This document shows, one piece after another, positions 1 through 25,120 of a DNA stretch of 25,120 bases. A program made the translations under genes and the position numbers. The notes under the pieces are model-generated. The model was given only the letters and a program-made list of their open reading frames with translations. It was not told the origin of the DNA and did no database searches. Source of the DNA: an uncultured Muribaculaceae bacterium (lineage in GTDB: Bacteria; Bacillota_I; Bacilli_A; RF39; UBA660); the NCBI GenBank assembly GCA_964600095.1, contig CAZRIC010000002.1, forward strand, positions 1 to 25,120, in the 5' to 3' direction. How positions within the stretch are numbered: position 1 is the first letter of the stretch; each line of letters opens with the position of its first letter.

Positions 1-802
1 GCATTCCATCGTTGACAGATTTGGCGACTTGCTTTGTTCCTTTGATTGCATCCCCACATGCAAATATTTTAGGAATATTTGTCTCCATAGAATGATTTAC
101 ACTAATTTCACCATCCATTGTTAGAATACCAACCTTTTTTGCTAAAATATTACTATCAGGATAGCTATTTGCCACAAATATTCCATCTATCTCTAATTTA
201 CTTCCATCTTTAAATAGAATACCTTCTACTTTGTTTTCTCCAAGTATTTCTTGAATAGGAGTTTCAATTTTTTTTGTAGAATTATCAGTATTTACTATTT
301 TCCCATTTGTAACAAGAACTACTTCACTAACGATATTTTTTAAATATTCTGCTTCATGAAGTGCAAAATCTTCACTACCTATTACAGCAACTTTTTTTCC
401 TTTGAAGAAAAATCCGTCACAGGTTGCACAGTAGCTTACACCTTTTCCTTCTAACTTTTTTAAATTAGAAATATTAGGAGCTTTTTTTGAAGTACCAGTA
501 GCAAGTACAACACTATCTACGTTGTATGTATTTTTATTAGTTTCAATAGTGAAGCAATCTTGCCAAAGAATATTTAATACCTCTTCTTCATAAATAGGAA
601 CATTTAGTTTTTTTAAATCGGCTAATCCTTTATAGTATAATTCTTCTCCTTGTATTTTCCCAGTTCCATAATAGTTTTCAATTGCTTTTGCTTTAAAGAG
701 AGAACTTTTATGATTGGTAAATACAATAACTGGAATATTAGCACGTGCGATATATAAAGCGCAACTGGCTCCAGCAGGACCTGAACCAATAATTGCTATC
801 AT
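1..802 (-). CDS. trxB: Thioredoxin reductase-like FAD/NAD(P) oxidoreductase; 3' end runs out of the window
   Basis: Not in ORF track. Manual translation from ATG at 802: MIAIIGSGPAGASCALY (FAD GxGxxG), VLATG, GKGVSYCATCDG (CxxC), IFACGD. The ATG overlaps the trxA TGA (ATGA). Confidence 0.92.
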   Translation of the reverse strand, partial: MIAIIGSGPAGASCALYIARANIPVIVFTNHKSSLFKAKAIENYYGTGKIQGEELYYKGLADLKKLNVPIYEEEVLNILWQDCFTIETNKNTYNVDSVVLATGTSKKAPNISNLKKLEGKGVSYCATCDGFFFKGKKVAVIGSEDFALHEAEYLKNIVSEVVLVTNGKIVNTDNSTKKIETPIQEILGENKVEGILFKDGSKLEIDGIFVANSYPDSNILAKKVGILTMDGEISVNHSMETNIPKIFACGDAIKGTKQVAKSVNDGM

Positions 803-1107
803 AGAGAAATCATATCCATAATTTCGTCTTTAGAACACAATCCTACTTTTTTAGAAACTGGATTTCCGTCTTTAAAAACAATTAAGGTAGGAATACTCAT
901 GATACCAAATTTTTGAGCTACTTTTTCAGCATTGTCAACATTTACTTTTACAATTTTAACATTATTTCTTTCAGAACTAATCTCTTCTAAAACTGGCGCT
1001 AACATCTTACATGGTCCACACCAATCTGCATAAAAATCTACTAAAACAGGAATATCTGCTTTTACTTCGTTTTCAAATGTTGCATCTTCTGCATGAATAA
1101 TTTTCAT
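799..1107 (-). CDS. trxA: Thioredoxin
   Basis: VLVDFYADWCGPCKM active site, SIPTL cis-Pro motif, 102 aa, AAGGAG SD upstream. Confidence 0.97.
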   Translation of the reverse strand: MKIIHAEDATFENEVKADIPVLVDFYADWCGPCKMLAPVLEEISSERNNVKIVKVNVDNAEKVAQKFGIMSIPTLIVFKDGNPVSKKVGLCSKDEIMDMISL

Positions 1108-1129
1108 AAATTCATCTCCTTACTCTTTC

Positions 1130-1158
1130 ATTATACTGGTAAATTATTAGAAATGCAA
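1130..1158 (-). promoter_or_regulatory. sigmaA-type promoter for trxA-trxB
   Basis: TTGCAT (1158-1153), 17 nt, TATAAT (1135-1130). Confidence 0.65.
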
Positions 1159-1202
1159 TAAATAAAAATCCCGTTTTTTCATATACTAAAAATGGTGATT
1201 TT

Positions 1203-1733
1203 ATGGATTTACAACCATTTTATGTAAAGTATGAATATCCTATGACAGGAAATATTCAGATAGATAATGAACTTCAATTTAGCATAGATGATAAATTAAA
1301 CAAATTTTATAAGGAGGTAGAAATTATACCTCCTAGTGATATGGTATATAGCTTGGAAATTACGTATGATAAAAAAATATATAAAAATTATGTTACTTAT
1401 ATTATTTATAGTACATTTTATTTAGGAGGAGCTCATCCTAATACTACCATTCAAACATTTACATATCAAGATGATAAGAAAATAGAATTAGAAGATTTTA
1501 TGAATCTAGAAAAATTAATAGGTATATCAAAGTATGTAAAAGAGGAGTTGTTGAAACATCCTGGCAGTGTAAGAGATATGATAGAAGAGGGAACTATTCC
1601 AGATTATGATAATTATAAAAACTTTTACTATGATGAGGAAGGATTAATGTTTATTTTTGAACAATATCAAGTAGCTCCTTATAGTTCTGGTATTGTAGAA
1701 GTATTAGTACCTTATTCTATTGTAAATCATTAA
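1203..1733 (+). CDS. DUF3298/DUF4163 (RsiV/PdaC N-domain-like) protein, no visible membrane anchor
   Basis: YLGGAHPNT and FEQYQVAPYSSGIVEV motifs are characteristic of DUF3298/DUF4163 proteins; GGTGA SD upstream. Confidence 0.75.
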   Translation: MDLQPFYVKYEYPMTGNIQIDNELQFSIDDKLNKFYKEVEIIPPSDMVYSLEITYDKKIYKNYVTYIIYSTFYLGGAHPNTTIQTFTYQDDKKIELEDFMNLEKLIGISKYVKEELLKHPGSVRDMIEEGTIPDYDNYKNFYYDEEGLMFIFEQYQVAPYSSGIVEVLVPYSIVNH

Positions 1734-2859
1734 GAAGATTTTTTATAATTTCTACTTTATTCAATTTTTCCCATGGTAAATCTTTTCCATAATGTCCATA
1801 ACAAGTTGTTTTTTGATAAATAGGTTCGCATAAATTTAATTCTTGAATCATATTTTTAAGAGAAAAATCAAATACTTGCTTAATAATAGTAAGTATTTTT
1901 TCTTCGTCTATATGATTCGTTTGATGAGTATCAATAGAAATAGATACAGGATTTGAATATCCTATGGCATAGGCTACTTGTATTTCTATTTCGTCTGCAA
2001 GATTAGCGGCTACTATATTTTTAGCTACATATCTAGCATAGTATGCGCCACTTCTATCAACTTTCGTAGAATCTTTTCCAGAGAAAGCTCCGCCACCATG
2101 GCGACTATATCCACCATAAGTATCTACTATAATTTTTCTACCTGTTAGCCCACTATCAGCAGCAGGACCACCAAGGATAAAACGACCTGTTGAATTAATA
2201 TAAAATTTACTATTTTCATCTAATAATTTTTCTGGAATTACTTTCAAAATTACTTCTCTTTTTATATCATCCTTTAATTTTTTTAACATAATATTTGGAT
2301 CATGTTGTGCAGCAATTACGATATTATCTATACGATATGGTTTATTATCTAAATATTCTACTGTTACTTGTGTTTTACCATCTGGTCTAAGGTAAGGAAG
2401 AATTTTTTCTTTTCTAACAAGTTCTAATTGTTTTGCCAGTAGATGGGCATAATAGATTGGCATCGGTAAATAATTGTCTGTTTCTTTTGTGGCAAATCCA
2501 AATACCATTCCCTGATCTCCAGCACCAATATTTTTTTGATTTACCCCTATAGCAATATCAGGAGATTGCTTATGGATATGAATAGCAATAGGAATATTTT
2601 TCCCATTAAATTCTAATTCTTCTTTATCATACCCAATTTCTATTATTTTATTTCTAGCAATACTTTCTATATCAACTACACTAGTACTGCTAATTTCACC
2701 CATAATGAGTATTCCTTCTTTATGAGCACAAGTTTCACAAGCAACTTTCGCATTTTTATCTACTTTCAAATAAGCATCTAAGATAGCATCACTTATTTGA
2801 TCGCATAACTTGTCAGGGTGACCAGAGGTCACAGATTCTGATGTAAATAATTTTTTCAT
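1717..2859 (-). CDS. metK: S-adenosylmethionine synthetase
   Basis: FTSESVTSGHPDK, GAGDQG, LRPDGKTQVT, GGPAADSGLTGRKIIVDTYGG, GGGAFSGKD signatures. Confidence 0.98.
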   Translation of the reverse strand: MKKLFTSESVTSGHPDKLCDQISDAILDAYLKVDKNAKVACETCAHKEGILIMGEISSTSVVDIESIARNKIIEIGYDKEELEFNGKNIPIAIHIHKQSPDIAIGVNQKNIGAGDQGMVFGFATKETDNYLPMPIYYAHLLAKQLELVRKEKILPYLRPDGKTQVTVEYLDNKPYRIDNIVIAAQHDPNIMLKKLKDDIKREVILKVIPEKLLDENSKFYINSTGRFILGGPAADSGLTGRKIIVDTYGGYSRHGGGAFSGKDSTKVDRSGAYYARYVAKNIVAANLADEIEIQVAYAIGYSNPVSISIDTHQTNHIDEEKILTIIKQVFDFSLKNMIQELNLCEPIYQKTTCYGHYGKDLPWEKLNKVEIIKNLLNDLQ

Positions 2860-2886
2860 AATATTGCCTCCTTTATCCTTATCAAG

Positions 2887-2914
2887 AAAAAAAGTAGAGA
2901 ATACTCTCTACTTT
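2887..2914 (-). terminator. Riboswitch expression-platform terminator
   Basis: AAAGUAGAGA-GUAU-UCUCUACUUU 10-bp stem plus U-run, between the SAM aptamer and the metK start. Confidence 0.8.
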
Positions 2915-2924
2915 CAAGACTATT

Positions 2925-3016
2925 CCTCATCTTCCGACAACGTCGCAGGATTTAGCACCTAACTAAATAGGTTGCTGGACTTCATAGGGCCTGTCCCTCA
3001 GTCTCTCTTCATAAGG
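2925..3016 (-). promoter_or_regulatory. SAM-I (S-box) riboswitch aptamer
   Basis: Minus strand reads CCUUAUGAAGAGAGACUGAGGGACAGGCCCUAUGAAGUCCAGCAACC...AGGUGCUAAAUCCUGC...GGAAGAUGAGG, matching the SAM-I consensus (kink-turn, GCAACC, GGUGC, GAUGAG); lies directly upstream of metK. Confidence 0.93.
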
Positions 3017-3024
3017 TTTCTTAT

Positions 3025-3174
3025 TTACAAGTTCATTTTATCGGTTTTTTTCTTATTTGTCAATTTCTTATTTTTTAAAAATGGAAATAGATAAGCTAAA
3101 TATCCATTAATAATGATTCCTATTATAAATACAATGATAAAAAAAATGATAAAAATGTAGTCTATAGTATTCAT
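3025..3174 (-). CDS. Small single-pass membrane protein (49 aa)
   Basis: AAGGAG SD precedes ATG 3174 (MNTIDY), so the start is shortened from the track's 3219. One long hydrophobic stretch followed by a Lys-rich tail. Confidence 0.6.
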   Translation of the reverse strand: MNTIDYIFIIFFIIVFIIGIIINGYLAYLFPFLKNKKLTNKKKTDKMNL

Positions 3175-3348
3175 AAACTCCTTCTTTCTAAAATTTAATT
3201 TATCAAAAAAAGGTGACACTTAAGTGACTTTAATTACTAACGTAAAATAGGTGTTAATACATTATAATATAATTATATATAGTAATATAATAAAAAGATA
3301 ATCGAGTAAAAATGTAAAATTTACAGTGATTATTTTTCTTCGTAAAAG

Positions 3349-3379
3349 AAAAACTTATACACGACTATGTGTATAAGTT
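3349..3379 (-). terminator. Intrinsic terminator of the DHH gene
   Basis: AACTTATACAC-6 nt-GTGTATAAGTT inverted repeat overlapping the stop codon, followed by a U-run on the minus strand. Confidence 0.8.
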
Positions 3380-4322
3380 AATATGGTAAATGAATATTAT
3401 GTAGTTTCATTATTTCTCTAAATTTTTTATTATTTTGAGGATTACTAGCAGCATTTTTATGTCCTTTGCCACCAAAGTAAGTAGCAATGATACTTGCATC
3501 AATATCCTTTACGTTACGATAGGAGACTGTATCAATATCTGTCATAATCATGCCTACACTATCTATATTAAATTTGTTATCTTTAATAACGAATTCATTA
3601 ATATCATTTCGATATTTATAACTGCAGATTACATACCCAATCCTATAGTTATTATTTTGAATAGTAATATTTACTACTACCATATTACTAATAATAGTAT
3701 TTATTGCTTCTGCTAACTTTTTTTCAAAGTTATGAATTACTTTAAAATTATCTTCATCAAAAGTAACTTCATTTTTTTGAATAAAACCGTTAGCGATTCT
3801 TAAGTATTCTTCATATCCTAATTCTTCAAAAAGAATATGGAGATACCTAGCTTGCAGATTATTTTCTTTTTTCCAATCCCAAACATCATATTGTCTTGTC
3901 CATTCTACAAAAGTATCTAAGCACTTTGAACTTTCTAGATATTTATGGTTTAGTAGATAACTATAAAATAAACTTGTTCCAGATTCTTTTTTTCCATTTT
4001 CTTCTACAATAATAGATACGAAGTCGTAAGAATTATTTCCTTCTTCTATTTCTGACTTATGATGGTCAATTACTTGAATTTTCTTTTTTAAATTATTATC
4101 TTTATTAATTACAGTAAGTAATGGTTCTTTAATACATAAATCTGTAACAAATATAATATCAAAGTCATATATTTTTCCATTATCCATGTATTCCTTTACT
4201 TTTTCTGTTATTTCAAATGTTTTACAAGGGACTATTTCTAATTCTTGAAATGCTTGTTGCGCTAAAACGGCACATCCAATTCCATCAATATCTTGTTTGT
4301 GTGTAAATAGCAAAACTCTCAT
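3378..4322 (-). CDS. DHH/DHHA1 phosphoesterase (NrnB-like nano-RNase)
   Basis: H-x2-D-x-DG (HKQDIDG), TDL, DHH, and C-terminal SYR and GGKGHKNAAS (DHHA1) motifs. Confidence 0.88.
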   Translation of the reverse strand: MRVLLFTHKQDIDGIGCAVLAQQAFQELEIVPCKTFEITEKVKEYMDNGKIYDFDIIFVTDLCIKEPLLTVINKDNNLKKKIQVIDHHKSEIEEGNNSYDFVSIIVEENGKKESGTSLFYSYLLNHKYLESSKCLDTFVEWTRQYDVWDWKKENNLQARYLHILFEELGYEEYLRIANGFIQKNEVTFDEDNFKVIHNFEKKLAEAINTIISNMVVVNITIQNNNYRIGYVICSYKYRNDINEFVIKDNKFNIDSVGMIMTDIDTVSYRNVKDIDASIIATYFGGKGHKNAASNPQNNKKFREIMKLHNIHLPY

Positions 4323-4365
4323 ATTCCACCTCTTTTTTATTATAGCATAATTTCTATTTAGAAAT

Positions 4366-4402
4366 AAAAAAACTTATACACAATCTTGTGTATAAGTTTT
4401 TT
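4366..4402 (-). terminator. Intrinsic terminator of the GH25 gene
   Basis: 16-bp inverted repeat (4367-4382 / 4387-4402) with A/T runs on both sides, just after the stop. Confidence 0.82.
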
Positions 4403-4403
4403 C

Positions 4404-5216
4404 TTATTCACATTTTTTATAGAGTTCTTTTTCTTTTACGTAACCCTTTTCAATTTGATAAGGAGCTTTTGCATTTTCAATTACTCTTTCAATAATAACT
4501 TTTTCATCACAAACTCTTTCTTTTATGGTATCAGCATTACTTTCTTCGTAAATATTACCCGTTATATAAAGCTGATCTCCTTTTTTAAATTTTAGATTTT
4601 CATTTAAATGATTAAGGTTAGCTTCTCTAATTATTTTAGGATAATCTAGGAAGGCAATATCTCCATCTACTCTAGTACGAATACCTGCTAATTCTTCGTA
4701 TGCAGTGTGTTGCCACATTCCTGCTTTTCCTTGATATGTGAATTCTTCATTCCATTCTGCAACCCATTTATCAAATGAATCTAATTCTTTTGATTCTAAA
4801 TTGCTTTTAAAGCGGCTTAAACTAGAATAGATTCCAACATAGTATCCTTCTTTTTGTATTTCTTCACAATAATATTTTACAAGTTCAATGAGTTCTTTTT
4901 TTGGTAAAACCATTTGTCTTTTGCTTTCAACGTCTAAAAATATAGGATATTCTAATTTTTTCCCTTTTATTAAACGTAAAGTATGATCTACCTCACTCCT
5001 CATTTCATCTAGTGTAGTAGCATAACTAAATAGATAAACTCCGAATGGAATGTTTAGTTTTTTGCACATTTCAGCATTTCTTTCAAAGTAAACATCATCT
5101 TGACTGCGTAAGTTATTACCAAAACCACAACGAATAATAGCAAAATCGATATATGGTTTTACACGTGTCCAATCAATTCTTCCCTGATAGGAAGAAACAT
5201 CAATTCCTCTTTTCAT
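4404..5216 (-). CDS. GH25 muramidase (lysozyme-like) with a small C-terminal, possibly SH3-like, domain
   Basis: GIDVSSYQGRIDW, DVE catalytic motif, GIYSS, MWQHT, VDGD. Start moved to 5216 because GGAGGG SD precedes MKRGID. Confidence 0.9.
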   Translation of the reverse strand: MKRGIDVSSYQGRIDWTRVKPYIDFAIIRCGFGNNLRSQDDVYFERNAEMCKKLNIPFGVYLFSYATTLDEMRSEVDHTLRLIKGKKLEYPIFLDVESKRQMVLPKKELIELVKYYCEEIQKEGYYVGIYSSLSRFKSNLESKELDSFDKWVAEWNEEFTYQGKAGMWQHTAYEELAGIRTRVDGDIAFLDYPKIIREANLNHLNENLKFKKGDQLYITGNIYEESNADTIKERVCDEKVIIERVIENAKAPYQIEKGYVKEKELYKKCE

Positions 5217-5302
5217 ATTTCCCTCCATGTTATTTTATGCAATTGCAAAAATAGATGTTGGTATTTATCTATTTTTAACTCATTCTAAAAATATTATGTA
5301 TA

Positions 5303-5331
5303 TTGACAAACATAGTGCAAAATGATACTAT
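5303..5331 (+). promoter_or_regulatory. sigmaA promoter for the MoxR operon
   Basis: TTGACA, 17 nt, TACTAT with extended TG. Confidence 0.75.
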
Positions 5332-5355
5332 AAACTTCGCTAAAGGGGGATAACC

Positions 5356-6279
5356 ATGATTACAAAAAAAACTTTACATGGAGTAGTGATGGTATATAAT
5401 TTAGTACTTTCTAATTTAGATACTGTTTTGGTAGGACAGAAGAATGTAAAAAAGGTTATTGCTGGAGCCTTAATGTGTGATAATAGCAGTAAAATTTTAC
5501 TTACAGGAAATACTGGAATGGGTAAAACAGTCTTATCTAAATTTTTAGCTAGTGGATTTAAAAGTCAAAGAATATCTGTAACTTCTGATTTAATACCAAG
5601 TGATATACAGTCACAGTTAAAAGATCAATCTAATATGCAGTTATTACAAATAGATGAATTTAATAGAACTAGTGGAAAAGTTCAAGATGTCTTTATAGAG
5701 TTATTAGCTGAAAAACAATTAACCATAAATGGAGTTCCTCATTTATTTGGTGATTTTTATGTTCTAGCAACACAAAATAGTGCGGATATTGCTGGAATTT
5801 TTAATGTTCCACAAGCGGTTTATGATAGATTCGATGTTAATATTTATTTTGAAAATTTGAGTGATGCAGAAAAAAGATATCTTCTTTTTCATGATTTCGA
5901 ATCAGCAACCCAAAGTAGTATTGATAGAAATTTATTAGTTGCAACGAAACAAGCCGTTGATCGATTCACTATGAGTAGAGAAGATGAAGAAATTATGATG
6001 AGAATTTTTAAATTAGTAGATGCTATGCAATTGGATAATCAACCTTTGTTTGCAGGTTCTAATATTAGAGCTCATAAATATGCTTTACGATTAGTAAAAT
6101 TGTATGCTCTTGCGCAGGGAAGAGCCTTTATCATGCCTACTGATATTTTAGACTTTTTGAATTATGTTTATATGCATAGAATTGATCAAAATGTAGCGAG
6201 AATTGGTGATAAATCAGTAGTAGATGTTTTTGATAATACAAAAGATAAGATTTATTCGATTAGACGCAAACGTATTTAA
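5356..6279 (+). CDS. MoxR-family AAA+ ATPase (divergent)
   Basis: Walker A GNTGMGKT, Walker B LQIDEFNR, ATQN, PQAVYDRF arginine-finger region, lid-like IR...GRAFIMPTDI. Confidence 0.85.
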   Translation: MITKKTLHGVVMVYNLVLSNLDTVLVGQKNVKKVIAGALMCDNSSKILLTGNTGMGKTVLSKFLASGFKSQRISVTSDLIPSDIQSQLKDQSNMQLLQIDEFNRTSGKVQDVFIELLAEKQLTINGVPHLFGDFYVLATQNSADIAGIFNVPQAVYDRFDVNIYFENLSDAEKRYLLFHDFESATQSSIDRNLLVATKQAVDRFTMSREDEEIMMRIFKLVDAMQLDNQPLFAGSNIRAHKYALRLVKLYALAQGRAFIMPTDILDFLNYVYMHRIDQNVARIGDKSVVDVFDNTKDKIYSIRRKRI

Positions 6280-6288
6280 AGGTGCTTT

Positions 6289-9105
6289 ATGAATGATTTT
6301 GAAAAAGCGAAAGAGTGTCTATCAATTATTTTAGAAAAAGGCGATTTATACGATACGATTGCTGTAAGAGAAAATGTAAAAGCACTAAAACATAGTTTTG
6401 TTAGAACACATGCTTTTCTTTTTTCTCGTATTTTATATGCTGGAATTAGAGTTATTGAAAAAGTAAAGTCTTATTTTTCTCCTGTTGAAGAGGTAAGAAA
6501 AGCACAAAATAAATTAAGAGAAATTATTGGTGCTCCTGTAGACTTTATTAGAACAAAACATCAGTTTGATTTATATACGGACTTTAATATCATTGGTGAA
6601 GAAAAGGCATCAGTAAATCAAAGATGGGAACAAACTAAAAATCCAACCTTATCTATTTTTTATGAAAATAGTAATGGTAAAGCGATAGAGTATGTAGACC
6701 ATTTAAAAAAGATTCTAACTTTTTGTGAGTTGCATTCTTTAGATGAAATTATGCTTAGAGAAAATGATCTTTTAAATTCTTTTCCCGATTTAAATTTAGA
6801 AAATTATACTCATACCACTATAAAGCAAGTATTAGATTGTGAATCTTTACAGCTACCTGATAGTAAAAATAGAAAAGAAGATAAGGGGATTTATCATTTT
6901 AATGCTCTTTATAACTCGTATATTTTAATATTAAATAGACAAGAACTTAGAATTTTAATTAATCAATTGGAAGTTATAAAGATAAATAAAAAAATGGTTT
7001 CTAATTTAGGAGATAGTATTGAGGACATTCCAGTAAGGAGGGCTATTTCAAGTTTTTTATTAAGGGGCGATTTAGAAAAATTAAAGGCTATTGTTAATAG
7101 CCGTTTGACATTAATTTTGAATAGTGATAGTACTTATAAAGACCGAATACATGGTAAAGTATTCCGAAGCGTAGTAATTAAAGAGGATTATGTTAAGGTT
7201 GTATCTATGAATCAAAAAGGGGAGATGATTAACAATACTGTAACAACTCTATATGATTATTTAGAAGTATTAGATTATAAAGTGCTTTTAAAGCAACTTC
7301 AAATGAAAGATGATAATCATGAAATTTTAGCATTATCAGCTCTACATTTATATTTATGTCAAAAAATGAAAGTAAAATTAGATTCTGATAAGAATTATGT
7401 TAGTTTTTATGATTATATTTATCATTCTTTTTTACTTAAGAAAAGTGGTAAAGTCAAAAAAATTCCTGGTTTATATACAATGAGTGAAAAAAGAGGCAAA
7501 AACTTTATACATGCTTTCTCAAGTGTTATTCTTTCCTTTTTATTGGTAGCGGTTTGTATCATTACGGGTTTGTCGTTTGATTTTATTCAACAAGTAGCTT
7601 TTCAAAAAGAAGATAGTGATATTTTAAATAATATTGCGGAAACTATTTTTATTCCTTATGTAAGATCATATGAATTTGAAAAAAATTTAGTAGGAAGTGT
7701 ATTAACATTTGCGGATAAAGTAAAAGTGGACTTTTCAAATCTATTTTCAGCATTTACAGGTGATGTAGATAGGGGAAACCTTGGAAGTAATCAAGTAATG
7801 GCAACTGTAAATAATCTTACGGGAGAAAAATTGCCTAGTTATTATGCAACAGGATATGCTACTGATGCTAATTATTATAGTGGACAAATGGTTTATTCTA
7901 TAGAGCAAGCTATGATTACAATAGATGATTTTGAAAATGTTAGAAGTGAATTTGAAGTTATTGTAGATATTCCAAAAACGGGATTATATGAGTGGATAAA
8001 AGAGGATAAAGTAAGCTTCCCAAAATCTTTTTATCCACTTGATAAAGGACCAATTCTTGTAGATTATGTTTTAACACAAATTTATATTTATGATGCTACT
8101 GGTGAATATAAAAGACTTTCAATAGATATTGATAGATTGGTTGGAGATATTTACTATCTCACAGATTATGAAATTAGTGCTTTAAATGATATGATTCAAC
8201 CTAAAATGGTTTATGTATATGGAATTGGAAGAGGTGTTAATTCTTTTCTTGAAGATATTGAAAAAAAGAATAGTTATTTAGAATCTGATTCACAAATTAT
8301 TAAAGATGCAATTACTAAAGGATTGCAATTAAGAGAAAATGCTAGTGATGAAGAAATTTACCAAGCAATTTCTCATAAGAAATATTCAGAAACACCGATT
8401 AAAGATTCTGGATTATCTTGGTTTATAAAAGGATATGATGAGGTAAAGTACTTTGAAAAGATTGCTTCTATGGATTCTATAGTTTGTAATTTAGCAGCAA
8501 CCTTAGTAGCTGGAACAGATGAAGAATTAGTTTATACAGTAGGTTATTTAAATTATGATGATCAATATATTATGGCTGATGAGGCTCATGCTTGGGTAAT
8601 GCATCCTGATGGAACTCTTATAGATTGTACTCCTGCAAGTAGTGAAGAAAAAGAAGAAGATAAAGTCTTTTCAAAAGTTCTCCAATGGGGATTAGAAAAT
8701 AAAATACCACTTTATTTATTAATGGCCTATTTGGTACATTATATGAATAAAAAGATAGGAAAAAAAGTAAGAGTTTATTTTAAAGTAAGAAAAGTATCTA
8801 AACAATTGCAAAGACCAGAAATGGAAGAATCTTATATAAAGTTAAAGGATACTTTATATGGAGGTTTAAATGTTTCTATTAATCGTACTCCAATTCAATT
8901 AGCAGAAACGATAGAAAGGGAATTTGGGGGATTTACTATTTCAGAATTAAGAGAAATTAGAAGTCAGCTTTTACAAAGTATAGAAAATCAAAACGGAGAA
9001 TTAACCCCTTCTTTAGATTTATTAAAAAATGCCCAATTTCTAAAAACACATTCTTATAAAATAAAAAGAATGTTAAAAAAGAATATGACAAAAAAGCAAA
9101 AATAA
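6289..9105 (+). CDS. Large membrane protein with a transglutaminase-like (Cys-His-Asp) domain
   Basis: 938 aa with two hydrophobic segments (SVILSFLLVAVCIITGL; IPLYLLMAYLVHY followed by a basic stretch). Between them lie C733 (IVCNLAA), H767 (AHAWV) and D779 (IDCTP), spaced like TGc/TgpA motifs. Confidence 0.7.
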   Translation: MNDFEKAKECLSIILEKGDLYDTIAVRENVKALKHSFVRTHAFLFSRILYAGIRVIEKVKSYFSPVEEVRKAQNKLREIIGAPVDFIRTKHQFDLYTDFNIIGEEKASVNQRWEQTKNPTLSIFYENSNGKAIEYVDHLKKILTFCELHSLDEIMLRENDLLNSFPDLNLENYTHTTIKQVLDCESLQLPDSKNRKEDKGIYHFNALYNSYILILNRQELRILINQLEVIKINKKMVSNLGDSIEDIPVRRAISSFLLRGDLEKLKAIVNSRLTLILNSDSTYKDRIHGKVFRSVVIKEDYVKVVSMNQKGEMINNTVTTLYDYLEVLDYKVLLKQLQMKDDNHEILALSALHLYLCQKMKVKLDSDKNYVSFYDYIYHSFLLKKSGKVKKIPGLYTMSEKRGKNFIHAFSSVILSFLLVAVCIITGLSFDFIQQVAFQKEDSDILNNIAETIFIPYVRSYEFEKNLVGSVLTFADKVKVDFSNLFSAFTGDVDRGNLGSNQVMATVNNLTGEKLPSYYATGYATDANYYSGQMVYSIEQAMITIDDFENVRSEFEVIVDIPKTGLYEWIKEDKVSFPKSFYPLDKGPILVDYVLTQIYIYDATGEYKRLSIDIDRLVGDIYYLTDYEISALNDMIQPKMVYVYGIGRGVNSFLEDIEKKNSYLESDSQIIKDAITKGLQLRENASDEEIYQAISHKKYSETPIKDSGLSWFIKGYDEVKYFEKIASMDSIVCNLAATLVAGTDEELVYTVGYLNYDDQYIMADEAHAWVMHPDGTLIDCTPASSEEKEEDKVFSKVLQWGLENKIPLYLLMAYLVHYMNKKIGKKVRVYFKVRKVSKQLQRPEMEESYIKLKDTLYGGLNVSINRTPIQLAETIEREFGGFTISELREIRSQLLQSIENQNGELTPSLDLLKNAQFLKTHSYKIKRMLKKNMTKKQK

Positions 9106-9130
9106 AACTTTAGTTTTTACTAAAGTTTTT
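9104..9130. terminator. Bidirectional terminator between convergent genes
   Basis: AAAACTTTAGT-TTTT-ACTAAAGTTTT, 11-bp stem with A/T-rich ends. Confidence 0.7.
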
Positions 9131-9664
9131 TTATTGAGATTCTACTGACATTTTCTTTACTTTTGACATATTATTTTTGGAATCTATTACTTCTAACGCT
9201 TTATTTAACATTTTCCTGTGATTTTCAAATAAAGCAATATTCTCTAAATCTTCTCTAGGAATCCACCTACAAGAATGCTCTTTTTTCTCGTATTCATCAA
9301 CTTCATGTTGACTTAGTGAATTAAGTTCTACTAGATAAGGATAGTAAAAGGCTTCACGGTTTTGACCTTTATGCTCGACAAAGAACTTAGATACATTAGT
9401 AGCATCCACTTTTGTAATAGCTTTAATATCATAGTATCCAGATTCTTCTATTACTTCTCTTCTAACAGCATCTTCTTTATCTTCACCTTCGTCAATTCCA
9501 CCAGTAATAAGGGAACCATCGTATGCTACTTCATTCCATGATAAAAGTAAATATTGATTTTCAAATTTTACAATGGCAGCAATATTATTTCTTTTTACAA
9601 TTGGATATCCTTCTCTTGGAGCATATTCTCCTTTTTCTTCAAAGTAAAAATCTACATTTTCCAT
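9131..9664 (-). CDS. NUDIX hydrolase
   Basis: Nudix box GGIDEGEDKEDAVRREVIEESG; its SD (AGGAGG) lies in the last codons of the pyk-like gene. Confidence 0.92.
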   Translation of the reverse strand: MENVDFYFEEKGEYAPREGYPIVKRNNIAAIVKFENQYLLLSWNEVAYDGSLITGGIDEGEDKEDAVRREVIEESGYYDIKAITKVDATNVSKFFVEHKGQNREAFYYPYLVELNSLSQHEVDEYEKKEHSCRWIPREDLENIALFENHRKMLNKALEVIDSKNNMSKVKKMSVESQ

Positions 9665-9665
9665 T

Positions 9666-10673
9666 TTAGTTACCTCCTGTTAAAAAATTTTTTTCATATA
9701 TTTTTTCTTTGCAGCTATCTATTTCTAATGTTTTGAAAATAGAATTGGCAGTTTTTAAAATAGATATTGGGTCATCTGCTACAGCCGTTTCTCCACTAAA
9801 CATAATGCTATTTGTTAGTGTAAATGCATAGTATAAATCACTTACTTCTGCTTTTTCTGGAAGTGGATTCTTTTTCATTGAACGTAGAAATCCTGTACCA
9901 ATTGTGAGAGGAATTCCAGCAGAAATTACTTTTCCAGCAATATAATTTTGTAAGCTTGTAATCATATAAACTGGGAAGGCAACTCCTAAATCACCACGTG
10001 CTATCATAATGCCATCACTGAGAGAAATTATTTCATCTAGATGTTCTATTGCTTCTCGCGTTTCTATTTTTGCCATAATTTTAGTATTACAGTTTGGATA
10101 CTGACTTCTTAATTGTTGAACTGCTTTTATATCTTCTTTCGATTTTACGAAAGAACAAGCTACCCAGTCCATATTATTACGAAAAGCTAACTGAAAACTT
10201 TGATAATCTTTTTCTGAAATAAATGGTAACGGTTTTGATAACTTTTCTGAAAATACTCCAGCTCCATTTTTAATTTTTCCATTAGTTAGAGATACTAATA
10301 AAGTTGGATTTTTTGAAATGACTTTAACAATAACTTTCCCATCATCAATCTTTAAAATATCTCCAAATTCTAAAATATCACGATAGGGAACATTTAAAGA
10401 AAAATCTTTTTCTAAAGTAATGGTATCTCCAATACTAATTTGTCTTGGCGTATTTGTGTTAATTCTAATTTCAGTGCCGCAGGTATCAAGCATAGTATAG
10501 ATTTTATGCCCAACAATCTTTTCTGCTCTTTTAATCATTTGTAAAACTTCATTTATATCATAATCAATATGTGACATATTAAAACGGATTGTTCTTAGTC
10601 CTAAATTATAAAGTTCTACAATTTTTTGTGAATTTAAAATACTAGGTCCCATTGTACATATATATTCTGGCAT
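9666..10673 (-). CDS. pyk: Pyruvate kinase-like protein, short form lacking the C-terminal domain
   Basis: ICTMGPS, RFNMSH, IDDG, AKIE, IMIARGDLG, FSGETA; 335 aa, ending just after the barrel. Confidence 0.8.
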   Translation of the reverse strand: MPEYICTMGPSILNSQKIVELYNLGLRTIRFNMSHIDYDINEVLQMIKRAEKIVGHKIYTMLDTCGTEIRINTNTPRQISIGDTITLEKDFSLNVPYRDILEFGDILKIDDGKVIVKVISKNPTLLVSLTNGKIKNGAGVFSEKLSKPLPFISEKDYQSFQLAFRNNMDWVACSFVKSKEDIKAVQQLRSQYPNCNTKIMAKIETREAIEHLDEIISLSDGIMIARGDLGVAFPVYMITSLQNYIAGKVISAGIPLTIGTGFLRSMKKNPLPEKAEVSDLYYAFTLTNSIMFSGETAVADDPISILKTANSIFKTLEIDSCKEKIYEKNFLTGGN

Positions 10674-10712
10674 AATATCCCCCCGACAATGTCTATATTA
10701 TATCATAAAAAC

Positions 10713-10743
10713 AAAAAAAATAAAGTGTTTTTTTTACACTTTA
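10713..10743 (-). terminator. Putative intrinsic terminator upstream of the pyk promoter
   Basis: UAAAGUGU-A7-ACACUUUA followed by U8 on the minus strand. Confidence 0.55.
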
Positions 10744-10769
10744 TAAAAAATACTCTAAAGTACAACCTT

Positions 10770-10949
10770 TTATTGCATTTCAATCCATAATCCTTTTTTA
10801 TTATTCTTTGGAAAATGTCCATTAAAGTTTTTAGAGGGACTTATTTGAAGAATGTTATAACACAAAAATCCTTTCATTAAATTCGTTATTTTTTCAATCA
10901 TACTAGAAACAAAATAATATTGAATAAGTAACTCTCCTTTACAATTCAT
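10770..10949 (-). CDS. Possible 59-aa small ORF (unvalidated)
   Basis: Manual translation MNCKGELLIQYYFVSSMIEK...LWIEMQ*, bracketed by two terminators; no well-spaced SD. Confidence 0.25.
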   Translation of the reverse strand: MNCKGELLIQYYFVSSMIEKITNLMKGFLCYNILQISPSKNFNGHFPKNNKKGLWIEMQ

Positions 10950-10970
10950 TCCCTGTAATTATAAAAAAAT

Positions 10971-11006
10971 AAAACCAGTAAGTCTTTACAGAATACTGGC
11001 TTTTTT
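10971..11006 (-). terminator. cysK terminator
   Basis: GCCAGUA...UACUGGU stem with U-rich tail immediately after the cysK stop. Confidence 0.6.
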
Positions 11007-11007
11007 A

Positions 11008-11967
11008 TTAAATATTTTGAATAGATAAAATTTCAATTTGATTAGATAAAAGAGTAGGATTATTCATTTTTGACTTTGTTAAATCTGTTGTTAAATATTT
11101 TTTGAAATCATCTGCAAATATAGTAACAGCATTATCATTATTATCAGAAGCAATAATAGAAGCTAGTAGATTAGCACCACTAGATATTCCAACTCCTAAA
11201 CCAAATTTTTTGGCTAAAATTCTAGACATATTAATGGCATCCTCATCATTGATAGAAATAATTTTATCAATCGCTTCTCTATTTACAATGGTTGGGATAA
11301 AATCATCTCCAATTCCTTCAATTTTATGGCTTCCAGTAGCAAATTTATTAGATAAAATCGGTAGTTGTGAAGGTTCTAAAGCAATTATTTTAGCATTTTT
11401 ATGAATTTCTTTAATTCTTTTAGATATTCCCATTAAAGTTCCACCTGTACCAATCCCACTGACAACAGTATTAATTTTTGAAACTTGTTTGACAATTTCC
11501 AAACCAGTCGTTTCATAGTGAGATTCTATATTCCTTATATTATCAAATTGATTAGGTCGAAATCCATTAATCTTTTTAGCAAGTATGTCAGCTTGTCTAA
11601 TTGCTTCTAGAAAACCACCTTCTTCTTTAGAAATTAAATGTACAGTGGCACCATATAATTTCATAATTTCTATTCTTTCTTTACTAGCCCAGTCTGGCAT
11701 AAAGATATGTACGGGATGGTTAAAATAGGCTCCTAAGGCAGCAAAAGATATTCCTGTATTACCACTGGTTGCTTCTACTATTGTCATTCCTGGTTTTAAA
11801 GTACCATCTTCATACGATTTTTTAATAATATAATATGCTAATCTATCTTTAATACTTCCTGTATAATTATAATATTCTAATTTAGCATATACATTTACTA
11901 TTTTTTGATTATATTTCGCTATTATTTTTATCATAGGTGTATTTCCTATTAAGTTTTCTATATTCAT
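11008..11967 (-). CDS. cysK: Cysteine synthase family (O-acetylserine sulfhydrylase-like, PLP)
   Basis: IGNTPM, KLEYYNYTGSIKDR (PLP lysine), EATSGNTGI, GIGTGGT, HKIEGIG, GISSGAN. Confidence 0.93.
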   Translation of the reverse strand: MNIENLIGNTPMIKIIAKYNQKIVNVYAKLEYYNYTGSIKDRLAYYIIKKSYEDGTLKPGMTIVEATSGNTGISFAALGAYFNHPVHIFMPDWASKERIEIMKLYGATVHLISKEEGGFLEAIRQADILAKKINGFRPNQFDNIRNIESHYETTGLEIVKQVSKINTVVSGIGTGGTLMGISKRIKEIHKNAKIIALEPSQLPILSNKFATGSHKIEGIGDDFIPTIVNREAIDKIISINDEDAINMSRILAKKFGLGVGISSGANLLASIIASDNNDNAVTIFADDFKKYLTTDLTKSKMNNPTLLSNQIEILSIQNI

Positions 11968-12046
11968 GATTTTCCTTCTTTCTATTATATTTTATATGTA
12001 AAGTAGGAAAACAACATCGTATAGAATTTACTAATTTTTTGAACAT
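11909..12046 (-). CDS. Candidate second uORF (45 aa, Cys-Cys) overlapping the cysK start out of frame
   Basis: AAGGAGG, 7 nt, ATG; MFKKLVNSIRCCFPTLHIKYNRKKENHEYRKLNRKYTYDKNNSEI*; stops 59 nt inside cysK. Confidence 0.45.
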   Translation of the reverse strand: MFKKLVNSIRCCFPTLHIKYNRKKENHEYRKLNRKYTYDKNNSEI

Positions 12047-12096
12047 AAAAAGACCTCCTTAATAATGAATGTATAAACTCACTATTAAGGAAGTCT
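12047..12096 (-). terminator. Attenuator terminator of the cysK leader
   Basis: AGACUUCCUUAAUAGUGA pairs with UCAUUAUUAAGGAGGUCU (18 bp, 2 G-U), 10-nt loop, then UUUU. Confidence 0.85.
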
Positions 12097-12123
12097 ATTA
12101 TCCCAATTTTTATGAGTTTACAC
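12071..12123 (-). promoter_or_regulatory. Antiterminator helix of the cysK leader
   Basis: GUGUAAACUCAU (12123-12112, includes the leader stop codon) pairs over 12 bp with GUGAGUUUAUAC (12082-12071). An inner GGGA/UUCC helix sequesters more of the terminator 5' arm. Confidence 0.75.
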
Positions 12124-12177
12124 GAAAAAAAGAATATAGCAATAACAACAACAATTTGCAAATACTCTTTTTTTCAT
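12118..12177 (-). CDS. Cys-rich leader peptide of cysK (19 aa)
   Basis: AAGGAG SD about 8 nt upstream; MKKRVFANCCCYCYILFFV*; Cys at codons 9, 10, 11 and 13. Confidence 0.85.
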   Translation of the reverse strand: MKKRVFANCCCYCYILFFV

Positions 12178-12211
12178 TGTAATCTCTCCTTTTTTTTTCT
12201 TGCGTGAATAA

Positions 12212-12240
12212 ATTATATCATAGAAAGCTTATTTATGCAA
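12212..12240 (-). promoter_or_regulatory. sigmaA promoter of the leader-cysK transcript
   Basis: TTGCAT (12240-12235), 17 nt, TATAAT (12217-12212), with extended TG. Confidence 0.8.
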
Positions 12241-12247
12241 AGATGCT

Positions 12248-13066
12248 TTATTTCTGTTTGCTTTTTCTTTCTTGATAATGATTATATAAGTTATAGTATT
12301 TATAATGATTTTCAATAGGTTGGAGTTCTTGTGTATCATTTTTTAATTCTTCTTGATAATCCTCTAATAATTCAAGTTCAAATTCAGAAGGAGAACCACT
12401 ATATCTTCTAGAATTTAAGCTTTTCGTAATAGAATAATTTTGAGGATAGAAATTTGTATTTCTTCCAAATTGGTCAAATGTCGATAAATTAACACCCGGA
12501 TCATGGCTATAACCACTTTTAACAGCTTTTGAAATACTATCAAAATATAAATCTATATCACATTCTCTTACTCCATAAAAAATGTCTACCATTTTACCAC
12601 TTACTTCGTCTATCATGGCATTACCTATTAATATAATTCTTTCCCCATTTTTTAATTTAGGATGTCTTCCATCGCCATAACCAAAATATAATTTTTCTGT
12701 TTCTCTTTTATATTCTTCACTAATAGGTAATCGTCCTTTTCTTATAGCATCTAATTTAGGAATAATTACTCTAATGCAAAAGGGTTTAGAATAATCTGGT
12801 AAAGTATAGATGATGGCAGCTTCTGATAATGGTCTTCTATATTCAAGTACCTGTTTTATTCTATCATCTCGTTCTACAAATGACATTTCACCTTTAATAA
12901 CAAATTCACTTTGTGGTAGTTCTGTCCATCGTCGAATATATTTTCCATTTTTTACTCTTTCTTTTATTTTAGCAGGAATATAGGACGTAGAGTGATGAAA
13001 ATAGGTAAAATCATATGGAATAATAATCGAATCCATTTTTCTTAAAATTTCTATTTTTTCTTGCAT
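12248..13066 (-). CDS. Hypothetical protein
   Basis: 272-aa ORF with AGGTG SD and an upstream extended -10; no family recognised. Confidence 0.75.
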   Translation of the reverse strand: MQEKIEILRKMDSIIIPYDFTYFHHSTSYIPAKIKERVKNGKYIRRWTELPQSEFVIKGEMSFVERDDRIKQVLEYRRPLSEAAIIYTLPDYSKPFCIRVIIPKLDAIRKGRLPISEEYKRETEKLYFGYGDGRHPKLKNGERIILIGNAMIDEVSGKMVDIFYGVRECDIDLYFDSISKAVKSGYSHDPGVNLSTFDQFGRNTNFYPQNYSITKSLNSRRYSGSPSEFELELLEDYQEELKNDTQELQPIENHYKYYNLYNHYQERKSKQK

Positions 13067-13200
13067 TTTATCACCTAATTATATTATATCATTTTATAAT
13101 TAGATAATAAATAGAGGAAACTAATGTTATTTTTTTCATTTAATTAATTTGTGTTTAAATTTTATTTAATTTATGATAATATAAAATAAGGAGTGATAAT

Positions 13201-15147
13201 ATGAGTTTACAAAGGTTTACTTATGGCTCAAATGCATCAAAAATAAGAGTTTCTAATAATATTAATTTTCAAACAGGTAAAGTACCTGATCGTGTTTTTC
13301 ATGAAAGAGGTTACAGAAATCCTGCTTGTGATAATAATGATATAGATTATAATGGAATTCTTCCTGGGCAAGATAGTTCTTATTATGAATCCATTGCGAA
13401 TGCAATGTTGGAAGATTTAGTTATCGGGGTTAATGATCCTAAAATTAATCGTGAAAATACAAGAGTATTACAATCGGCTATGGACTTTTTAGCAGAAAAT
13501 GGCGGTGGAACACTTAATTTACCAGCAGGTGAAATCTATTTTGGACAAGGTGGTACTGCTGGAACCAATGCAGCTAGCGGAGAAAGATTTGCCATTTTGT
13601 GTAGAAGTAACGTACATTTAAAAGGAGCAGGAGCAGATTCTACTATTTTAAAACCGGTTCGTTCTTTTAGTGAAAATGAATCAAGCAGTATGGATATGTT
13701 CTTTTTTAACCATTATTCATCAGGAAATCCTCCATATGCTAAAAGAGCAGATGGTAGTAATTTTCAAGCTGGAGATACAGTAGATTATACTTATATTGAT
13801 CTTGAAGGAAACTATGTTACTCTTACGGATGAACCTATTTATTTAACTAATGCAGATTTTAGTGATTTTACAATTGATGCTAGTAATGTTTTAGGAAATA
13901 AAGGAAAATATACTACATCTGGTAAAGGTTTTATGATCAATTTATTTAAAGATTGTGACTGGAATAATGTAGTTGTAAAGGATACAGATGCTACTGGATT
14001 TGGTATGGATTGTCCAATCAACTGTACCATTACTAATTGTGTGGCAATAGGTTGTGGAAAGCAAGCAGATACTACCTCTGGAGGAGCTAGTGGCTTTGGT
14101 ATTGGAACTGGATACGCCAATGGAGAATCTATATTAATTGCTAATTGTAGAGCTTATAATAATACAAAGTATGGTATATTCTTTGAACATCAATCAAGGT
14201 TTCAATCAGATACAAGTAGATATCCAGCGACAACTTCAGATGGATTCTTAGTTGTTAATTGTGAGGCTGGGGGTAACTTATATGATTTTGGTGGTATTAA
14301 AGCCTATGATGTTACTCTAAAAAATGTAAGAAGTATCAGAAGTGAAGAAGAATTATATAGAAATTCAAGAACTATTGCAGCATCTCCTTTAGCGTATAGT
14401 TTGCAAGCAAGTTCAACTTTACCTGTGGATAATTCTAATTTTACATTAGATCGTTCCATTAATAGTGAATATACTAGACAACATCTATATTTTTCTGATT
14501 ATTCCTCTAATTGTCATGTAGAAGAGAGTAATTTATATTCTAATATAATAGACTTTAATCATTCTGAACCTGAAATTTCATGGGCAATTAATTCTGGTAG
14601 TATGACTTTGAAAAATCCAAATGAGTTTGGAAGTAAAGATTCTCTTTCTAGAATGGAAGTTATGCAAATATTATATAGATATAATGGTATGCCTAATGCT
14701 ATAGATGTTACAGGACGCCGTTCAATTGGACAAGATACATTAGCCAAGATTAATACTTATAATGAAACTGGAAACAATTTTAATGATTTAGGAAACTATG
14801 CTAGTGAAGATGGTGGATTAGACGCAGTTCTTTGGGGAGTAAATAATAAGATTGTTATGCCTAATGCCTCTTTTAATCCAGAATCTGTATGTACGCGTTC
14901 CCAAATGGTAACAATGTTATATAGAATGGCTGGTTCTCCTAACTCTAGTGGAGCAGTTCCTTTTACAGATATTCAAACTGGTTCATGGTATTCTGATGCA
15001 CTTACTTGGGCATATAATAATGGAATAATTAAAGGAGTAAGTCTTACGGAATTTGCTCCGAATAAAGAATTAACAAAAGAAGAAATGGCAATTATATTAT
15101 CACGTTATGATAATATGCTTTCTTCTTCTTCAATAGCGACACTTTAA
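13201..15147 (+). CDS. Right-handed beta-helix (pectin-lyase-fold) protein with three C-terminal SLH-like repeats
   Basis: NTRVLQSAMDFLAENGGGTLNLPAGEIY N-cap, Gly/Asn-rich beta-helix rungs, SLH-like segments ending SRMEVMQILYRY, TRSQMVTMLYRMAG and WYSDALTWAYNNGIIKG...FAPNKELTKEEMAIILSRY. Confidence 0.82.
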   Translation: MSLQRFTYGSNASKIRVSNNINFQTGKVPDRVFHERGYRNPACDNNDIDYNGILPGQDSSYYESIANAMLEDLVIGVNDPKINRENTRVLQSAMDFLAENGGGTLNLPAGEIYFGQGGTAGTNAASGERFAILCRSNVHLKGAGADSTILKPVRSFSENESSSMDMFFFNHYSSGNPPYAKRADGSNFQAGDTVDYTYIDLEGNYVTLTDEPIYLTNADFSDFTIDASNVLGNKGKYTTSGKGFMINLFKDCDWNNVVVKDTDATGFGMDCPINCTITNCVAIGCGKQADTTSGGASGFGIGTGYANGESILIANCRAYNNTKYGIFFEHQSRFQSDTSRYPATTSDGFLVVNCEAGGNLYDFGGIKAYDVTLKNVRSIRSEEELYRNSRTIAASPLAYSLQASSTLPVDNSNFTLDRSINSEYTRQHLYFSDYSSNCHVEESNLYSNIIDFNHSEPEISWAINSGSMTLKNPNEFGSKDSLSRMEVMQILYRYNGMPNAIDVTGRRSIGQDTLAKINTYNETGNNFNDLGNYASEDGGLDAVLWGVNNKIVMPNASFNPESVCTRSQMVTMLYRMAGSPNSSGAVPFTDIQTGSWYSDALTWAYNNGIIKGVSLTEFAPNKELTKEEMAIILSRYDNMLSSSSIATL

Positions 15148-15162
15148 AAATTGAAACTAGAA

Positions 15163-15387
15163 ATGAAAAATAATAATAAATGTCCAAAATGCAATAGCAA
15201 TGATATTATAAGAGTGAATGGAAGTTCTAGAGGCTATGGAGCAGGCAACAATATAATGACTGGAATGACAATTTTTTCAGCAGTAAAAGTAAATAGATAT
15301 ATTTGTTGTAATTGCGGTTATTGTGAAGAATGGATAGATAAAGAGGATATCTCTAAAATAAAAAAAAGCGGTAACCCTAAAGGATAG
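15163..15387 (+). CDS. Small Zn-ribbon protein
   Basis: CPKC...CCNCGY pairs; ATG 15163 preferred over TTG 15151, start uncertain. Confidence 0.7.
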   Translation: MKNNNKCPKCNSNDIIRVNGSSRGYGAGNNIMTGMTIFSAVKVNRYICCNCGYCEEWIDKEDISKIKKSGNPKG

Positions 15388-15400
15388 AGTTATCATTTAT

Positions 15401-15426
15401 CGACTAGTTTCATCTAGTCGTTTTTT
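15401..15426 (+). terminator. Intrinsic terminator
   Basis: CGACTAG-TTTCAT-CTAGTCG followed by T6. Confidence 0.85.
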
Positions 15427-15431
15427 ATGCT

Positions 15432-15563
15432 AAAAAAAGAGCCCAGTATTAGGACTCATTAAAGGGAGCTTACTTTCCTAGTGTGATTGAATGGAAGTAA
15501 GCATATGTTATAATTTGGTACTAAAGTACCAATTGTAAACAAGCCAATAATTATCTTATTGAC
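15432..15563 (-). ncRNA. Candidate ~132-nt structured sRNA (family not recognised)
   Basis: Own promoter, three hairpins, a single-stranded UCCCUUU linker, a GAGUCC/GGGCUC terminator with U7, and no SD-led ORF. Confidence 0.55.
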
Positions 15564-15569
15564 AAATTA

Positions 15570-15598
15570 ATAGTATCATAATTTGATAAAATTTGCAA
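15570..15598 (-). promoter_or_regulatory. sigmaA-type promoter of the candidate sRNA
   Basis: TTGCAA (15598-15593), 17 nt, TACTAT (15575-15570), extended TG; predicted +1 is G15563. Confidence 0.6.
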
Positions 15599-15654
15599 TA
15601 TGAAGCAAACTAGTTTCATAAAGTTATAGATTATACATAATATTATATATTTTT

Positions 15655-15864
15655 TTATTCTTCTTTATTCGTTTTTATTTTAGAAAAATCAATTGAAATG
15701 TCTACTGATTCATATCCACAATTAGGGCACTTTTGTTTATTTTTCATTAAAGCTTCGTTTTGTTCTTTTGTTCCTAGTGCGAAATTTACACTATAGACAG
15801 TAAGTTGCTCACTTTCAGCACCACATTTTATACATTTAACTATATTTCTACTTACTTTAGTCAT
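15655..15864 (-). CDS. Small Zn-ribbon protein (69 aa)
   Basis: CIKC...CPNC pairs; AGGAG/AAGG SD upstream. Confidence 0.72.
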   Translation of the reverse strand: MTKVSRNIVKCIKCGAESEQLTVYSVNFALGTKEQNEALMKNKQKCPNCGYESVDISIDFSKIKTNKEE

Positions 15865-15885
15865 ATTTTCCTTCTCCTAATTTAT

Positions 15886-15909
15886 AAAAAACTCCAAAAT
15901 TTTGGAGTT
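15886..15909 (-). terminator. tRNA-Trp terminator
   Basis: AACUCCAA-AAUU-UUGGAGUU plus U-run, about 10 nt after the CCA end. Confidence 0.7.
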
Positions 15910-15919
15910 GTATTCATAA

Positions 15920-15993
15920 TGGCAGGGGTGGAGAGAATCGAACTCCCAACAGCGGTTTTGGAGACCGTTATTATACCATTTAACTACACCCCT
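15920..15993 (-). tRNA. tRNA-Trp (CCA)
   Basis: 74-nt cloverleaf: AGGGGUG/CACCCCU acceptor stem, CUCCAAA loop, UUCGAUU T-loop, encoded CCA. Confidence 0.97.
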
Positions 15994-16020
15994 ATGTGTA
16001 TAAATTGGTTGACATGATTA

Positions 16021-16049
16021 ATTATAGCACAAAGAATTAAAATATTCAA
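16021..16049 (-). promoter_or_regulatory. sigmaA promoter of tRNA-Trp
   Basis: TTGAAT, 17 nt, TATAAT, with extended TG. Confidence 0.7.
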
Positions 16050-16079
16050 GAAAAAATCATATAATATAATGGTGATAGA

Positions 16080-16502
16080 ATGGTTATTAAATATACAAAT
16101 TCTGAAAGAGATTTGCTTGCTAGATTGATGAGAGCAGAAGCTATAGGGGAAGGGGCTCTTGGAATGCTTATGGTAGGTAATGTTACTGTTAATAGGGTAT
16201 TAGCGGATTGTTATACATTTAAAGATATTAATACATTATCACAAGCAATTAATCAGAATCCAGGCGGATTTAGTGGAACATCTAGTTCGTTATTTTATGG
16301 TTCTCCTACTACTAAGGAAAGAGATCTTGCTAATCGTGTAATTAAGGGTGAATATTATCACCCAGCAACGAATTCTTTATGGTTTTATGCACCAGGAAAT
16401 AAAGCATGTAGTTCAACTTGGTATGATCAGCCTTTAGCAGGCCAATATAAAAATCATTGTTTTTATGAACCTATTAGTGGGGTTTGCAATACTATCCATT
16501 AA
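16080..16502 (+). CDS. cwlJ: Spore cortex-lytic enzyme, CwlJ type (Hydrolase_2)
   Basis: DLLARLMRAEAIGEGALGMLMVGNVTVNR, SLWF, C...WYDQP...HCFY-P...C closely follow Bacillus CwlJ; 140 aa, no signal peptide. Confidence 0.88.
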   Translation: MVIKYTNSERDLLARLMRAEAIGEGALGMLMVGNVTVNRVLADCYTFKDINTLSQAINQNPGGFSGTSSSLFYGSPTTKERDLANRVIKGEYYHPATNSLWFYAPGNKACSSTWYDQPLAGQYKNHCFYEPISGVCNTIH

Positions 16503-16531
16503 TTGACTTTCTAAATAATTGATGGTAGAAT
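16503..16531 (+). promoter_or_regulatory. sigmaA promoter
   Basis: TTGACT, 17 nt, TAGAAT, with extended TG. Confidence 0.7.
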
Positions 16532-16551
16532 AAGCCCGTCGGAGGGGTTGT

Positions 16552-17556
16552 ATGGCATATAACTGGCAAATGGACAAATTGATTTTAGAGTCCAATAATG
16601 CAAAATTAGAAGATATGGAAAAAAATGTCTACCAAGAAATGATTGCAGATTACTCTGGTAAAAGAATAGATATTCCCTCTATTAGTAAAGCGCAGTTTAG
16701 GCGCGCTATAAATCAATTCCAGTTATCCAATTATAAAGAAGAATTAGATTTGATATTATATTTTGGTCGAATGTTTTCTTCACTTGATTTAGATTTGCCA
16801 ACTCCAATTTTGAATAGATATCCGGAGTCTGATGTTATTAATTTAGCAAAAATATATATGCGTAGAAAAGAACCAAATGATTTTCCTTATTTTAGAAGAA
16901 TTGTAAACTGTCAAGGAAGAATCCAGTTTAATTATATAGCTCCTAAAGATTATTTTTTAGGAAAAACTTACTTTTTAGATAGTAATAGCTACTATATTTT
17001 AATTAATAGTATAAATGGTATTCAAGATACAGTTACTTTACTACATGAATCTAGCCATGTTGAGGGATATTTAAAATATGGCTTTAATTTGTCAAAATAT
17101 TATGCAGAATTAGCGCCTATTACTAGAGAACATTATAGCTTTGACATGCTTAGAACTTATGATCTTAGTGAAGAGGTAGAAAAGCAAAGAATCTTATCAC
17201 TTTATCATTATTTAGCTCGAACAATAAAATTTTGGAATGCCATACTCTTTATTATGGATTTAAAAAATAATACGAATCATTGGAAGCAAAGTATGGCTGA
17301 TTTCCAAACTTTCTCTCAATATTTTGATGTTCCCTATATTTATGGGCTTCTGACAACTACTTTAGAACAAGAGATAGGATATACCCTTTCTTTCATTGCC
17401 AGTTTAGATATTTATTCTCATTGTTCATCACAGGAATCTAATATTTTTATTACTAGTTATCAAATAGGTACTAGAAAAGTTACACAAAAAAGTATTGATA
17501 GAGTAGTCGTATATCTTTTAGAGGTTTTAAAGCCTTATCAAAAGGTAAAAAAATAG
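16552..17556 (+). CDS. Short M3-like zinc metallopeptidase-domain protein
   Basis: YYILINSINGIQDTVTLLHESSH resembles PepF PYILLNY...DVxTLAHELGH; downstream AELAPITRE supplies a possible third ligand; GGAGG SD. Confidence 0.6.
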   Translation: MAYNWQMDKLILESNNAKLEDMEKNVYQEMIADYSGKRIDIPSISKAQFRRAINQFQLSNYKEELDLILYFGRMFSSLDLDLPTPILNRYPESDVINLAKIYMRRKEPNDFPYFRRIVNCQGRIQFNYIAPKDYFLGKTYFLDSNSYYILINSINGIQDTVTLLHESSHVEGYLKYGFNLSKYYAELAPITREHYSFDMLRTYDLSEEVEKQRILSLYHYLARTIKFWNAILFIMDLKNNTNHWKQSMADFQTFSQYFDVPYIYGLLTTTLEQEIGYTLSFIASLDIYSHCSSQESNIFITSYQIGTRKVTQKSIDRVVVYLLEVLKPYQKVKK

Positions 17557-17577
17557 AAAAAAGTAATAGTTTATGTA

Positions 17578-17606
17578 TTGACAAGCAAAATGATTTTAGA
17601 TATAAT
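17578..17606 (+). promoter_or_regulatory. Consensus sigmaA promoter of tRNA-Ala
   Basis: TTGACA, 17 nt, TATAAT. Confidence 0.85.
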
Positions 17607-17638
17607 TAAGCAGTAGTCGGAATTATTAGGCTTGTTTT

Positions 17639-17715
17639 GGGGAATTAGCTCAGCTGGCTAGAGCACCTGCCCTGCACGCAGGGGGTCAAGGGTTCGAATC
17701 CCTTATTCTCCACCA
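17639..17715 (+). tRNA. tRNA-Ala (UGC)
   Basis: 77-nt cloverleaf, G3-U70 alanine identity pair, CCUGC/GCAGG anticodon stem, encoded CCA. Confidence 0.95.
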
Positions 17716-17725
17716 TTATGTATAT

Positions 17726-17749
17726 AACCGTTGATTGTCAACGGTTTTT
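17726..17749 (+). terminator. tRNA-Ala terminator
   Basis: AACCGTTGA-TTG-TCAACGGTT followed by a T-run. Confidence 0.82.
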
Positions 17750-17844
17750 ATTTTTTTACCTTACATTTAATTGTAAAAGGTTAAAAAAATTTTTTATAAT
17801 GATAAAATATGATACAATAAATACATAAAGTAGGAAGGATCAAT

Positions 17845-18171
17845 ATGGAAAAGAAATGTTGTGTATTTGAAAAATCTGAGGAAGAGTTTGTTCATAATAA
17901 ATCTTTTATAGTTGTAAAGGAGTATGCAGATATTGATGCACCTGGAACCTGTAAAAGACTTTTATTAAAATGTCAAAAATGTGGGGCATTATTTTTGTAT
18001 CAGTCTTTAGATTGGAATGACAGTTATTATGAGGATTATATTCAAGTTGAAGATGAAAAAGGAGCAGATAGATTAAATCAAGAATTACCATTTATAGGAT
18101 TTGGTAGTAGTAAGCACCATATGATTAAAATAGGTAGTGATAGAAATGTATTGTTTCAATTGTCAGAATAA
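17845..18171 (+). CDS. Hypothetical protein with a CxxC motif
   Basis: 108 aa, AGGAAGGA SD, LLKCQKCG motif. Confidence 0.7.
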   Translation: MEKKCCVFEKSEEEFVHNKSFIVVKEYADIDAPGTCKRLLLKCQKCGALFLYQSLDWNDSYYEDYIQVEDEKGADRLNQELPFIGFGSSKHHMIKIGSDRNVLFQLSE

Positions 18172-18173
18172 TT

Positions 18174-18202
18174 TTGACAAGATATATAAAATTTGTTACA
18201 AT
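18174..18202 (+). promoter_or_regulatory. sigmaA promoter
   Basis: TTGACA, 17 nt, TACAAT with extended TG; overlaps the track's TTG start, supporting ATG 18229. Confidence 0.72.
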
Positions 18203-18228
18203 ACACGCCGAATAAAGAAGGGGATTAT

Positions 18229-19161
18229 ATGGACTTATTAGGCACTTTGACACAAGAAATTCAAATGTTAGAATTGACAGATAAACTTAAAATTGCTCAA
18301 TATATCTATAAAAGAACTGGTGAATTATTTGAATATGATCCTCTTTGGATTTTTTCAAATATAGAAGAAAGAGAAAAGTTAAGAAAAAAGAAAATAGATA
18401 TAAGAAATGTTACAGATTTTGATATTACTTGTTTTTCTTGGTCAGATTTATATAATGAATTACTACATTCTTTTGGTATTGTTTCTAAAATTAAATATAT
18501 TATGGAAGATGTATCTGTAGATGATAAAAAAGTAAAAAAAGCAGTGCATGCTTATGTTGAAGTTTTTATTAATGGACGAATATATTTAGCGGATTTAACA
18601 GCTTCTTATAAAGATATGATTGGTATAAAATATGGATTAGATACTTATTATAATTGTCAATTATCTAGAAAATCGTATGACAGTCAGTATGAATTTGATT
18701 ATGTAGAAGAAGATATTTATAAGAAGAATGTAAATGTAGAAGAATTGATAGAACAGTTAAAGAAAGATTTAGAAAAATATAAAGGAACTAGTAATTCTAA
18801 AGAAGAATATATTTATTATGTTTATCAAAAGATTAGTGAGTTAATTAATATTATTAAGGCAAATACAGGATATGTAATAGGTGTTAAATATGTTCAAGCT
18901 CTATTAAAAATGTTTTTAGGGGAAGAGCACCTTTTCCAAAATGTTTATTTCTATAATAAAGATAAAAGCATTTATATTGCTGTTCATAAAGTAACTGTTA
19001 AAGAAGTGCCCCATTATTTTGCGTATGAAAGAACACCAGAAGGAAACTATGAGATGCATGAAGTAAGTTCTGCTATTGTAGATTTATATTATGATATGTA
19101 TTCTTATAAACTTTCAAAAGATTTGAGACAAACTTGCTTAATACCAACTTTAAATATTTAA
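18229..19161 (+). CDS. Soluble transglutaminase-like / papain-fold protein
   Basis: ITCFSWSDLYNELLHSFGI...HAYVEVFINGRIYLADLT fits the C...HaW-eV...DpT TGc pattern (C68, H107, D122 from ATG 18229). Confidence 0.68.
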   Translation: MDLLGTLTQEIQMLELTDKLKIAQYIYKRTGELFEYDPLWIFSNIEEREKLRKKKIDIRNVTDFDITCFSWSDLYNELLHSFGIVSKIKYIMEDVSVDDKKVKKAVHAYVEVFINGRIYLADLTASYKDMIGIKYGLDTYYNCQLSRKSYDSQYEFDYVEEDIYKKNVNVEELIEQLKKDLEKYKGTSNSKEEYIYYVYQKISELINIIKANTGYVIGVKYVQALLKMFLGEEHLFQNVYFYNKDKSIYIAVHKVTVKEVPHYFAYERTPEGNYEMHEVSSAIVDLYYDMYSYKLSKDLRQTCLIPTLNI

Positions 19162-19186
19162 AAGTCATTGAAATCAATGGCTTTTT
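19160..19186 (+). terminator. Intrinsic terminator
   Basis: AAAAGTCATTG-AAAT-CAATGGCTTTT stem with T-tail. Confidence 0.7.
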
Positions 19187-19188
19187 CA

Positions 19189-19217
19189 TTGGAAAAAGAA
19201 AAATACTATGATATACT
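19189..19217 (+). promoter_or_regulatory. sigmaA promoter of def
   Basis: TTGGAA, 17 nt, TATACT with extended TG; supports a start at 19240. Confidence 0.6.
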
Positions 19218-19239
19218 AACCATAAGAAAAGGTGATTTT

Positions 19240-19821
19240 ATGGAGGCAATTACAATTAAAGATAATGAAGAATTTTTAAGATTAAAATCGAAAGAAGTTC
19301 ATTTAGAGAGTGAAGAATATCAAAAAGATATTGAAGTATTAGAACAGTTTTGTTTAGAACATGAAGTTCTTGCTATGGCTGCTATTCAAGTAGGAATACC
19401 AAAAAGAATTATTTATTTAAAGAATACAGATTTAGAAAATATAACGGATACAGGGCACAATGAAAGAAAAATTCTTATTAATCCTGTTATAACAAAAAGG
19501 GAAGGTTTAACAGAATATTGGGAAGCTTGTGCTAGTTGTTTAACCAATACAGGAAGAGTTTTAAGACCTTATAAGATAGAATTAGAATATGTAGATGAAA
19601 ATAGAAAAAAACAAAAGGGTGTTTTTGAGGGCTTTGAAGCAACCGTTTTATCACATGAATATGATCATTTAGATGGTATTCTTCATATTGATATAGCAGA
19701 AGAAATTCTTCAGATGGAAAAAGAAGAAAGAAAAGAATTTAGGAAAACTCATGGTTATCAAATATATTCAAAAACAGGAAATTACCAAACATTATTAAAA
19801 AAGAAGAGAGAGGAAAAATAA
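19240..19821 (+). CDS. def: Peptide deformylase-like protein (divergent motifs)
   Basis: AAIQVG, ILINPVI, EACAS, RPYKIEL, HEYDHLDG; AGGTG SD before MEAITIK. Confidence 0.82.
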   Translation: MEAITIKDNEEFLRLKSKEVHLESEEYQKDIEVLEQFCLEHEVLAMAAIQVGIPKRIIYLKNTDLENITDTGHNERKILINPVITKREGLTEYWEACASCLTNTGRVLRPYKIELEYVDENRKKQKGVFEGFEATVLSHEYDHLDGILHIDIAEEILQMEKEERKEFRKTHGYQIYSKTGNYQTLLKKKREEK

Positions 19822-19885
19822 TTCCTTTTTCTTTTTGACAAATTTCTATTAGAATTGTGTTATACTAAATAAGGATGGTGATACT

Positions 19886-21100
19886 ATGAAAGAAAATTTT
19901 GAAAAATATGCGGATTTGTTATTAATACGTTGTTTAAATTTAAAAGAAAGAGTAAGACCATTACTTATTTCAGCGCCTATTAAGGCTATTGATTTTGTTC
20001 AAGTACTTACTCATAGAGCTTATGAGCTTGGGATTACAGATATTCATTTTGATTGGGAGGATAATGGACTAAAAAGAGAACAATTACTCCATTTAGGAAA
20101 AGAAGATTTGTTAGAGAGCTCTTTTTGGAATAAAAAAATATTTGATGAATATGCCAAGAAGGATGCAGCTTTTCTAATGTTATATTCGGATGCTCCAGAA
20201 ATGATGAAAGATATTCCAAGTGAAAAAATATCTTGGACTTCCCATCAATTTAGGGCTTCGAGACCTTATTATAAAAAAAGGCAAAGTACAGATGATGTAC
20301 CATGGTGTATCGCTATTGTAGCAACCGAAGAATATGCTAAACAAGTATTTCCTGATAAGGAAAATGCATTAGAATTAGCATGGGATGCTATATTCAAGTG
20401 CTGTCTTATATATGAAGATAATCCTATTGCAGCATGGGATGATAAGACAAAATTGAGTCATAAGAAAAGTTCTTTATTAAATCAATATCGTTTTCGTTAT
20501 CTTCATTATCAAAATAATTTAGGAACGGATTTAGTAATTGAGTTACCTAAAGATCATGTATGGTGTGGCGCTGGAGATGGACCTTTAATTGTTAATATGC
20601 CAACAGAAGAAGTATTTACTACCCCTCTTAGAACGGGAGTAAATGGTACTATTTATAGCGCAAGACCACTTGTATATGGTGGCTCTTTAATTGAGAACTT
20701 TTCATTCCGTTTAGAAGAGGGAAAAATTGTTGAGATAAATGCTCTAAAGGGAAAAGAAATATTAGAAGACATGGTAGCAACAGATGATAATTCTTGTTAT
20801 TTAGGAGAGGTAGCATTAGTTGATTATGATTCGCCTATTTCTAATATGAATATTGTTTTTTATGAGACTTTATATGACGAGAATGCTTCTTGCCATTTAG
20901 CGATAGGAGATGGATTCCCTAAGTGTTATAAAAATGGAGAAAAGATGTCACGAGAAGAACTACTAGAACAGGGAGTCAATCATTCAACTGTTCATACCGA
21001 TTTTATGGTAGGAACTTCTGATTTAAAAATTATTGGAACTACTTGGGATGGTACAGAATATACCATTTTTGAAAATGGAAATTTTATTTTAGAGGGATAG
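19886..21100 (+). CDS. ampS: M29 aminopeptidase (AmpS/PepS family)
   Basis: NMPTEEVFTTP, LGEVAL, LYDENASCHLAIG, NHSTVHTDFMVG. Confidence 0.92.
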   Translation: MKENFEKYADLLLIRCLNLKERVRPLLISAPIKAIDFVQVLTHRAYELGITDIHFDWEDNGLKREQLLHLGKEDLLESSFWNKKIFDEYAKKDAAFLMLYSDAPEMMKDIPSEKISWTSHQFRASRPYYKKRQSTDDVPWCIAIVATEEYAKQVFPDKENALELAWDAIFKCCLIYEDNPIAAWDDKTKLSHKKSSLLNQYRFRYLHYQNNLGTDLVIELPKDHVWCGAGDGPLIVNMPTEEVFTTPLRTGVNGTIYSARPLVYGGSLIENFSFRLEEGKIVEINALKGKEILEDMVATDDNSCYLGEVALVDYDSPISNMNIVFYETLYDENASCHLAIGDGFPKCYKNGEKMSREELLEQGVNHSTVHTDFMVGTSDLKIIGTTWDGTEYTIFENGNFILEG

Positions 21101-21113
21101 TATTCCTCTTTTT
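21091..21113 (+). terminator. Terminator overlapping the aminopeptidase stop
   Basis: AGAGGGA-TAGTA-TTCCTCT plus T-run. Confidence 0.55.
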
Positions 21114-21115
21114 AA

Positions 21116-21144
21116 TTGCCTTTTGTTTTTATTTCTTGTATACT
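21116..21144 (+). promoter_or_regulatory. sigmaA promoter of nfnAB
   Basis: TTGCCT, 17 nt, TATACT. Confidence 0.6.
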
Positions 21145-21161
21145 TATAGTAAGGTGAGGAT

Positions 21162-22025
21162 ATGTATAGAATTAGAAAAAATGAAGAAATTGGAAAAGAT
21201 GTTTATTTGTTGGAAGTAGAAGCTCCGTTAGTGGTTAAGAAATGTTTACCAGGACAATTTGTTATTGTAATGGCAAATGAGAGTTCAGAACGAATTCCTC
21301 TTACTATTTATGACTATGATAATACTAGCGGGATACTTAGTTTAATATATCAAGTTATTGGGGCATCAACGATGGAATTAACTAGTGTAAGAGATAACTT
21401 ATTTTCAGTAGTAGGACCTCTAGGAAATCCATCTATTTTAATGAACAATGATGATATTTTAGATAAGAAAATTCTTTTTGTAGCAGGAGGGGTTGGCATA
21501 GCACCTGTTTATCCACAGGCAAAATATTTAACAAGTCGTGGCGTTGATGTTGATATTATTTATGGTGCTAGAACAAAAGATATTATTGTTATAGAAGAAG
21601 AAGTAAAAAAAGTATGTAATAATCTTTATATTACAACAGATGATGGAAGCTATGGGTTAAAGGGAAATGTTACTGATGTTATGAAAACATTAGATAAAAA
21701 GTATGACTACTGTGTAGCAATTGGACCAGTAGTAATGATGAAATTTGTTTCTTTATATACAAAAGAATTAGGTATTAAAACAATTGTTAGTATGAATCCT
21801 ATCATGGTAGATGGAACAGGTATGTGTGGAGCTTGTAGATTGTTAGTTGATGGTGAAGTAAAATTCGCTTGTGTAGATGGTCCTGAATTTGATGGACATA
21901 AAGTGGATTTTGATAATGCATTAAAAAGAATGAGTATTTATAAAACAGAAGAAGGAAGAAAAAAACTAATGATGGAAGAAGGAAGCTCCCATCATGGTGG
22001 TTGTGGAAATTGTGGTGATAAATAA
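21162..22025 (+). CDS. nfnA: NfnA/SudB-type FAD, [2Fe-2S] transhydrogenase subunit
   Basis: PGQFVIV, ERIPLTI, GPLG, VAGGVGIAP, AIGPVVMM, NPIMVDGTGMCGACR, ACVDGPEF. Confidence 0.9.
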   Translation: MYRIRKNEEIGKDVYLLEVEAPLVVKKCLPGQFVIVMANESSERIPLTIYDYDNTSGILSLIYQVIGASTMELTSVRDNLFSVVGPLGNPSILMNNDDILDKKILFVAGGVGIAPVYPQAKYLTSRGVDVDIIYGARTKDIIVIEEEVKKVCNNLYITTDDGSYGLKGNVTDVMKTLDKKYDYCVAIGPVVMMKFVSLYTKELGIKTIVSMNPIMVDGTGMCGACRLLVDGEVKFACVDGPEFDGHKVDFDNALKRMSIYKTEEGRKKLMMEEGSSHHGGCGNCGDK

Positions 22026-23377
22026 TGGAAAAAGTAAAAATGCGTATTGCAGATGCAGAGACTCGTACTCATAATTTTGAAGAAGTAGCACTTGGTTACA
22101 CAGAAGAAGAAGTATTAAAAGAAGCTAATCGTTGTCTTAATTGTGCAAATCCTAGATGTGTAAAAGGATGCCCAGTAAATATTCGTATTCCGGAGTTTAT
22201 TCATGCTATTAAAGAAAAGGATATGCAAAAAGCTTATGAAATAATTCAGGAATCTTCCAGTTTACCAGCTGTATGTGGTAGAGTTTGCCCACAAGAAAAG
22301 CAATGTGAAGCAATGTGTATCAAAGGATTTAAAGGAGATGCTATTTCTATTGGTGCTTTAGAGCGTTATGTTGCTGACTATGCACGTGAAAATCATTTGA
22401 CATTAACAAAAGAAATAGAAAAGAAAGATAAAAAGGTAGCTGTTATAGGAGCAGGCCCAAGTGGCTTATCTTGTGCAGGAGAACTTGCTAAAAATGGTTA
22501 TGAAGTAACTATTTTTGAAGCTCTTCATAAAGCAGGAGGCGTGCTTACTTATGGAATACCTGAATTTCGATTACCAAAAAAGATAGTAGAAGAAGAAGTA
22601 GATTCTTTAAAAAAATTAGGAGTTAAAATAGAATTAAATGCAGTTATTGGAAAAAGTTTAAGTTTAGAAGATTTACAGGAAGAATATGACTCTATTTATT
22701 TAGCCACTGGTGCAGGTCTTCCTAAATTTATGGGAATAGAAAATGAAAATGCAAATGAAGTATTTTCTGCAAATGAGGTACTTACCCGTATTAATTTGAT
22801 GAATGCTTATCAAAAAGATGCGATGACACCTGTTAAAGATTCTAAAGTAGCAGTTGTTGTAGGTGGTGGAAATGTTGCAATGGATGCTGCTCGTAGTCTT
22901 AGAAGATTAGGAATTGAAGTTCATATTGTCTATAGACGGGATATGGATGAAATGCCTGCTCGTAAAGAAGAAGTAGAACATGCTAAAGAAGAAGGTATTA
23001 TTTTTGATACATTAAAAAATCCAACTCGTATTTTGAAAGATGAAGATAATCATGTTACAGGTGTTGAACTGATTGCTATGGAATATGCTGGTGAAGTAGA
23101 TGGTAGAAAGTCAGTTAAAGAAATACCTAATAGTTATACTATTATGAACTGTGATACAGTAGTCATGGCTCTTGGAACTTCTGCTAATACTTTAGCAACC
23201 ACTGATTCTAAGATTGAAAGAAATGATCGTAATCTAATTATTGTTGATGGGACAAAAACTAGTGAAGAAGGTGTTTTTGCAGGGGGAGATGCTGTTACAG
23301 GAGCTGCTACAGTAATCCTTGCTATGGAAGCAGGTAAAAAGGCTGCTTCTGAGATTATCGAATATTTAACTAAATAA
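22025..23377 (+). CDS. nfnB: NfnB/SudA-type (GltD-like) NADPH, Fe-S flavoprotein subunit
   Basis: RCLNC...CVKGCP, CGRVCPQEKQCE, IGAGPSG, YGIPEFRLP, GGGNVAMDAAR, FAGGD; TAATG coupling to nfnA. Confidence 0.9.
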   Translation: MEKVKMRIADAETRTHNFEEVALGYTEEEVLKEANRCLNCANPRCVKGCPVNIRIPEFIHAIKEKDMQKAYEIIQESSSLPAVCGRVCPQEKQCEAMCIKGFKGDAISIGALERYVADYARENHLTLTKEIEKKDKKVAVIGAGPSGLSCAGELAKNGYEVTIFEALHKAGGVLTYGIPEFRLPKKIVEEEVDSLKKLGVKIELNAVIGKSLSLEDLQEEYDSIYLATGAGLPKFMGIENENANEVFSANEVLTRINLMNAYQKDAMTPVKDSKVAVVVGGGNVAMDAARSLRRLGIEVHIVYRRDMDEMPARKEEVEHAKEEGIIFDTLKNPTRILKDEDNHVTGVELIAMEYAGEVDGRKSVKEIPNSYTIMNCDTVVMALGTSANTLATTDSKIERNDRNLIIVDGTKTSEEGVFAGGDAVTGAATVILAMEAGKKAASEIIEYLTK

Positions 23378-23382
23378 ATAAG

Positions 23383-23424
23383 ATAGGATAAATGGAAGAA
23401 ACATTTCCATTTATCCTATTTTTT
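23383..23424 (+). terminator. nfnAB terminator
   Basis: 15-bp perfect stem ATAGGATAAATGGAA / TTCCATTTATCCTAT plus T-run. Confidence 0.88.
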
Positions 23425-23450
23425 GTTATAATGAAAATGTAGGTATTTTT

Positions 23451-24152
23451 ATGTTAGAAGAGATAAAAGAAAAAATAACTACTGATGAAGAATATCTTAC
23501 ATGGATGGACAAAATAGCAAAAGTAGAAATGGAATTTGCTAATTCTTCATCTTTTAATAATAAAGTTGCTTTGGATCATGGAAAAAATCATATGAATAGG
23601 GTAGCGAATACTACTTATATCTTATTAAAAGAATATGGAGAAGATGAAAATACTTGTTTTCTTGGTTATGTAGCAGGATTAATTCATGACATTGGAATGA
23701 TATATGGTAAAGATAAACATGCTGAAAATGGTAGTAATCTAGCCTCTTCCTTTTTGCGAAAATTTAATTTTTTGACGGATGAAGAAATAAAAATTATATG
23801 TGAAGCTATATCTACTCATGGAAGTGGTAAACATGCTACTAGTGTTATTGGTTCTTTTTTAGCAATATCAGATAAAATAGATATGTGTGAAGAACGTACT
23901 TTAGGTAGGGTCTCTTCTATTAAATTTATTCAGAATTATGTAGCTCATATCCAAGGAAATATACTAAGAATATCTTATGATTTTTCAAAAGAAGAAGGTA
24001 AAAAAGGTTTATATATGATACCAAAATCTATCGATATTCCATATTCTATAGGAAATTCTTTAGGATTGAAGGTAGAATTTTATATAAATGGAAAATTAGA
24101 AAATTTTGAAGATAGAAAAGAATACCAGGGGAATATTTATTATAGAAAGTAG
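23451..24152 (+). CDS. HD-domain phosphohydrolase
   Basis: DHGKNH...RV, LIHDIG, KHAENG, H, SDKID: the H...HD...D metal-binding pattern. Confidence 0.85.
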   Translation: MLEEIKEKITTDEEYLTWMDKIAKVEMEFANSSSFNNKVALDHGKNHMNRVANTTYILLKEYGEDENTCFLGYVAGLIHDIGMIYGKDKHAENGSNLASSFLRKFNFLTDEEIKIICEAISTHGSGKHATSVIGSFLAISDKIDMCEERTLGRVSSIKFIQNYVAHIQGNILRISYDFSKEEGKKGLYMIPKSIDIPYSIGNSLGLKVEFYINGKLENFEDRKEYQGNIYYRK

Positions 24153-24158
24153 GCTAAT

Positions 24159-24770
24159 ATGATAGAAGTTGAATTAAAATATAAATTAAAGAGTTTTCCA
24201 AAAGTAGAATTTCCTCTTATTGAAGAAAGAAAGGAAGAAGACATTTACTATGATACAAAAAATTATGATTTATTAAAGAAAGGAAACTTTTTACGTATTA
24301 GAAATCAAGAAAAGTTAGATTTTAAATTAAGTACAAATGATTTAACGCATCTTTATTGTAAAGAAACTAGATTTTCTTTTAATCCTTTCCCATCTTCTAA
24401 AATAGAAGAAGTGTTTCATAATTTAAAGCTTGATATTTCTTTCACTAACTATGAAGAGTTTAAAAAGAATCTCATTGTTTTGGCACCCATTATAAAAAAT
24501 CGTAAAACTTATAAAATTGGTGAAAATATTACTATGGTATTAGACGAGATTGATAATTTAGGATATTTTCTAGAAATCGAATATGATGTGGATCAAAATT
24601 CTATTACAGATGAAGAAGGAAAAAAGTATAAAGAGATATTAATTGATATTTTAAAAGAAAATCAATTATTGCGTGAAGAAGATGTCAAAGTAACAATAGG
24701 GTATGTGGAACTTTATTTAAAAAAATATAATATAGAAGCTTATCATTTAGGTCTTTATCAAGAAAATTAA
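24159..24770 (+). CDS. CYTH / triphosphate tunnel metalloenzyme
   Basis: IEVELK (ExExK), DIYYD, FLRIR, KNRKTY, LDEI..LGYFLEIE. Confidence 0.88.
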   Translation: MIEVELKYKLKSFPKVEFPLIEERKEEDIYYDTKNYDLLKKGNFLRIRNQEKLDFKLSTNDLTHLYCKETRFSFNPFPSSKIEEVFHNLKLDISFTNYEEFKKNLIVLAPIIKNRKTYKIGENITMVLDEIDNLGYFLEIEYDVDQNSITDEEGKKYKEILIDILKENQLLREEDVKVTIGYVELYLKKYNIEAYHLGLYQEN

Positions 24771-24792
24771 TGGATATATTATCCATTTTTTT
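24769..24792 (+). terminator. Intrinsic terminator
   Basis: AATGGATA-TAT-TATCCATT plus T-run. Confidence 0.7.
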
Positions 24793-24817
24793 ATTTGAAA
24801 AAATTTCTTTCTAACAT

Positions 24818-24846
24818 TTGGAAAATAGGATGTCTTGTGTTATAAT
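24818..24846 (+). promoter_or_regulatory. sigmaA promoter of cdaA
   Basis: TTGGAA, 17 nt, TATAAT with extended TG. Confidence 0.7.
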
Positions 24847-24880
24847 AGATTATGCTAGTGATTAGTTATGGAGGGAAAAT

Positions 24881-25120
24881 ATGATAGTGGATTTAGCCAG
24901 AAAATTTATTGATATTTTACTGGTTTGGTTAGTACTTTATTATGTATTAAAAAGTTTAAGAAAAAATGTTAAAATGATTCTTCTTTTTAAAGGAATTATT
25001 TTTATCGTCGCATTAGTTTTAATTAGTAAGATTTTTAATTTAGTAACAATAGGATATCTATTAGACTATGTATTAGAATGGGGAATTTTAGCTATTATTG
25101 TAATCTTTCAACCTGAAATT
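24881..25120 (+). CDS. cdaA: Diadenylate cyclase CdaA, N-terminal 80 aa (runs off the window)
   Basis: Not in ORF track. MIVDLARKFIDILLVWLVLYYVLK...KGII...GILAIIVIFQPEI matches the CdaA/YbbP three-TM N-terminus (DIllV...IvIFQPE); GGAGG SD. Confidence 0.88.
   Translation, partial: MIVDLARKFIDILLVWLVLYYVLKSLRKNVKMILLFKGIIFIVALVLISKIFNLVTIGYLLDYVLEWGILAIIVIFQPEI

Follow-up and report, generated by a model that had tools for sequence, protein, structure and literature searches.

A cysteine-codon leader ORF as a candidate translational attenuator of cysK in RF39-like gut Bacilli

The leader of a cysK gene from RF39-like gut Bacilli contains a short ORF, here called uORF2, that is probably the sensor of an autonomous translational attenuator of the erm type, reporting the supply of Cys-tRNA(Cys). 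uORF2 lies on the minus strand of the window, by which we mean the whole 25,120-nucleotide stretch of DNA that was analysed, and it begins directly after an intrinsic terminator and upstream of the cysK start codon. Conservation, codon pattern, base pairing and geometry were computed. The features of the leader, in window coordinates and in the order of transcription, are the following.

12212 to 12241, minus strand: sigma-70-type promoter of the cysK leader transcript, TTTGCA-18 nt-TG-TATAAT, with 10 of 12 consensus matches and an extended -10 TG (predicted by consensus match only)
12117 to 12176, minus strand: leader ORF 1, 19 codons, Cys at four of five consecutive positions, with an upstream Shine-Dalgarno (SD) sequence; predicted sensor of the upstream transcription attenuator
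12047 to 12096, minus strand: intrinsic terminator, a 20-bp hairpin (12096 to 12051) and U-run (12051 to 12047), with the uORF2 SD in its 3' arm
12054 to 12060, minus strand: uORF2 SD, AAGGAGG, within the 3' arm of the terminator and 7 nucleotides before the ATG
11909 to 12046, minus strand: uORF2, 45 codons, ATG at 12046; the conserved part is codons 1 to 11
12011 to 12019, minus strand: proposed stall site, CGA (Arg-10, a rare codon), TGT (Cys-11) and TGT (Cys-12), based on codon conservation
12000 to 12017, minus strand: putative anti-SD strand within uORF2, with core GUUUUCCU at 12012 to 12005, directly 3' of the Cys codons and pairing with the cysK SD in the minimum free energy (MFE) fold
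11968 to 11983, minus strand: cysK ribosome-binding region, SD AAGGAA at 11977 to 11972, predicted to be sequestered by the anti-SD strand
11008 to 11967, minus strand: cysK, the regulated gene, ATG at 11967, encoding a pyridoxal-phosphate enzyme of the CysK/CysM family of 319 amino acids, assigned by HMM matches

The best matches of the cysK product are TIGR01136 (cysKM, 293 bits) and TIGR01139 (cysK, 278 bits), both of which fall below the curated cut-offs. Only one terminator-like site, with 20 pairs, occurs between positions 11800 and 12400, where shuffled sequences lead one to expect 0.1, and the energy of its hairpin is about -29 kcal/mol in a 78-nucleotide fold. As originally predicted, the 3' arm of this hairpin contains a perfect AAGGAGG (12060 to 12054), which a 7-nucleotide spacer, TCTTTTT, separates from the ATG at 12046. 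The start of uORF2 is about 170 nucleotides from the transcript start, and its SD is strong. The proposed 45-codon ORF is likewise exact in the window, with TGT-TGT as codons 11 and 12 (12016 to 12011); its frame differs from that of cysK, it crosses the cysK SD and ATG, and its stop codon ends 59 nucleotides inside the gene. We also considered uORF2 as a transcription attenuator in its own right and rejected this idea, as a terminator-like site is absent downstream, in positions 11800 to 12046.

The leader was found by a DNA search of relatives, comprising four species of the same genus and four further genera of the family, and an unbiased sample was formed by the 80 closest cysK homologues in species-representative genomes. 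The taxa in this sample are mostly uncultured gut Bacilli or "Tenericutes" metagenome-assembled genomes (MAGs), such as Ca. Coprovivens, Ventrenecus and Mycoplasma sp. CAG:776. uORF2 is present at 31 distinct cysK loci, drawn from five or more genera of the family and from additional MAGs; the motif occurs singly in each genome and invariably in front of cysK. Of 401 family genomes scanned for the pattern, just 6 have the true motif, which makes the distribution of the element patchy there. Among the 80 loci listed in a pattern scan of metagenomes, one is a true copy (L198) and the rest are chance matches.

Common to the 31 loci upstream of cysK are the start codon and the first 11 codons of uORF2, with the consensus M-F-K/I-K-x-V-N-S/T-I-R-C. 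All four GTN codons are seen at Val-6, ATA, ATT and ATC at Ile-9, and TTT and TTC at Phe-2, while position 8 is Ser or Thr and is encoded by TCT, AGT, ACT or ACG. The entropy of third codon positions in uORF2 is about twice that of first and second positions. This synonymous third-position variation in codons 1 to 11 argues for selection on the peptide. Mean pairwise nucleotide identity is 0.81 in codons 1 to 12 of uORF2, compared with 0.60 in the first 12 codons of cysK, 0.56 in the cysK ribosome-binding region and 0.37 in the terminator region. Judged by this codon pattern, uORF2 appears to be a genuine translated and selected ORF.

Particular codons are more rigidly conserved than others. 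Cys-11 is found at every one of the 31 loci, and Arg-10 is encoded by CGA at 30 of them, the exception being L078 with CAA. Residue 12 is Cys at 22 loci and otherwise Tyr (5), Pro (2), Phe (1) or Arg (1). The invariant feature is thus not the pair of Cys codons that was originally proposed, but a single Cys codon that follows CGA. The original prediction also called for relatives to retain the SD, the ATG, the Cys pair and the overlap with cysK. An AGGAGG-type SD (26 of 31) and an ATG start (29 of 31) are indeed usual, and L102 has neither SD nor ATG at the usual position, but the Cys pair (22 of 31) and the overlap (13 of 31) are not general.

uORF2 might instead be a chance ORF, the remnant of a gene, or a small secreted or cytoplasmic peptide unrelated to cysK control, and the lack of conservation in the C-terminal two thirds of the 45-residue product in the window speaks for such a reading. 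However, the first 11 codons are maintained with synonymous variation at 31 loci, and the ORF is exclusively linked to cysK. Moreover, the length of the ORF ranges from 15 to 45 codons among loci, and its tail, which also varies, tracks the anti-SD RNA and not the protein sequence. A search of NCBIfam with the uORF2 product found no family at E-values up to 1. We regard a product without function in cysK control as scarcely credible; a chance ORF or gene remnant, the latter raised as an alternative in the original prediction, is rejected by codon-level conservation and by the restriction of the motif to cysK.

The overlap between uORF2 and the cysK start could suggest a mechanism based on occlusion, in which ribosomes translating uORF2 when Cys is available elongate over the cysK SD and ATG and block initiation, and a stall upstream merely removes this traffic. 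The arrangement in the window, where uORF2 runs out of frame through both signals and ends 59 nucleotides beyond the ATG, fits this mechanism, as do the other loci among the 13 of 31 at which uORF2 overlaps the cysK ATG, and elongating ribosomes could add to repression at such loci. However, uORF2 stops 3 to 31 nucleotides upstream of the cysK ATG at 17 of the 31 loci and is fused in frame to cysK at one. In the nearest relative, whose CysK is 81% identical, the stop codon lies 17 nucleotides upstream of the ATG, and the alignment with the window has a 1-nucleotide gap there. Because the position of the stop varies and the nearest relative differs by this single-nucleotide gap, the overlap appears to be an accident of lineage. 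Occlusion, which was put forward as the way in which cysK is turned off, is thus not a conserved OFF mechanism, and overlap is not a general feature of the element. Occlusion also leaves the conserved anti-SD complementarity described below unexplained, and we consider it highly improbable as the main mode of control.

The cysK SD is predicted to be masked by a segment of uORF2 itself. In the MFE fold of the window, the partner of this SD is GUUUUCCU (12012 to 12005), and the cysK SD pairs with the anti-SD strand in the MFE folds of all 31 loci. The median position of the partner of the SD core is +4 to +10 nucleotides from the first base of Cys codon 11 in these 31 folds. The duplex between the anti-SD strand and the ribosome-binding site (RBS) of the same locus averages -11.9 kcal/mol, compared with -6.6 kcal/mol for shuffled strands, and 25 of the 31 loci have z-scores below -1.64; control-window duplexes have energies of -3.6 and -2.5 kcal/mol. 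When strands were paired across loci, the pairing within a locus was the stronger in 5000 of 5000 permutations. This excess of own over cross-locus pairing points to co-variation, albeit among related sequences that are not independent.

RNAalifold, applied to a MAFFT alignment of 29 leaders, found no consensus helix or structure, because lineages differ in the register of the helix. Support for the helix comes from the tests of duplex energy, permutation and footprint masking, in which the sequences are related and hence non-independent. In the last of these tests, the mean probability that the cysK SD is unpaired increases from 0.18 in free RNA to 0.76 when the footprint of a ribosome with its A site on codon 11 is masked, whereas a control footprint four codons upstream yields 0.20. 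Folding with a masked footprint therefore predicts, in agreement with the original prediction, that a stall at the Cys codons frees the cysK initiation site. In these models, the position of the anti-SD strand relative to the Cys codons is the geometry of erm- and cat-type translational attenuation. The original prediction did not include a masking element, and the anti-SD strand directly 3' of the Cys codons is an addition to it.

These results suggest the following mechanism, whose stalling step, dependence on Cys-tRNA, roles for the peptide and CGA codon, and kinetic exposure of the uORF2 SD we infer. In the OFF state, the relaxed leader RNA would pair the cysK SD with the anti-SD strand, which starts a few nucleotides 3' of Cys codon 11. 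When Cys is plentiful, a ribosome on uORF2 would read the ten conserved codons, pass on and terminate, after which the helix would re-form and cysK would be poorly translated. When Cys is scarce, the ribosome would wait with CGA in its P site and UGU in its A site, and its mRNA channel would cover the anti-SD strand. During the stall, the cysK SD would be about 25 nucleotides past the edge of the ribosome, single-stranded and able to recruit 30S subunits. The earlier proposal of a second, translational Cys checkpoint is consequently retained in part: uORF2 has the properties of a selected, Cys-linked cis element in series with an attenuator, but it would act through the anti-SD helix and not through overlap or occlusion.

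Alternatively, uORF2 might simply be a coupler, such that passage of any ribosome melts the anti-SD helix and allows cysK to be initiated or re-initiated. uORF2 would then report the state of the antiterminator, and its Cys codons would not be a sensor. Such a role is compatible with the location of the uORF2 SD inside the terminator arm, with the masking of the cysK SD in free RNA, and with stop codons that overlap the cysK ATG at four loci and lie 3 to 31 nucleotides upstream of it at others. At loci where uORF2 stops near the cysK start, translational coupling could also be an alternative cause of a positive effect of uORF2. However, the stop codons are scattered between +31 and -62, an arrangement ill suited to coupling, and the invariant Cys-11, the CGA at position 10 (30 of 31), the ten-residue peptide and the fixed position of the anti-SD strand within the footprint of the stalled ribosome would all be unexplained. 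Cys codons would in addition reduce coupling just when cysteine is needed, and four loci (L055 to L058) have no terminator to report on. We therefore think that pure coupling is unlikely, and prefer a sensor of Cys-tRNA(Cys).

A further possibility is that uORF2 encodes a ligand-sensing arrest peptide in the manner of TnaC or SpeFL. The conserved nascent F-K-K-x-V-N-S/T-I-R would then halt the ribosome when a small molecule is present in the exit tunnel or the peptidyl-transferase centre, and the Cys codon would belong to the arrest motif. Peptide-level conservation of the ten residues expected to occupy the tunnel during the stall speaks for this, as does the single Cys codon of some members. 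However, arrest by free cysteine would turn on a cysteine-supplying gene at high cysteine, which is opposite to the upstream attenuator with its Cys run. The peptide has no similarity to known arrest peptides and matches no family, and none of our results indicates a ligand. Arrest of this type is, in our judgment, distinctly improbable, and we return to the attenuator that reports charged tRNA.

Leader ORFs with Cys runs, of the leader ORF 1 type, occur at 26 of the 31 loci. At 24 of these 26 loci with an attenuator, the AGGAGG of uORF2 is in the 3' arm of the terminator and is followed by a T-rich spacer. In equilibrium folds the uORF2 SD is buried in this very stable hairpin and its probability of being unpaired is about 0 (mean 0.07), and equilibrium folds keep the terminator closed even when a ribosome is masked on the Cys codons of leader ORF 1. 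Equilibrium folding cannot model the kinetic decision of antitermination, and shows only that the SD is hidden in relaxed RNA. Since the hairpin always wins at equilibrium, exposure of the uORF2 SD would be only kinetic, while an antiterminator holds the 5' arm. The suggestion that read-through exposes this SD may therefore be correct in a kinetic sense, but at equilibrium the hairpin re-forms.

Because the 3' arm of the terminator contains the SD, uORF2 would be initiated only on read-through RNA at loci with an attenuator, and probably only while the antiterminator holds the 5' arm. Read-through would thus open a short interval in which a ribosome can load on uORF2, and this ribosome would re-test Cys-tRNA at codon 11. 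Upon its departure both hairpins would close, and the uORF2 SD would be locked away. The net effect would be two serial checks of Cys-tRNA and a message that closes itself when cysteine returns. The uORF2 module appears to be autonomous of the transcription attenuator, because L055 to L058 carry uORF2 without any upstream attenuator. At these four loci, uORF2 and the anti-SD strand directly follow a uvrA-like gene, with a weaker SD and with neither leader ORF 1 nor a terminator.

The CGA codon before the presumed sensor codon is rare. In this genome, Arg is encoded by CGA in 6.8% of cases and by AGA in 62%. Inosine-containing tRNA-Arg (ICG) reads CGA via an inosine:A wobble, and among the Arg tRNAs detected in this assembly, which is 76% complete, only tRNA-Arg(ACG) is able to read CGA. 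Although a single synonymous change would convert CGA to AGA, AGA is found at Arg-10 at none of the 31 loci, and neighbouring codons do vary synonymously. RNA pairing was considered as a cause of the invariance and rejected: the partner sequences around the cysK start vary, and therefore pairing does not explain the invariant CGA.

A second leader family has the same codon arrangement. Upstream of metY in Clostridia, 4 of 30 loci have a short ORF containing ...R-F/N-G-R-M-C..., and the Arg before Met-Cys is encoded by CGA in all four. These metY leaders were taken from Clostridia other than the MAGs with cysK homologues, and metY was mostly not found in the small Clostridia MAGs that have such homologues. 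The presence of CGA before the presumed sensor codon in two unrelated leader families suggests a functional role, for example in slowing decoding in the A site. Yeast ribosomes are known to stall at CGA because of the I:A wobble, and by analogy we hypothesize that CGA may slow A-site decoding in bacteria.

At the nine loci with a single Cys codon, the site would be a weak basis for a sensor of starvation alone, unless the ribosome is sensitised by the peptide or the CGA. We tentatively propose, as a possibility and not as the expected outcome, that the nascent F-K-K-x-V-N-S/T-I-R and a CGA in the P site together slow decoding in the A site, such that a single Cys codon becomes a sharp sensor of Cys-tRNA; that Clostridial Met/Cys leaders use the CGA trick independently; and that the relay through an SD within a terminator gives each cysK transcript a brief, self-closing window for translation. 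If this is true, CGA directly before the sensed codon would be a general and undescribed design rule for amino-acid-sensing leaders in Firmicutes. The CGA-Cys codon pair and the conserved peptide suggest how a single sensor codon could be sufficient, a hypothesis that is open to direct test.

Amino-acid-sensing leader peptides are the textbook case of transcription attenuation. To our knowledge, translational leaders that sense amino acids are documented essentially only for cysteine in mycobacteria. If our proposal is correct, Cys-sensing translational attenuation reaches Firmicutes-type gut bacteria (RF39-like Bacilli), and a translational sensor is wired in series with a classical attenuator to yield a two-step check of one signal on a self-locking mRNA. 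The uORF2 ORFs, of 15 to 45 codons, are unannotated, and would account for control of cysK in genomes with no T-box or riboswitch found. An upstream T-box or riboswitch was also not found for 20 cysK homologues that lack uORF2.

Searching Rfam at gathering thresholds produced nothing at the cysK leader. Below threshold, the Listeria cis-regulatory RNA rli56 (RF01483) matches positions 12124 to 12024 on the minus strand with 31.9 bits (gathering threshold 47 bits, E-value about 0.001), a region that spans the end of leader ORF 1, the terminator and codons 1 to 8 of uORF2. A search of the literature for a Firmicute cysteine leader or translational attenuator found only the mycobacterial work described below, and Clostridial metY leader peptides were not found in the literature searched.

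Among known systems, the trpL, hisL and pheL attenuators use a ribosome on a leader ORF to sense the supply of charged tRNA, and leader ORF 1 is of this type. In those attenuators the leader is followed by an antiterminator/terminator pair, whereas uORF2 lacks such a pair and is predicted to act on the cysK SD, that is, on translation. The Clostridial metY leaders resemble uORF2 in that a short ORF precedes a sulfur-amino-acid gene and has CGA directly 5' of its presumed sensor codons. However, their peptide is not alignable with that of uORF2, their sensor codons are Met-Cys, their gene is metY, and they belong to another class of bacteria.

The leaders of ermC (ErmCL), cat-86 and cmlA are, like uORF2, short SD-led ORFs, and the ribosome stalls in them about 9 to 11 codons in, as is proposed for uORF2 (established background and the discussion in 10.1101/834739). 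uORF2 shares with them a leader ORF that has its own RBS and lies immediately upstream of the regulated gene. In the erm, cat and cmlA leaders, the downstream SD is sequestered in a hairpin, and the ribosome, once stalled, occupies the 5' strand of that hairpin; the geometry computed at uORF2 matches this, with the cysK SD predicted to be sequestered by the strand under the stalled ribosome. Conservation of the nascent peptide near the stall is another common property. The signal differs, being an antibiotic in the exit tunnel for erm, cat and cmlA and presumably a shortage of charged tRNA for uORF2. Unlike these resistance leaders, uORF2 would regulate a biosynthetic gene, and its single masking helix differs from the four-segment leader of erm.

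The closest experimentally studied system is the polycysteine sORF attenuator of mycobacteria. In Mycobacterium smegmatis, ribosomes stalled in polycysteine sORFs open a duplex that sequesters an RBS (Canestrari et al., bioRxiv 10.1101/834739). The sORFs of this "Cys ribulon", like uORF2, are ORFs with Cys codons that precede a cysteine-metabolism gene and are accompanied by an RBS-masking duplex, which is predicted in the case of cysK. A pause for Cys-tRNA blocks the mycobacterial duplex and relieves translational attenuation, and we propose the same logic for uORF2. However, uORF2 would work alike without being a member of that system. The mycobacterial sORFs are leaderless, starting at a 5' AUG or GUG, whereas uORF2 is SD-led. 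They have runs of at least two Cys codons and no conserved peptide, while in uORF2 a single Cys codon is invariant, although two are often present, the ten N-terminal residues are conserved and a rare CGA precedes the Cys. Consecutive Cys codons, which are the mycobacterial trait, are present as TGT-TGT in the window and at 22 of 31 loci, and at the other nine the residue after Cys is Tyr, Pro, Phe or Arg. A further difference is that uORF2 lies, at most loci, behind a transcription attenuator, the terminator of which conceals the uORF2 SD. The two elements are from different phyla (Bacilli for uORF2 and Actinobacteria for the mycobacterial sORFs), and no sequence relationship was seen between them. 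On the basis of these comparisons, the uORF2 element appears to be a variant of known Cys-sensing translational attenuation that differs from the mycobacterial kind in its SD-led ORF, its single invariant Cys codon, its conserved peptide, its CGA codon and the attenuator upstream of it.

Among homologous cysK loci, uORF2, the second short ORF before cysK, is found in several arrangements. In one lineage (L055-L058), uORF2 and the anti-SD, the strand predicted to pair with the cysK SD, occur alone, ~70 nt upstream of cysK, and both the Cys-run leader and the terminator are absent. This uORF2 module lies 13 nt past the stop codon of a uvrA-like gene, its SD is weak (AAAGGA or AAAGA), and three of the four loci encode Cys-Tyr instead of Cys-Cys. 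At locus L064 (286-342 and upstream), no stop codon separates uORF2 from cysK and the two make up one in-frame fusion, which would give CysK an N-terminal extension whose first residues are M-F-K-K-M-V-N-T-I-R-C-C-C. At two further loci, L080 and L086 (about 1479-1500), the ORF of the cysK homologue itself starts with M-F-K-K-N, right after a terminator-like hairpin that carries AGGAGG in its 3' arm, and the short ORF upstream of this homologue contains no Cys codons. These cysK starts may be derived through loss or fusion of uORF2.

Leader ORF 1, the Cys-run ORF of the attenuator, has a 3' end that is conserved in nucleotide sequence:

12117-12135, (-) strand, and homologous loci: 3' end of leader ORF 1, TTTTTTCGTGTAAACTCATAA

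Across the window and homologous loci, its product ends in ...F-F-R-V-N-S-stop or ...F-F-V-stop, and in the antiterminator this same conserved end is the 5' strand. The predicted MFE structure is the antiterminator, not the terminator, in L089, L104 and L110.

cysE (serine O-acetyltransferase, TIGR01172) was not found in any of five leader-carrying genomes searched (G000, G011, G013, G016 and G008), four of which are 91-94% complete. The CysK-like enzyme downstream of the leader scores under the CysK/CysM equivalog cut-offs, and may use some compound other than O-acetylserine to make cysteine. The window contains a second control element for sulfur amino acids besides the cysK leader, located upstream of a 380-aa ORF (2859-1717):

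2924-3017, (-) strand: SAM riboswitch (S box), 73.8 bits

Other short leader ORFs are present in Clostridia. Four loci (L281, L284, L287 and L288) have short ORFs ending in ...R-F/N-G-R-M-C... 60-90 nt upstream of metY, and the Arg preceding Met is encoded by CGA in every one. Two Clostridia MAG loci, L106 and L109, carry a distinct Cys leader (M-I/L-K-K/E-Y-x-S-I-N-C-C-C) and a terminator 60-240 nt upstream of cysK; its K-K..N-S-I-x-C-C pattern is similar to that of uORF2. At L109 the terminator is followed, ahead of cysK, by a second short ORF (M-N-K-V-C-C-N-Y-L-N-I); this arrangement would represent a two-uORF design distinct from that of the window.

Part of the cysK leader also shows some similarity to rli56, a cis-regulatory RNA of Listeria:

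12024-12124, (-) strand: match to Rfam RF01483 (rli56) at 31.9 bits, below the gathering score (47 bits); E ~0.001

This match runs from the end of leader ORF 1 through the terminator and over uORF2 codons 1-8, and the conserved CGUGUAAACUCAUAA at the leader ORF 1 stop is similar to the 5' end of the rli56 model. The cysK attenuator might have a relative in Listeria, namely rli56.

Follow-up and report, generated by a model that had tools for sequence, protein, structure and literature searches.

This locus raises the question of how a gene of the cysteine synthase family, labelled cysK, is controlled in an uncultured gut member of the Bacilli with a small genome. The preliminary description of the window (the whole 25,120-nucleotide stretch of DNA that was analysed) had read the region upstream of the gene as a ribosome-mediated cysteine attenuator, and this reading is supported by the comparison with relatives. 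From the sequence we propose that a ribosome-read cysteine switch with two stages probably lies before cysK. The first stage, a cysteine-gated attenuation of transcription through a short reading frame, ORF1, is likely in our judgement; the second, in which another short frame, ORF2, would lead to the unmasking of the Shine-Dalgarno sequence (SD) of cysK, is put forward with only slightly better than even confidence.

In Bacillus and Clostridium, genes of cysteine synthesis are controlled by cysteine or sulfur amino acid supply through Cys T-boxes, S-box riboswitches and CymR. These systems, differently from the switch proposed here, sense by uncharged tRNA, SAM or a protein, and none of the three types of control was detected at the cysK locus. 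The T-box covariance model (RF00230) had no match in the window, while the same genome carries 8 T-boxes above threshold and a SAM riboswitch elsewhere. A search of the window against Rfam gave no family at the gathering threshold. The candidate rli56 (RF01483), at 12024-12124, scored 31.9 bits against a gathering threshold of 47, with an alignment carried by the long AU-rich hairpin, and was absent from the 150 genomes of the class that were searched; we treat this sub-threshold match as a chance one, driven by the hairpin.

The leader and the gene behind it

Sequence inspection placed all the features listed in the preliminary description on the minus strand and at the same positions. Two conserved parts of the leader were missing from that description, the helix P1 and the second mini-ORF; they are included in the following list, which runs in the direction of transcription.

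12212-12240, minus: sigma-A-type promoter (-35 TTGCAT at 12240-12235, 17-nt spacer, extended -10 TGaTATAAT at 12220-12212)
12186-12189, minus: SD1, GGAG, 8 nt before the ORF1 ATG, near-invariant across 19 aligned leaders
12162-12188, minus: region 1, the 5' strand of P1 (SD1, AUG and first ORF1 codons), from the minimum free energy (MFE) fold and the RNAalifold consensus
12118-12177, minus: ORF1, putative leader peptide MKKRVFANCCCYCYILFFV and stop, 19 codons, ATG at 12177
12139-12153, minus: candidate sensing Cys codons 9, 10, 11 and 13 of ORF1 (4 Cys in 5 codons)
12114-12137, minus: region 2, whole, the 3' strand of P1 and partner of region 1 (last ORF1 codons and stop)
12112-12123, minus: antiterminator 5' strand GUGUAAACUCAU (last ORF1 sense codon and UAA)
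12071-12082, minus: antiterminator 3' strand, or region 3 (inner 5' arm and loop of the terminator)
12047-12096, minus: predicted intrinsic terminator, a 20-bp stem (12096-12051; -25.4 kcal/mol) followed by UUUUUAU
12054-12058, minus: SD2, GGAGG, of ORF2, buried in the terminator 3' arm
11909-12046, minus: ORF2, second mini-ORF, starting at 12046
12011-12046, minus: conserved first 12 codons of ORF2, MFKKLVNSIRCC
12017-12019, minus: CGA (Arg) of ORF2
12011-12016, minus: UGU UGU of ORF2
12000-12012, minus: anti-SD strand (last ORF2 Cys codon and the pyrimidine-rich codons after it)
11970-11983, minus: cysK SD region AGAAAGAAGGAAAA, the 3' strand of the sequestering hairpin
11008-11967, minus: gene under the proposed control, encoding a 319-aa PLP-dependent member of the cysteine synthase family (Pfam PALP), Fn1055/CysK2-like

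Transcription is predicted to start near 12205, about 28 nt 5' of the ORF1 ATG. Four Cys codons out of five stand out in a genome of 28.4% GC in which Cys accounts for about 1% of codons. In the MFE fold, P1 puts SD1 and the AUG of ORF1 into a stem and its Cys codons into the loop. The leader as a whole folds at -52.5 kcal/mol, against -25.4 +/- 3.7 for shuffled sequences (z = -7.4). The terminator, whose stem is unusually long and AU-rich, is one of 3 terminator-like sites in the 2.5 kb scanned, where 0.6 are expected. The tail of ORF2 crosses the start of cysK out of frame.

The gene was labelled cysK in the preliminary description. Its product belongs to the cysteine synthase family but scores 293 bits against a cut-off of 344, below the NCBIfam (TIGR) cysK/cysKM cut-offs, and its best solved relative is Fn1055 of Fusobacterium (5B53, 306 bits), followed by the next structure at 207 bits. 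Fn1055 converts cysteine to H2S and serine in vitro (PMC9600241). A search for cysE in the genus did not find this gene. We keep the name cysK below as a label.

Conservation and covariation of the leader among relatives

Within the genus, 4 further species carry the leader before the orthologous gene. In genome and metagenome collections we recovered 19 distinct leaders of the same kind, here called type A, each before the orthologous cysK-like gene, in metagenome-assembled genomes (MAGs) of uncultured gut Bacilli or "Tenericutes"; the relatives of the host are labelled there as uncultured Bacilli/Tenericutes, Mycoplasma sp. CAG:776 or Ca. Coprovivens. In the CysK tree the type A leaders form one clade (support 100/99). 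Two close relatives, L004 and L007, do without the leader, a point against its importance for the gene. A covariance model of the leader (R1), run on 150 genera of the family, added one further leader, G161, again before the same gene. A DNA search of the genus found no copy of the leader before any other gene, and a scan of the host's own genome found no other poly-Cys leader and no other ORF2-like frame. As none of these genus, family and own-genome searches gave another gene, we regard this as a single-gene leader and not as a regulon. Upstream of 20 orthologue loci without the leader, no Rfam family was detected.

The preliminary description had made its reading depend on whether Cys codons and helices recur in homologous leaders, and they do: Cys runs occur in all of them, the terminator covaries and the antiterminator is 93% paired. 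Each ORF1 homologue has 2-5 Cys codons, the first of them at codon 7-9 in type A leaders of other genera and at codon 3 in the leader L057. All that ORF1 conserves is its Cys run, the start of the frame and the place of its stop codon; along the peptide, the Cys run is the sole constant feature besides residues dictated by region 2, and the rest varies. Mini-ORFs with a CCC run were found upstream of 25 of 76 species-level loci, against 0/76 for the reverse complement and 0.05% of shuffles. Upstream of ORF1, the TG-extended TATAAT is conserved at equal distance in type A leaders.

The helices are also maintained. The terminator with its U-tail downstream of ORF1, as previously described, is present; in the type A alignment 93% of its cells are paired, with compensatory changes in 8 of 20 pairs. 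P1 shows compensatory pairs in the RNAalifold consensus and, in the register of the window itself, has 75% of cells paired and 3 pairs changed on both sides. The covariation score of P1 and terminator together was reached by none of 500 shuffles. All type A leaders have a run of at least 4 U directly 3' of the stem, and so do 9 of the 10 aligned type B leaders (those of the sister clade), the exception being L201.

The antiterminator proposed earlier, in which 12123-12112 is complementary to 12082-12071 and shares this strand with the terminator, was likewise recovered: in type A its 93% of paired cells compare with 22-51% when the partner is slid. It should be noted, however, that in type A this helix is kept mainly by invariance, since only 1 pair is changed on both sides, a value matched by 200 of 500 shuffles. 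In type B and L057 the same complementarity is re-created by different sequences, and the 1:2, 2:3 and 3:4 helices are all kept there in unrelated sequence. An inner GGGA/UUCC helix, proposed earlier as a further competitor, is present in the three closest leaders but is not conserved beyond them. Farther away, leaders in Clostridia MAGs have a textbook trp-like 1:2/2:3/3:4 arrangement with the Cys codons in region 1. Four unrelated leader architectures precede the same gene family, all with CCC runs.

The second frame is conserved in another way. All type B leaders and nearly all type A leaders have SD2; in L143 it reads GAGG and the stem is displaced by 2-3 nt. ORF2 has the consensus MFKKxVN[S/T]IR-C-C and a variable tail. 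Its Val is encoded by 4 different codons and its Ser/Thr by TCT, AGT or ACT, which argues for coding constraint on the frame. Among leaders taken without selection on these codons, codon 10 is CGA in 31/32 and codon 11 is TGT in 32/32. ORF2 is also present in L146-149 and L193, all of which lack ORF1 and the terminator. When a VNxIR(CGA)M pattern was searched for in 400 genomes of the phylum, matches were at chance level and none was a mini-ORF. Each of the 32 distinct leaders is predicted to form a hairpin that begins at the UGU codons of ORF2 and covers the cysK SD; the mean pairing probability of the SD core is 0.81 against 0.64 for shuffles, a modest margin, and the pairing is that of a U-rich strand with a purine-rich strand. 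In other lineages of these gut Bacilli the hairpin corresponding to the terminator carries the cysK SD directly.

Ribosome positions and the proposed switch

Counted from where the antiterminator strand begins, the ORF1 stop is at +3 or +11 in 17 of 18 leaders, and it falls inside this strand or at its 3' edge. The preliminary description held that a ribosome at the stop masks the antiterminator, and a modelled footprint at that position abolishes the helix in 18/18 type A leaders. The Cys codons lie 13-34 nt upstream of the antiterminator strand, so that a ribosome stalled on them would leave it free; in folds constrained by a footprint at these codons, the antiterminator stays the MFE structure in 44 of 67 states, and 8-19 pairs of P1, the larger part of it, remain in the equilibrium folds of type A. 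In transcripts ending before region 4, however, 10 of 18 leaders already adopt the antiterminator as their MFE structure with no ribosome on them, so a branch leading from no translation to termination finds no thermodynamic support. Folding the leader with and without its frame masked, a check suggested earlier, separated the stop-codon state, but in type A it did not separate the absence of a ribosome from a stalled one; since equilibrium folding cannot tell these two apart, the switch must be kinetic. Another measure, namely whether region 3 was paired with anything upstream, was dropped because it gave no separation of the states. The Cys run adjoins region 1 in L057 and in type B, an arrangement like that of trpL.

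The sequencing runs that a search found to hold this DNA were all DNA runs, and the RNA runs it returned were unrelated. From the sequence features, their conservation, covariation and geometry, we infer that ORF1 and ORF2 are translated, that ribosomes stall on them, that transcription terminates and that the whole responds to cysteine, in the following way. Once the leader RNA, begun near 12205, has emerged, ribosomes would translate the 19 codons of ORF1. With Cys-tRNA plentiful, the ribosome would run to the UAA and, because this codon lies inside the antiterminator strand (12123-12112), would cover that strand; the 20-bp terminator (12096-12047) would then form and transcription would end before cysK. 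With Cys-tRNA scarce, it would stall on the UGU/UGC run at codons 9-13, the free antiterminator strand would pair with the emerging 5' arm and loop of the terminator, and RNA polymerase would read through. P1, which pairs SD1 and AUG with the end of the frame, may impose termination as long as no ribosome has loaded. Read-through would also expose SD2, and a ribosome pausing at CGA-UGU-UGU of ORF2 could hold the hairpin over the cysK SD open, so that cysK would be translated.

A more detailed version of this model is offered tentatively, as a possibility that we rate below even. In it two ribosome sensors act in series: the poly-Cys ORF1 would gate transcription, while ORF2, resembling an arrest peptide and with an invariant rare CGA, would await Cys-tRNA and unmask the cysK SD. 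The ORF2 module would be older than the terminator module and able to work alone, as in L146-149, and the Fn1055-type enzyme would be synthetic. Cysteine shortage would turn on both stages, and the search of the genus yielded no cysE; for these reasons the enzyme would run from serine and H2S to cysteine.

Part of the same observations would also follow from a purely translational relay, in which the hairpin at 12096-12051 mainly sequesters SD2 and is not a transcription terminator, a stall on ORF1 opens SD2 and a stall on ORF2 opens the cysK SD, with no need for ribosome-RNA polymerase coupling. The presence of SD2 in the 3' arm of the hairpin in both type A and type B leaders fits this scheme, as do the double use of the U-run as spacer between SD2 and AUG, the type B leader L201, which retains the hairpin without a U-tract, and the gut Bacilli lineages in which this hairpin carries the cysK SD itself; mycobacterial polycysteine ORFs, moreover, act at translation (10.1101/834739). 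However, helix energies range from -16 to -25 kcal/mol for the terminator and from -12 to -17 for the antiterminator, and with the terminator at -25 against -16 a ribosome stalled on ORF1 would not suffice to hold SD2 open in a finished mRNA at equilibrium. Because the terminator is far more stable than the antiterminator, the choice must fall during transcription. The nearly constant U-run, too, goes beyond what an SD spacer needs. On balance we regard the relay as unlikely.

We give less weight still to the idea that a protein, tRNA or small molecule binds the leader in trans and acts on its hairpins, the Cys codons being incidental or encoding a functional Cys-rich micropeptide. Conserved structures such as P1 and the terminator are indeed seen in riboswitches and protein-dependent attenuators, and the weak rli56 match could be taken in the same sense; but neither Rfam at threshold nor the T-box model returned anything, no conserved core stays unpaired in the leader, which is also too short, ORF1 varies apart from its Cys run, frame start and stop position, and CCC runs recur in all four unrelated architectures of the gene family. 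Just as improbable, in our opinion, is a control of opposite direction, with ORF2 as an arrest peptide sensing free cysteine, whose excess would induce a cysteine-degrading lyase of the Fn1055 type. TnaC is an arrest peptide that senses tryptophan. Like arrest peptides, ORF2 is conserved at the amino-acid level, and the closest characterised enzyme, Fn1055, breaks cysteine down to H2S and serine in vitro (PMC9600241). Against this, ORF1 looks like a plain hungry-codon sensor whose geometry allows only read-through on stalling, serial stages of opposite sign would never both be on, and the invariant Cys codon comes right after CGA, as Cys-tRNA sensing would predict.

Relation to known leader-peptide systems

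The kind of switch proposed for ORF1 is a textbook one. With trpL, hisL, pheL and leuL of E. coli and Salmonella, and with Rli60, it has in common a short frame to be translated with a cluster of end-product codons, mutually exclusive antiterminator and terminator, an upstream 1:2 helix, and a stop sited so that a finishing ribosome would mask the antiterminator strand. It differs from them in its cysteine specificity and shows no sequence or Rfam relationship to them; in type A the Cys codons lie in the 1:2 loop, region 1 consists of the SD and AUG of the frame itself, and the 3' arm of the terminator carries the SD of a second putative sensing ORF. In Listeria monocytogenes, experiments on Rli60, which precedes ilv-leu, have shown attenuation of transcription by a leader peptide (PMC5864092); for bacilli, a His leader has been predicted (PMC2965389). 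The earlier opinion that such an attenuator would be unusual in Firmicutes has therefore to be toned down, since leader-peptide attenuation of transcription has precedents there. Of the cysteine version we found no description in the literature on Firmicutes or on the host group.

Leader-peptide control is least documented for cysteine, the published cases being ORFs acting at translation in Actinobacteria and a cysS motif predicted in Alphaproteobacteria. In mycobacteria, polycysteine leaderless short ORFs make up a "Cys ribulon" (Canestrari et al., 10.1101/834739), and polycysteine ORFs had been predicted earlier in Actinobacteria (PMC1262725). The locus resembles them in that a mini-ORF with Cys-codon runs precedes genes of cysteine metabolism and, for the ORF2 proposal, in that a stalled ribosome would block an RNA duplex hiding a downstream ribosome-binding site. 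The mycobacterial ORFs, however, are leaderless and without an intrinsic terminator, while at this locus each ORF has a strong SD and ORF1 is linked with a terminator and antiterminator, in another phylum and with no sequence similarity. For the uORFC-8-2 motif, which lies upstream of cysS in Rhodobacterales (Brewer et al. 2021, PMC8632094), attenuation by the ribosome has likewise been predicted, and it too combines tandem Cys codons with an intrinsic terminator. That motif, however, is alphaproteobacterial, controls cysS and not a cysteine synthase, has its two Cys codons at 14-15 inside the first stem, lacks a second ORF and has an unrelated structure.

As regards ORF2, the proposal is close to translational attenuation of the ermC type, where the downstream SD is hidden in a hairpin until a ribosome pauses on the leader peptide; here, too, a pause in a conserved short leader peptide would open an SD hairpin. 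The trigger would be Cys-tRNA supply at CGA-UGU and not an antibiotic, and the ribosome on ORF2 would cover the anti-SD strand directly, with no four-segment rearrangement.

By its sequence, the locus presents a putative cysteine attenuator, complete with antiterminator and terminator, that is conserved among uncultured gut Bacilli with small genomes; related designs occur in gut Clostridia. The serial layout, with a second conserved ORF carrying Cys codons, is unusual. The leader also offers a functional annotation: its logic predicts that an enzyme of the Fn1055 type, known for H2S production, works as a cysteine synthase using sulfide in organisms where cysE was not found. In addition, it bears on ribosome-RNA polymerase coordination in Firmicutes other than B. 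subtilis; physical coupling of the two has been seen in Mollicutes, to which the host bacteria are related. Natural variants are at hand for comparison, namely type A leaders, type B leaders, loci with ORF2 only and loci with no leader.

Organization of the leader and its known counterparts

From comparison among related loci, we infer that the minus-strand leader upstream of cysK (the regulated gene, of the PLP-dependent cysteine synthase family and Fn1055/CysK2-like) is a real, conserved cysteine-sensing leader-peptide attenuator. We propose two stages, both ON when cysteine is short: a Cys-rich leader peptide (ORF1) would gate transcription, and a second mini-ORF (ORF2) would gate cysK translation.

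Elements of the cysK leader in the window (coordinates, strand, description, basis)
12240-12212, minus: extended sigma-A-type promoter, TTGCAT, 17 nt, TGaTATAAT (sequence)
12189-12186, minus: SD1, GGAG, the SD of ORF1 (sequence)
12188-12162 with 12137-12114, minus: helix P1, pairing SD1, AUG and first codons (region 1) with last codons and stop (region 2) (MFE fold)
12177-12118, minus: ORF1, 19 codons, MKKRVFANCCCYCYILFFV* (sequence)
12123-12112, minus: antiterminator 5' strand GUGUAAACUCAU, including the last ORF1 sense codon and UAA (complementarity to 12082-12071)
12096-12051, minus: terminator, a 20-bp hairpin followed by a U-tract (sequence and fold)
12082-12071, minus: antiterminator 3' strand, within the terminator (complementarity to 12123-12112)
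12058-12054, minus: SD2, GGAGG, in the terminator 3' arm (sequence)
12046-11909, minus: ORF2, with ATG at 12046, 7 nt past GGAGG, and codons 10-12 CGA-UGU-UGU (sequence)
11967-11008, minus: cysK, 319 codons, beginning 79 nt beyond the terminator element (protein family match)

The preliminary description had reported the promoter, the SD, the 19-aa Cys-rich ORF, the terminator and the antiterminator, and all of them were found at these positions, including the 12-bp helix by which the last codon and stop pair into the terminator; helix P1, whose loop holds the ORF1 Cys codons in the MFE fold, and the second mini-ORF were missing from it. The pattern goes beyond chance: the folding energy is -52.5 kcal/mol for the leader and -25.4 +/- 3.7 kcal/mol for shuffles, and about 1% of codons are Cys in this genome of 28.4% GC. 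A 272-aa ORF matching nothing in Pfam or NCBIfam (12248-13066, minus) adjoins the promoter upstream; since no terminator separates this ORF from the leader, some upstream transcription may enter the leader. Farther along, a 648-aa protein (13201-15147, plus) combines a beta-helix region with a C-terminal S-layer homology domain; such a cell-envelope feature is unexpected in a lineage to which the label 'Tenericutes' is often applied.

No Rfam family reached its threshold at the leader; a sub-threshold match to rli56, a cis-regulatory family of Listeria (12024-12124, minus; 31.9 bits against a gathering score of 47), probably owes its score to the long AU-rich hairpin. Elsewhere the genome contains eight T-boxes and one SAM riboswitch (S-box, 73.8 bits; 2924-3017, minus) upstream of metK (2859-1717, TIGR01034), suggesting that methionine/SAM is handled by a riboswitch and cysteine by a leader peptide in this lineage. 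A search for Rrf2/CymR gave no homologue above cut-off.

Cys-rich leader ORFs have been predicted in Actinobacteria, without terminators (PMC1262725), and a Cys-Cys uORF with a terminator has been predicted upstream of cysS in Rhodobacterales (PMC8632094), while a His leader was predicted in bacilli (PMC2965389). The rarity of such a device in Firmicutes, as it had been put, stands in part: the searchable library yielded no account of a leader-peptide attenuator for cysteine in either Firmicutes or Mycoplasmatota, but a branched-chain amino acid leader has been shown in Listeria (PMC5864092). The present leader stands out by having a second sensor in series, by sequestering its own SD and by its implication for the enzyme.

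Distribution and architectures

The source genome is a MAG of 1.45 Mb, 76% complete, whose nearest records ('uncultured Bacilli' and 'uncultured Tenericutes' gut MAGs, Mycoplasma sp. CAG:776, Ca. Coprovivens, Ca. Onthousia, Ca. Ventrenecus) are placed by NCBI taxonomy in Bacilli incertae sedis. The cysK-type gene is patchy in the genus, being present in 6 of 19 other species. Relatives' loci (80 from metagenomes and 80 from species-level genomes) were retrieved by protein, hence the sample is unbiased towards the leader. The comparison of upstream Cys codons and helices proposed in the preliminary description bore out its expectation: the same leader lies upstream in four of the six genus species with the gene and is absent in two, and the covariance model R1 identified 19 distinct full-length leaders of the window's architecture (type A), each immediately preceding the orthologous gene. 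An upstream stretch of 250 nt or more was available for 76 species-level loci, and 25 of these carried a forward-strand mini-ORF with three consecutive Cys, against none of 76 in the reverse complement and 0.05% in shuffled sequences. On the maximum-likelihood CysK tree the type A leaders form one clade (support 100/99), which also includes four ORF2-only leaders and one leaderless locus; this distribution fits a single origin with subsequent losses.

Three other architectures were found. Type B, in the neighbouring CysK clade, has MTK-CCCCC as ORF1, AUGACUAAA, UUUAGUCAUAUAAAC and GUUUAUAUGAU as regions 1, 2 and 3, and a GGUACC...GGAGGUAC hairpin as terminator; its 1:2, 2:3 and 3:4 logic and its ORF2 are identical to those of type A, whereas the sequences differ. 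In type B and at one further relative's locus (L057) region 1 immediately precedes the Cys run, so that stalling would place the ribosome over region 1, as in trpL. Type C, from Clostridia MAGs, follows the textbook trp design: the Cys codons themselves supply the 5' strand of helix 1:2; the terminator is a separate hairpin, and its 5' arm can pair with region 2. Type D, on GC-rich human-gut contigs, has ORFs such as MKKQMIVKTCCCKTQDG upstream of a GC-rich terminator. Nine relatives in the type B clade (L157, L160, L163, L171, L173, L175, L181, L184, L190) have lost ORF1 and ORF2 and retained the type B hairpin, whose GGAGG directly serves the cysK start codon; several share a conserved upstream TTATTAGACAAAATA box, which may be a promoter or operator.

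Helix conservation and ribosome models

Across the 19 type A sequences the terminator is paired in 93% of cells, with both sides changed in 8 of 20 pairs. P1 is paired in 75% of cells in the window's own register (three pairs changed on both sides) and in 89% in the consensus register, with five compensatory pairs; the covariation score of P1 and terminator jointly was reached by 0 of 500 shuffles. The antiterminator, also 93% paired against 22-51% when the partner is slid, has one pair changed on both sides. Within type A it is maintained mostly by invariance, as expected since region 2 has two partners to match, regions 1 and 3; type B and L057, in which the two strands changed together, support it independently.

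The type A Cys run begins at codon 7-9; its first Cys codon precedes the antiterminator strand by 25-34 nt and the last clustered one by 13-28 nt. In 17 of 18 leaders the ORF1 stop begins at position +3 or +11 of that strand. Helix energies range from -13 to -24 kcal/mol in P1, from -12 to -17 in the antiterminator and from -16 to -25 in the terminator. Ribosomes were modelled on 18 leaders, each as a footprint of 28 nt, with the transcript ending immediately before region 4. That a ribosome at the stop would mask the antiterminator was reproduced in 18 of 18 type A leaders, and that one at the Cys codons would spare it agrees with 44 of 67 states, in which the antiterminator is still the MFE structure. 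In these models the core attenuation logic holds. In 10 of 18 leaders the antiterminator is the MFE structure even with no ribosome present, and this branch fails at equilibrium. The choice between antiterminator and terminator is thus well supported, leaving aside the role of P1. In the full-length RNA, most of P1 survives a stalled footprint, since its loop is where the Cys codons lie. Possible roles of P1 in type A are default termination through kinetic precedence, limiting ORF1 initiation to a co-transcriptional window, a pause hairpin, or imposing the need for a second ribosome on SD1.

The second mini-ORF and the enzyme

ORF2 was compared in 32 distinct leaders selected without reference to codons 10-11. 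The first 12 codons are conserved (M-F-K-K-x-V-N-[S/T]-I-R-C-[C/Y]); four codons are used for Val, and TCT, AGT and ACT for Ser/Thr, a variety that shows the frame to be under coding selection. Codon 10 is CGA, which makes up just 6.6% of this genome's Arg codons, in all leaders except one with CAA (31/32), and codon 11 is UGU in 32/32. In every leader the stretch that begins with the UGU codons has a predicted pairing with the purine-rich cysK SD that reaches the bases directly before the AUG, and the SD-AUG spacer (GGAAAAU, GGAUAAC, GGUAAU etc.) covaries with ORF2 codons 11-13. The pairing exceeds that of shuffles modestly (0.81 against 0.64), since a U-rich strand opposes a purine-rich one. 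A ribosome paused in ORF2 would cover the anti-SD strand of cysK; the same action on translation was demonstrated experimentally for mycobacterial polycysteine ORFs (10.1101/834739), whereas here it is proposed. The ORF2 tail runs out of frame across the cysK start in the window; in relatives the stop lies 6-34 nt before that start, or up to 30 nt or more beyond. At five relatives' loci (L146-149 and L193) ORF2 occurs alone with its SD open, ORF1 and terminator being missing, so that it looks like an older, self-sufficient module.

The enzyme scores under the NCBIfam cysK and cysKM cut-offs, and its best solved relative, by a wide margin (306 bits against 207 for the next), is 5B53, Fn1055/CysK2 of Fusobacterium nucleatum. 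A search for cysE gave no match above cut-off, either in this MAG or in five genus genomes 91-94% complete. As both leader stages predict expression under cysteine shortage, we infer that the enzyme runs towards cysteine, from serine (or other activated serine) and sulfide; the logic of the leader points to cysteine synthesis from sulfide with no need of O-acetylserine.

Copies of the enzyme 59-61% identical occur in seven MAGs of Methanobrevibacter, rumen and gut methanogens (L199, L204, L209, L212, L214, L216, L218), with archaeal TATA-like boxes instead of a Cys leader in their upstream regions. Their single clade on the CysK tree is nested within Bacillota sequences and suggests that the gene passed between domains.

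Follow-up and report, generated by a model that had tools for sequence, protein, structure and literature searches.

Here we describe a candidate small RNA (sRNA) gene, well formed and new to Rfam, on the minus strand of a 25,120-nt stretch of bacterial DNA (hereafter the window). Its source genome (G000) is a 1.45-Mb MAG that is 76% complete and has 28% GC. Our preferred reading, to which we assign a probability of roughly 0.45, is that the element is an independently transcribed non-coding RNA of ~132 nt that acts in trans through an exposed UCCCU on Shine–Dalgarno (SD) sequences. The parts of this reading differ in strength. It is likely that the element is a real structured RNA gene; that it works by pairing of UCCCU with SDs is a tentative proposal made by analogy with known sRNAs. 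Its transcription and its 5′ end are inferred, as are a role in trans, the pairing with SDs and whatever mRNAs it may target.

The element runs from a promoter-like site through three hairpins to an intrinsic terminator (Table 1). RNAfold of the ~132-nt RNA gives all four hairpins, the terminator being the fourth. The promoter spacer is 17 nt long with TGA at its end, and G15563 lies seven nt 3′ of the −10 hexamer. A preliminary description of this DNA had proposed the promoter, the start at G15563, the hairpins, the unpaired stretch and the U7 terminator, and each of them lies on the minus strand where it was placed. The terminator does stand back-to-back with a plus-strand terminator (15401–15420), as had been noted. 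The absence of an SD-led ORF also holds. Beside the 8-codon ATG frame already listed, the element contains a 27-codon TTG frame (15542–15459), which has no SD and is not kept in the homologue described below; comparing the sequences of both species gave no conserved ORF in the element. The element is single-copy in its own genome, and tandem repeats were found neither inside nor near it.

Table 1 Features of the element and of its surroundings, in window coordinates
Feature	Position	Strand	Remarks
−35-like hexamer TTGCAA	15593..15598	−	TTGTAA in the G011 homologue, with position and spacing kept
Extended −10, TGA+TACTAT	15570..15578 (hexamer 15575–15570)	−	TGT+TATTAT in the homologue
Hairpin 1	15543..15563	−	starts at the predicted +1, G15563; 8 bp; GAUAA loop
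Hairpin 2 (UUGGUAC/GUACCAA)	15515..15532	−	RNAfold
Hairpin 3	15468..15502	−	variable arm; 14-nt loop; RNAfold
22-nt block identical in both species	15498..15519	−	centre is the unpaired AU-rich linker AAAUUAUAACAUAU; complement TGTTATAAT
Unpaired UCCCUUUAAU	15458..15467	−	between hairpin 3 and terminator; UCCCU core 15467–15463
Intrinsic terminator	15432..15457	−	6-bp stem and 7-nt loop (15457–15439), U7 (15438–15432)
Opposite-strand promoter-like site TTGAAT-16-TATAAT with TG	15487..15514	+	promoter scan, 10/12 matches
69-aa zinc-ribbon ORF upstream of the element	15655..15864	−	lacks its own terminator ahead of the RNA
tRNA-Trp	15920..15993	−	conserved locus anchor; covariance-model search

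Searching the whole window with Rfam 15 at gathering thresholds returned a SAM riboswitch and two tRNAs only. At E ≤ 10 on positions 15350–15700, matches were at chance level (15–23 bits, against thresholds of 45–100). The family, which the preliminary description did not recognise, thus finds no match at gathering or at permissive thresholds. The gene downstream of the element is convergent with its terminator in G000 and in the homologous genome alike, so the element cannot be a leader; a riboswitch, too, would need a regulated gene downstream on its own strand.

In the sense direction, the two hexamers match 8 of the 12 consensus positions, and a TGn extended −10 is present (TGATACTAT). With only 8/12 consensus matches, this promoter was left unlisted by a simple promoter scan. 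The arrangement TTGnAA-N14-TGnTAnTAT occurs five times genome-wide, both strands counted.

The fold of the element is unusually stable for its own genome. Its minimum free energy (MFE) of −36.3 kcal/mol corresponds to z = −5.3 relative to 200 dinucleotide shuffles, none of which folds as well (0/200). For a local calibration, we folded 257 random intergenic-like segments of 132 nt from the same genome; 0.4% of these reach z ≤ −5.3 and 1.2% reach the MFE of the element.

A BLAST search of 60 relatives identified one homologous species within the same genus, represented by G011, a mouse-gut ‘uncultured Bacilli’ MAG (contig CAJTZU010000006.1, RNA at about 31407–31533); this species is frequent among assemblies from mouse gut. 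The G011 homologue has the same four-hairpin architecture (z = −7.55). It follows tRNA-Trp at a distance of a few hundred nt and in the same orientation, matching the placement in G000, and its promoter (TTGTAA-17-TATTAT with TGT) has a spacing equal to that in G000. Downstream of tRNA-Trp, similarity between the two species is limited to the element block, which begins 3–4 nt upstream of the −35 box and stops at the U-tract; both flanks are unalignable. The upstream ORFs are unrelated (a 69-aa zinc ribbon in G000 and an 89-aa ORF in G011), and the downstream genes differ too. The RNA is identical in a second strain of the G011 species.

The element is ~80% identical between G000 and G011, against 70–88% for syntenic intergenic DNA of the same pair. 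Since neutral intergenic DNA is itself 70–88% identical, this identity alone is no evidence of constraint. At paired positions, the two species differ by six double compensatory changes (one in hairpin 1, one in hairpin 2, three in hairpin 3 and one in the terminator) and by three one-sided changes that preserve the pair; two pairs are broken, both at the base of hairpin 2. In hairpin 1, a G-C pair has become A-U by a double compensatory change and a U-G pair has become C-G, with an 18-nt core that is identical in both species. In hairpin 2, an apical C-G pair has become U-A, and two basal U-A pairs are missing in G011. Hairpin 3 combines its three double changes with a U-A to U-G change, and both the length and the sequence of its loop differ. 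The terminator stem of G011 has a different sequence in which pairing is maintained. A neutral simulation of 31 pairs at 20–30% divergence, set from the measured intergenic divergence of the species pair, gives 0.6–1.3 expected double changes (six observed; P(≥6) ≤ 0.0015) and 9–12 expected broken pairs (two observed; P(≤2) ≤ 0.003). G-U pairs in hairpin 1, hairpin 3 and both terminators are compatible with the minus strand only. The comparison demonstrates conservation of the predicted RNA structure through compensatory change in a second species, as evidence from one species pair whose two distinct sequences are too few for a formal covariation test. The structural conservation on which the preliminary description depended is borne out by these six double changes with only two broken pairs.

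Four unpaired segments are conserved: the GAUAA loop, UUACAA, a 22-nt block around AAAUUAUAACAUAU, and GCUCCCU. Conservation is highest in the 5′ half of the element, which contains the identical blocks of 18 nt and 22 nt. The 3′ half diverges faster than neutral DNA, GCUCCCU excepted.

UCCCU is the sole unpaired C-rich stretch of the RNA, the remaining C-containing stretches being paired or not C-rich. It is predicted to be unpaired with P ~1.0 in both G000 and G011, and GCUCCCU is conserved with a 3′ continuation that differs. The exposure of the seed, as given in the preliminary description, is thereby upheld at the level of prediction. Target prediction was carried out on 1172 crude SD-led translation-initiation regions of G000. 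The top match was to a sufD-like gene, with 13 bp at −23.0 kcal/mol (best of shuffled seeds, −17.7 ± 1.5 kcal/mol). The G011 orthologue has GGGAAC for GGGAGC and the arm of the sRNA is altered, which leaves 6–7 nt of pairing; since the 13-bp extension is not conserved in G011, the sufD-like mRNA is not a convincing target. The second match, to the C21 gene, retains five contiguous pairs in G011. A 9-nt pairing with the SD region of a MoxR gene had been suggested previously. The site is indeed found at 5341–5349 (UAAAGGGGG), but the pairing includes one G-U and shrinks from 9 nt in G000 to a 6-nt core in G011, and neither C21 nor MoxR is a convincing target. For the sufD-like, C21 and MoxR genes, the pairing common to both species amounts to only 5–7 nt. 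AGGGAG occurs in ~39 of the 1172 initiation regions, so the seed alone singles out no target. Of the four AGGGAGCC sites in G011, one is in the RNA gene and none of the other three is a translation start.

Other candidate seeds (the AU-rich linker, linker 1 and the loop of hairpin 3) were discarded, their duplex energies being no better than those of shuffled seeds. Full-length duplex folding with the leader of the gene for a neighbouring SLH surface protein (see below) gave long duplexes that were uninterpretable. Neither Hfq (PF17209) nor Fur (PF01475) was detected in six genomes of the genus including G000, five of which are >90% complete. A possible Fur box in hairpin 1 (GATAAT) was rejected because Fur was not found in these genomes; the result for Hfq is consistent with an Hfq-independent mode of action.

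In the Rsa RNAs of Staphylococcus aureus, a 5′ hairpin and a classical terminator are combined with an unpaired UCCC that binds SDs and lies where conservation is strongest; Geissmann et al. reported that this motif, when placed on the SD, blocks formation of the initiation complex (PMC2790875). The element resembles the RsaA–K class (RsaE/RoxS, RF01820) in its small size, its hairpin at the very 5′ start, its terminator and its unpaired conserved UCCC. Its host is likewise low-GC, and Hfq was not found in the six genomes of the genus. Unlike RsaE/RoxS, it gives no covariance-model match and has one C-rich motif rather than several, and it occurs in two species, whereas RsaE is family-wide. 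A second likeness is to LhrC of Listeria monocytogenes, in which UCCC, like the UCCCU of the element, lies single-stranded between a stem-loop and the terminator. LhrC carries UCCC in a single-stranded stretch between its stem-loops and uses it to bind GGGAG just upstream of the start codon (PMC4132741). However, LhrC is multicopy and LisRK-induced, with three redundant UCCC sites, whereas the element is single-copy with one site and shows no similarity to LhrC in sequence or by Rfam. The element also recalls 3′-UTR-derived sRNAs with an internal promoter in that its terminator is common with the upstream ORF, and it shares a C-rich anti-SD-like motif with the anti-SD 3′ UTR of icaR (PMC3868564). 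By contrast with such sRNAs, there is no conserved parental gene, the 69-aa and 89-aa upstream ORFs being unrelated, and inspection of the sequence gave no convincing pairing of the element with the SD of the 69-aa gene itself. Of the features that mark the functional class, the element has the 5′ hairpin, the Rho-independent terminator and, within a conserved stretch, the unpaired UCCC. By this analogy, the element fits the Hfq-independent UCCC/anti-SD sRNA class as an analogue, and is not a member of the RsaE or LhrC families.

The candidate sRNA gene lies in the hypervariable stretch that follows tRNA-Trp. In the mechanism that we propose, transcription from a sigma-A-type promoter with an extended −10 would start at hairpin 1, and the intrinsic terminator would end the RNA. 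The RNA would then pair in trans, independently of Hfq, through the always-unpaired UCCCU between hairpin 3 and the terminator. Its partners would be G-rich SDs (GGGAG or GGGGG) in some of the mRNAs, where pairing, which may extend into the 3′ arm of hairpin 3, would block ribosome binding.

The distribution of the element is narrow. A covariance model (R1), built from the G000–G011 pair, was searched against 20 genomes of the genus and matched these two and none of the 18 others. With filters off, nothing new emerged from the 16 further genus genomes with the anchor gene, whose syntenic loci were searched. Among 150 other genera of the family and a 150-genome sample of the order, the model gave no match beyond G000. 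The element was not found on 19 strain-level contigs for which the neighbouring cell-wall hydrolase served as anchor, in roughly seven other strain-level arrangements of the same locus or in a third lineage that carries the SLH protein. Contigs reached via the cell-wall hydrolase and the SLH protein brought a sole gain, the identical copy in a strain of the G011 species. When GTDB genomes, JGI metagenomes and IMG/VR were scanned by pattern, only chance matches came up, all of which failed the model, and phage and plasmid collections contained no match to the element. DNA runs that contain the element sequence include a rat gut metagenome. The element sequence was not found in the RNA runs searched, the four runs that were examined showing only tRNA and genes of relatives; one DNA contig with a G011-like variant turned up beside them. 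Judged by the neighbouring gene (94–95% amino-acid identity), the relatives G005 and G013 are no more distant than G011, yet are without the RNA. The RNA gene, being missing from these equally close genomes and from most relatives, is therefore young or often lost, and dispensable.

To our knowledge, regulatory RNAs are almost unknown in small-genome, uncultured gut Bacilli. If validated, the element would extend the Hfq-independent UCCC-type sRNA mechanism to these organisms, and would add a case of an sRNA gene that is very young, dispensable and situated in a genomic hot spot. With two rodent-gut Bacilli species only and no convincing target, its wider importance is limited, and it is best regarded as a plausible, ordinary regulatory-RNA candidate.

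The interval between tRNA-Trp and cysK (window 11900–15920) is hypervariable in the genus. It spans ~4 kb in G000, and in G013, G005 and G011 it contains 2.5–7.3 kb of unrelated genes instead. Neither an integrase nor a repeat of the tRNA end, such as an integrated element would leave, was found for this island. Genes for toxN, RT, Cas or TnpB were not found near the element, and the neighbouring proteins gave no informative PADLOC or PHROG matches. A 648-aa SLH/beta-helix surface protein co-occurs with the RNA in both carrier species. In a sister strain, a type III toxin–antitoxin locus is present at the same tRNA-Trp hot spot (L078:1796-2479, Logan contig SRR23219235_28321). This locus consists of 34-nt tandem repeats (×3.2; 1796–1908), a terminator hairpin and a 166-aa ToxN_toxin gene (1979–2479), and it fills the interval where G000 has the small RNA. 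Like the ToxI of that strain, the element is a small non-coding unit with a terminator in the variable interval next to tRNA-Trp. Unlike ToxI, it lacks tandem repeats and a downstream toxN, and its covariance model misses the L078 locus.

The element could also be the structured 3′ end of a tRNA-Trp/small-ORF transcript, as a stabilising 3′ UTR or as an sRNA cleaved from one. Because no terminator separates the stop codon of the 69-aa ORF (15655) from the element, this ORF has to rely on the terminator of the element, and the unrelated upstream ORF of G011 likewise depends on it. The standalone unit of the preliminary description is supported in that the element has a promoter-like site and a terminator of its own; the terminator also serves the upstream ORF. 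The SD of the 69-aa gene comes directly after the tRNA-Trp terminator (15909–15890), with no promoter space in 15865–15909; this gene is hence probably expressed by read-through from the tRNA promoter (16049–16021), and a long read-through unit is plausible. However, G000 and G011 have unrelated upstream ORFs, while both keep the element together with its promoter-like site as a single block. The −35/TGn/−10 arrangement is conserved and genomically rare, and four hairpins are more than a terminator needs. We regard a 3′-end origin as improbable, with the proviso that it and an independent gene are not strictly exclusive, dual biogenesis being compatible with both.

Alternatively, the structured RNA may have a function other than SD pairing, either as a protein-binding or sponge RNA that acts through its conserved 5′ domain (hairpin 1, UUACAA, hairpin 2 and the AU-rich linker), or as an accessory or defence-module RNA of the island. 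The better conservation of the 5′ half, with a 3′ half that beyond GCUCCCU changes faster than neutral DNA, would suit the first of these. The hypervariable island, with its type III ToxIN-like system in the sister strain, and the co-occurrence with the SLH/beta-helix protein in both carrier species would suit the second. The lack of tandem repeats, the absence of toxN, RT, Cas and TnpB nearby, blank PADLOC results for the neighbours, the lack of any phage or plasmid match and the third lineage, in which the SLH protein occurs without the RNA, all speak against such functions, which we consider unlikely.

It is also conceivable that the conserved blocks are DNA signals, with an antisense extended −10 and a palindromic operator formed by the DNA of hairpin 1. 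In that case, they would drive or control a plus-strand transcript that lies antisense both to the 5′ half of the element and to the small ORF upstream. The plus-strand site outscores the sense promoter in the promoter scan. Its extended −10 (TGTTATAAT, 15506–15514) is the complement of the best-conserved linker, and is 100% conserved in G011 along with the 22-nt block that encloses it; TGnTATAAT is rare, with an expectation of 0.018 occurrences in 132 nt of one strand. However, TTGAAT lies 21 nt from the −10 in G011 (16 nt in G000), so that the full promoter is not conserved, and no conserved ORF or terminator was found past the site on the plus strand. The compensatory changes and G-U pairs of hairpin 3 and the terminator fall outside any plus-strand promoter. 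They point to selection on the minus-strand RNA, which an antisense promoter cannot explain, and a role as DNA signals alone is accordingly given very little probability.

The RNA may also be an accessory sRNA cassette of the tRNA-Trp island, kept from promoter to terminator amid exchange and part of the function of the island, although we judge this highly doubtful. Such a cassette would, for instance, control the SLH surface protein or a defence or addiction function. With the conserved promoter on the opposite strand, it might form a sense/antisense pair rather than an ordinary housekeeping riboregulator. Finally, a non-functional remnant, that is, orthologous intergenic DNA that folds by chance and was inherited in two sister species, would account for the neutral level of identity and for the absence of the element from most relatives including G005 and G013, but is unlikely, and has scant probability, given strongly non-neutral substitutions (six compensatory doubles versus two breaks), a fold stability that is extreme for the genome and homology boundaries that coincide with promoter and terminator.

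Several minor observations concern the surroundings of the element. Two zinc-ribbon ORFs, of 78 aa (15151–15387, plus strand) and 69 aa (15655–15864, minus strand), flank the RNA convergently and look paralogous, sharing MKN..KCP.C and CxNCGY...DIS.KIK segments (inverted repeats I1 and I6). If these ORFs are paralogous inverted copies, the RNA therefore stands at the centre of an imperfect inverted duplication. Within the 78-aa gene, positions 15212–15225 (plus strand) repeat the plus-strand copy of the 5′ arm and loop of hairpin 3 (15485–15498) at 13 of 14 positions. The RNA could thus pair with the 78-aa mRNA over 11 contiguous nt, although similar repeats are common in the region and the match may be due to chance. 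Strains L088 and L089 of the G011 species differ at ~12.1–13.6 kb, beside the RNA, which is identical in both; here the MAG has a 267-aa HTH_3 gene, and the counterpart on the JGI contig is a 175-aa gene with small ORFs. The SAM riboswitch of the window (RF00162) is located at 2924–3017 on the minus strand and scores 73.8 bits.
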